A DNA stretch of 32,000 nucleotides. Source: an archaeon GW2011_AR10 (GTDB taxonomy: Archaea > Iainarchaeota > Iainarchaeia > Iainarchaeales > GW2011-AR10). Shown one piece after another: positions 1 through 32,000 of the stretch; the first letter of the stretch is position 1, and each line of letters begins with the position of its first letter. The notes below the pieces were generated by a model. That model did no database searches and was not told the DNA's origin. It was given only the letters and a program-made list of their open reading frames with translations. The stretch is from positions 1,110,001-1,142,000 of the forward strand of contig CP010424.1 of the NCBI GenBank assembly GCA_000830275.1. The letters run 5' to 3'. Position numbers and translations under genes: made by a program.

Positions 1-194
1 GATGAATACACTTCCGCTGCCTTGGGGTTGATTTCTCTCAGCAGCTCAACCGCTTTTTTTCTGAGTTTTTTCTCTGGCTGCTTTTCGTTTTCAAGCCCCT
101 TGATTATTTTTAGGATATCCCATTTTGTAGCGCCGGCTTCCTGGAATTCCTTTGCAATCTTTTCAACTGTTTCCTTTACTGGGCTTCCATCCAT
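1..194 (-). CDS. hypothetical protein, partial (3' end outside window); tail weakly ATP-cone-like
   Basis: ATG at 194 on the complement, frame open to the window edge. Translation: MDGSPVKETVEKIAKEFQEAGATKWDILKIIKGLENEKQPEKKLRKKAVELLREINPKAAEVYS. Absent from the ORF track because no stop lies in the window. The + ORF 22..264 is its antisense shadow. Confidence 0.4.
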   Translation of the reverse strand, partial: MDGSPVKETVEKIAKEFQEAGATKWDILKIIKGLENEKQPEKKLRKKAVELLREINPKAAEVYS

Positions 195-313
195 AACTAC
201 ATTAGTGTGCCAAAAAAGTTTAATTAAAATCCCAGAAAACAAACCACTGCTTTTGAAAAGCTAACTTTTTATACCTTTTGTGTTTGAATTACTAATGAAT
301 TGTTGGTGTGTTT

Positions 314-787
314 ATGGAACTGGTTTTGGACAAGGTTGACCACAAAATAATCCAGCACTTGCTTCAGGACGGCAGAAGCTCTTTTAGTTCCATTGCAAAG
401 GACGTTAACCTTACCGATGTTGCAATAAAAAAAAGGGTTGAGAGGCTTAAGAGGAAAGGCGTCATAAGCGCCATAACTGCTGACTTAAACTTAAAGGTTT
501 TAGGGTATGAGAACCCGATTTTTGTTCAAATCCGTTCCGAGATTTCGAAGAACAAGGAGCTTATAAAGCGCTTGAAGGAGTTTGACTACATCATTGAGCT
601 TCACCAAGTTTTAGGGGAGTACAACCTTCTTGCAAAGCTTGTGGTGCCAAACCTTTCGCTTGCAGAAAAATTCATTGAGAAGCTTGGCGTGCTCGATGGA
701 GTGCTTGACATTAAAACCCTTGTCATTTTAAGCGAGCTCAAGAAAACGAATTCTTTGCCCATATTCTCCCTGCAGAAAAAACTTTAA
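314..787 (+). CDS. Lrp/AsnC family transcriptional regulator
   Basis: LDKVDHKIIQHLLQDGRSSFSSIAKDVNLTDVAIKKRVERLKRKGVISAITADLNLKVLGYENPIFVQI fits the Lrp/AsnC wHTH plus ligand-binding domain pattern. ATG 314 is preceded by GGTG; the track start 308 is GTG. Confidence 0.85.
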   Translation: MELVLDKVDHKIIQHLLQDGRSSFSSIAKDVNLTDVAIKKRVERLKRKGVISAITADLNLKVLGYENPIFVQIRSEISKNKELIKRLKEFDYIIELHQVLGEYNLLAKLVVPNLSLAEKFIEKLGVLDGVLDIKTLVILSELKKTNSLPIFSLQKKL

Positions 788-850
788 GGCAAAAACCATA
801 CTTCGTCAATTGTCGAAACCTTTTTATTCTCTTTGCCGTAAACTTATTTT

Positions 851-1024
851 ATGCTGTCAGAGTCAAAGGCGCAGATTTCAGTTGAGTTAATAATCGTAAT
901 TGCAGCAGTTGTGGCGATTGTTCTGTTGCTCGTTTCACAGCTCCGAGAGACAACAAGTGAAGGCGCAAAAGTAATAGACGAAAAAACAGAGAAAATATTC
1001 AAGGAAATAGATGAAATAAAATGA
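851..1024 (+). CDS. short type IV pilin-like protein (class III signal peptide, 57 aa)
   Basis: My own translation (below the track size cutoff): MLSESKAQISVELIIVIAAVVAIVLLLVSQLRETTSEGAKVIDEKTEKIFKEIDEIK. Short leader, QxSxE motif, then about 20 hydrophobic residues. TATA-like AAACCTTTTTATTC at 817-830. The stop overlaps the next ATG (ATGA at 1021). Confidence 0.6.
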   Translation: MLSESKAQISVELIIVIAAVVAIVLLLVSQLRETTSEGAKVIDEKTEKIFKEIDEIK

Positions 1025-1434
1025 AGCACAGCGCGCAGGCAAGCCTTGAACTCGCAATTGTTATTGCGGCTTTTCTCAGCATGTTTCTTCTGCTGCTGCC
1101 AAGCATTCATGCATTGTTTGATGCAGGAATTTTCTCATTCGACGTAAAGAACGCGCAGCAGTTTCTCCACAGTTTCAAGGAAACAGCAAGGCAGCTCAGT
1201 GTTTTTTCTTCAGGCTCAGAGAAAACAATTGAGTCAGCGGTTCTAACAAAGTGGGTAATCTACTCGAAACAAAACAAGGTTTTCCTGCAGGTTCATTCAG
1301 AGGAAGCCGGAAAAACAAAGCTGCTTGAAGCGGAGCTGCCATTAACGGTTGAAATGCAGGAACTTGAGCTGCAAAAAGAAGCAAGGCTCCGCCTTGTAAA
1401 AAGCAGCAGCCATGTTTTAGTGGTAAACGGTTAA
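1021..1434 (+). CDS. type IV pilin-like protein (class III signal peptide)
   Basis: MKHSAQASLELAIVIAAFLSMFLLLL: QxSxE motif followed by a hydrophobic helix. Translationally coupled to 851..1024. Confidence 0.65.
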   Translation: MKHSAQASLELAIVIAAFLSMFLLLLPSIHALFDAGIFSFDVKNAQQFLHSFKETARQLSVFSSGSEKTIESAVLTKWVIYSKQNKVFLQVHSEEAGKTKLLEAELPLTVEMQELELQKEARLRLVKSSSHVLVVNG

Positions 1435-1776
1435 TACAAACCGTTGCAGTTTCAAGGTGCTTCCGACAAAATGCATTTCCTCAGCTAACACCTTCTCGTA
1501 GGGCTTTTTGATTCCTTCATTCAAAAAAATTTTCCCGCCGTTGAATTCAATCATTCCTTTTTTCTCAGAGAAAACAAAATTGAAATCTGACTCCAGTTCC
1601 TCCTCTGAGAAATTTCTTTCCCGAAGCCACACAATCAGCAGGTCGTGTTGTTTTTGCGCAATGCTCAGCTCATCCAGCCCATGCGCAGGGAAAGTGAATG
1701 GGATTAAAAGCAGCGAGAACAACAGCAGAATGGAAAAAGCCGCCTCCAATGAAAGATAAAAGCCGGGCTCATTCAT
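1417..1776 (-). CDS. pilin-like protein with N-terminal hydrophobic helix
   Basis: MNEPGFYLSLEAAFSILLLFSLLLIP. Overlaps the upstream gene by 8 nt (operon). Its 3' end overlaps the convergent gene 1021..1434 by 18 nt. Confidence 0.55.
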   Translation of the reverse strand: MNEPGFYLSLEAAFSILLLFSLLLIPFTFPAHGLDELSIAQKQHDLLIVWLRERNFSEEELESDFNFVFSEKKGMIEFNGGKIFLNEGIKKPYEKVLAEEMHFVGSTLKLQRFVLTVYH

Positions 1777-2236
1777 CGCATATCACCAAGACAATTTTTG
1801 CTTTTCTTTCAGTTGCCGCCTTAACCACTGCAAACCTTTCAAAGCCAGTGCAGTTTTTTCCTGCATTCCCTTTAAACAACAACTCTTTGCTTCCGTCCTT
1901 GAACAGTAGATAGAGTTCCAGAACATTCAAGCCGTCAAGCAGTTCTTTGTTTTCCCTGATTTTCCCAAGCAAAGCATAGTCAAGCACGTTTTGTTCCACT
2001 CTCATAAGTTCAGGGTTATAATGGGCTGCTCCAAGGCTTGGATTGTTTTCATCAGAGTTTTTGATGAGGGAATCAAGAATGAACAATCCTTTTCGCTGCA
2101 GCTCGAACTCCCTTTCAATTGAAGCGCTTTGCAGTGCAACATTACTTGCCTGCACTAACATCAGGTAAACCATTAAGGCCATTACAATAACTGACACTGC
2201 CAAATCAATGCTGAATATAATGCCCCTATCTTTCAT
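1769..2236 (-). CDS. type IV pilin-like protein (class III signal peptide)
   Basis: MKDRGIIFSIDLAVSVIVMALMVYL: basic leader ending in G, then a hydrophobic helix. Overlaps its neighbours at both ends. Confidence 0.6.
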   Translation of the reverse strand: MKDRGIIFSIDLAVSVIVMALMVYLMLVQASNVALQSASIEREFELQRKGLFILDSLIKNSDENNPSLGAAHYNPELMRVEQNVLDYALLGKIRENKELLDGLNVLELYLLFKDGSKELLFKGNAGKNCTGFERFAVVKAATERKAKIVLVICDE

Positions 2237-2573
2237 AGCGTTCCCTTATAGCAACTTTGATTTTGGTTTTCCCGTTTTCCTCAAAGCTTGTTGTGCTCTT
2301 GTTCACGAGGGCTGTTCCAACTTCAAAACCATTAAGGTCAAAAAAAACTTTTCCGCCTTTTACAGTGCATTCAGTTCCTTCTCCTGCTTCAAGTTCGCCG
2401 CTGTTTGAATACACTGAGTCAATAAGTGAAGCGCATTTGTTTGCTGAGAGCTTGGCATTGAAAGTTTCAAGAGATGAATCTGCTTTTGTTTCAGCTGAGG
2501 CAACTGCCGCTGTAAAAAGTGCAAGAACGGATAAAAATACAGTGAAAGAAATCAGCGGTTCAAGAGCAGCCAA
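2226..2573 (-). CDS. pilin-like protein (TTG start, uncertain)
   Basis: (M)AALEPLISFTVFLSVLALFTAAVASAE has a hydrophobic N-terminus. The only start candidate in frame is TTG at 2573. Overlaps the upstream gene end by 22 nt. Confidence 0.5.
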   Translation of the reverse strand: MAALEPLISFTVFLSVLALFTAAVASAETKADSSLETFNAKLSANKCASLIDSVYSNSGELEAGEGTECTVKGGKVFFDLNGFEVGTALVNKSTTSFEENGKTKIKVAIRERYER

Positions 2574-3124
2574 GGTTTCACCTTAACAAATCTTTTGTTG
2601 TAACCTGAAGGAAGAAGGAACTCTTGGTGAAAATCTCCAGAGGAAATCCTTGCGCGCAACGCCTCTGACCTGAGAATTCCTCCAGTGAAATGAAATTCTA
2701 CAACAAGAATTGTTTCCCCAGCGTCAACAAGAAGAACCCCTGCATTTCTTCTAATATCTTGCGTTTCAGGCACTTTTCTCTCTCCAGTGCTTCTGTCAAC
2801 CACTTCAAACCTCACTGATGGGTTGTCAGTATAGAATTCTTCTGTTTCCTTTGCCAGTTGGATAACTGCTTCTGCTGCATGCTCTTCAAGGCTTGCCTGC
2901 AAGTAATTGTGCCTGTCGATTTCCTTGCTGATGGTTTCCATCACTGCAAAGTCAAGGTTGTTTTCAAGCTCTGCCCTGACAAAGCTGGCTTTCTCCATTG
3001 CCAGCAGCTCCGACAATGTTGATGAAAGAGTTTCTTCAGAGTAAACAGCGTAGGCCTGCAATACTGCGTTGAGCTGGATGAATGCCAGCACAAGAAAAAA
3101 GGAGAACACTCCTTTGGAATTCAT
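2552..3124 (-). CDS. type IV pilin-like protein (class III signal peptide)
   Basis: Track ORF 2552..3409 trimmed to ATG 3124: MNSKGVFSFFLVLAFIQLNAVL (KG then a hydrophobic helix). Alternative ATG at 3139. The longer version would overlap the divergent M50 protease gene. Confidence 0.55.
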   Translation of the reverse strand: MNSKGVFSFFLVLAFIQLNAVLQAYAVYSEETLSSTLSELLAMEKASFVRAELENNLDFAVMETISKEIDRHNYLQASLEEHAAEAVIQLAKETEEFYTDNPSVRFEVVDRSTGERKVPETQDIRRNAGVLLVDAGETILVVEFHFTGGILRSEALRARISSGDFHQEFLLPSGYNKRFVKVKPWLLLNR

Positions 3125-3218
3125 GTAAAAGAATAGCATCAAAACCAATAAAAATATTACGTCAATTGACGAAATAAGGTTTTTTAGTTGTTCGCCAAAA
3201 GGATTAATACCCTTTTGA

Positions 3219-3824
3219 ATGAAAAATTTCTTGATTGGCATGAATTCAAGGGAGCGGAACGACCTCATAATAAGCTGGGCCACAATCAGTTTGGCGTTTG
3301 CATTCATTTTAAGTGACGGCTTCTTCGACTTGTTCAATTTTTCGATTGCCCTCCTCGTTTCAATTATAGGTGTTGGAACCGGCTTTGTTCTCCACGAGCT
3401 CGCCCACAAATACGTTGCAATAAGGTTTGGAGCGCAAGCAGAGTTCAGGGCATGGAAAATTGGTTTAATACTGGCGCTGGTGCTGCCAATAATAACGTTT
3501 GGAAGGTTTCTGTTCGCAGCGCCCGGGGCGGTCTACATTTTTGGCGAGCGGATTTCGGTGAAGCAAAACGGCCTGATTTCAATTGCGGGGCCGCTGACAA
3601 ACATTGTCGTAGCCTTTGTTTTTCTTTCGCTTCTTTTGCTGTTCGAAACTTCACAGCTGTTGAATACAATTGCGGTTTCAGGGGCAAAAATAAATTTTTT
3701 CCTCGCATTTTTTAACATGATTCCTTTCGGCCCCCTGGATGGAACAAAAGTGTTCTCCTGGAACAAAGCGGTTTGGGCAATTGTTTTCTTTTTCTCCTTT
3801 TTCGCTGTTTTCTTCCTGTTTTAA
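3219..3824 (+). CDS. M50 family (site-2 protease-like) membrane metalloprotease
   Basis: HExxH in a TM helix (VLHELAHKYVA), the NxxPxxxLDG motif (FNMIPFGPLDG), and multiple TM segments. Confidence 0.9.
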   Translation: MKNFLIGMNSRERNDLIISWATISLAFAFILSDGFFDLFNFSIALLVSIIGVGTGFVLHELAHKYVAIRFGAQAEFRAWKIGLILALVLPIITFGRFLFAAPGAVYIFGERISVKQNGLISIAGPLTNIVVAFVFLSLLLLFETSQLLNTIAVSGAKINFFLAFFNMIPFGPLDGTKVFSWNKAVWAIVFFFSFFAVFFLF

Positions 3825-3892
3825 TTAGCAATCTTGCCTGCGGATGCTGCTGTCATGCGATTTTTTAATCATTTCTTCCGTATATTCAACCA

Positions 3893-4549
3893 ATGAATGC
3901 ACGCATTTTACTTGGCTTTGCTTTCCTTGTCCTTGTTTTGGTGCTCTTGTCTGGTTGCCCGAAGCCCCCATTGGAGGATGATGACTCTGGCCAGATTGAG
4001 CCGGAACCAGAGCCGGAAGTTGACTTATGCGAAAACATTTCATGCAATGACAAATGCGAGAACACCACGCTTTTTTCAGGCGGCAGCTGCGTTGAAGGGA
4101 GCTGCATTTACGCTGCCACAGTTGAGAATGCTGCTGAATGCGGTTACGAAGAGAGAGCCCTGCAGCTTGACACGCAGTTCAGGAGCTGCAGCTGGGATTT
4201 CTACTCCAAAAACTTTGACTTCTTTTTCACGATAAAGAATGTCGGCGAAGTTCCTGTTCCAGAAAACGCTTCAATCTGGATTATAGGCGAGGGCATTTCC
4301 AAAAAAACTTATGACATAACCAACAGGGAGTACGGCATCAACCAGATTCTGTGGGGTGAAAGGAACTGGAGCGCATACCCTTATCAGGGTAACAGGTGGC
4401 GGGTAACAGATTACGCGGAATTCCAACAATTTGGCTTCAAGCTGGTTTACTGCGAGGGCATAAACGTTTTCATACAGCAATGCAGCGAAGAAAACGGAAC
4501 AGTGTTATTTGAAGGCAATACGGGAGAATTGTGTGAGGTAAGAGAGTAA
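3893..4549 (+). CDS. secreted Cys-rich lipoprotein, function unknown
   Basis: Signal peptide with lipobox: MNARILLGFAFLVLVLVLLSGC. An acidic linker is followed by a Cys-rich segment (CENISCNDKCEN..GGSCVEGSC). TATA-like TTTTTAAT lies about 30 nt upstream. Confidence 0.7.
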   Translation: MNARILLGFAFLVLVLVLLSGCPKPPLEDDDSGQIEPEPEPEVDLCENISCNDKCENTTLFSGGSCVEGSCIYAATVENAAECGYEERALQLDTQFRSCSWDFYSKNFDFFFTIKNVGEVPVPENASIWIIGEGISKKTYDITNREYGINQILWGERNWSAYPYQGNRWRVTDYAEFQQFGFKLVYCEGINVFIQQCSEENGTVLFEGNTGELCEVRE

Positions 4550-4553
4550 TCCT

Positions 4554-6740
4554 TTATCTGACATAAGTCGGCTTAATTGTTGTTGTGGTTGTTGCCCTGA
4601 ATTCTTGGTATGATTCCAGAACCTCTTTTCTTATTGATGGAAGAATCTTTGCCATTGCTTCAACCAAGTGAGACTTTTTAACTTCTGTTGCCTTCATGTT
4701 GCTTTCCTGAAGGCTTATCAGTGCGGCCTCCCTAATCATGCCCTCAATGTCTGCTCCGCTATAGCCCTCGGTTTTCTTTGCTATTTCCTCTAGTGATACG
4801 TCTTTTGCTAGTGGCACGCTTTTGCTGTGCACTCTAAGAATTGAGAGCCTTGCCTTTTCATCCGGTGCAGGAATCAAGATCATCTTATCAACTCTGCCGG
4901 GCCTCATAAGCGCTGGGTCAATAAGGTCAGGCCGGTTTGTCGCAGCAATGAATATCACATCCTTCAGTCTTTCAATGCCATCAAGCTCTGTCAGCAGCTG
5001 GTTCACAACTCTTTCTCCAACCCCTGAATCAGTGCTTTGACCGCGTGTTGAAGCAATTGCATCGATTTCGTCAAAGAAAATGATTGCAGGCGAAACCTGC
5101 CTTGCCCTGTGAAAAATTTTTCTGATTCCTTTTTCGCTTTCTCCAACCCACATGCTAATGAGCTGTGGTCCCTTGATTGAAATAAAGTTTGCCTCGCTTT
5201 CAGTTGCCACTGCTTTTGCCAAAAGAGTTTTGCCGCAACCCGGAGGACCGTACAGCAGTACACCGCTTGGCGGATTGATTCCCAGCCTTTTGAATGATTC
5301 ACTGTGCTTTAAAGGCCACTCTACTGCCTGCTTTAATTCCCTTTTCACGTTCTCTAAACCGCCAATGTCCTTCCACCTAATGTTTGGCACCTCAATTGTC
5401 ACTTCCCTTAAAGCGCTCGGCTGCACGTCCTTCAATGCTTCCTGGAAATCGGTTTTGTTCACTTCCAGTGATTCAAGCACTTCAGTGGGAATCTTGTCCT
5501 CATCTAAATCTATTTTTGGAAGGTAACGGTGCAGGGCTTTCATTGCAGCCTCTTTCACGAGTGCTTCAATGTCCGCGCCAACAAACCCGTGCGTGACAGA
5601 CGCAAGGTAATCCAAGTCAACATTTTTTGCCAACGGCATTCCCCTCGAATGAATCTGAATGATTTGCTTTCTTCCGCCCTTGGTTGGAACGCCTATCTCA
5701 ATTTCCCTGTCAAATCTTCCAGGCCTTCTAAGCGCCTCATCCAAGGAGTTAACCCTGTTGGTTGCAGCAATAACAATTACGTTGCCTCTTGCCTCCATGC
5801 CATCCATTGCTGAAAGAATCTGTGCAACAACCCTTCTTTCAACTTCCCCTATTACTTCATCCCTTTTTGGGGCAATTGAGTCTATTTCATCAAAGAAAAT
5901 AATGCTTGGAGCATTCTTTTCAGCTTCTTTGAAAACTTCCCGGACTCTTTCCTCTGCTTCCCCAACAAATTTTGACATAATGCTTGGAGAATTTATTGAA
6001 ATGAAATGTGCCTGGGTTTCAGTTGCCACTGCTTTTGCGAGAAGGGTTTTTCCTGTTCCGGGAGGGCCGTGAAGCAGAACGCCCTTCGGCGGGTTAATGC
6101 CTAGTTTCCTGAAGATTTCAGGGTGCTTCATTGGAAGCTCTATCATATCCTTGATTTTTTGGATTTGCTCTTTCAAGCCGCCAATGTCCTCGTAAGCAAT
6201 TTTTGGAATTCCAGCAAGGGAATCCTTAACAGGCTCTTCCTTCAGTACAAACTGGGTGAAATCAGTTATTTTAACAATGCCGCGCGGGGTTGTGTCAACC
6301 ACCTGGTAAACAAAGCCGGAGCCAAAAACACTGATCCAAACGTTGTCTCCTTTGGTTAATGGCCTTCCAATGAAATTCTTTTTCAGTATCCTGTCATAGC
6401 CTGAAGCAATTATTCTGACTTCCTGTGTTGGAGCAAGCACAACCCTTTTGGCTTCAAAAAAATTTGCTTTTCTTACCGCAACCTTTTCTCCTAGCGCGCT
6501 CCCCGAATTATGCCTTATAAAGTTGTCCATCCGAATTATGCCCTTACCTTCATCCTCTGCTCTTGCAGGCCAGATAACAGCAGCAGTTCTTTTCGGGCCC
6601 TCAATTTCAACTATGTCACCAGAGGTTACGCCGAGTTCTTCTTTTGTTCTCTTGTCCAGCGTGATAATGTTCCTTCCCACATGGCTTGGATCAGGGTCCT
6701 CAACCCTCAATATTGCGTCCTTTTTTTTGTTTGAAAACAT
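4554..6740 (-). CDS. cdc48: Cdc48/VCP-like AAA+ ATPase
   Basis: Cdc48 N-domain plus two AAA modules. Walker A GPPGTGKT and GPPGCGKT; Walker B IIFFDEID twice. 728 aa. Confidence 0.97.
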
Positions 6741-6782
6741 TCCATCGCCTTAACAAATCATTTTGAACCAAACGTTAATAAG

Positions 6783-7595
6783 CTATTCCATTTGAACCGT
6801 TAAGTCGCCGTTAGGCAGCATTGAAATTATTTCATCCAATTCAAAAACGTTTTTCGCGCCGGCTTTTTCCTCAAACAATTTCCTGAGCTGCTTCGCGGTT
6901 TCACCCTTTGACTGCTGGCCCTGTTCAACCTTAAAGAAAAACGCTGAATTCTTTTTCACCGCGCTTAAAGGCCCGGAAATTACTTTCCATTCACCGTTCT
7001 CTTTCATTGCCCCTATTGCAAACTCTAATTTTGTTTTCCTGAACCAGTTTCGTTTTCCGTAAATCATGAAGGCTCCTGCTCCAAGAGCCTCTCCCGCCGG
7101 GGCTTTCTTGCTCACTTGCTCCGGCATCACGCTGTAAACATCTGCTGTTGCAAGCTTCTGCTTCCACGCCCTTGAAAAAACCGCTGCAAAAACCGATGCT
7201 TCCTCCAAGCTTTTCTTCGGAGCAGAATTTTTCTCTGTTTTAAGAATTGTGTGAGGTGCGCCAAAAATTTCTGCGTGAAAGTATAGGTCGCCATCTTCCA
7301 TGTGTTTTTTCACCAAAGCTTCGTTGCTGCCTGCATCCCTGCCTGCAACAACAAGCAAGCCATCGCTTGTCCTGAACCAGTGGAACCTCTCAAACCATTG
7401 CCTCTTTTTTTTCCTCGTGATTTCCCTGCTTTCAGCCTTCAACGCATTCTTTTCTTCAGCCTCTGCTATTTTTCCCTCAATTAGCGGGATTGCCTTGCTG
7501 AGGCCAGCAAGTTTTTTTTTGGCCTTCTTTGATTTCTGGTAGTAGAGGTCAGCGTTCTGCTGCAGCGATTTCTTCAAATCAATTGCCAGTTGCAT
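6783..7595 (-). CDS. NFACT-R (DUF814) protein: C-terminal half of an Rqc2/FbpA-type ribosome quality control factor
   Basis: WFERFHWFRTSDGLLVVAGRDAGSNEALVKKHMEDGDLYFHAEIFGAPHTILK is the DUF814 core, preceded by a coiled coil. Start and stop overlap the upstream gene (TAATG). Confidence 0.8.
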   Translation of the reverse strand: MQLAIDLKKSLQQNADLYYQKSKKAKKKLAGLSKAIPLIEGKIAEAEEKNALKAESREITRKKKRQWFERFHWFRTSDGLLVVAGRDAGSNEALVKKHMEDGDLYFHAEIFGAPHTILKTEKNSAPKKSLEEASVFAAVFSRAWKQKLATADVYSVMPEQVSKKAPAGEALGAGAFMIYGKRNWFRKTKLEFAIGAMKENGEWKVISGPLSAVKKNSAFFFKVEQGQQSKGETAKQLRKLFEEKAGAKNVFELDEIISMLPNGDLTVQME

Positions 7596-8134
7596 TACTC
7601 CAGCCCCTGCATGTGCTTTACGATTTCCAGCACAGACTTGGTGCGGGAAGCGTTTTTGTGCAGTGGTTCAGTTGCATAGAATATTTCTTTGTCCTTTATC
7701 AGGTTGAATATGTTTGGAATTGACTCATAATACTTTTTCAATGAATCCTGGTGGTATGATTCAATGTCCGTGTAAATGTGTGAGGCCATCATGTTCCAGT
7801 TGCCTGACCCGATTATGGCGCTTAGCCTGTACAAATGCGGGTCACTTGAAACTACGCCCAAGAATTCATTAAACAACTCTTTTTGGCTTGTGTCTATCTG
7901 GAGCATTACTATGACTTCAAGCTTGTATCCTAGTTTTCTGAAATCAATTTTTGGCCCAAATCCGCTCAGCACCCCCTCCCTTGAAAGAAAATCCAGCGAA
8001 CTCTTGATTGTTGCCTTGTGGTAACCGGTCAGCCGCTTTATGTGGCGAACATTAGGTGTTACAGCATTTTTCTGCAGGAGCGCTTCCAGAATCTTTACCC
8101 TGATCTCATCGTTAACCTTCTTGTTAATGGCCAT
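7595..8134 (-). CDS. Lrp/AsnC-like wHTH transcriptional regulator
   Basis: An N-terminal wHTH (IRVKILEALLQKNAVTPNVRHIKRLTGYHKATIKSSLDFLSREGVLSGFGPKIDFRKLGY) is followed by an Lrp-like effector-domain pattern. Confidence 0.6.
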   Translation of the reverse strand: MAINKKVNDEIRVKILEALLQKNAVTPNVRHIKRLTGYHKATIKSSLDFLSREGVLSGFGPKIDFRKLGYKLEVIVMLQIDTSQKELFNEFLGVVSSDPHLYRLSAIIGSGNWNMMASHIYTDIESYHQDSLKKYYESIPNIFNLIKDKEIFYATEPLHKNASRTKSVLEIVKHMQGLE

Positions 8135-8293
8135 TAAAAAACCCCAGCATATTCAATATGGGCTGGCATTCATTTTTAAATGTAATTTTTGTTACATCTA
8201 TTTTGTCTAAAATTATAAAAAGAAGGACATCGTCAATATTATTGTAAATTAGAATTGGGGGGATCCAATCCTAAAAAATAAAAAAAATAAAAA

Positions 8294-8384
8294 TGTAGAA
8301 CGGGGTTAGGCTCACCAAGCTGATTTGGAATCCTGTATGTAGCCCCGTTCTCACCTCTAATATTTTCGGTGGGGTTTGAGGTGG
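8294..8384 (-). ncRNA. candidate structured RNA / 3' UTR element downstream of topA (two adjacent hairpins, then an oligo-T tract)
   Basis: 9-bp stem agaacgggg/ccccgttct (8297-8305 with 8343-8351). 6-bp stem cacctc/gaggtg (8352-57 with about 8379-84). On the minus strand the first stem is followed by ACA, then TTTTTATTTTTTTTATTTTTT (plus-strand A-run 8271-8293). Confidence 0.2.
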
Positions 8385-8422
8385 TAATTCAAATCGTATT
8401 GTTAGGGCTAATTTTTGTCGGC

Positions 8423-10531
8423 TTACTGTTTAGGCTTTTGTATAACCGCGGTTGAAATGGCTTCAGAGTCCTTCTTTTTTACAGTATTTTCAAGCTTTTT
8501 TTCCCCAGCTTTTTTCCAGTCTGCTTTTGAAGGGCATTGCGGGAAAATGCACATTTCGTAACGGTATCGTTTTCCAAAAACTTTTATAACTGGCTTTCCG
8601 CACTGCTCGCAGAGCTTGTCAGTGGAAACAATTTTTCCCTTCTGTGGAAGAGGATATGTATTCATGCAGTCAGGGTATCGGTTGCATGCAAGGAACCACT
8701 TGCCGTTCTTGCTCTTGAGCTTTCTCAGTTGGCCTTTACCGCACTTGTCGCATGTTCCAATAACTGAGTCGGCTTGCAGTGCTTTCCGCAAGTCGCTCCC
8801 AACATTATTCTTGTTCTTAAGCATGTCCTCCAGTATGATTCCCAAAAAGTCCCTTGACTCGTCCACAACCTCTTTTTTTGATTTTTTGCCTGCTGCAACC
8901 AAGTCCATTTCTTTTTCTAGTTCTGCAGTCATCTTTGGCTCGGTTACCCTCTTAGCGTACTTATCCAGTGAATCAATTACTGCAAAGGCAACCTGGTTTG
9001 GCTCCATTGCCTTTAGCCCGGCAATGTAATGCCTTGCATAAAGCTTTTGAAGTATCTCGTGCCTTGTAGCCTTTGTGCCGAGATTCAAGTCCTCCATTAG
9101 CTTGATAAGGCTTGACTGAGAGTAACGCGGCGGCGGCACAGTTTCCTTTTCAAGCAAGTTCATTTTCAGCAGCTTCACTTCATCTCCTTCAAGCATTTCC
9201 GGCAGGATTACTTCAGTGATTTTAGAGTAAGGGTAGACGTCCTTCCAGCCCGCCTTCAAAATAAGCTGCCCCCTTGCAATGAATGGCTCGCCATTAACAT
9301 GGATTTCAACACTCTGGTTTTCAGTTTCAGCGTCCTCTGAGAGAGTGGCAAGGAACCTCCTAACAATCAGCTCGTAAATTTTCCACTGCCTTTCACTCAA
9401 TTTGCTTTTAGGGGCAGCAGAAACAGGGTGAATTGGAGGATGGTCTTTTGAAGCTTTCTCGCCGGCGCTTGGCACAAGCTTGCCTCTGCTGAGAATTTCT
9501 CCAACCAAATGAGAGAACTCGTTTACTTTCACCATCTCGTCCAGTATCTGCTTCAAGTCAATTGTTGGGGGGTAATGTGTGTTATCCGTTCTTGGGTAAG
9601 ATGTATAACCCTGCTGGTAGAGGAACTCTGCGTGGTTCATGGCTTCCCCTACACTCATTCCAATTGCTGTTGCAGCACGCAAAAAGTTGGTTGTATTGAA
9701 TGGTGTTGGCCTTGCAAGAACTCGCTTCTTCCTTGAAATGCTTTTTACAATTCCGCGTTCGGATTTTTTTTCCATAATTTTTTCGGCAGTTTCCTTGTCC
9801 CACATCTGACCATTCTTGTGTTCTGTCTCAAAATTTTTGGAATCCTTTTCGAACAGCGCTGAAACAACCCAGTACTTCTTTGATTTGAACGCGTTCCGTT
9901 CCTTTTCCCTTTTTACAAGTATTGCGAGCACAGGTGTCTGCACCCTGCCAGCGCTCAAAAAGTCCTTTCCAAGCTGGCCGCTTACAAGCGACAGAAAACG
10001 CGTTAAAACAGCTCCCCAAAGGAGGTCAATTTCCCGCCGTGAATCAGCTGAATCAGCAAAGTTGAAGTCAACTTTTGCCAGTTTTGCGAAGGCATCCTCT
10101 ATGTCCTTCTGCGTTATTGCCGAAAAATACGCTCTTTTCACTGCAATTTTTGGCTTTGATTGCTTGACAATGTTCAGCGCTTCAACACCAATTGATTCTC
10201 CCTCGCGGTCAGCATCAGTTGCAATAATCACTTCATCAGCTTTTTCTCCAAGGCTTTTCAAAGCGGAGGCAATCACCTTCTCTTTGGTTAAGTACTCTAT
10301 CTCCGCTGTTGCAAGCTTCTTTAAGTCGGTTCCAAGCCAGTAGCTGTACTTTTTTGGGAAATCAACGTCAACAATGTGGCCCCGCAGCGGCACAACAACC
10401 CAGTCTTGCTCCGCTCTCTTGAAGGAGAAAATAATTGCTTTGCCGGAAGCAGTGGCAGGTACTTCCTTGCCTGCGAGAATCGAGGCAATCCTTCTCCCAG
10501 CAATGGCTTTCTCTGAAATAATCATCTTCAT
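8423..10531 (-). CDS. topA: type IA DNA topoisomerase
   Basis: TOPRIM motif IIATDADREGE, catalytic Tyr region GYTSYPRTDN, and C-terminal zinc ribbons (CDKCGKG..CNRYPDC and CEQCGKP..CIFPQC). Confidence 0.95.
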   Translation of the reverse strand: MKMIISEKAIAGRRIASILAGKEVPATASGKAIIFSFKRAEQDWVVVPLRGHIVDVDFPKKYSYWLGTDLKKLATAEIEYLTKEKVIASALKSLGEKADEVIIATDADREGESIGVEALNIVKQSKPKIAVKRAYFSAITQKDIEDAFAKLAKVDFNFADSADSRREIDLLWGAVLTRFLSLVSGQLGKDFLSAGRVQTPVLAILVKREKERNAFKSKKYWVVSALFEKDSKNFETEHKNGQMWDKETAEKIMEKKSERGIVKSISRKKRVLARPTPFNTTNFLRAATAIGMSVGEAMNHAEFLYQQGYTSYPRTDNTHYPPTIDLKQILDEMVKVNEFSHLVGEILSRGKLVPSAGEKASKDHPPIHPVSAAPKSKLSERQWKIYELIVRRFLATLSEDAETENQSVEIHVNGEPFIARGQLILKAGWKDVYPYSKITEVILPEMLEGDEVKLLKMNLLEKETVPPPRYSQSSLIKLMEDLNLGTKATRHEILQKLYARHYIAGLKAMEPNQVAFAVIDSLDKYAKRVTEPKMTAELEKEMDLVAAGKKSKKEVVDESRDFLGIILEDMLKNKNNVGSDLRKALQADSVIGTCDKCGKGQLRKLKSKNGKWFLACNRYPDCMNTYPLPQKGKIVSTDKLCEQCGKPVIKVFGKRYRYEMCIFPQCPSKADWKKAGEKKLENTVKKKDSEAISTAVIQKPKQ

Positions 10532-10550
10532 TCAATCAACTCAAGCTATG

Positions 10551-10771
10551 GCAAAATGCTTATTTATTTGAACAAAAATTGCATTTTGCAACTAGCAAAC
10601 AGCAAATTAATGCTCAAAAATCAAAGCTGTTTGCTATATATCAAATGACATTAATAATTGAACATTTATTATTCATTTGCTATAGCAGGCGACATTAATT
10701 TTTGAGCATTTATTGTCGCCTGACAGATAGCAAATGACCTTATTTTTTCAAATATTTTCGCCATTTGCTAT
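10551..10771. repeat. family-1 array A: five contiguous ~44-bp palindromic modules
   Basis: Inverted-repeat arms at 10551-59/10581-89, 10593-603/10626-36, 10637-48/10673-84, 10686-94/10714-22 and 10727-36/10762-71. AT-rich 19-25 nt loops. Junction motif TTTGC-TATA-GCAAA. Confidence 0.85.
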
Positions 10772-10794
10772 ATTTTTGGCATCAGCAAGAAAAA

Positions 10795-11361
10795 TCAGGT
10801 TTTCTGGATTTTTTTCAGCTTATCCCAGTAAAGCACCAGCGCTATAATTACTACTGCTAACGCAACCAGTGAAATGCTCAACAAAAAGCTTGCGTCTTCT
10901 CCGGCAGAAACCGGCGAAGCCAAGGGCGCGGCCCCTTTCACTGTTTCTTCAGCGATTCCAATTTCTTCAAAGGCCCTGCCATCACTGGCATTGGAAGTTA
11001 GTGCTGGTTGCTGCAATAATCCAATTGAGCCCAGCAACATCAGCAGCACTCCAGCGAACGCAACCGAGGCAACGCTTAACACAATCAGCACTGTTGTCTC
11101 TGTTTCCTTTGCTTTCACAAGCTGCTTTCCCTTTCGCGTCAAGGAATAGTACTTCCACTTCCTTCCCTCATCTATTAGTTCAACGAGCCTGTTTTCCAGC
11201 AGAACTCCTAAATGCTGCTTCGTGCTTGGGCTGCTCAATGAAAGCTTTTTTGCCAGTTCCGTCAATGTATGGTTTCTTTCATCCAGCAGCTTCAAGATTT
11301 TTACTCGGTTCTCGGAGGAAAGGGACTTGAATTCTGGGGCTGAAAGCGTTATCTCCGGCAT
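10795..11361 (-). CDS. ArsR-type wHTH regulator with C-terminal membrane anchor
   Basis: FKSLSSENRVKILKLLDERNHTLTELAKKLSLSSPSTKQHLGVLLENRLVELIDEGRKWKYYSLTRKG is an ArsR/SmtB-like wHTH. It is followed by two hydrophobic segments (VLIVLSVASVAFAGVLLMLLG and LLSISLVALAVVIIALVLYW). Confidence 0.75.
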   Translation of the reverse strand: MPEITLSAPEFKSLSSENRVKILKLLDERNHTLTELAKKLSLSSPSTKQHLGVLLENRLVELIDEGRKWKYYSLTRKGKQLVKAKETETTVLIVLSVASVAFAGVLLMLLGSIGLLQQPALTSNASDGRAFEEIGIAEETVKGAAPLASPVSAGEDASFLLSISLVALAVVIIALVLYWDKLKKIQKT

Positions 11362-11379
11362 TTTTGTCCTCTTTAAAGC

Positions 11380-11718
11380 TCACGGAAACAAGATTATGAG
11401 CAGAACCAGCATTGCAAACAACAACAAAGCAAGATCCCTGTTATAGTATGCAATCAAACCCACAATTGCTGGCGCGATTATCAGCAGGGGAGTGAAACCA
11501 ACCAATGGTGTCTGGGTTATTACAACTGCGTAAACTGCTCCGATTGTTATCAGGAAAAAAAGGAATGCAACAAACGTGGCAATTTTTCCCGTAACATAAT
11601 CCCCGATTCTTTCAAACAAGGGGTCACTTCTGCATGCCTTCCCAGATTTAGTCTTTTTGGGCGCTTCAGTTTCCTCTTCAACTTCTTCCTCTTCTTCCCC
11701 GGATTCCTCTTCCGCCAT
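11380..11718 (-). CDS. small membrane protein with acidic N-terminus
   Basis: MAEEESGEEEEEVEEETE followed by three predicted TM helices. Lies 18 nt upstream of the ArsR-like gene on the same strand. Confidence 0.6.
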   Translation of the reverse strand: MAEEESGEEEEEVEEETEAPKKTKSGKACRSDPLFERIGDYVTGKIATFVAFLFFLITIGAVYAVVITQTPLVGFTPLLIIAPAIVGLIAYYNRDLALLLFAMLVLLIILFP

Positions 11719-11810
11719 ATTTTTATATAGGGGCTTCTACCCTTTTTAAGTGTTTCATTTTGTTAAGTCAACTGCTTTACAATTCCTTTCCCCAAAAATC
11801 GCGGTTAAAT

Positions 11811-11921
11811 GTGCCTTGCGGCACAGCCTTTTAAAAAAAGGCTGGCGAAAATGTGGCTTCGCCGAAGCCTTTTAAAAAAAGGCTGGCGAAAATGTGCCTT
11901 GCGGCAAAACCTTTTTATAGC
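11811..11921. repeat. family-2 array A: 41-bp tandem units of AGCCTTTTAAAAAAAGGCT plus a GGCGAA..TTCGCC hairpin
   Basis: Palindrome copies at 11825-11843 and 11866-11884. Hairpins gtgccttgcggcac (11811-24), ggcgaaaatgtggcttcgcc (11844-63) and gtgccttgcggca (11894-906). The array ends in AAACCTTTTTATAGC (11907-21). Confidence 0.8.
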
Positions 11922-11951
11922 AATTAAGTTCTATTACATTAGAATTAAGAT

Positions 11952-12836
11952 TTGTGTGACTCTTTAATGTTTTTGCAGCAAGACCTAGTTTCAGAAATTT
12001 TTTATACATTAGGGATAATCCCAGATTATGTTACGATTCAACTAGTGCCGGGAATTCTAAACGGTCAAGCGTTTGAAATAATTGTTGGATTTCTTTTGGC
12101 TCTCATTCTGCTAATGATACTTTACAAAGGAACCCAATTAATGTATAATTTTATTAAGCGCTTTTTCTTTTTCTTGTTTATTATATTGGTGCTTTGGCTA
12201 TTTCTTAGGAATTTTGGGCATAAGATTTTCACACAAAACCCTGATCCTGTTATTGCTATCATTGGAATAATTGGTTTGCTTTTGGGTTTGGCTGCATTCA
12301 TTATCTCGGTTTTTTCATTAAAACACCATGCCATACAAATGACCACAAAAGGAACCGTTCCTGTAGAAGAAGAAATAACGGTGAAAGAGCCGAGTGCTCC
12401 AGCGATTAAGAAAACACAAATTCAGCAGCCTGAAATGCTTGCGGAGCAAGCGCTTATCCCGAAGGACTTTTACGGCCACCTTAAAACTGACAGGAGCCTG
12501 CTTGCTGTAATCAGCTATATTATAATTGCGCAGTTCGGGGTGTTTTCAGGCATAACAGTTTCCGCTCCAAACGTAGGCGTTGGCCTGGTTTTCTTTGCTG
12601 TCTTCTTCATTGCGGCATTCGCGTTCATTAAAATCTCTTACCACGACTACAGGCGCGGGGTAATGCACCTTGTTACTGCCTCCTTTTTCGGTGCAGCGCT
12701 TTCGATTGTACTGGGGCACTTCTGGGTGGAAGTCCCGCTTGAAACGCTGCTTTCCCTTAGGTACTTTGAAACCCCATCCATGGTTGCATTCGTGACCGGC
12801 ATTGCAGTTTCCCTCCTGCTTGGAAGCAAAGACTAA
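11952..12836 (+). CDS. polytopic membrane protein, function unknown
   Basis: Long ORF with at least 6 hydrophobic segments. GTG at 11952 or ATG at 11967. TATA-like CCTTTTTATAG lies 30-45 nt upstream. Confidence 0.7.
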   Translation: MCDSLMFLQQDLVSEIFYTLGIIPDYVTIQLVPGILNGQAFEIIVGFLLALILLMILYKGTQLMYNFIKRFFFFLFIILVLWLFLRNFGHKIFTQNPDPVIAIIGIIGLLLGLAAFIISVFSLKHHAIQMTTKGTVPVEEEITVKEPSAPAIKKTQIQQPEMLAEQALIPKDFYGHLKTDRSLLAVISYIIIAQFGVFSGITVSAPNVGVGLVFFAVFFIAAFAFIKISYHDYRRGVMHLVTASFFGAALSIVLGHFWVEVPLETLLSLRYFETPSMVAFVTGIAVSLLLGSKD

Positions 12837-13026
12837 AGAACTGCCAACAAAAAATTATGGAATTAACGGCGTCTTGCTGTTTTTCACGCATTTTGGGAGT
12901 TAAGGAGCAGGGAGCATTGCTCCCAGCAGAAGAATCAGTTTAGTGCCCTTAACTCTTTTGCCTAATTCAGTGAGCCTTTTCTGATACCATTACTGTTTCC
13001 CTGTTTTTAAACTTCTTTGAACACCT

Positions 13027-13048
13027 CACTGCCGGTGCAGTGCTTTTT
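13027..13048 (+). terminator. hairpin plus T5, terminator-like
   Basis: cactgc-cggt-gcagtg followed by cTTTTT, just upstream of the TATA-like AAAAAATTATATAG of gene 13105. Confidence 0.3.
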
Positions 13049-13104
13049 CCAACCGCAACTGCCAATGCAAAAAATTATATAGTTGGAGCGCCTTTTATTA
13101 ATGG

Positions 13105-13800
13105 ATGAATATTAATATTAGCATTGAAAAAAAGCCGGTCCTGGCTTTGGTTACATTAATTGCATTGGTGGCTATTTTCAGTTTGGTTATAGCCTATAAT
13201 CCAAACTGGCGCATTACTCCCGGAAACCCTGTTACTTTTGGTCACAGCCCCGACGAAATTGGAATTACCACAGTTTGCACCTTGGGGCAGGCACTAACTT
13301 TAACCGCAAGTGGTTGGAGTTGCGTTAATGTTGGGGGCGGCGGAGGCGGTCTTCAAATTGATTTTTCTGATATGGGGCAGACAATTTCCTCTGGTTCTGA
13401 TGGAACCCTGACTATTAATACCAATATTTTGCCTAATGGGGATTACCCTTATTACTCTGTTCCTCCTGGAGGCTCTAAGGAAATAATAATATTGGATTCC
13501 AGTTATGCAAACTACGCCGACACCAAGGCGGTTGTTATTGCCACCTATTTCGAGGGGGATGGTGGGGGCCCTGGCAGAGTATCATTTTATGTTGAGGCTA
13601 AAGACAGTTCTGGTTCGTGGAAAGTCATAAGCGTTGATGGTTTACACTTTAACGCAGCAGAAGGCTACCATCAGTCAGGTGCACAGTTTATTGTTCCGGC
13701 TGTCGGAAAAGGCCCTGCTGATTTAAGAATCAGGGTTCAATACGCTTCCGGTGCAACTTCAATAAAAATTATATTAAAAAGAGTCGGCGTAATTTATTAA
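13105..13800 (+). CDS. membrane-anchored extracellular protein, function unknown
   Basis: N-terminal anchor MNINISIEKKPVLALVTLIALVAIFSLVIAY, a Gly-run linker (GGGGGG), and a beta-rich C-terminal region. Confidence 0.75.
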   Translation: MNINISIEKKPVLALVTLIALVAIFSLVIAYNPNWRITPGNPVTFGHSPDEIGITTVCTLGQALTLTASGWSCVNVGGGGGGLQIDFSDMGQTISSGSDGTLTINTNILPNGDYPYYSVPPGGSKEIIILDSSYANYADTKAVVIATYFEGDGGGPGRVSFYVEAKDSSGSWKVISVDGLHFNAAEGYHQSGAQFIVPAVGKGPADLRIRVQYASGATSIKIILKRVGVIY

Positions 13801-13822
13801 TTGCGCAAAATTCTATTAATGG

Positions 13823-13852
13823 ATGAAAATTAATATTAGCGTTGAAAATTGA
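13823..13852 (+). other. 9-codon uORF or relic start (MKINISVEN*), homologous to the 5' end of gene 13105
   Basis: ttattaatggatgaatattaatattagcattgaaaa (13096-) matches ctattaatggatgaaaattaatattagcgttgaaaa (13813-). The second copy hits TGA 5 nt before ATG 13858. Confidence 0.3.
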
Positions 13853-13857
13853 TTCGA

Positions 13858-16008
13858 ATGAAAAAATTTTTTTCACAGTTGTTTGTGCTGCTTTTTCTGG
13901 TTTTTTTTATTCCGTTCGTTGCTGCACAGGACTGCACTATTAAGCCAAGCTGCCTTGCTTCAGAGTTTGCAGTTTTCTCTGTTCCAAGCACAACAAATGC
14001 TCACGCGTCAACCGCTGTTTCTGGTGCAGGCTCTTACTCCAATAAAGTCTGCTGCCCGTCCTCCGAATTTTCGGGCAACAGCTGCAGTGATCCAAATAAG
14101 GACGTTGCCCTGAACCTTTACAATGCAATGAACTCGCATGTAGAGCAGGATGGTTTGGGCAATTACTTTAATCCCGTTTGCCTTACTGCTGCAACGCAAG
14201 TAACCTGCTGGTACACAAGCGATGATTGTTCTGTTGCTGATGGTGTTGGAGTTGCAAGCATCTGGGATGGGCTCTGGGAAACAGGGGATGCAATTCAAAT
14301 CACTAACGCCCACGTTGAGCAATACAATGGCTCGGGCAATTACCCGATAAACGTTTGCTGTTCTGCTTCGGCTCCCTCAACTGATGTTTGCGGTGACGGA
14401 ACCGTTTCAGGCACAGAGGTTTGTGATCCTGCCCAAACTCCTGCAGAAATTGCGGCAATCTGCGGTGCAGGCAACGTCTGCGTTCCAGCTGGCCTTGCAA
14501 CTGAATGCACTTGCAATGCGCCTCCGATAGTGCAAATCATTGCACCTCCTGATGGGGCATCGTATGACATTGATGATGACATGCCCGTGTTGTTTGAAGG
14601 AACTGTAAGTGATATGGATGATGGCACAATATTTAACAGGTTTAATCCTCCTCCTCTTGGAAGGGTTGTGTGGCAGTCAAGCCTTGAAACAGTTGACGGC
14701 GGTTTCTTTGGTTGGGATGCCTTGTGGTTTGAGCGCCAGTTAACAAAAGTCGGAACACACACAATAACCCTTTATTACACTGATTCTGAGGCAGCGCAGG
14801 CAAGCACTACTGTTGACATCACTGTTTCGCAGTGCAGCGATGGAGCAGTTACAGGAGATGAAGAATGCGACATTGGCGGCATTAGTGGCGCGCCAGCCGT
14901 TGCATGCACGAACCCGGTTCAAACATGCAACCTTGACTGTGAATGTGTTTCAGGCCCTGCAACCCCAACATGCAATCTTTCAGTATCAGATAACACTGTC
15001 GGCCCCGGGGATTCAGTAACAGTTGACGTTTCATTGGACGATTTTTCTACAAATCCTACTACATTTGGCAGCGTTTCATGCGGTGATGCTGCCTCATATG
15101 AAGCAGACTTTTCCTGTACCGGCAACAATTGTTCCTTTTCCTGCGGCCCTTACTCAGCCAATGGAACAATAGAGAATTTGCAGTTGAATGATGGCGTAAC
15201 AACTGTAACTTGCAGTGGCGCGGTTGATATTAGTGTAGGCTCTCCAAGTGTGCCTTCGTGTTCAATTTATGCAATCCCCACAACAGTTGCTTCCGGTGGA
15301 AATGTTCTTGTAACTTTCATTTACTATGATTTCTCTGCAACCCCAAGCTTTTTAGGAATTGATTGCGGCAATGGCGCAACCCCAAGCTCCTTTAATTGCG
15401 CACCAACGTGCTATCTTACCTGCGATTCTTACTCAACCAATGGAACAATTGAGAACGCGGTTTTAAGTGATGGCGGAACCTCTGTTAACTGCGCAAACTC
15501 ATATAATATTACTGTTTCAGGCGGCCCCGGTCCAGGGCCTGCAGGAGATATTTGGGGTGTGAAGCTTTTGGCAAGCGATGATTACAATTCTTCGTCAAAC
15601 TTTAGGGTAATGGTTAGCATTACAAATTTTTCCACCGCACAAAAAGACGCTGATATTACTGTGCAGCTTGTTGACCACTTAAGCGGGCTGCCTCTTTCTC
15701 CAGCAATAACTGCAACAAAAACCATGCTTGTTGCCGGAAACAGCTCTACGCTTGATGTGGAATTCATTGAAGCAGATTTCTCTTCACCAATTCTTCCGAG
15801 AAATTACAGAGTTGTTGCTTCCGTTCCTGCCTACAATGATGGCATAACAATTGAAACTGTTATCGGAAACAATACTGATAGTAAAGTTGTTGTTGTCGGC
15901 GAGGCAAAGGCTGTTGCAATTTCCGAGCTGCCTTTGGAGCTTGTTGCAGTCATAGCTTTGGTTGTTTTAAGTATTCTTGGCGGTGCAGTTCCAGCCAAAA
16001 AAAATTGA
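13858..16008 (+). CDS. large Cys-rich surface protein (adhesin-like) with C-terminal TM anchor
   Basis: Signal peptide MKKFFSQLFVLLFLVFFIPFVAAQ. Three NAH(V)E..Y..VCC motifs. Two CxDGxxxGxExCD repeats. An Ig/PKD-like segment (..VVWQSSLETVDGGFFG..GTHTITLYYTDS..). An internal ~90-aa duplication. A CARDB-like segment. C-terminal anchor LELVAVIALVVLSILGG plus KKN. The track start 13849 is TTG. Confidence 0.85.
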   Translation: MKKFFSQLFVLLFLVFFIPFVAAQDCTIKPSCLASEFAVFSVPSTTNAHASTAVSGAGSYSNKVCCPSSEFSGNSCSDPNKDVALNLYNAMNSHVEQDGLGNYFNPVCLTAATQVTCWYTSDDCSVADGVGVASIWDGLWETGDAIQITNAHVEQYNGSGNYPINVCCSASAPSTDVCGDGTVSGTEVCDPAQTPAEIAAICGAGNVCVPAGLATECTCNAPPIVQIIAPPDGASYDIDDDMPVLFEGTVSDMDDGTIFNRFNPPPLGRVVWQSSLETVDGGFFGWDALWFERQLTKVGTHTITLYYTDSEAAQASTTVDITVSQCSDGAVTGDEECDIGGISGAPAVACTNPVQTCNLDCECVSGPATPTCNLSVSDNTVGPGDSVTVDVSLDDFSTNPTTFGSVSCGDAASYEADFSCTGNNCSFSCGPYSANGTIENLQLNDGVTTVTCSGAVDISVGSPSVPSCSIYAIPTTVASGGNVLVTFIYYDFSATPSFLGIDCGNGATPSSFNCAPTCYLTCDSYSTNGTIENAVLSDGGTSVNCANSYNITVSGGPGPGPAGDIWGVKLLASDDYNSSSNFRVMVSITNFSTAQKDADITVQLVDHLSGLPLSPAITATKTMLVAGNSSTLDVEFIEADFSSPILPRNYRVVASVPAYNDGITIETVIGNNTDSKVVVVGEAKAVAISELPLELVAVIALVVLSILGGAVPAKKN

Positions 16009-16059
16009 GCTACTGCGCGTAGAAGTGAATTTAAAGGCTCCTTGAGAATGCGCTGCCGG
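15961..16059 (+). repeat. 99-bp direct repeat, copy 1 (last 48 nt of the adhesin CDS plus 51 nt downstream)
   Basis: gttgttttaagtattcttggcggtgcagttccagccaaaaaaaattgagctactgcgcgtagaagtgaatttaaaggctccttgagaatgcgctgccgg. 92 of 99 positions match 16892-16990 with no indels. Confidence 0.9.
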
Positions 16060-16105
16060 CAAATCAAGACAAATAATTTTAAATGCATTTGTATACAATT
16101 GTAAT

Positions 16106-16594
16106 ATGTTTGTTTCAAACACTTCAACCCTGATACTGCTGGCAAAAGTTGATTTGCTGGGCCAATTCATTGAAAATTTTGGGAAAATCGAGATAACTGG
16201 AGAGGTAAGCAAAGAGTTTTCTGCAAAAGATTCTTTTGATGCAAAATTTATAAGCCGCTTAATTGAAGAGAAAAAAGTAATCGTCAAAAAAGCGGAGAGT
16301 AACATGGTTTCTGGTATTTTGATGGAGTTTTCCTTGGATAAGGGCGAGGCAACGGCGTTTGCATTATTTAATGAAAAAAGGCACAAAGCAATTTTGACGG
16401 ACGACTATGAATTAATAAAACTGTGCATGCTGAGGGAAGTACAGTTTCTTTCTGCAATGGCAATAGTTGTCAGAATGAAAGAAAAAAAGATTTTGAGCAA
16501 AGAAGAAGCCCTGCAAAAAATCAATGAATTAAACTCTTATGGGCGATATTCAAGAGAGTTGCTCGATTTTTACGTTTCGGAGGTGAAAAAGTGA
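16106..16594 (+). CDS. PIN-like nuclease, DUF3368 (COG2405) family toxin candidate
   Basis: MFVSNTSTLILLAKVDLLGQFIENFGKIEITGEV..LDKGEATAFALFNEK..AILTDDYELIKLC fits the DUF3368 pattern. TATA-like AATAATTTTAAAT lies about 25 nt upstream. Confidence 0.8.
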   Translation: MFVSNTSTLILLAKVDLLGQFIENFGKIEITGEVSKEFSAKDSFDAKFISRLIEEKKVIVKKAESNMVSGILMEFSLDKGEATAFALFNEKRHKAILTDDYELIKLCMLREVQFLSAMAIVVRMKEKKILSKEEALQKINELNSYGRYSRELLDFYVSEVKK

Positions 16595-16878
16595 GAACTA
16601 CATCAGTAAGATTGGAAGAACCGGAATCGGTCACGGCTTTTCAGAAAGTCCTAAAGGAAAAAAAATCAGAAGTGTTGCGGCAGCTAATAGAAAAAGGCCG
16701 CAAGGCAAAGTCGCTGGAATTGTTCAAGCAAAAAAAAGTATCCCTCGGCCTTGGAGCAAGACTGGCAGGTTTAACAGTAAGCGGGTATTTGGACCTATTG
16801 GAAGAAAACAGGATACCGCTAAACCTTTCCAGACGAGAAGCACAAAAAGCATTAAATACTGCGAGAAAAGTAATGTAA
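16591..16878 (+). CDS. UPF0175 (COG2886) family antitoxin candidate
   Basis: FKQKKVSLGLGARLAGLTVSGYLDLLEENRIPLNLS matches the UPF0175 core. The GTG start overlaps the upstream stop (GTGA). Confidence 0.7.
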   Translation: MRTTSVRLEEPESVTAFQKVLKEKKSEVLRQLIEKGRKAKSLELFKQKKVSLGLGARLAGLTVSGYLDLLEENRIPLNLSRREAQKALNTARKVM

Positions 16879-16891
16879 GCCATATCCAAAG

Positions 16892-16990
16892 GTTGTTTTA
16901 AGCATTCTTGACGGTGCAGTTCCAGCCAAAAAAAATTGAGCTACTGCGCGTAGAAGTGAATTTAAGGGCTCCTTGTGAGTGCGTTTCCGG
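16892..16990 (+). repeat. 99-bp direct repeat, copy 2 (orphan adhesin 3' end upstream of orc1/cdc6)
   Basis: Encodes a relic VVLSILDGAVPAKKN* in the frame of the adhesin C-terminus. 92 of 99 positions match 15961-16059. Confidence 0.9.
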
Positions 16991-16994
16991 TGCA

Positions 16995-17006
16995 AGCCTT
17001 TTAATC
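16995..17006 (+). promoter_or_regulatory. putative TATA/BRE core of orc1/cdc6 (AGCCTTTTAATC)
   Basis: AT-rich box about 29 nt upstream of ATG 17030. The same CCTTTT(T)A core lies 21-45 nt upstream of several other starts (817-830, 263-275, 11907-11921). Confidence 0.35.
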
Positions 17007-17029
17007 TTCTTCCGACAATATTTTTTTTG

Positions 17030-18160
17030 ATGAAGAAAAACATTTTTGAGCGCTCCGGCAAGGAGAAGCAGGTTTTTAAGGATGAAAAGTACCTTTACCC
17101 CGAGTTTGTGCCGGAGAGGCTTCCGCACCGTGACAGGGAAATTGATGCGCTAGTGTATGGCTTTAATCCTTTGGTTAAGGGGGGGAAACCGCACAACTTT
17201 TTTGTTGTCGGGCCAACAGGCGTTGGAAAAACTGCCTGCGTGAAGTATGTTTTGAATGAGCTGCAGGAATACAGCGACAGGGCAAAAGCCCTTTACTTGA
17301 ACTGCTTCGAGTTCAATGCAAGGCACGCAATTCTCTCCAAAATAGCGAATTTTTTGGGCGCTCCTGTTCCAAGGCGCGGGATTGCAACAGATGAAATTTA
17401 TTCGAGGTTCCTTGAGGCCTTGAAGAAGGCTGATTTTTCCCCAGTAATTGTTTTGGATGAAGTTGACCAGCTTCTTTTGAAGGCTGATGGGTCAAAGCTT
17501 TTGTATGATTTGCTGCGCGTAGTGGAGTATGAGAGGGCAAGAGTTGCCTTGGTGCTTATTTCGAATGACATTGAGTTGACAGCAAAACTTGATTCCCGCG
17601 TGAGGAGCTCCCTCACAGAGGAAAAAATTGTTTTTGAGTCCTACACTCCAGCGCAGTTGAAGGACATTCTGCGCGAGAGGGCATCCTTTGCTTTTTTGTC
17701 TGGGGCACTTGGAGAGGAAGTAATACCTGTTGCTGCAGCTCACGCCGCAAGGCTTGGGGGAGACGCAAGAATTGCAATTGAATCCTTGTTGAAGGCGGGA
17801 AGGGAAGCAGAGAAAGAGAATTCCGGCAAAGTTGAAGTGAAGCACTTGAAAAAATCTTTTGAGTCAGTTGATGCGGTTTCTTTGCTGAAAGGAATTAGGC
17901 ACTTGAATGAAAGCGAGGCACTGCTGCTTAAGCTTATTGCTGAAAAGCCCGGCATTTTTTCCGGGGAACTGTTCAAGGCCTTTGGCGGGAAAACTGAACC
18001 GCTTTCAGAGAGGAGGCTCCGCGATCTGTTGAATGGCTTGGAGAAAAAAAACTTTGTTTTCTCAGAGCAAGTCAGCCTAGGCAACAAGGGCAAAACAAGA
18101 AGTTTTTCGTGCAGGCTTCCAAGAGAGCCACTAATGCGGGAGCTTAACCGAAACCAATAA
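17030..18160 (+). CDS. cdc6: Orc1/Cdc6 replication initiator
   Basis: ERLPHRDREIDAL.., Walker A GPTGVGKT, Walker B VIVLDEVD, C-terminal winged helix. ATG 17030 is preferred over the track GTG 16979, which lies inside the 99-bp repeat. Confidence 0.95.
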   Translation: MKKNIFERSGKEKQVFKDEKYLYPEFVPERLPHRDREIDALVYGFNPLVKGGKPHNFFVVGPTGVGKTACVKYVLNELQEYSDRAKALYLNCFEFNARHAILSKIANFLGAPVPRRGIATDEIYSRFLEALKKADFSPVIVLDEVDQLLLKADGSKLLYDLLRVVEYERARVALVLISNDIELTAKLDSRVRSSLTEEKIVFESYTPAQLKDILRERASFAFLSGALGEEVIPVAAAHAARLGGDARIAIESLLKAGREAEKENSGKVEVKHLKKSFESVDAVSLLKGIRHLNESEALLLKLIAEKPGIFSGELFKAFGGKTEPLSERRLRDLLNGLEKKNFVFSEQVSLGNKGKTRSFSCRLPREPLMRELNRNQ

Positions 18161-18207
18161 AAATTCCCGCAACCATAAATATACTACTAACTTTTCCAGT
18201 TGGTTTT

Positions 18208-19023
18208 ATGGCAAAAACCTATAAGAGGTCTGCAACTAGGGCCCTGAAAAAGCAGATAAAATCCCTGAAAAAAGAGGGCACAAAAATTAAGTCAAAGACC
18301 TCAAAGCTTGATGTTGAGCTGAAGAAGCTGAAGGACGGCCTCGAAAAGCTTAAGGGGAAAGGCGTGAAGAAAAAACAGCTTTCGAGGTACAACTTGTTCA
18401 TTCGTGACCAGCTGAAGAAGGGCAGGACATTTGTTCAGGCAGTGCGGCTTTGGAAGAGAGCCGAGAAAGCAACAAGGGTTTTAAGAAAAAAGCCAAGCAC
18501 AAAAAGCAAAACAGTGAAGCCAAAATCAGTTCCCAAAAAGAAATCAGCAGGCCATAAAACCGCCAAAAAAGCAAAAAGCAGTAAAGCGAAAACAAAGCCT
18601 GCCAGGAAAAAAATAACTAAAAAGGTTATAAGAAAGGTTAAGGTTCCAACTGTTATTACAAAGTTTAAGCCAAGGATAATTGAGAAAGATGTTCTTTCCA
18701 AGGAAAAAATTGACCAGATTGTTTCAAGGCTTGACGAAAAACAGAAATCAATGATTGACTCAATAATGTTGCAGATGAAGTATCCAAAACAAGCAATGGT
18801 TTCTGAAAGCGCGGTTGTTCCATCAGATGAGGAAATCGCGATAAAACTCACGAGGCTTTACTTCCGAGAAATAGCTCAACTCGGATTTAAGCGCGGCCTA
18901 GAGCTTGATGCAATAATCAATGCTTACCTTTACTCTCTTGCAAGAGTGCAGAGGATGGGCTTTGAAAGCCAAGAGATAATTGACGCAATAAGAAAATCGG
19001 AGATAAGCAGGAAAGCGTTTTAG
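18208..19023 (+). CDS. lysine-rich (histone H1-like tail) protein with a possible HMG/YABBY-like helix motif and a conserved C-terminal domain
   Basis: Coiled coil, then LSRYNLFIRDQLKKGRTFVQAVRLWKRAEK, then a ~60-aa K/S/T/P-rich tract (KKPSTKSKTVKPKSVPKKKSAGHKTAKKAKSSKAKTKPARKK). The C-terminal domain is shared with the next gene. Confidence 0.75.
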   Translation: MAKTYKRSATRALKKQIKSLKKEGTKIKSKTSKLDVELKKLKDGLEKLKGKGVKKKQLSRYNLFIRDQLKKGRTFVQAVRLWKRAEKATRVLRKKPSTKSKTVKPKSVPKKKSAGHKTAKKAKSSKAKTKPARKKITKKVIRKVKVPTVITKFKPRIIEKDVLSKEKIDQIVSRLDEKQKSMIDSIMLQMKYPKQAMVSESAVVPSDEEIAIKLTRLYFREIAQLGFKRGLELDAIINAYLYSLARVQRMGFESQEIIDAIRKSEISRKAF

Positions 19024-19034
19024 GGGGCGGTTAA

Positions 19035-19313
19035 ATGGAGAAAAAAAATTCTTTGTCGGATGAAGAGGTTGCATTTGAGATTGTGAAGCTTTACTTTGAG
19101 GAAATAGCAAGGCTTGGCTTTAAGAGGAGCCTGGACCTTGATGCAATAATCAATGCTTACTTTTACACAAACGAAAGGCTGAAGAACAAGAGCAAGGACT
19201 TGGAAGAAATAAGGAAAAAGGTTTTAGAGGAAGAGAGAAAGCTTGCAACCGAAACAAAAGAAGAGCTTTTCCCAAGCCTTGAGGAATTAAAGCAAAAACT
19301 TGGGGATGCCTAA
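19035..19313 (+). CDS. small protein paralogous to the C-terminal domain of 18208..19023
   Basis: SDEEVAFEIVKLYFEEIARLGFKRSLDLDAIINAYFY aligns with SDEEIAIKLTRLYFREIAQLGFKRGLELDAIINAYLY. GGGGG/GGCGG Shine-Dalgarno-like sequence lies 8-12 nt upstream. Confidence 0.7.
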   Translation: MEKKNSLSDEEVAFEIVKLYFEEIARLGFKRSLDLDAIINAYFYTNERLKNKSKDLEEIRKKVLEEERKLATETKEELFPSLEELKQKLGDA

Positions 19314-19319
19314 CAAAAT

Positions 19320-20507
19320 TCAGTGTGACAACTGTATTTTTATCACGTCGTTGTTTTTGAGCTCGTGGTCTTTTCCTATTCTTTGGCCTGTCCTGCAGTC
19401 AACTGCTGCGATGAACCTTTCAACGAAGCCTGAGTGAATTGCTTCCGCCAGCCTAATAGCAGTTGAGCCCTTTCTCAGCAAGTAAGCGTCAGGCAAAAAG
19501 TTTCCTTTCCCGCTCTGCCACTTGTTTGAGTCCTGCACTGGGTAAACAACTATTAGGCTCAAAAGCCCGAAAGCAGTTTTATTGATTGCCTGTTGGACGC
19601 CGGTGCTGCCCCACTTTTTCAAAACATTTGACATTATGAATTCTAGTGCTTTCCTCTGCTTTTCTGGGAGTTCTTGTTTCAGCAGCTTGAATTCGCTGCT
19701 GCCTGGCACATACTCAATTATTCCTGCTTTTGCTGCTTTCCTTAACGCAAGCTCCGCTTCACTGCAGCACGGGATTATAATGTGCTGCGGGAACTCCTTG
19801 ACAAGCCTTTCATAGTTTTCCTTTGCGCCCTCCAAATCAATCTTGTTTGCAACAACAATCATTGGCTTGCTTTTTTTTCTTATTTCCTCAGAAAATCGCA
19901 GTATTTCCTCCTCACTCCATGAGTCTGGCTTTTCGCTGAAGGAGCCTTTCTCCAGAACGCTTTTGACTTCATCTTCTGTTATGCCTAGGCCTGTTAGCTG
20001 ATTTGCAAGCCCCTCGCTTGCTTTCCCTGCAAGGGATGCCTGCTTCGAGATTTTGCCCCAGTTCTTGGTGAGAATTCCATTAATCCAATAGCTTATTTCT
20101 TTTTCAAGGAACCGCACATCCTCTGCCGGGTCATTGCTCTCAACGGAGTTTCCCTCAAGGTCTGTTCTCCCGCTTGCATCAAGCACCTGAATCAGTGCTT
20201 TTGCCTGCATCAAGTCATTCATGAAAGCATTTCCAAGGCCCTTTCCTTTGTGGGCGTCAGGCACCAATCCTGCAACATCCAGCAAAGTGATTGGAATAAG
20301 CCTTATGCTATTCTCGCACTTGCTGTTAACGGGCTGGCAGGGCTTTTCTTTTTCCTCGTGCACGCATTTTGTTGAAACATATGCTGTGCCCTGGTTGGGC
20401 TTGATTGTTGTGAAAGGCCGGTTCGCTATTTCCACATCAACAAGCGTTGCTGCGCTAAAAAAAGTTGATTTTCCCTTGTTTGGGCCCCCTACAACGCCTA
20501 TAATCAT
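19320..20507 (-). CDS. Obg/YchF-DRG-type GTPase with C-terminal TGS domain
   Basis: G1 GGPNKGKST, G2 region FTTIKPN, G3 DVAGLV, G4 NKID. TGS-like tail RKGSTAIRLAEAIHSGFVERFIAAVDCRTGQRIGKDHELKNNDVIKI. Confidence 0.9.
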   Translation of the reverse strand: MIIGVVGGPNKGKSTFFSAATLVDVEIANRPFTTIKPNQGTAYVSTKCVHEEKEKPCQPVNSKCENSIRLIPITLLDVAGLVPDAHKGKGLGNAFMNDLMQAKALIQVLDASGRTDLEGNSVESNDPAEDVRFLEKEISYWINGILTKNWGKISKQASLAGKASEGLANQLTGLGITEDEVKSVLEKGSFSEKPDSWSEEEILRFSEEIRKKSKPMIVVANKIDLEGAKENYERLVKEFPQHIIIPCCSEAELALRKAAKAGIIEYVPGSSEFKLLKQELPEKQRKALEFIMSNVLKKWGSTGVQQAINKTAFGLLSLIVVYPVQDSNKWQSGKGNFLPDAYLLRKGSTAIRLAEAIHSGFVERFIAAVDCRTGQRIGKDHELKNNDVIKIQLSH

Positions 20508-20571
20508 TTTGCCCCGAAATCACTTCTCTTTCAATCATTCTTTAATTTTAACTGAAAAAAATTATGTGCAG

Positions 20572-20754
20572 GCAGCTGTAGTGTAATGGCAGCATCCGAG
20601 CTTCCCAAAAGCGGAAAGGCCCGTTTACGACCTGTACTTGTTCCACTTTCAGTGGGACGGTAGTTCAAGGTTTGCTCAAGTTTGCTCATACGGCCTTAGT
20701 TATTTTCACGATTGGAATGAGCTCGTAGCCCGGGTTCGAGTCCCGGCAGCTGCA
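20572..20754 (+). tRNA. tRNA-Gly(CCC) with a 112-nt intron at the canonical 37/38 position
   Basis: Acceptor gcagctg/cagctgc plus discriminator A. D arm gtgt-aatggca-gcat. Anticodon arm cgagc-ttCCCaa-gctcg after splicing. T arm ccggg-ttcgagt-cccgg. U8, A14, G18G19, U33 and T54-C56 are present. No encoded CCA. TATA-like TTTAATTTTAA lies about 25 nt upstream. Confidence 0.85.
20608..20719 (+). other. tRNA intron with a bulge-helix-bulge motif
   Basis: Central 4-bp helix: ttcc (20602-05) with ggaa (20714-17). 3-nt bulges caa (20606-08) and tga (20718-20). Flanking anticodon stem of 5 bp. The inner helix is weak (aa/tt, then cg/cg after a mismatch). Confidence 0.75.
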
Positions 20755-20907
20755 TTAAACCGTATTCGGTTTACGAATGTGCCATGCTCCGTTTCACTTT
20801 GCATGGCACTGCTCAAACGGAAAGATCCGTTTACGACCTATATGTGTGCCATCTTCGATGGCACGATAATTTTGCTCAGTTGCAAGGTGTGCAATCTGCG
20901 ATGGCAC
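20611..20907 (+). repeat. family-3 hairpin modules: one in the tRNA intron, two to three in the 3' trailer
   Basis: Unit 1, 20611-20658: gcggaaaggcccgtttacgacctgtacttgttccactttcagtgggac. Unit 2, 20767-20809. Unit 3, 20817-20864: acggaaagatccgtttacgacctatatgtgtgccatcttcgatggcac. Degenerate unit 4, 20887-20907. Each is followed by (T)TTGCTCA. Confidence 0.75.
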
Positions 20908-20944
20908 TGGCTCACTTCGTTCTCCAAAAAAAGAAAGAAGAGAA

Positions 20945-20964
20945 AGGGTCAGTTGACCCTTTTT
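20945..20964. terminator. bidirectional terminator-like palindrome
   Basis: agggtcagttgaccct followed by TTTTT on the + strand. An A7 run at 20926-32 gives T7 on the - strand, just downstream of the small minus-strand CDS. Confidence 0.35.
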
Positions 20965-21104
20965 AATTCCTTTATCCTTTCCTCGATTCCTTTGACTTCG
21001 TTTTCAAGGCTGTCCTTGTATTCTTCCAGCATTTCTATTTTCTCTTCTTTTGTAAGGTACCTTCTTGGGGCTTCAAAGCCTTCCCCGCAACATACGTAAC
21101 TCAC
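20949..21104 (-). CDS. small coiled-coil protein, DUF5320-like (51 aa)
   Basis: My own translation from GTG 21104 with GGAGG 7 nt upstream: (M)SYVCCGEGFEAPRRYLTKEEKIEMLEEYKDSLENEVKGIEERIKELKRVN. Below the track size cutoff. The + ORF 20638..21099 is spurious. Confidence 0.5.
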   Translation of the reverse strand: MSYVCCGEGFEAPRRYLTKEEKIEMLEEYKDSLENEVKGIEERIKELKRVN

Positions 21105-21130
21105 TCCAATTCCTCCCGAACATTTAATTT

Positions 21131-21216
21131 GTATCGGTTATACGATACTTAAGTAGTATTTATACTAAGGCATATTTATATATATCGGTCACCCAATATT
21201 AGTATGCATGATACTA
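21131..21216. promoter_or_regulatory. palindromes in the divergent PadR / small-CDS promoter region
   Basis: gtatcg-gttata-cgatac (21131-48), tagtat-tt-atacta (21154-67), tagtat-gcatg-atacta (21200-16). TATA-like CATATTTATATATAT at 21171-85. Confidence 0.3.
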
Positions 21217-21509
21217 GTTATGCCAGATACTGTTGTGACATGCGCGGCATGCTTTCCTTTCTCATTCTTTTCTTGCTCTCGAAGAAGAAAATGCATGGGC
21301 AGGAACTTGCAGAAGAAATCGGGCGAAGGAAAGGCTCGAAGCCCAGCCCCGGCACAATTTACCCTGCACTCAAGGGCCTGAGGGAAGAAGGCCTGATTGC
21401 TGAGAAAAGGGAGGGAAAGAAAGTTACTTACAGTTTAACCAAGGAAGGCGAAGCAGGTTTAAAGGATGCAAAAAAGCAGTTCTGCAGGACCTTTGTGGGC
21501 GTTTTCTAG
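21204..21509 (+). CDS. PadR family transcriptional regulator
   Basis: MRGMLSFLILFLLSKKKMHGQELAEEIGRRKGSKPSPGTIYPALKGLREEGLIAEKREGKKVTYSLTKEG is a PadR wHTH. Alternative start at ATG 21240. Confidence 0.85.
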   Translation: MHDTSYARYCCDMRGMLSFLILFLLSKKKMHGQELAEEIGRRKGSKPSPGTIYPALKGLREEGLIAEKREGKKVTYSLTKEGEAGLKDAKKQFCRTFVGVF

Positions 21510-21546
21510 TAAACTGTATTAATTGTTTTTGCACTAAATAATTTTT

Positions 21547-22902
21547 ATGCCGGAACTATGGACTGAAAAGTTTTTCCCTGCAACACTTGAAGAGTTCATT
21601 GGAAATTCCGAAATTGTAAGCGAAGCAGAAAAGTGGGCTTCGGCTTGGAAGCAGGGAAAAAAACAGAAACCGCTTTTGCTGTGGGGTTACCCCGGCGTTG
21701 GAAAAACCTGTCTTGCGTTGCTGATTGCAAAGCTAAAAAACTGGGGCGTCTTTGAGCTAAATTCTTCTGCTTTCAGAAACAAGGACATTATTGAGAGGGT
21801 TGCCGGTGCAGCAGCCATGAATGCAAGCTTTTCCGGGGAAAAACGCCTGATATTGTTTGACGAGGTTGATGGGTTAAGTAGCAGTGACCGGGGCGGAGCC
21901 GGTGCAATGCTTTCAATCATAAAGGAAACCCAAAACCCGGTCATACTTACTGCTAATGACATTTACTCGGACAAAAGACTTGCTCCTTTCAGGGTTGCTG
22001 CAACTCCACTTGAGTTCAAGAAAATAAACTATTTGAGCATTGCAAAAAGGTTAAGGGAAATTCTGCAGCTGGAAGGAGCAGAGTTTGAGGAGGAAGCAGT
22101 CAAACAGCTTGCCAAATCCTCTGAAGGTGACTTTCGCTCTGCACTGCTTGATGCACAGTTTCTTTCCGTAGGTGGAAAAATAACTCTTCCCTCATTGGAT
22201 GCATTGGGGGGGAGGGAGAGGCAGGAAAAGATATTCAAGGTTCTGTTTAAAATATTCAAGGGAAAAGATTTTGAGGAAATCAGGAAGTCAAGGTTTGCTG
22301 CTGAGGTAAGCGATGACCTGCTCAGTGCCTGGATTGAAGAAAACATTGCAAGGCAGTTCACTGGCAACGATGTTGCAGCTGCTTTCGATGCCTTAAGCAG
22401 GGCAGACATTTTTGAGGGAAGAATAATGCGGAGACAGCATTACGGCTTCAAGCGCTATTCCTCTGATTTAATGAGCGCAGGAGTGGGTCTTTCAAGAACA
22501 AAAGAATACCATTCTTTCACGCCGTTTCAGTTTCCGACAATTCTGTCAATGCTTTCAAGGTCAATTGCTTTGAGAGCAATGAAAAAAGAGCTTGCAAAAA
22601 AAATCGGGAAACAGACCCACTCTTCTTCTAGAGAAGTTATGGCTTACGACTTTCCTTTTTTTAGACAAGTGTTAGAAGATAAGGAAAAAATGGTTGAGTT
22701 TGCAGCGCAGTTTGAGCTGGATGAAAACGAAATTGCTTTCATGCTGAACTCAAAGCCCGAAACAAAAAAGGTTCAATCGCTTCTGCTTGAAGCACAGCAG
22801 CTCAGGGCAAAAGAGCTGGCTCCAAAAAAAGTTCCACCCGCTGTTGCCAGCAAGCAATCAGGAGAAGCAGGCAAGGACAGCAGGCAGGCAAGACTGTTCT
22901 AA
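21547..22902 (+). CDS. rfcL: replication factor C large subunit
   Basis: LWTEKFFPATLEEFIGN.., Walker A GYPGVGKT, Walker B LILFDEVDGL. The C-terminal region is typical of archaeal RfcL. Confidence 0.92.
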   Translation: MPELWTEKFFPATLEEFIGNSEIVSEAEKWASAWKQGKKQKPLLLWGYPGVGKTCLALLIAKLKNWGVFELNSSAFRNKDIIERVAGAAAMNASFSGEKRLILFDEVDGLSSSDRGGAGAMLSIIKETQNPVILTANDIYSDKRLAPFRVAATPLEFKKINYLSIAKRLREILQLEGAEFEEEAVKQLAKSSEGDFRSALLDAQFLSVGGKITLPSLDALGGRERQEKIFKVLFKIFKGKDFEEIRKSRFAAEVSDDLLSAWIEENIARQFTGNDVAAAFDALSRADIFEGRIMRRQHYGFKRYSSDLMSAGVGLSRTKEYHSFTPFQFPTILSMLSRSIALRAMKKELAKKIGKQTHSSSREVMAYDFPFFRQVLEDKEKMVEFAAQFELDENEIAFMLNSKPETKKVQSLLLEAQQLRAKELAPKKVPPAVASKQSGEAGKDSRQARLF

Positions 22903-24561
22903 CTAGATTTCGAGCTCAATGACGCAGGTTTTCTCTTCAACGCCAAACCCTTTCAGTGTTTTCTGGCTTAATTCTCCTATAATTCCTTTTCTTCCGCCGA
23001 CTGAAATCTCCCCTGTTTTTCCTTTTACGAGCGCTGGGTGCTCTGCTTCCTTAAGCGAGTAATTCCAGTTCATGTTCCTGCACACTGCCTCAAGCACCGA
23101 CTTTGCTGACGAAAAGTCTGCTCTTGGGTCACTCAAAACAATGCATAGCTTGATTTTTTCTTCCACTCCTGTCTCAAATTGAGGATTCAATTCAAGTGTT
23201 TTTCCAACCTCGAATATTTTGTGGGGAAACGAAACATGCTTGTTTTTGGAAAGGAACTCAAGCAGTTCAGGAAATATTGTTTTTCTAAATGCTTCCCAGT
23301 TGGAGGAAACAGGGTTAGCGATTTCAACAAACCGTTCCCCGACCAAACCTGTTTTTTGTTCTTGTTTTTCCTTTGAACTCATAGTGAATGTAAGCACTTC
23401 TTGAAGCCCCAAGCCAACGCACACATCCCTGATTAAATCCATCCAAATTGTTTCAGGCCTCTCTTCTCCAATTACCGGCATCCTTATTGGTTCAGGCTCA
23501 ATTCGGTTATACCCGTATGAAATAATTATGTCTTCCACTATGTCAATTGGGTGCAGAATGTCCTGCCTGTAGTCAGGGTACTCTACCTCAACCTTTTTTC
23601 CTTTCACTTTAGCGTTCATTCCGCTTCTCCCTGCCAATAAAACAATTTCATTCGGCTTAAAACTTATTCCAGAAACCTTATTTGCATATTCTAAGGCAAA
23701 AGAAATTTTCTTTGTTCCAAACTGCGGTGTTTCAATGCTTTTCGACGGATAACTTTTTGTTTTAGGGAAATTGATTTTAACTGCCTCGATTTTTCCGCCT
23801 CTGTCAGCCAACGCCATGACCATTACCTTCAAAGCAGTATTGACGGTTTCCCAGTTCCATCCAGTGACCTCCAAAAAAAGGTTCCTTGTTTTTTCCGTTA
23901 CCTTTCCCGTTTCCTCAGAGTTAATTATTGGCGGCATAGATGCAACAACGTTCCTTGAATCAATCACTATTGGGAAGCGCTCAGTTCCCTGCAAAAGGTG
24001 GCCAAACTCTTTTCCTTTGGGGTGCTCAGCTAAAATCTCCGATGGCCTCATTTTCACCCTGTATTCAAGCGGAGCAAACTCTATTTCGTTATTTCCAAGG
24101 CCCTTGTAATAAATTGGTGGCGTCATCTTGTCAAAGTCATAGAGGCCAATTCCTGTTTCCCTTCTCTTCCTCCCAAATGTTGTGCTGACTTTTTCCTGCA
24201 ACTGAATCATCTGTACAAGCAAATTCTCAGTTACCTTAACTCCCCTGATCACCGCACAGCAAATGAACGGCCTTGACTTCTCAACTGACTTGTCGATAGT
24301 GCAGGATGTCCTTGCCTTTCCAACGCGATACTTCCTTATTCCTTTTTCCCTGCCGATTCTTGCCCTGATTTCCCTTGCAATTCCCTCCGTGCTCCACAGC
24401 TCCGGCCTGTTGGTTTCCTTGACATCAATAGAGAGTTTGTCCCCATCGCTGCCATCAATTTCCCCTTTTACGTACATTAATGCTTCTTCAAGCCCTTCCA
24501 GCGAAAACGTTTTCCCCACAAGCTTTTCCAAGTCCCTCTTGCTTACTTCCAGTGTCGGCAT
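22903..24561 (-). CDS. pheT: phenylalanine--tRNA ligase beta subunit (archaeal type)
   Basis: MPTLEVSKRDLEKLVGK.. N-terminus and overall archaeal PheT pattern. ATG 24561 is preferred over the track GTG 24570. Abuts the convergent rfcL stop. Confidence 0.95.
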   Translation of the reverse strand: MPTLEVSKRDLEKLVGKTFSLEGLEEALMYVKGEIDGSDGDKLSIDVKETNRPELWSTEGIAREIRARIGREKGIRKYRVGKARTSCTIDKSVEKSRPFICCAVIRGVKVTENLLVQMIQLQEKVSTTFGRKRRETGIGLYDFDKMTPPIYYKGLGNNEIEFAPLEYRVKMRPSEILAEHPKGKEFGHLLQGTERFPIVIDSRNVVASMPPIINSEETGKVTEKTRNLFLEVTGWNWETVNTALKVMVMALADRGGKIEAVKINFPKTKSYPSKSIETPQFGTKKISFALEYANKVSGISFKPNEIVLLAGRSGMNAKVKGKKVEVEYPDYRQDILHPIDIVEDIIISYGYNRIEPEPIRMPVIGEERPETIWMDLIRDVCVGLGLQEVLTFTMSSKEKQEQKTGLVGERFVEIANPVSSNWEAFRKTIFPELLEFLSKNKHVSFPHKIFEVGKTLELNPQFETGVEEKIKLCIVLSDPRADFSSAKSVLEAVCRNMNWNYSLKEAEHPALVKGKTGEISVGGRKGIIGELSQKTLKGFGVEEKTCVIELEI

Positions 24562-24562
24562 T

Positions 24563-26032
24563 TCACTCACGCACCATCCTGCTTTCCCTCAGCCAATCCA
24601 AGTCATCGCTGAACAAATACCTTATGTCCTTTATGCCAAGCTTGAACATTGCAAGCCTGTCAATGCCCATTCCCCATGCAATTGCTGGTTCTTCAATTCC
24701 AAGTGCATGCATCATTTCTGGCCTGAAAATTCCTGCGCCGGCAAACTCAACCCAGCCGAGCTTCGGGTGCTTTGCCGAAAGCTGCACTGACGGCTCAGTG
24801 AAAGGGTAATAATCCGGGTAAAACTTCACTGCTTCTGCTCCTGCAATTTCCGTTGCAAACTGCTTGAGCATTCCAAGGAGGCTTCTGAAGTTCAGGTTCT
24901 CTCCAACAATGAATCCTTCAAGCTGGTTGAACTCAATCAAGTGGGATGCATCCATCACATCGGGCCTGTAACAGCGAGCAATCGCAAAATATTTGCCAGG
25001 CACTTCAATGCCTTGCACCAGCTGCCTTGCGGAATGAGCTGTTCCGTGAGCTGCAGGCATGACCTTTTCAGCAATGTCCTCACTCCAAGTGTACCTCCAG
25101 CCAATGCTCTCAGTGTTGCCGCCGTGCTCGTGCGCTGCCTTAACCGAGTTGACAATTCTTTTGTGCGGCAGCCTTCCCTTGCGTGGCGCCTTCAACTGAT
25201 ACGTGTCAGTCCAGCTCCTAGCAGGATGGTTCTGCGGCTGAAACAAAACATCGAAGTTGTAGAACTCCTGTGTTATGAGTGGCGCGTACATTTCCTTGAA
25301 GCCAAGCTGAATAAGTTTCCTCCTGATTATATTGAGGAACTGAATATAGGGCTGTTTTTTTCCAGGGTAAAGCCTTGGAACTGCATCCTGGATGTTGTAA
25401 GCCCTGGCTTCCCTGAATTCAGGCATTCCAAGCGCCTTTAACCCATTTTCGCTGATCCTCAATTTAACCTCCTTGGTTTCAAGCTCCTCTGCAAGGCCGC
25501 GCTTTACAAGTTCCTTTGCTTTGTTTTTTTCCTCCCCGCTTAATTGCTCTTTTGCCTCAATTTTTTTTATCAGCACTTCCGCCCAGTGCTTTCCATCCAT
25601 TAAATCCTTTTCAAGCCCTGTCAGTTCAAGGAATGTTTCACCATCTTTTCTGATTGAAATCCAGGCGTTTCTTTTGGCCAAACCCATTGAAGCGTTGAGT
25701 TCCGGCACATTAAGTTTTGAGCTGCGCCTGACATCCTCAAGAGTTGCTTTTCCTCCTGCAGCATGCAGGGCTTCAATAAACATTTTTTCCGGTAGGCCTT
25801 TCCGCAAAGAACTTTTTCCAGCAGGGGTCAGTGCAAACCCTGCAACAGTTTTTTCCTCCAGTTCAACAAGGCCTTTTTCCTTCAGCCAACCAACAGCTCT
25901 CCTAACAGAGTCAATCTTCAGGCCAGTTTTCACTTCAATATCAGGAAGCGAAACAGAGTTTTTCCCTTCAAGGGCAACCAGAACGGGTTTCTCTATTTCA
26001 CTGAGGCTCCTAACAATTCCCTTAAGTTCCAT
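24563..26032 (-). CDS. pheS: phenylalanine--tRNA ligase alpha subunit
   Basis: Class II core motifs (FQPQNHPARSWTDTY, ..GFIVGENLNF.., GAGIFRPEM..GMGIDRL). N-terminal wHTH repeats typical of archaeal PheS. Confidence 0.95.
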   Translation of the reverse strand: MELKGIVRSLSEIEKPVLVALEGKNSVSLPDIEVKTGLKIDSVRRAVGWLKEKGLVELEEKTVAGFALTPAGKSSLRKGLPEKMFIEALHAAGGKATLEDVRRSSKLNVPELNASMGLAKRNAWISIRKDGETFLELTGLEKDLMDGKHWAEVLIKKIEAKEQLSGEEKNKAKELVKRGLAEELETKEVKLRISENGLKALGMPEFREARAYNIQDAVPRLYPGKKQPYIQFLNIIRRKLIQLGFKEMYAPLITQEFYNFDVLFQPQNHPARSWTDTYQLKAPRKGRLPHKRIVNSVKAAHEHGGNTESIGWRYTWSEDIAEKVMPAAHGTAHSARQLVQGIEVPGKYFAIARCYRPDVMDASHLIEFNQLEGFIVGENLNFRSLLGMLKQFATEIAGAEAVKFYPDYYPFTEPSVQLSAKHPKLGWVEFAGAGIFRPEMMHALGIEEPAIAWGMGIDRLAMFKLGIKDIRYLFSDDLDWLRESRMVRE

Positions 26033-26142
26033 TCAAACCAGCTATAAATCATATATTGTTCATTAATTAAAATCTATCCGCAAACCCCTTGCAAAACCAT
26101 TTCCAAAACAATTAAATAACTCTTTCCCCAATATCTCATTGG

Positions 26143-26607
26143 ATGAAAATGCCTTCTCTCTGGAAAAGGCTTGCGGGAAGATTCCTAGGAAAAAAGCCAA
26201 AGCAGGGGTCAGTTGTACAGCTTGACAGTCGTCTTAGACCTTTGCATAGCCCCAAAGCCCAGCGCGTTGAAACTTTGCCTCCTGCCAAACCCGGATACCA
26301 AAAGCCGCCAGAACACATTTTGATAATGGAGCGCGAGCGCTTGTTAACAGAAGCCGCTCAAAACCCTTCAGAAAGGCCAACAGCAGAGCAGGCAATTCAC
26401 GCATTCTACGACCTAGATTTTTTCAGGATTTTTGCGCAAATGAAAAAGCTGCCGCAGCATTATGTTAAAACCCAAATGATTATTGCATTGAAGAATGCAA
26501 AAAGAAACGTAAGCGATCCAGGCAGGCTTGCAGAAATTAATGCAGCAATAGATTATTTCACCAACTTGAAAATAGAAGCTGAAAAGAAACCAGATAATAA
26601 TGCCTGA
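26143..26607 (+). CDS. hypothetical protein
   Basis: 154-aa ORF with a basic Pro-rich N-terminus and a helical C-terminal half. No recognisable motif. Lies 2 nt upstream of the PIN gene. Confidence 0.5.
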   Translation: MKMPSLWKRLAGRFLGKKPKQGSVVQLDSRLRPLHSPKAQRVETLPPAKPGYQKPPEHILIMERERLLTEAAQNPSERPTAEQAIHAFYDLDFFRIFAQMKKLPQHYVKTQMIIALKNAKRNVSDPGRLAEINAAIDYFTNLKIEAEKKPDNNA

Positions 26608-26609
26608 AT

Positions 26610-27017
26610 GTGAAATTAATGCTTTACCTTATTGATTCTGCTGCAATACTCAATGATGAATTGTTCTTCTTTGATGAAAAAAACCGCTACGCAACAACTG
26701 CTCCAATTGTTGCAGAAATAAGGGACTTCCGGAGCCGCTCACTGGTTGATAATGCGTTAAAAAACCGCCTTCTTGAGATAATGCCTCCAAAAAAGGAATT
26801 TGAGAAAAAGATTCTGCGTGAAAAGGAAAAACTTGGGCTGCGGCTAAGCACGGCAGACGTTTCCCTGCTTGCATTGGCCTTAGAGCTAAAAGAGAAAAGA
26901 GAAAAAGTCATTGTACTAACTGATGATTTCACTGTGCAGAACCTGCTGCTTAAGCTTGGAGTTGAATTCGACGGAGTAATAAGGGGAAAAATAAAGAAAT
27001 TCATTTCATTCAAATAA
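26610..27017 (+). CDS. Nob1-like PIN-domain endonuclease (no zinc ribbon)
   Basis: PIN acidic positions in Nob1-like context: YLIDSAA, PIVAEIRD, LSTADVSLLALALEL, VLTDDFTVQNLLLKLGV. GTG 26610 or ATG 26619. No Cys residues in the C-terminal region. Confidence 0.65.
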   Translation: MKLMLYLIDSAAILNDELFFFDEKNRYATTAPIVAEIRDFRSRSLVDNALKNRLLEIMPPKKEFEKKILREKEKLGLRLSTADVSLLALALELKEKREKVIVLTDDFTVQNLLLKLGVEFDGVIRGKIKKFISFK

Positions 27018-27026
27018 GTAAGTGCT

Positions 27027-27818
27027 CTAAACCTCAAGCTCTATTTCTTCCTCCGGCTTCTGGTGTTCTAATTCGGAGTGCTCCACAATGTATGTTTCAA
27101 TTCTTTCGCTTAATTCTTTTCTTTTCAGGAAAACAATTCCAATTACAATGAAGCCTACAACAATTAGTGCGAGGTTTGACGAGTTTGAAATAAACTCCTG
27201 AATAAGCTGAATGCTGTTGACTGTCTGAACAATTGGTTTTTGAACAGAATACTTCATGTCAAGATGGCTTGTGGTTAGGCCCCTAAGCACAATTGTTTTT
27301 CCAACAAGGCTAGCTCCTGCCGGCAGGCTTGGTTCGCTTACTTCGGCTGTGCTCGGCAGATTGAATTCAATTGAGGTATTCTCAGGAATAACAATCAGGT
27401 TCTCTTTCTGGAAAGCGCTTAACTGCGCTGAGGAAATACTCCAAGAAGTTGTCCTTGGCTCATCAGCCAACAATGAGGGAAACGCTTCCCGCAACCTGTA
27501 TTCAAGTGTGAGAGTGTTGCTTTCCTCATCATAGCTTACAAAAGACCGTTCAAGCTTGTTGCCTGCTATTTCCCCAAACTGCGGGAAAAAGAATGGGTAA
27601 TCTGCTTTCCAGGCGGCCAATCCAGAGGAGTTCCTCTGCTTGTTCTCTTGGAATTCGTCCACATCAAGAACGCTTTCAAACTCAATAGCATACCGTTCTA
27701 TTACGCTTGCAGAGCCGTTATCCTCTATGCTAACTTCAATGGAATGGCTTCTGACTTTAACGGCGCTTGCGCTTCCCAAAAACAAAAGCAAAAAAACTGC
27801 AAACAGGGCCTTCCTCAT
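27027..27818 (-). CDS. secreted protein with C-terminal TM anchor, function unknown
   Basis: Signal peptide MRKALFAVFLLLFLGSASA. C-terminal TM LALIVVGFIVIGIVFL followed by a charged tail. Confidence 0.7.
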   Translation of the reverse strand: MRKALFAVFLLLFLGSASAVKVRSHSIEVSIEDNGSASVIERYAIEFESVLDVDEFQENKQRNSSGLAAWKADYPFFFPQFGEIAGNKLERSFVSYDEESNTLTLEYRLREAFPSLLADEPRTTSWSISSAQLSAFQKENLIVIPENTSIEFNLPSTAEVSEPSLPAGASLVGKTIVLRGLTTSHLDMKYSVQKPIVQTVNSIQLIQEFISNSSNLALIVVGFIVIGIVFLKRKELSERIETYIVEHSELEHQKPEEEIELEV

Positions 27819-27886
27819 AATGTAATATTACTGCGCATCTCTCTTAAAAATTTAATCAAGCCAACCTAAGGTTGTAGAATGCCTTT

Positions 27887-27986
27887 AAACCTTTTAAAAA
27901 AGGTTTATCAAAAATGGGCTCCGCCTAAACCTTTTAAAAAAAGGTTTGCGAAAAAGGCTTCGCCTTTACTTCACCTATGCGGAGCC
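27887..27986. repeat. family-2 array B: 40-bp tandem units of AAACCTTTTAAAAAA(A)GGTTT plus a GCGAA..TTCGC hairpin
   Basis: Palindromes at 27887-27906 and 27927-27947. Hairpin gcgaaaaaggcttcgc at 27948-63. An outer inverted repeat ggctccgc/gcggagcc (27917-24/27979-86) encloses the second unit. Confidence 0.75.
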
Positions 27987-28041
27987 ACTAATCAAGTTAA
28001 CAAGTATTCAAACCCTTATCAGACTTGTAGATAAATAAGAG

Positions 28042-28430
28042 CTATTTTATCGGAATTACGATTTTCGAGATCTGTGTAGATAAATTGATATTCAGCTTGT
28101 TTTCGTGGAATTCCATTATCAAGACACAAAGATTGTGGCAGACTGCTTTGGATAGAATTTCGTTGACATTGGCCGTAGTGTTTTTTGTCATAAGGCTGCC
28201 GCTAAATGCTTGTTTTACCATGTTGAAAGTTGATTCGACGTTACTGCGCTTGTGATAATGTTCGCCCCATTCTTTGGGGCTGTTCTTAAAGTGCCAATAC
28301 ATCTTGTTCCAAATATGGCCGACATTTCGTCTCGATTTTGTGTTTGACTTGTAAGGTATGTAAGGTGTTCCGCTGAGTTCAGCAACCGCTTTAAGATTAT
28401 TTTTTCCAAGAAAAGAATTAATTAAAACTG
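28042..28430 (-). pseudogene. 5'-truncated DDE transposase (IS4/IS5 type), C-terminal ~130 codons only
   Basis: One continuous frame without a start codon: ..LGKNNLKAVAELSGTPYIPYKSNTKSRRNVGHIWNKMYWHFKNSPKEWGEHYHKRSNVESTFNMVKQAFSG... It contains the Y-x2-R-x3-E-x6-K signature. The frame is open back to the Mrr stop codon. Confidence 0.75.
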
Positions 28431-28536
28431 CACAAGATGCAGGTAGACGAAATATGTTGATAAAATTGAAGAAAGAGTTAGACCAATTAATCAGAGATTT
28501 AGATTCTTTGGAAAAAAAGCGAGAATCTGGTTTAGG

Positions 28537-29424
28537 TTAAACCCCAAACCCTTCAAAGAAATCGTAATCTATTTTAGGTATTGATAATGGAATACTTTTT
28601 ATTCCAAGGCCATATTTTATCATCAATGCAACTAACTGTTTGCCATCAATTGCCTTAATTTTTCCAGATTTTTTAGCAGTTTCCAATGCATCTTTTGAAA
28701 AAGTTGAAGTAGTGATAAATATGCCATACTCTCCTCGTTGGGTTTGTATTGCACCTAATAAATCTCTTATTTCTTTTGATGGAACGCTGCTGTTTAGCCA
28801 TCTTTTTGCTTGAAAATGAATTTTGTATAACCCGAGCTGGTCTATTGAACATTCTCCATCTATTCCTCCATCCCCTGAGCGACCAGTGATTTTGATACTG
28901 CCGTATCCCATATTTAATAAAAGCACCCCGATAAGATTTTCAAATAAGTTAGGCTCAAGTTTTAGAAGAATTGCTAAAATTTCTTCTGAAATAGTTTCTA
29001 CAATTTCCTTCCGTGAAATCTCGATTTTTTCAAGAGGGTTCAACTCCGTTGTTTTCATCTGATGTGATTGAGAAGTATCTGGTCCAAGCGAAGAACTGCT
29101 TGAAACTTCCATTCTAGAGTAACGAGGAGTCCATGAGGCCCATTCTGCATCAAGTCGTGCTTTTCCTTTATCTTTAATTTTCCAAATACCGCGTGTTGAG
29201 CCGTCAAGTTCTTCTTTCGCAATTAATTTTTGCCTAGCCCATTGAACCCAATTTCTCCATTTATTAATCCCTGAATCCATTGTTGCCGCCAAATCTTCAG
29301 TTGTTATCTCTTTAAAGTAAGCCGTAACTAACTCAACTGCCTTTAGCATAGACAGTTCTCCACCGCCATCAGAAATGACTTTTAACAACGGAAGCTCAAC
29401 ATTAGTTTGAATAGGCAGAGCCAT
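28537..29424 (-). CDS. mrr: Mrr-family restriction endonuclease (Mrr_N winged helix plus PD-(D/E)xK catalytic domain)
   Basis: N-terminus: LPLLKVISDGGGELSMLKAVELVTAYF..WRNWVQWARQKLIAKEEL. Catalytic region: ITGRSGDGGIDGECSIDQLGLYKIHFQAKRW..GIFITTSTFSKDA. Confidence 0.9.
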   Translation of the reverse strand: MALPIQTNVELPLLKVISDGGGELSMLKAVELVTAYFKEITTEDLAATMDSGINKWRNWVQWARQKLIAKEELDGSTRGIWKIKDKGKARLDAEWASWTPRYSRMEVSSSSSLGPDTSQSHQMKTTELNPLEKIEISRKEIVETISEEILAILLKLEPNLFENLIGVLLLNMGYGSIKITGRSGDGGIDGECSIDQLGLYKIHFQAKRWLNSSVPSKEIRDLLGAIQTQRGEYGIFITTSTFSKDALETAKKSGKIKAIDGKQLVALMIKYGLGIKSIPLSIPKIDYDFFEGFGV

Positions 29425-29580
29425 ACATTTAGAAGAATAAGAACAATCTTTAAACCTCAGTTTTAGAGGTTAAAATAAGAATAAACATTAATCTACAGAA
29501 GCCCCATTCACAGTTTAGGTCACAATTTATCTACAAGTCTACCCTTACCTGCGCCTTTAAATTCAAGGAATACTTATATC

Positions 29581-29765
29581 TATAGCAAAACGCTTATGTA
29601 TTTGAACAAATAGCGAATGACTTTACTAATGGTAAAAAACAAGTCATTCGCTAGTCGCAAAAGACATTAAGAAATTACCAAAACCAATGTCTTTTGCTAA
29701 AAAAATTGCATTTTGCAACCAGCAAACAGAATTAAATGTTCAAGAATAAAAGTTGTTTGCTATAC
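29581..29765. repeat. family-1 array B: four palindromic modules, homologous to array A
   Basis: 29701-29765 is about 88 percent identical to 10575-10640. Modules: tagcgaatgact/agtcattcgcta (29611-22/29642-53), gcaaaagacatt/aatgtcttttgc (29657-68/29686-97), agcaaaca/tgtttgct (29721-28/29754-61). A split outer pair gcaaaacgc (29585-93) / gcattttgc (29708-16). Confidence 0.85.
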
Positions 29766-29795
29766 TGAGAGCTCCCCGCCAGTTGGTGTAAGTAA

Positions 29796-30479
29796 ATGCA
29801 TATACAATTCTTGAGGCATTCTTTTTTCAAGGTGGCATTTGACAAAACAACAGTGTTGTTCGATCCGTTCATTTACACTTCTTCCACTGATGAAAACTTT
29901 AAAGTACTGACGCCCTGCCCTTTAACTGAAAAAGATCTCGGCAAAGTTGACTTAATACTTGTTTCACAGGAACACTTTGACCATTTTGACAAAAAAGCAA
30001 TTGAATCAATAGCAAAGCAGCATAATTCTGTCGTGGTATCGCATGAGTCCGTATTGAATGAGCTTTCGCTGCCGCCGAGCCAGATAAAGCCGGTTAAAAT
30101 AGGTGATTTGTTTTCATGCAGGGGAGTAAATGTTGAAGTCAAGTCAGCCCACCAGCCGAACTCCTTTTATCCTGTGAGCTTTTTGTTGGAACAGGGCGGG
30201 AAAAAAGTTTTTTTTGCAGGCGACACGCACTTAACTGACCAGTTTAGCGAAGTGCGAGCAGACGTTGCATTGCTTCCAATTGGCGGGAACCTCACAATGG
30301 ATGTAACCGATGCAGTGAAGGCAGCGAAAACAATTAAGCCAGCTTACGCTATTCCAATGCATTACAACACTTTCCCGATAATTCAGGCTGATCCGCTTGA
30401 GTTCAGCCAGAGAATTGAGAAAAGCATACTGAAAACAAAGCCAGTAATACTTAAGCCGGGAGAAACGTTCGAATTTTAA
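29796..30479 (+). CDS. metallo-beta-lactamase fold hydrolase (UPF0173-like)
   Basis: LILVSQEHFDHFD (HxHxDH-type motif variant), ..FFAGDTHL.., ..AIPMHYNTF.. Size and pattern match UPF0173 metal-dependent hydrolases. Confidence 0.85.
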   Translation: MHIQFLRHSFFKVAFDKTTVLFDPFIYTSSTDENFKVLTPCPLTEKDLGKVDLILVSQEHFDHFDKKAIESIAKQHNSVVVSHESVLNELSLPPSQIKPVKIGDLFSCRGVNVEVKSAHQPNSFYPVSFLLEQGGKKVFFAGDTHLTDQFSEVRADVALLPIGGNLTMDVTDAVKAAKTIKPAYAIPMHYNTFPIIQADPLEFSQRIEKSILKTKPVILKPGETFEF

Positions 30480-30504
30480 TTGCGGGGCACTGTCAGGCAT
30501 TTGA

Positions 30505-31224
30505 CTATAATTTCATTTCGTTTGCTTTTCTGAGGTCGTCTTCGTCTCCCACGTCAATGCACAGTCCTTCGTGGAGCAAAAAGCCCACATTTGCACCAGA
30601 TTTCATCGCAATTTTTATTGAATCAACGATCTCAAACTCGTTTCTTTCGCTTAGCTTTGTTTTCTTGATTGACTCAAATATTTTGTCTGTGAACCTGTAA
30701 ATGCCTGCATTGATTAGGTTGCTTGGCTCTTTTCCAGGAGCCGGCTTTTCCACGATGTCCACAACCTTGTTTCCCTGCACTTTGAGCACGCCGTAACGCC
30801 AAGGGTCCTGCACCCTCCTTGCAACAATCATCACATCGAATGGGTCAAATTCATCCATTAATGCAAGTTTTTTCAGGAGCTCTGCATCAACCAGCACGTC
30901 ACCGTTGAGCATAAGGAAGCGCTCTTCAGTGTATCCTTCCACTAGGCTCACTGCGTGCGCTGTTCCAAGCTGCCGTCCCTGCACAAAGTAGTTAAGCTTC
31001 ATTCCATTGAAGTCGCTGCCAAAATGCTCTTCAACAACCTCTTTTCTGTACCCCACAACCAAGTGCGTTTCCTTAACGCCTGCTTTAAGCAAATTTTCGA
31101 GTATTCTCTCCAGCAAAGGCCTGCCGGCAACTTTCACCATTACTTTCGGGATTCCTTCAGTTACCGGCCTAAGCCGAACTCCTTTTCCTGCAGCAAGCAC
31201 AACAGCTTTCAGCTGCCCCGTCAT
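30505..31224 (-). CDS. sugar-phosphate nucleotidyltransferase
   Basis: N-terminal signature KAVVLAAGKGVRLRPVTEGIPKVMVKVAGRPLLE (GxGxRLxP). 239 aa, single domain. Confidence 0.9.
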   Translation of the reverse strand: MTGQLKAVVLAAGKGVRLRPVTEGIPKVMVKVAGRPLLERILENLLKAGVKETHLVVGYRKEVVEEHFGSDFNGMKLNYFVQGRQLGTAHAVSLVEGYTEERFLMLNGDVLVDAELLKKLALMDEFDPFDVMIVARRVQDPWRYGVLKVQGNKVVDIVEKPAPGKEPSNLINAGIYRFTDKIFESIKKTKLSERNEFEIVDSIKIAMKSGANVGFLLHEGLCIDVGDEDDLRKANEMKL

Positions 31225-32000
31225 ACCTCCAACTCCAAGAAATCTTTTGCAACCGTGACATTATTGAATTCGGTTCTTGCCTCGTTCTCCAGCTTGTCTT
31301 CCTCCTTGTGCCTTGCGCTTATATGCCATAGCACCAAGTGCTTGCACCTTGTCTGCTCTGCAACCATTCCAGCCTGCTTTGCAGTTGAGTGCTTCGTTTC
31401 CAGTGCGCGCTGCGTCAGCTTCTCACTGAATGTTGCCTCGTGCACTAATACATCAGATTCCTTTATTTCGTTGAAGTAATTTTTGCTTGGCTTGGTGTCA
31501 AACACGAAACTGATTTTTTTTCCTTTCTTTGCCTTCGAGGCATCAATTACCTGCTCTGGCCTGAACTTTTTTCCGTTGACTTCCACCACCTCGCCTTTCT
31601 GGAGTCTGCTCCACAAATGCCCTTCAGGAATTCCAAGAGCCAATGCATTTTTCCTGCTGAACTCGCCCACCTTATCCTTTTCTTTGAACGCGTATCCAAA
31701 GCAGGGAACATCATGCTCTAAAGGAAAAGCCCTCACACTATAGTTTTCTTCCTCCACAACATTTCCTTTCCTTACTTCTTTTGCTTTAACCTCAAAAGTC
31801 AGGCGCATCAGTGCAGCGTTCAAGATTTTGTCAACTCTTTCCTTGACTCCGCGCGGCCCAAAAATCGTTATGGGGTAATCGCGCTGGTGAATGCTCATTG
31901 TTGCAAGCAATCCCGGCAAGCCAAGGAAGTGGTCTGCATGGAAATGCGAAATAAAAATGTACCTTATTTTCAGCATTGACACATTGCAGTGCATCATCTG
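31221..32000 (-). CDS. rnz: ribonuclease Z (tRNA 3' endonuclease), 5' end outside window
   Basis: IFISHFHADHFLGLPGLL (HxHxDH) and the downstream RNase Z pattern. The frame stays open to the window edge upstream of the track ATG 31997. 4-nt overlap with the downstream gene. Confidence 0.85.
   Translation of the reverse strand, partial: QMMHCNVSMLKIRYIFISHFHADHFLGLPGLLATMSIHQRDYPITIFGPRGVKERVDKILNAALMRLTFEVKAKEVRKGNVVEEENYSVRAFPLEHDVPCFGYAFKEKDKVGEFSRKNALALGIPEGHLWSRLQKGEVVEVNGKKFRPEQVIDASKAKKGKKISFVFDTKPSKNYFNEIKESDVLVHEATFSEKLTQRALETKHSTAKQAGMVAEQTRCKHLVLWHISARHKEEDKLENEARTEFNNVTVAKDFLELEV

Follow-up and report, generated by a model that had tools for sequence, protein, structure and literature searches.

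Small MITE-like repeats of prokaryotes are <200 bp long, A+T-rich, and able to form stable stem-loops, and they carry terminal inverted repeats with 5'-TA-3' termini (PMC2229807). A particularly high density of MITEs has been reported for some DPANN genomes (PMC11602168), and one account of the Correia elements describes them as able to create promoters at their ends (PMC2649163). REP and BIME sequences are characterized, in another such account, as short extragenic palindromes that stand back to back in alternating orientation and at regular spacing (PMC2817692), with a GTAG or CGTC tetranucleotide given elsewhere as the REP head (PMC3733652).

Here, we describe an array of palindromic modules from a DPANN archaeon of the Iainarchaeota/Diapherotrites group, whose encoded proteins include CDC48, NFACT-R, topoisomerase I, Orc1/Cdc6, the large RFC subunit, and an archaeal PheRS. 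The array lies within the window, by which we mean the whole 32-kb stretch of DNA that was analysed. Its repeats fall into the same size class as the Correia/NEMIS elements of Neisseria, the RUP elements of Streptococcus pneumoniae, ERIC sequences, and the Sulfolobus MITEs, and like these they are non-coding, A+T-rich, and intergenic. Terminal inverted repeats, 5'-TA-3' termini, and single-stranded stem-loops are held in common with MITE-like repeats (PMC2229807). However, the stacked composites here are built from a basic unit of only ~45 bp, copy number appears low, and the arms of different units differ yet remain complementary, a form of compensation that is unexpected in ordinary DDE-type MITEs.

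The likeness to REP, BIME, and REPIN sequences lies in the clustering of alternating palindromes, the compensated hairpin potential, and the gain or loss of units as wholes. By contrast, the GTAG/CGTC head is absent, with arms here starting in TAGC or TATAGC; the loops are 17-25 nt long and conserved, whereas REPs are short G+C-rich stem-loops; and REP copies number in the hundreds (tens to hundreds per genome) against apparently few here. The BOX elements of S. pneumoniae, built as boxA, n copies of a 45-bp boxB, and boxC, have strong secondary structure and lie close to promoters. Our repeats resemble them in being modular, with a variable count of ~45-bp modules, in their strong secondary structure, and in their promoter-proximal placement. 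Still, BOX consists of direct tandem copies between two distinct end modules, whereas each module here is itself palindromic and can face either way. Because membership in both the MITE and the REP class is incomplete, we file the repeats as a MITE/REP-like family and leave the enzyme unassigned. With moderate confidence, we interpret them as lineage-specific, non-autonomous, TA-ended, AT-rich palindromic repeats of the MITE or REP/BIME type.

Results

The 263-bp spacer that separates the topA start (10531) from the stop of the ArsR-like gene (10795) was confirmed, as were the five modules and arms originally placed within it (Table 1). Together, the modules form array A (10547-10772), a row of five abutting ~45-bp units with inverted arms of 9-12 bp and AT-rich loops of 19-25 nt, spaced about 44-46 bp from start to start. 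The spacer contains no ORF and has a G+C content of 29% vs. about 43% for the whole window, in which a tRNA search found nothing. The original prediction held that there was almost no spacer DNA elsewhere, but the window has at least six further non-coding stretches of >230 bp. Array A is identical in all six independent assemblies of the strain; it is therefore no assembly artefact, and no recent movement is seen. The identical topA gene is present in DUFG01000013.1 of GCA_013332025.1 as well as in groundwater metagenomes, and the closest named relatives are Candidatus Iainarchaeum genomes.

Table 1. Features of the window, numbered from its first nucleotide
Feature	Position	Strand	Description
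Lrp-like gene	308-787		
topA (topoisomerase I)	8423-10531	-	
Alpha (A1 + A2), array A copy	10547-10638		ends TATGGCAAAA...TTTGCTATA; ~92 bp
Module A1	10551-10589		arms GCAAAATGC/GCATTTTGC (10551-59/10581-89); 9 bp perfect; 21-nt loop
Candidate TATA box TTCAAATAAATAA, A1 loop	10560-10572	-	29-41 nt upstream of topA ATG; predicted
Module A2	10593-10636		arms TAGCAAACAGC/GCTGTTTGCTA (10593-603/10626-36); 11 bp perfect; 22-nt loop
Beta (A3 + A4 + A5), array A copy	10637-10772		~136 bp
Module A3	10637-10684		arms TATATCAAATGA/TCATTTGCTATA (10637-48/10673-84); 11/12 paired; 24-nt loop
Module A4	10686-10722		arms CAGGCGACA/TGTCGCCTG (10686-94/10714-22); 9 bp perfect; 19-nt loop
Module A5	10727-10771		arms ATAGCAAATG/CATTTGCTAT (10727-36/10762-71); 10 bp perfect; 25-nt loop
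ArsR-like gene	10795-11361	-	188-aa product with ArsR-type winged helix; same strand as topA, upstream
orc1/cdc6	16979-18160		6 kb from array A
Alpha, array B copy with nested insertion	29581-29764		between Mrr (-) and metallo-beta-lactamase-fold gene (+)
B1 (A1 homolog), split by insert	29585-29716		arms GCAAAACGC (29585-93) and GCATTTTGC (29708-16)
Array B insert	29611-29699		89 bp; two modules in B1 loop
B2	29611-29653		13-bp stem; inside array B insert
B3	29657-29697		12-bp stem; inside array B insert
B4 (A2 homolog)	29720-29764		stem of 8 bp + one G.T
Candidate TATA box, alpha terminus (TTTGCTATA), array B	29756-29764	+	predicted

Because the loops are asymmetric, each module has an orientation, and array A reads A1+, A2-, A3+, A4+, A5-. 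A covariance model scored A1 at 58.2 bits and A3 at 40.3 bits in the + orientation and A5 at 52.5 bits on -; A2, whose loop runs opposite to that of A1, scored 60.5 bits on - vs. 13 on +. In A4, the consensus arm carries an AAT->GGC change that is fully compensated by ATT->GCC in the partner arm.

Perfect hairpins (stem of at least 9, loop of 11-30) number eight in the 32-kb window, four of them in array A and two in the spacer that holds array B (29425-29795). Similar hairpins from shuffled sequence of like composition had been named as grounds against the array, but dinucleotide shuffles of the 263 bp gave a mean of only 0.12, and 0 of 2,000 reached four.

The modules are divergent versions of a single 44-48-bp unit, whose consensus is TATAGCAAAtGAC–loop–GTCaTTTGCTATA. 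An alignment over 47 columns of all nine modules in arrays A and B, with two added from another contig, gave the full consensus TATAGCAAAnGRC / TTTnATnTTTGARCATT..ATTG / YCnTTTGCTA, and in a 10-sequence alignment this consensus was clear, with a mean column identity of 68%. Overall, the unit has arms of 11-13 bp, an AT-rich loop of 17-25 nt that usually contains TTGA(A/G)CA, and TA at both ends. As first described, the arms differ from module to module yet stay complementary; their differences are not arbitrary, however, since all are variants of the 11-mer TAGCAAAtGAC, and the GCAAA core is invariant in most of them.

Across the seven distinct module types, 92.9% of cells pair vs. 79.3% when shuffled (0/500), and pairing falls to 33-52% when the partner arm is slid by one to three columns. 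Between types, both sides have changed in 6 of the 10 pairs, and a change on one side appears in a single cell, where it leads to G.U; B2 carries a compensated A->G. These values bear out the compensatory change that had been supposed for the arms.

Array A reads as two elements, alpha and beta, that abut at a common TA (10637-10638). Alpha was found at three loci (arrays A and B and contig L036) and beta at two (arrays A and E). The alpha of array A is 92.5% identical to L036 203-294 and, with a nested insert removed, 83.5% identical to the copy in array B (blocks 83-97%), while its beta is 79.6% identical over the full length to L087 about 6092-6228, in the opposite orientation. Terminal inverted repeats are present in all elements, with ends TATAGCAAA...TTTGCTATA or close variants. 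With slashes for the boundaries, these ends take the form TA/TAGCAAA...TTTGCTA/TA, with the variants TGGC, TAAC, TATC, and TACGAC. TA flanks every element end and may belong to the inverted repeat.

The covariance model was run over ~190 kb, comprising the window, 10-kb extensions on each side, and five relatives (~100 kb). This extended the family within the genome to a third array, array E (L087 6093-6228; 47.8 and 36.6 bits), which lies ~2.8 kb to the left of the window, flanked by the small RFC subunit gene on one side and a 159-aa gene on the other, and consists of beta alone, with homologs of A5, A4, and A3 in that order, flipped. By contrast, no module was found in the ~100 kb from the five relatives. 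The genome has 12 modules in three arrays within ~52 kb, with all three arrays inside ~33 kb.

A scan of public metagenome contigs for the A1/A2 junction gave 68 matches, exactly one of which was a true extra copy: alpha alone at L036 203-294, with unrelated flanks. This contig (L036/L090) belongs to another Diapherotrites MAG, GCA_018304495.1, and ends inside the element, which is usual assembler behaviour at repeats. With only one further intact alpha junction from the metagenome scan, copy number looks low. Array A had no blastn match in plasmid and phage collections. A scan of viral contigs for the arm patterns returned 71 hairpins, all of which had unrelated loops and flanks on inspection, and a second returned 14 uninspected hairpins, a number near chance expectation. 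Next to the alpha copy, L036 300-450 is non-coding with possible stem-loops and is followed by a tiny Ser/Arg-rich ORF (MAKKRSSSSRSSSSSRSRSGSRSR); searches of this stretch gave no Rfam or tRNA match.

The four loci found (arrays A, B, and E here and L036/L090 in the other MAG) are dispersed, have unrelated flanks, and differ in module content: alpha; alpha with a nested two-module insert; beta; and alpha joined to beta through a common TA. At arrays B and E, the flanking genes are transcribed divergently. The 89-bp insert of array B is missing from the alpha of array A and from that of L036. Set against the A1 and L036 loops as unfilled counterparts, the flanks of this insert are A-runs, not TA.

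In contrast to the compensation seen between module types, stem changes between copies of the same element are uncompensated (B1 vs. A1, L036, B4 vs. A2, and E1-E3). B1 has one uncompensated C.A mismatch and module 1 of L036 one A.C mismatch, and the B4 stem has lost three pairs relative to A2. In array E, E1 has one mismatch and E3 two to three, and the right arm of E2 is destroyed. Compensation between types together with decay within copies would be expected if complementarity matters for the propagation of the element rather than for the host at the locus. The loops of E2 and A4 (71%) and of E3 and A3 (92%) match directly, whereas those of E1 and A5 match at 68% when flipped vs. 46% directly. 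This could reflect inversion of the A5/E1 loop in place between its arms, but because the loops are AT-rich, the evidence for a flip is suggestive only.

Array A also varies between strains. In a variant strain (L089 894-1160, equivalent to window 10794-10528 on the minus strand) whose ArsR-like protein is 99% identical to that of the window, array A carries three SNPs. Two of these are TATAGC->TATGGC changes at the same motif position in the arms of A5 and A2, and both give a G.T pair on the topA-sense strand.

Covariation across a stem is of the kind seen in RNA helices. On a structured-RNA reading, the arrays would be transcribed and would act as processed small RNAs, as a topA 5' leader, or, in the interval from the ArsR-like gene to topA, as stem-loops with a protective or terminating role. 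The minus strand is sense for both flanking genes, and as RNA it folds at -79.2 kcal/mol (z = -6.0 vs. shuffles); the loops contain T-runs, and three non-Watson-Crick positions are G.U on that strand (the inner pair of A5 and the two L089 SNPs). However, the fold of the plus-strand DNA is nearly as significant (z = -5.5), and decay within copies goes uncompensated. There was no Rfam 15 match at gathering (best sub-threshold hit 33 bits vs. a gathering score of 100), and reading of the sequence revealed no C/D-box motifs. Moreover, with mixed orientations and an apparent loop flip, a conserved loop motif would face either sense, and arrays B and E lie between divergent genes rather than at 3' ends. 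We therefore regard a structured RNA as unlikely. C/D-box sRNA, CRISPR, and type III antitoxin arrays were rejected separately, there being no box motifs, no identical direct repeats, and no associated gene.

Two SNPs at one motif position would also suit a phased operator array, in which topA and its neighbours are regulated by a dimeric or multimeric protein, either the adjacent ArsR-like protein or one of the Lrp/AsnC type, that binds GCAAA/TTTGC half-sites at intervals of ~44 bp (four helical turns). The control region of Ss-LrpB has AT-centred palindromic boxes about four helical turns apart upstream of a gene, and array A shares this general layout. The regular start-to-start spacing (44-45 bp), the GCAAA core in most arms, and the Lrp/AsnC gene found directly upstream of topA in relatives all point toward an operator, as does the 13-bp palindrome TTGCATTTTGCAA in the best-conserved stretch between copies (97%), which resembles Lrp-family boxes.

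Yet operators of the Lrp family are conserved in sequence and position and are not known to co-vary across the DNA between them, whereas the units here vary in number, order, and integrity between loci, and their arms co-vary across the loop outside the invariant core, which identical half-sites would not predict. The junctions had been described as TTTGC-TATA-GCAAA throughout, but this reading is literal at one only; the rest have 5-7-bp spacers or a degenerate half, and overall the junction spacers range from 4 to 7 bp. We rejected the junction palindromes as operators because the spacers vary and the arms co-vary across the loop. The array is also not kept next to a cognate gene: it is absent in the five relatives, its neighbours differ between loci, and no ArsR-like or Lrp gene stands beside array B, array E, or the L036 copy. 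Unit number and order vary, and E2 is without one arm. A phased operator is thus improbable, and the same lack of a constant regulator neighbour, the varying module number and order, and the cross-loop covariation of arms count against the wider suggestion of a phased operator, iteron, origin, or centromere array.

An origin of replication or a centromere-like iteron array could contain AT-rich phased repeats such as these, with orc1/cdc6 nearby and a local minimum of cumulative GC skew near 12-13 kb, for which a 32-kb window is weak evidence. However, the genome has three arrays of different content within ~33 kb, none of them beside orc1, and they show no likeness to origin recognition boxes. 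No partition genes are adjacent, the array is missing from all relatives, and the region upstream of orc1 has a separate 100-nt repeat of its own. We consider such a function extremely unlikely.

This 100-nt direct repeat (93%; 15960-16059 and 16891-16990) brackets a toxin-antitoxin-like pair (DUF3368 at 16106-16594 and UPF0175 at 16591-16878) immediately upstream of orc1/cdc6. The pair and its repeats look like a cassette inserted upstream of orc1, or may be part of an origin region. Two further repeats were seen in the window. Two neighbouring genes of unassigned function (231 aa and about 716 aa) share a 38-nt repeat (92%; 13093-13130 and 13811-13848) that spans their starts and the sequence just upstream. 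Positions 20509-20950, ~440 bp without a called gene, contain a 57-nt repeat (75%; 20609-20665 and 20815-20871) and may hold non-coding RNA genes, with no Rfam match at gathering.

In the five relatives (topA identity 61-69%), the spacer upstream of topA is ~90-200 bp long and contains no module, and before it comes a gene for either an Lrp/AsnC protein or a Na+/H+ exchanger. On the downstream side of topA, gene order is kept (orf179, NFACT-R, CDC48, M50-like). Compared with one relative, L014, the block from topA onward is inverted here, which brings topA beside the ArsR-like gene and therefore places array A exactly at the inversion junction. Judged from the gene lists, array A would thus mark a synteny break or rearrangement breakpoint. 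A 45-nt inverted repeat (80%) with the core palindrome CGTCAATTGACG, at 791-835 and 3140-3184, brackets six small ORFs; its copy at 791-835 lies at the other breakpoint of the inversion as reconstructed against L014. Beyond this strain, the nearest topA proteins are 69% identical, leaving aside a 5-kb chimeric contig. On the low-coverage contig L013 (915-3131), ribosomal protein S5 domains are joined to the C-terminal 69% of topA. The topA part is 95% identical to that of the window, and the fusion probably reflects chimeric assembly in a closely related strain.

The position of array A at an inversion breakpoint would fit palindromic repeats that are not mobile and that spread by segmental duplication, recombination, and local amplification, their arms being kept alike as transient hairpins undergo intra-strand template switching or mismatch correction. 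The apparently low copy number, the location of the genome's three arrays within ~33 kb, and the lack of a detected target duplication are consistent with this origin, and a loop flip combined with perfect arms would fit quasi-palindrome correction. However, the boundaries TA/TAGCAAA...TTTGCTA/TA are sharp and identical at five independent ends with unrelated flanks, another MAG has a copy, and the nested two-module insert has exact module boundaries. Non-mobile and transposed origins are hard to separate given so few copies, but we judge the former quite unlikely.

Other hairpin repeats occur near these genes. A second, unrelated palindromic family with a 41-bp period is found at window 11789-11933 and 27860-27960, where hairpins of AGCCTTTTAAAAAAAGGCT alternate with GGCGAAAATGTGGCTTCGCC or GTGCCTTGCGGCAC. 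Three of its tandem units lie ~1 kb from array A, and another set adjoins an IS remnant ~1.6 kb from array B. In Candidatus Iainarchaeum andersonii, a G+C-rich 41-bp tandem hairpin repeat that differs from the array A units stands just upstream of topA (L010 9860-9941), with a third copy just downstream (L010 12096-12136). The upstream insert is missing from the close relative L007. Given this repeat near topA, lineage-specific hairpin repeats in spacers seem common in the group.

The TATA-like boxes of other genes in the window are 25-40 nt upstream of the start codon. Candidate boxes fall at about this distance in the A1 loop upstream of topA and at the alpha terminus of array B, where the TATA precedes the metallo-beta-lactamase-fold gene's ATG by 32-35 nt. 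The beta terminus of array E is at -30 to -27 of the 159-aa gene, also within TATA-box range. Because the A1 loop and the array B and E termini occupy the positions expected of TATA boxes, a promoter role of the repeats is possible: ends or loops may incidentally give TATA boxes to neighbouring genes, and the element in array A may now supply the topA promoter. In having ends or loops at TATA-box distance from start codons, these repeats recall the promoter-bearing ends of Correia elements.

Discussion

The original prediction included MITE-like palindromic modules among its possible readings, and this part held up well, with dispersed copies, gain and loss of modules, a nested insertion, TA-ended repeats, decay, and absence from relatives. 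We infer that the repeat family is, or was, mobilised in trans. Array A would then be two small non-coding repeat elements side by side, both derived from one ~45-bp palindromic unit. Such units would spread, one module at a time or in short composites, into AT-rich spacers close to promoters within one Iainarchaeota lineage. Only units still able to form a hairpin, or to present two matching ends to a trans-acting enzyme, would be propagated, and inserted copies would then decay neutrally.

The mobiliser could be a DDE transposase acting on TA-ended inverted repeats, as for MITEs, or alternatively a single-strand enzyme that recognises hairpins, as in the REP/RAYT system. With regard to the first, MITEs are expected to have a parent insertion sequence with the same ends, whereas within 52 kb there is none, nor any transposase with matching ends; the sole trace is an IS4/IS5-type remnant without TAGCAAA ends. 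With regard to the second, no Y1 (RAYT) transposase, the gene that REPs flank in REP/RAYT systems, is among the genes called in 52 kb, and loops of 17-25 nt are long compared with the hairpins recognised by known single-strand transposases. Neither a clean empty site nor a target-site duplication was obtained, as the relatives without arrays are too divergent for their flanks to be aligned. For the L036 copy, relatives of its TrmB-like neighbour are not syntenic on the relevant side, and they likewise gave no empty site.

The IS remnant is the C-terminal part of a DDE transposase (28042-28494, minus strand; PF01609, E = 2e-6). Together with the Mrr restriction endonuclease gene, it is bracketed (28026-29539) by CTTGTAGATAAAT-like 13-mers, which occur twice on the left (28026 and 28073) and twice, inverted, on the right (29487 and 29527) and may be transposon ends.

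A further possibility would be an as yet undescribed kind of self-propagating hairpin element, in which an enzyme of the DPANN archaeon acts on single palindromic modules. Modules would insert beside other modules or into their loops and invert in situ by way of a single-strand or cruciform intermediate, and the modules stacked upstream of topA would have been co-opted as a supercoil-sensitive, cruciform-prone promoter. The different hairpin repeat upstream of topA in Candidatus Iainarchaeum andersonii hints at convergence. We nevertheless hold this scenario to be very unlikely.

Read as a MITE/REP-like family, the repeats are a new family of an already known element type, in an under-studied archaeal lineage. 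They indicate that a very small, gene-dense DPANN genome still carries active or recently active miniature palindromic repeat families. These repeats mark rearrangement breakpoints and sit where the promoters of housekeeping genes must be (topA and a gene beside the small RFC subunit gene). For annotation, this is a warning that such arrays are not to be read as dedicated regulators, origins, or sRNA genes. Finally, with stems compensated between types but uncompensated within copies, the family neatly illustrates, on a small scale, selection that acts on the element and not on its host.

Follow-up and report, generated by a model that had tools for sequence, protein, structure and literature searches.

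Structured repeat units beside tRNA genes and at the start of a tRNA-Gly intron in the archaeon GW2011_AR10

The window analyzed here, a stretch of 32,000 nucleotides from the archaeon GW2011_AR10 (AR10; contig CP010424.1, positions 1,110,001 to 1,142,000), has a G+C content of 43% and a gene content of archaeal core genes: Cdc6/Orc1, the large subunit of RFC, PheRS alpha and beta, CDC48, and topoisomerase I. With introns allowed, ARAGORN places a tRNA-Gly(CCC) gene on the plus strand at 20572-20754; default ARAGORN, as well as Rfam at gathering thresholds, gave no match in the window. Exon 1 (tRNA positions 1-37) spans 20572-20607 and exon 2 spans 20720-20754, both on the plus strand, and between them lies a 112-nt intron (20608-20719, plus strand), inserted after position 37. 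Both this canonical 37/38 location and the normal anticodon loop that is restored upon removal of the intron (TTCCCAA) are those of tRNA introns of the splicing-endonuclease type. A bulge-helix-bulge can be drawn at the junctions, composed of the anticodon stem CGAGC/GCTCG, a central helix pairing TTCC (20602-20605) with GGAA (20714-20717), 3-nt bulges CA/A and TG/A in which each splice site lies 3′ of the second base (slashes), and two A-T pairs outside. This structure can be enforced at -33.6 kcal/mol; because the unconstrained minimum of -39.4 kcal/mol takes another register, we regard the predicted fold of the junctions as compatible with the splicing motif rather than as a demonstration of it.

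Positions 20500-21110 are identical across six comparable assemblies from different samples, and the locus is therefore not an assembly artefact. Population variants likewise contain no substitutions in 20500-21110, so that no within-species covariation was usable. The GTPase protein adjoining the tRNA-Gly locus has an exact copy on contig DUFG01000013.1 (GCA_013332025.1) and in many groundwater metagenomes. Among relatives reached via this GTPase (59 to 77% identity) or via the neighboring PadR, the corresponding site has neither a tRNA nor a repeat unit, and in a relative whose GTPase is 75% identical the whole block of tRNA-Gly, 51-amino-acid (aa) open reading frame (ORF), and PadR is missing at the syntenic site.

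The original prediction held that a segment of the intron recurs in the 3′ trailer of the tRNA, and a computed alignment bears this out. Positions 20609-20665 and 20815-20871 form an ungapped repeat of 57 nt with 75% identity, and the Smith-Waterman score between intron and trailer is 44, compared with 15.1 ± 2.2 (maximum, 29) in shuffled sequences; none of 2,000 dinucleotide shuffles reached 44. The intron copy, M0, occupies the first 58 nt of the intron, from its first base (20608-20665, plus strand; 80.2 bits with covariance model R1, and alignment). It is composed of a first hairpin, H1 (20609-14/20621-26), a linker (20627-39), a second hairpin, H2 (20640-47/20651-58), and the tail GGTAGTT. 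It is thus well supported that an intact member of a repeat family stands at the start of the tRNA-Gly intron. Further into the intron, repeat and motif searches recover two tail motifs TTTGCTCA on the plus strand (20671-20688), and the 3′ part of the intron, ACGGCCTT (20690-97), is able to form base pairs with the region of M0.

Three further units follow on the plus strand behind the tRNA. The nearest, M1 (20756-20814), was recognized by sequence, pattern match, and folding and starts 2 nt after tRNA-Gly. Only a segment of it (20767-809) had been noted as related to the intron copy; it proves to be a full unit that includes a 5′ hairpin, AAACCG-TATT-CGGTTT (20757-20772), the stem of which (20757-62/20767-72) is a compensatory variant of AAACGG/CCGTTT. 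M1 has a short linker, an H2 of 9 bp (20779-87/20801-09) with a 13-nt loop, and the tail TGCTC, and it scores just 7.5 to 10 bits with the two covariance models (R1 and R2) because of its indels. Head to tail behind it lies M2 (20814-20871; R1, 83.5 bits), with H1 at 20815-20/20827-32 and H2 at 20846-53/20857-64, followed by GATAATTTTGCTCA; it also gave a terminator-like match. M3 (20887-20907) is an H2-only remnant with one A/G mismatch and 90% identity to the M2 hairpin (20844-20864), in keeping with the degenerate copy proposed at 20889-907. Within the window, the arms GTGCCA..TGGCAC occur exactly only at 20779-20809 and 20846-20864 (chance expectation, 0.07). The series of tail motifs that had been described behind the copies was also recovered, with three of the four copies of TTTGCTCA in the 32-kb window falling at 20671, 20681, and 20871, and TGCTCAAA located at 20810.

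The trailer folds far better than shuffled sequences on either strand (z = -6.5 and -7.0). From 20755 to 20959, the tRNA strand contains no run of five or more T, and its single T4 lies at 20870, 3′ of the M2 H2. The terminator expected at the end of the series was found as a bidirectional hairpin with T-runs on both strands (20941-20964; hairpin plus T5), and a convergent, DUF5320-like ORF of 51 aa (20949-21104, minus strand) overlaps it with its stop codon. This hairpin is a terminator common to the trailer and the convergent ORF. From the sequence, it is plausible that the tRNA and its trailer form one transcript, as had been suggested.

An exact-pattern scan of metagenome contigs returned seven loci, of which four are chance matches in G+C-rich coding DNA and three are real, each beside a tRNA. 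One of the real matches (L025) is a join of two AR10 loci via a repeat, and in its place we used L036, contig DUFG01000005.1 of the assembly that also contains the GTPase contig of the window (GCA_013332025.1). L036 contains a tRNA gene with an intron, which ARAGORN identifies as Glu(TTC); a unit, c1, begins 1 to 3 nt behind it, and next come an H2-only remnant, c2, and another unit, c3. The last of these is preceded by CTCGCT, which is also the end of the tRNA, although this may simply be the unit's tail. A solo copy, 5.6 kb away, represents a segmental duplication that does not include the tRNA (98% identity over 104 nt and 93% over 69 nt). The pair M2 and M3 is 88% identical to c1 and c2 over 100 nt, and the M2 and c1 units alone share 97%. 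Altogether, young copies with 87 to 97% identity are found at three loci, besides older ones with approximately 75% identity. In addition, one strain variant has a breakpoint next to the tRNA-Glu array.

The other real matches belong to a second organism, here called B (40 to 42% G+C), from the same aquifer (groundwater) metagenome projects. In this organism, one unit directly adjoins position +1 of tRNA-Met(CAT), on the strand opposite to tRNA-Met and the neighboring ORF. The plus strand there reads CACCGGC, the 7-mer with which the tRNA ends, an agreement that arises because acceptor stems are self-complementary. Model R1, built from four AR10 copies, finds two copies outside its training set, that of organism B (65 bits) and the solo copy (58 bits).

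Beyond the tRNA-Gly locus, there was no further match in 42 kb of contiguous AR10 DNA, and extension of the window by 10 kb revealed no further tRNA and no further unit. The models likewise found no other match in the rest of L036 or in approximately 13 kb of organism B containing seven tRNA genes. The AR10 DNA searched amounts to approximately 5% of the genome, some of it chosen for containing a unit. The tRNA-His trailer of organism B, which by eye appears similar and is hairpin-rich, did not score with R2 and was rejected. Among the genes called in the available flanks of these loci, the sole transposase-like one was a weak DDE_Tnp_1 fragment approximately 7.5 kb away.

These repeats form a well-supported family of structured units of approximately 58 nt that are linked to tRNA genes, best read as lineage-specific and seen in AR10, a member of the Iainarchaeota (DPANN), and in at least one further organism. 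The order of parts is one A, then H1 (AAACGG, 6-nt loop, CCGTTT), the linker ACGACCT, H2, and the tail GGTARTT, which in young copies runs on as TTGCTC. H2 has 8 bp and a 3-nt loop in the core alignment and 9 to 12 bp overall as extended. Aligning six full copies from two organisms, we observe standard pairs in all 83 pair cells. Double (compensatory) changes occur at six of the eight H2 pairs, a number reached in only 2 of 500 shuffles (mean, 1.7 ± 1.1), and sliding the H2 pairing partners out of register abolishes the pairing. RNAalifold independently gives both hairpins and lengthens H2 by a U.G pair and by pairing of TAY with the RTA of the tail; the U.G pairs are present in every copy. 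The hand-listed helices contain five G.U pairs and no A.C pair. Since wobble thus takes the form of G.U only and never A.C, the fold belongs to the sense strand of the unit, either as RNA or as single-stranded DNA, and for every copy in the AR10 genome this is the strand of the tRNA. Comparison of c1 with the copy of organism B shows H1 and the linker to be identical at 26 of 26 nt and the H2 stems to share almost nothing. Pairing is perfect in the diverged full copies (M0, c3, and B), and mismatches are seen in the partial copies (M3 and c2). This substitution pattern points to selection on the hairpin structure of the unit. Formation of all pairs in the six copies and compensation at most of the H2 pairs favor a hairpin over a sequence-specific dimeric operator, as had been argued from loop lengths, and an operator for the adjacent PadR was rejected given that H2 stems differ completely between copies.

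Several other identities were considered for the unit and discarded. No known RNA family was recognized by Rfam, in which no match passed the gathering thresholds and the best sub-threshold score over the unit and trailer was 17 bits against a cut-off of 61. A C/D-box guide RNA of the tRNA-Trp type was rejected, as neither the C box RUGAUGA nor the D box CUGA is present on the plus strand of 20572-20970, and no complement to the linker was found in the DNA examined. Peptide coding was set aside because short ORFs over the units are shared only through DNA homology and the substitutions preserve pairing. The units are not miniature inverted-repeat elements (MITEs), their inverted repeats being solely the internal hairpins, with differing flanks and no target-site duplication. 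They are not an integron attC array either, the core being GTTTACG rather than GTTRRRY and the units standing head to tail with no ORFs between. A kinship with two other repeat families of the window, which the original prediction had itself called weak, was not supported: it depends on one short motif chosen after the fact, and neither covariance model scores those repeats. Likewise, the 41-nt tandem repeats at 11789-11933 are scored by neither model.

The position of the units relative to tRNA boundaries is a consistent feature. Four independent 5′ ends lie 0 to 3 nt from a tRNA or exon boundary, namely those of M0 at the 5′ splice site, of M1 and c1 at tRNA 3′ ends, and of B at a tRNA 5′ end. 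All AR10 copies point in the same direction as the gene upstream of them. At these loci, the tRNA genes without units mostly have a run of T3 to T4 within approximately 30 nt of their 3′ end, whereas in those that bear units the first T4 comes only 3′ of H2. Every hairpin is preceded, by 4 to 13 nt, by CGTTTAC.

Our preferred explanation, to which we assign a probability of roughly 0.5, is that the unit is transcribed together with the tRNA and removed by tRNA processing, and that one unit was captured as an intron. The promoter of tRNA-Gly would produce an RNA containing both exons, the intron with M0, and a trailer with M1 to M3, ending at the T4 at 20870 or at the T5 at 20960. The splicing endonuclease would excise the intron at the bulge-helix-bulge motif, and RNase Z would cleave 2 nt before M1. 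The mature tRNA would be unaffected, and the units would be released as hairpin-capped RNAs with a short, conserved single-stranded linker between the hairpins. On this proposal, the units are harmless to the tRNA because these two enzymes remove them. The intron itself may have arisen when the anticodon loop received, by insertion or recombination, a unit of the flank family along with approximately 54 nt of additional sequence, an insertion that could have survived through junctions able to form the splicing motif. Two directions had been left open by the original prediction, and capture of a flank unit by the intron is the most likely, since flank copies occur at two other tRNA genes (tRNA “Glu” and tRNA-Met) whose introns lack a unit. 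This RNA reading agrees with wobble pairs confined to one strand, with the co-orientation of the AR10 copies, with the absence of early terminators, and with old copies that have stayed intact; that the units are co-transcribed and processed, and that the RNA set free has any function, is inferred. The copy of organism B, in contrast, lies on the opposite strand and so cannot belong to the tRNA-Met pre-tRNA, and a pure pre-tRNA model fails there. Moreover, the near-identical young copies, the solo duplicate, and the strain breakpoint show DNA-level movement, for which a purely RNA-functional view has no need.

The main alternative, which we consider less likely, is that the unit is a small mobile or recombining DNA element, or a terminal part of an integrative one, with the boundaries of tRNA genes as its target and with incidental transcripts. 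The hairpins would then be recognized as single-stranded DNA, in the manner of IS200/IS605-derived or REP-like elements, or would be the arm adjoining an attachment site, and the intron would be an insertion that happened to be spliceable. The anticodon loop and the 3′ end are the classic integrase sublocations in tRNA genes. Coexistence of young and old copies speaks for such an element, and the solo copy is joined to a 104-nt repeat; the breakpoint beside the tRNA-Glu array and the block missing at the relative's syntenic site suggest movement as well. The inverted copy in organism B, placed at the tRNA 5′ end after CACCGGC, also agrees with it, as does the CGTTTAC before each hairpin, an arrangement that we take to resemble the TTAC target and left-end hairpin of IS608, and thus the left-end layout of IS200/IS605 elements. 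However, the gene tables of the available flanks of module loci list no integrase or Y1 transposase, terminal inverted repeats and target duplications are absent from the units, and the viral contigs of IMG/VR gave no match in two scans. The copy number seems low, and old, diverged copies with perfect pairing are unexpected of dead elements. The mobile-DNA and RNA views do not exclude each other.

The T-runs described above could instead mean that the unit is a cassette that terminates tRNA transcripts and protects their 3′ ends, spread between trailers by gene conversion, with the intron copy as a functionless accident. We consider this improbable. M2, c1, and the solo copy do end in a hairpin plus AATTTTG, have the form of an intrinsic terminator (hairpin plus T4), and were caught by the terminator scan, and the displacement of the first T4 to the far side of H2 agrees with a terminator role; yet M0, M1, c3, and B contain no T-run, the conservation of H1 and the linker between organisms would be needless for a terminator, and the copy in B faces the wrong way. 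Archaeal termination is driven by oligo-T and does not need a hairpin. That same orientation in B invites a reading from the opposite strand, on which a TATA-like ATATA approximately 30 nt from the 5′ end of the unit would drive the abutting gene: the unit puts CATATACA at -34 to -27 of tRNA-Met, where other tRNA genes of that organism have TTTAAAWA. A promoter cassette of this kind fits the copy in B only, however. Applied to AR10, it would have tRNA-Gly and tRNA-Glu transcribed in antisense, a TATA-like sequence is absent from M0 and M1, and the TAT/TAC triplet covaries with the GTA/ATA of the tail in the extended H2, which makes this the least credible of the explanations considered.

A further proposal, which we advance as speculative, is that the insertion points are set by tRNA-processing sites, that is, by the 5′ splice site, RNase Z, and RNase P. 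The unit may have been joined to processed tRNA ends as RNA and then fixed in DNA, or an integration machinery may read the same structures; a milder form would be a new class of small RNA that depends wholly on tRNA processing for its production.

Among known systems, REP/BIME sequences and the mini-elements derived from IS200/IS605 are short imperfect palindromes with a conserved 5′ motif and strand-specific folding. The units share with them the short conserved motif 5′ of a hairpin, the strand-specific folding, the intergenic clustering, and the mixture of intact and decayed copies, but differ in forming direct arrays, in being tied to tRNA boundaries, and in having a second hairpin that is conserved in sequence; no cognate Y1 transposase was seen in the DNA examined. 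Examples of RNAs that arise as by-products of tRNA processing are the 3′ETS-leuZ sponge of Escherichia coli and, in archaea, the C/D-box guide within the intron of tRNA-Trp. In both, tRNA processing frees a trailer or intron that is a stable RNA with a role of its own, as may hold for the unit, although the unit has no C/D boxes and belongs to no Rfam family.

As a precedent, the transposed intron families of Thermoproteales (PMC4090602) come closest. In the account given there of the work of Fujishima et al. (2010), near-identical introns in different tRNA genes point to recent gain at the DNA level, and the mechanism of the inferred intron transposition is described as still unknown. Both cases involve sequence common to an intron of the splicing-endonuclease type and to other tRNA-linked sites of one genome. 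In Thermoproteales, however, all copies are introns, whereas the other copies of the unit in AR10 and organism B lie in 3′ trailers and in one 5′ flank. No intron family of the Thermoproteales type was found here: the introns of tRNA “Glu,” tRNA “Ala,” tRNA-Met, tRNA-Tyr, and tRNA-Thr (TGT, in L040), a small sample, gave no match to the models. In Caldiarchaeum subterraneum, an integrating element brought about intron gain and tRNA fragmentation at tRNA-Thr (PMC3293823). The tRNA-Gly locus resembles that case in population-level rearrangement at a tRNA and in an intron proposed to come from inserted foreign DNA; the element of Caldiarchaeum, however, is 1.8 kb long and encodes a recombinase, while the AR10 unit is 58 nt long and structured, with no recombinase seen. 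Nanoarchaeum equitans has split tRNA genes (PMC4090602), and as in these, the sequence 3′ of position 37 in tRNA-Gly resembles a trailer, the 5′ part of the intron being the kind of sequence found after complete tRNAs. The genes of N. equitans are split, though, whereas tRNA-Gly is contiguous, and exon 2 is not preceded at a suitable distance by any promoter-like element.

The family thus joins two known kinds of sequence, the archaeal tRNA introns with shared sequence and the structured intergenic repeats. It represents a previously undescribed structured repeat in a small-genome DPANN archaeon, with compensatory evolution in two organisms, and may be a small RNA of a new, tRNA-dependent type or else a mini-element of a new kind that targets tRNA genes. 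With an intact unit of the flank type at its first base, the tRNA-Gly intron points to a specific donor sequence and indicates which way the capture went, a rare clue to the origin of archaeal tRNA introns. Should insertion at processing sites be the true explanation, the locus would be an example of a flank element giving rise to a tRNA intron in an archaeon.

The 41-nt repeats of the window resemble the two-hairpin unit of the tRNA-Gly(CCC) intron and trailer in a single motif. Three tandem copies lie in a divergent intergenic region (11789-11933), each combining an A/T-rich palindrome, AGCCTTTTAAAAAAAGGCT, with an inner hairpin, GTGCC-TTGC-GGCAC, and a related copy is found at 27.9 kb (27892-27954). 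What they have in common with M1, a unit copy in the tRNA-Gly 3' trailer, is CGAA(AA)TGTGCCNTGC only, and neither the tandem array nor the related copy obtained a score with the covariance models of the unit.

Other repeats were also observed in the window. Palindromic intergenic repeats, AATGCTCAAAAATCAAAGCTGTTTGCTATA and its inverse (10577-10714), adjoin the gene for topoisomerase, and a related copy was seen at a distance of 19 kb (29730-29764). A 38-nt repeat with 92% identity between its copies (13093-13130 and 13811-13848) occurs where each of two successive genes begins (13105-13800 and 13849-16008) and looks like a duplicated upstream region. In addition, the two copies of a 100-nt direct repeat (15960-16059 and 16891-16990; 93% identity) bracket a UPF0175/DUF3368 gene pair (16106-16878), and the longest cdc6/orc1 reading frame (16979-18160) starts inside the second copy. 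Such an arrangement could have arisen by insertion together with duplication of a flank; alternatively, the repeats could be associated with an origin of replication.

In organism B, a second organism from the same aquifer projects, the tRNA-His trailer (L037, 1857-1930) contains two strong hairpins, GCCGGGAGCTCCGGC and CTTGTACC-CTTCT-GGTACAAG. A GACCTTGTAC stretch within it recalls the linker of the unit; the trailer as a whole did not score with R2, one of the unit covariance models.

The block comprising tRNA-Gly, a 51-aa DUF5320-like open reading frame (ORF) and PadR (window 20572-21509) is absent from the GTPase-RFC interval of a relative whose GTPase is 75% identical (L026, 9954-10001). 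The PadR/51-aa pair is present in other DPANN genomes at other sites, where it is found without the tRNA.

At the second AR10 locus (L036; DUFG01000005.1), the unit-bearing tRNA-Glu lies approximately 640 nt from a site where a free-standing LAGLIDADG_3 ORF (11372-12269, minus strand) is located immediately upstream of a second long-intron tRNA, called “Ala” by ARAGORN and containing an 84-nt intron. An intein-containing Lon protease gene (Intein_splicing domain; L030, 1-2674) was also observed approximately 10 kb past the right end of the window.

A 1.9-kb JGI contig (L025) joins two AR10 loci via a 104-nt repeat with 98% identity between its copies (L036, 10954-11057 versus 16283-16386); the join reflects either chimeric assembly or genuine recombination. 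Finally, a strain variant is 99.6% identical to L036 as far as the 3' end of a 130-aa ORF, past which its sequence is unrelated to L036 (L046, 5835-6007, compared with L036 from 10370 onward). The breakpoint of this rearrangement directly adjoins the tRNA-Glu trailer array.

Follow-up and report, generated by a model that had tools for sequence, protein, structure and literature searches.

Two arrays of short palindromic DNA modules in a DPANN archaeon, their relatives in other archaea, and a candidate promoter function

We asked whether two intergenic arrays of short palindromes in a DPANN archaeon are related to each other, and what such arrays might do. The host, a DPANN archaeon from the groundwater of Crystal Geyser, is Diapherotrites-like. 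Many assemblies of that groundwater, as well as the MAG GCA_013332025.1, contain DNA identical to that of the 32-kb window (the whole stretch of 32,000 nucleotides analysed here), and the closest relatives of the host's topoisomerase I were at most 69% identical and labelled Diapherotrites or 'archaeon'. The population may be that of Ca. Forterrea (PMC5905446). The window carries genes for topoisomerase I, an NFACT protein, Cdc48, Orc1/Cdc6, an archaeal PheRS and an Mrr nuclease. One array (array A) is located between the 3' end of an ArsR-type winged-helix gene and the start of the topoisomerase I gene topA, both in the minus strand, and the other (array B) lies between the divergent genes of the Mrr nuclease and of a metallo-beta-lactamase-fold (MBL) hydrolase. 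For the Mrr gene a separate TATA-like box (TTTAAAGA) was noted ~25 nt upstream of the ATG. The sole transposase in the window was a DDE remnant at 28042-28302, without ends resembling those of the palindromes, and no Y1 transposase was found among the window genes scanned. To our knowledge, almost nothing is known about how transcription is controlled or rewired in DPANN archaea, whose genomes are tiny.

Two arrays of one palindromic module family

A single family of ~44-bp palindromic DNA modules makes up both array A (10547-10773) and array B (29581-29765), each a cluster of such modules (Table 1). An earlier note, working by manual alignment, had matched 29701-29765 with 10575-10640 and 29585-29610 with 10551-10578, and had described the modules as discrete units of about 44 bp; computed alignments bore this out. 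A BLASTN search of array A against the whole window aligned 29701-29764 with 10574-10638, i.e., with A2 plus the right arm of A1 (65 nt, 87.7% identity, E=2e-16), and 29580-29610 with 10546-10576 (31 nt, 90.3% identity, E=2e-6), and, as proposed, the A1+A2 pair of array A has a homologue in array B. The Smith-Waterman score between the arrays was 89, as against 20.9 +/- 3.1 (maximum 40) in 500 dinucleotide shuffles. The similarity also extended beyond A/T runs, the objection that the note had raised against itself: it took in the arms GCATTTTGCAAC and AGCAAACAG...TGTTTGCTATA.

Table 1 Positions in the window of the modules of arrays A and B and of neighbouring genes (scores are those of the covariance model)
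Feature	Position	Strand	Arms	Remarks
topA (topoisomerase I)	8423..10531	-		Directly downstream of A1; Pfam Topoisom_bac, Toprim, Zn_ribbon_Top1
Array A	10547-10773			Five consecutive hairpin modules, orientations -,+,-,-,+
A1	10547..10592	-	TGGCAAAATGC / GCATTTTGCAA	61.7 bits, E=1e-12; TGTTCAA in loop, minus strand
A2	10593..10638	+	TAGCAAACAGC / GCTGTTTGCTA	Perfect 11-bp arms; 71.8 bits; TGCTCAA in loop, plus strand; homologue of B2
A3	10637..10684	-	TATATCAAATGA / TCATTTGCTATA	55.8 bits
A4	10681..10726	-	CAGGCGACA / TGTCGCCTG	Partial match, 29.7 bits
A5	10725..10773	+	ATAGCAAATGAC / GCCATTTGCTAT	55.1 bits plus, 34 bits minus; TTTTCAA in loop
ArsR-type winged-helix gene	10795..11361	-		3' end adjoins array A; Pfam HTH_5, HTH_20
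cdc6/orc1	16979-18160			Window close to cdc6; arrays 6 kb and 11 kb off
Mrr-type restriction endonuclease gene	28537..29424	-		Divergent from MBL
B1, left half	29581..29610	-	TATAGCAAAACGC	Homologue of A1; arm plus loop as far as TTGAACAAA; match 29577-29634, minus, 30.6 bits
Bi1	29611..29653	.	TAGCGAATGACTT / AAGTCATTCGCTA	Inserted hairpin; 17-nt loop without TGYTCAA
Bi2	29655..29699	.	GCAAAAGACATT / AATGTCTTTTGC	Inserted hairpin; 17-nt loop; weak match, 20.6 bits
B1, right half	29700..29719	-	GCATTTTGCAAC	AAAAAATT plus arm; 19 consecutive bases identical to 10574-10592
B2	29718..29765	+		Homologue of A2; TGTTCAA on plus strand; 59.1 bits
MBL-fold hydrolase gene	29796..30479	+		Downstream of B2; Pfam Lactamase_B_3, Lactamase_B_2

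Read with TGYTCAA on the top strand, the modules were readily aligned, and each consists of a variable 5' end, GCAAA, three to six variable arm bases and an A/T-rich loop with the central TGYTCAA, followed by exactly 12 nt, by TTTGC and by a conserved TATA; the 12 nt comprise an A/T-rich stretch and the complement of the variable arm bases. The loops are A/T-rich and 17-25 nt long, the G+C content of the modules is 22-38%, and their ends (TATAGCAAA...TTTGCTATA) form terminal inverted repeats. The modules are directional, since the downstream TATA holds 6.4 bits of information versus 2.1 bits at the upstream end. The pattern GCAAA-N4/5-AWTWWW-TGYTCAA-N12-TTTGMHA gave four matches in the window versus zero expected (none in shuffles), and when the whole 32-kb window was searched with the covariance model R1, filters off, all the matches with E<0.3 fell inside the two arrays. 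Spacing in array A was regular (44-45 bp), with palindromic junctions and with neighbouring units 72-79% identical. Identity of this degree, complementarity that lies within the ends of one unit, and the lack of cas genes among the neighbours led us to reject a CRISPR array; integron attC sites were also considered and rejected. Pairs of modules were mostly divergent, and their partners only ~65-70% alike, little above shuffles, so that an origin of the pairs as recent inverted duplicates (REPIN-like) is not supported.

The first module of array B, B1, is interrupted by 89 nt (29611-29699) made up of two perfect hairpins, in agreement with the claim of the note that two complete units split it. 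In the first of them (Bi1) the arms 29611-29623 and 29641-29653 are complementary at 13/13 positions, and in the second (Bi2) the arms 29657-29668 and 29686-29697 at 12/12, both with a loop of 17 nt. Taking out these 89 nt restored an A1-like module identical to A1 at 44 of 53 positions, with four surplus A at the junction; the insertion site was an A-run. Bi1 and Bi2 share their arms with the other modules, including a compensated G:C in TAGCGAA/TTCGCTA, while their loops are different, shorter and devoid of the loop motif. After splitting, B1 presented an arm change without compensation (GCAAAACGC vs GCATTTTGC), which fits a relaxed constraint on the module once it is split.

Elsewhere the arms co-vary. 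In 15 modules the 13-bp helix was 80.5% paired, as compared with 33-42% when the partner columns were slid by one to three positions, and double-sided changes amounted to 27 cells, while shuffles gave 8.1 +/- 2.2. All four Watson-Crick pair types and zero mispairs were seen at columns 16/46 and 17/45. In A4 the arms are wholly different in sequence yet complementary, with an unchanged loop type. Cells outside the Watson-Crick pairs were GT (4), AC plus CA (4), AA (12) and TT (6), i.e., G·T was not in excess on either strand. Since the inner arms co-vary without an excess of G·U, the palindrome appears to be maintained at the DNA level and not as an RNA helix. As single-stranded DNA, both arrays folded well beyond the level of shuffles (array A, z = -6.2; array B, z = -7.0).

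Relatives of the modules in other DPANN archaea

Both arrays were the same in ~20 contigs of the same species except for three SNPs (10706, 10717 and 29626), and no flipped module and no presence/absence variant was seen among those contigs. Outside the species, pattern and covariance model identified true members of the family in at least five further groups of DPANN contigs. A pattern scan of 596 Gb of species-representative genomes returned seven matches, three in archaeal MAGs and four in bacteria. The three archaeal matches were all genuine hairpin modules; the four bacterial ones had no hairpin and represent the noise to be expected. Of the archaeal loci, L080 had a UDP-glucose-dehydrogenase-like gene preceded by two modules. 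L081, which is a Woesearchaeota MAG, had one module found by pattern and a second found by the covariance model, and L082 had a four-module array upstream of SMC that resembled A4-A5 (85% identical over 59 nt, A4 included). A metagenome scan added the members L088, L091, L099 and L101, and also L093 and L097. The source genome itself was among the matches of neither scan. Related modules with different loops were present beside an AsnC gene in L056, a co-resident relative. In viral contigs, the pattern TAGCAAA..TTGARCA..TTTGCTA matched only a conserved phage coding region and other sequences without a hairpin, and a refined pattern only a single gut-phage sequence.

Five of the contigs (L081, L088, L091, L099 and L101) shared a two-module element of ~95 nt with 92-100% identity, in unrelated flanks and with sharp TATA...TATA borders. 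The flanks of the five copies had only these TATA ends in common, and no clear target-site duplication was recognized among them. In L091 the element, otherwise 98-100% identical, contained a block of 45 nt bearing a hairpin between its two modules, a second instance of a unit placed among others.

An A2/A1-like pair (42/44 and 42/49 positions identical) was located upstream of the TyrRS gene in L093 and L097. This TyrRS was only 67% identical to its nearest relative and the cluster was present on no large contig, so the organism is in all likelihood another archaeon. In L093 and L107, collinearity with the minus strand of the window held for the arms, for the junction with the following module and even for the left flank, and the 22-nt loop of the A2-like module was its reverse complement, with 21 of 22 positions identical. 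This is one clear loop inversion, and it lies between species. L093 resembles a cross-domain case, with genes for bacterial IF-2 and NusA beside the modules; this was discarded as the contig is chimeric, L097 and L107 continuing otherwise at that place. The family is larger than first noted: several DPANN lineages share it, its modules have spread to unrelated loci and across species, nested insertion and loop inversion are both documented, and it has a candidate function (see below).

A candidate promoter function and its rivals

We hold it for slightly better than an even chance that the modules are outward-firing promoter cassettes which are copied, nested and flipped; promoter activity itself we infer from geometry only. 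The archaeal TATA box is centred ~26-28 nt upstream of the transcription start, which in leaderless mRNAs coincides with the ATG. Ordinary genes of the host presented an A/T box centred 25-30 nt upstream of the ATG, suggesting leaderless or very short-leader mRNAs. From the TATA end of the nearest module to the ATG the distance was 21 nt at topA (second ATG; the TTTGCCATA end of A1, which is directed towards topA, lies 15 nt from the first one), 21 nt at TyrRS, 23 nt at an MNT-like gene, 24 nt at a gene of 78 aa, 24 nt at MgtC and 31 nt at MBL. The TATA ends thus lie 21-24 nt from five start codons, a spacing like that of the host's ordinary TATA boxes that fits a promoter, and with the 31 nt of MBL they remain in keeping with archaeal promoter spacing. 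The usual archaeal value is ~28 nt (PMC8553660), and the boxes of the host agree with it. No second A/T box was found between module and ATG at the genes just listed, and a promoter must lie within the divergent regions among them. All 10 arrays with known flanks faced at least one gene 5' end, and none was located between convergent genes.

The earlier note had argued that promoter function alone does not explain the homology of the arrays, as no plus-strand gene follows array A. This was not supported. The unit shared by the two loci is an outward-pointing pair, in which A1 faces topA in the minus strand and B2 faces MBL in the plus strand, and a promoter role is therefore compatible with both. 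Its placing of the last module of array B upstream of the gene start at 29796 stood; the distance from the TTTGCTATA end of B2 to that ATG is 31 nt and not the 35 nt it had given.

As promoter cassettes, the modules would use the TTTGC-TATA end as the TATA region of a leaderless or short-leader mRNA starting ~25 nt further on, and in some copies the A/T box right after TGYTCAA would take its place; a factor would bind upstream, at the loop motif. An outward-pointing pair would act as a bidirectional cassette. In array A, A1 is directed to topA and A2 rightward; in array B, B1 is directed leftward and B2 to MBL. The complementarity of the arms may be upheld in the DNA, most simply by hairpin or template-switch correction, and hairpin-forming arms would allow whole units to be copied elsewhere, units to be nested (as Bi1 and Bi2 in B1) and loops to be flipped. 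Our best guess is that the arms serve spread, nesting and flipping rather than initiation itself.

Across loci the two candidate TATA positions are in conflict. At L091 no more than 5 nt separate the module end from the ATG of the gene, a distance that suits only the box after TGYTCAA; the corresponding distances at L082 and L080 are 48 and 69 nt. Modules pointed toward a gene in 12 of 12 cases, but this count is confounded by the near-universal divergent pairing. Three terminal modules (A5, the third module of L082 and the second of L101) pointed at gene 3' ends, and array A has five modules for one gene. Outside the arrays, TGYTCAA and TTTGCTATA were absent from the whole window, its other ~35 promoters included, and the modules would hence represent a special promoter class and not the general one of the host. 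Sigma-70 extended -10 promoters, which the TGnTATAAT-like ends recall, were set aside, the hosts being archaea. As a separate remark, a promoter alone has no need of complementary arms.

In a bolder version, which we consider unlikely, each module would be a minimal invertible promoter, its ~20-nt loop setting the direction and its arms letting the loop flip. Flipping would proceed via hairpin-mediated template switching, whole units would be copied as well, and the arrays would be evolvable, possibly phase-variable bidirectional switches spreading among co-resident DPANN archaea. As in fimS-type switches, inverted repeats frame a directional promoter-like segment that is seen in both orientations; the segment is, however, only about a tenth as long, a recombinase gene was not seen, and the ~20 contigs of the species all hold one orientation, the inversion having been found only between species.

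The most serious rival to the promoter cassettes, though in our judgement a rather unlikely one, is that the modules are selfish or structural palindromes like the REP/BIME/REPIN elements of bacteria, whose units would be copied by an enzyme of single-stranded DNA (e.g., a Y1/HUH transposase) recognizing the hairpin with its conserved base, and whose position at gene starts and TATA ends would be incidental, e.g., a matter of preference for TATA targets. REPs favour gene 3' ends, reach high copy numbers per genome and are associated with a Y1 transposase gene (RAYT). The likeness is considerable: both families consist of short palindromes between genes, in which the base of the stem is conserved and the inner stem varies with compensation (for tagged REP families, see PMC3733652), both cluster in mixed orientations (array A being -,+,-,-,+), and in both the pairs are the unit of dispersal and whole units are gained or lost. 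Dispersed copies with sharp borders and unrelated flanks, near-identical across species, units nested in one another, and the lack of the loop motif in Bi1 and Bi2 would all be at home in such a family. REP palindromes, however, are 20-40 nt long with a loop of 2-5 nt and a G+C-rich stem (PMC3733652), whereas the archaeal modules combine A/T-rich stems with long loops of conserved sequence, and end in TTTGC-TATA instead of a GTAG or CGTC tetranucleotide tag. No transposase lies beside the arrays, the only one in the window being the DDE remnant, and no clear target-site duplication was found. Neither the spacing of 21-24 nt to five start codons nor the absence from between convergent genes would be expected, and a REP-like nature, which would account for the stem rules and the mobility, leaves the long conserved loop, the TATA end and the spacing unexplained. 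A quite improbable alternative takes the arrays for operators, in which dimers of an ArsR-type or Lrp/AsnC protein would bind the TTTGC-TATA-GCAAA junctions or TGYTCAA every 44-45 bp. It draws on the regular spacing and palindromic junctions, on the ArsR-type gene adjoining array A and the AsnC gene beside the related modules of L056, and on TGAACA-like half sites, which are typical of ArsR/SmtB operators. A protein site would conserve sequence, though, and not inner arms that are free but compensated, and in A4 the hairpin was kept with wholly different arms; other module loci have no nearby regulator gene, and the spacing of 44.6 bp is not an integral number of helical turns.

That the modules act as RNA hairpins, i.e., as stem-loops of 5' leaders or between cistrons (in stability, processing or translation) or as small RNAs, seems to us very improbable. 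Strong predicted folding, co-varying arms, the fixed position relative to start codons and the place of array A between two same-strand genes, with which it could be co-transcribed, would suit such hairpins; against them stand the absent G·U excess on both strands and the occurrence of both orientations inside one array. Moreover, the modules in the divergent regions of MBL, TyrRS and MgtC have no A/T box upstream of them from which such a transcript could start nearby. Known RNA families were rejected as well: Rfam had no family for the window and four related loci, and searches with relaxed thresholds gave generic hairpin families far below threshold. An even more distant idea, extremely improbable in our view, is that the arrays are origin repeats, ORB-like sites for Orc1/Cdc6 in an origin-proximal window. 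The window does contain cdc6/orc1, and relatives have topA no more than 1-3 kb away from cdc6; the arrays, however, are separated from cdc6 by genes and by distances of 6 kb and 11 kb, and modules were also found upstream of TyrRS, SMC, MgtC, UDP-glucose dehydrogenase and others on unrelated contigs, that is, at many non-origin loci, and an archaeal oriC was rejected for the arrays. The conserved repeat beside cdc6 is another motif, the inverted repeat GAGTTAAGG..CCTTAACTC, which is unlike the modules.

Comparison with known mobile and invertible elements

As far as our literature searches reached, archaea have so far yielded no description of small dispersed palindromes in which the stem co-varies, the loop is conserved and the end is TATA. 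If the modules are promoters, they would provide different DPANN lineages with a common, compact and portable promoter unit, promoters would turn over by copying, nesting and inversion, and a link among DNA hairpin, supercoiling and transcription could be tested, one of the arrays being in front of the topoisomerase I gene. If they are not, they would be an archaeal counterpart of the bacterial REP elements with another anatomy.

Outward promoters on small non-autonomous elements are known from the Correia elements of Neisseria and from 'mobile promoters'. Like these, the modules are dispersed discrete units with inverted ends, found upstream of unrelated genes to which they seem to bring a promoter. 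They are, in contrast, far smaller (44 bp, or ~95 bp for a pair), showed no clear target-site duplication, have no known parent insertion sequence, and their promoter logic would be archaeal (TATA/BRE). Their terminal inverted repeats are also a feature of MITEs, and the element in five contigs had sharp borders. Within archaeal systems, the halovirus HF2 has intergenic repeats of 29-58 bp that contain an A/T box and proved to be promoters by reporter assay (PMC8707807). These are likewise repeated intergenic units, but they are viral and not described as co-varying hairpin modules, and nesting and inversion are unreported for HF2 (PMC8707807). A parallel to the flipped loop comes from chloroplast non-coding DNA, in which hairpin-associated minute inversions occur (PMC12371153): as in A2 and the first module of L093, short inverted repeats enclose a loop of ~20 nt that related sequences carry in one orientation or the other. 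The chloroplast inversions are neutral markers, whereas in the archaeal pair the flipped segment includes a motif that is conserved and directional and that adjoins a TATA end.

Contig breaks and missing sequence at the modules

Contigs from three independent assemblies (L079, L006 and L005) end inside array B, at window positions 29610, 29650 and 29688, respectively. All three break points fall at or within the inserted hairpins of this array. The breaks would fit either a drop-out of coverage at perfect palindromes or structural heterogeneity of the population. Sequence is missing at a module pair located upstream of the TyrRS gene in what is most likely a different archaeon: relative to contig L093 (4483-4605), contig L097 lacks 123 nt at its position 694, which comprise the module nearer to the gene and the initial ~18 codons of TyrRS. 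The missing segment begins precisely where the upstream module ends, and reflects either a variant with a true deletion or an assembly error caused by the repeats.

The topA-cdc6 region

Five ORFs, none of them with a match in Pfam, form a block (11952-16878) between the topA-ArsR group and cdc6. In the relatives L056 and L058 topA and cdc6 are 1-3 kb apart; the block has probably been inserted close to the origin. The direct repeat CTACTGCGCGTAGAAGTGAATTTAA (see table) could represent the two termini of an insertion or a repeat associated with the origin, and no family match was found for the two small ORFs that it flanks. The inverted repeat GAGTTAAGG...CCTTAACTC, whose L058 copy is intergenic and adjoins cdc6, is a candidate origin-recognition (ORB-like) element.

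The hairpin GAACGGGGTT...(A)CCCCGTTC is positioned between topA and the next gene (179 aa), with the motif GGGGGGATCCAATCC close by. It had no match in Rfam and may be an unannotated small RNA. The relative represented by L054 has no TGYTCAA modules, yet its topA is preceded by the inverted repeat AGTATTTCATT / AAAGAAATACT, with a 17-nt A/T-rich loop and 15 nt from the repeat end to the ATG.

Repeats and other elements in the window and in other contigs
Feature	Position	Setting
Palindrome CCTTTTAAAAAAAGG	11827-11885; 27890-27945	Two copies per site
Exact direct repeat CTACTGCGCGTAGAAGTGAATTTAA	16010-16034; 16941-16965	Flanks two small ORFs (16106-16878), a short way upstream of cdc6
Inverted repeat GAGTTAAGG...CCTTAACTC	12897-12955; L056 8546-8581; L058 1892-1941	Kept in three species
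Hairpin GAACGGGGTT...(A)CCCCGTTC	8298-8350; L056 12641-12689	Conserved in two species
11-bp inverted repeat AGTATTTCATT / AAAGAAATACT	L054 9947-9985	Upstream of topA
DDE (IS4/IS5-type) transposase gene remnant	28042-28302	In non-coding DNA of 720 bp next to Mrr
Four short AAAAT-N-ATTTT hairpins in a row	L081 6130-6250	Directly upstream of second Woesearchaeota module

Other repeats and a transposase remnant

Another dispersed repeat family, that of palindrome CCTTTTAAAAAAAGG, occupies two sites in the window, which are 1.1-1.7 kb away from arrays A and B. Every copy is followed by a short G+C-rich hairpin of the ggctggcgaaaatgtg..cttcgcc type, and a comparable hairpin, AAAAAGGTTT..AAACCTTTTT, was found in contig L003 (18178-18219). 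At the site of the transposase remnant, an ORF of 150 aa is called in the MAG GCA_013332025.1 (L070 3931-4383). The AAAAT-N-ATTTT hairpins of the Woesearchaeota MAG contig L081 are a further type of hairpin repeat.
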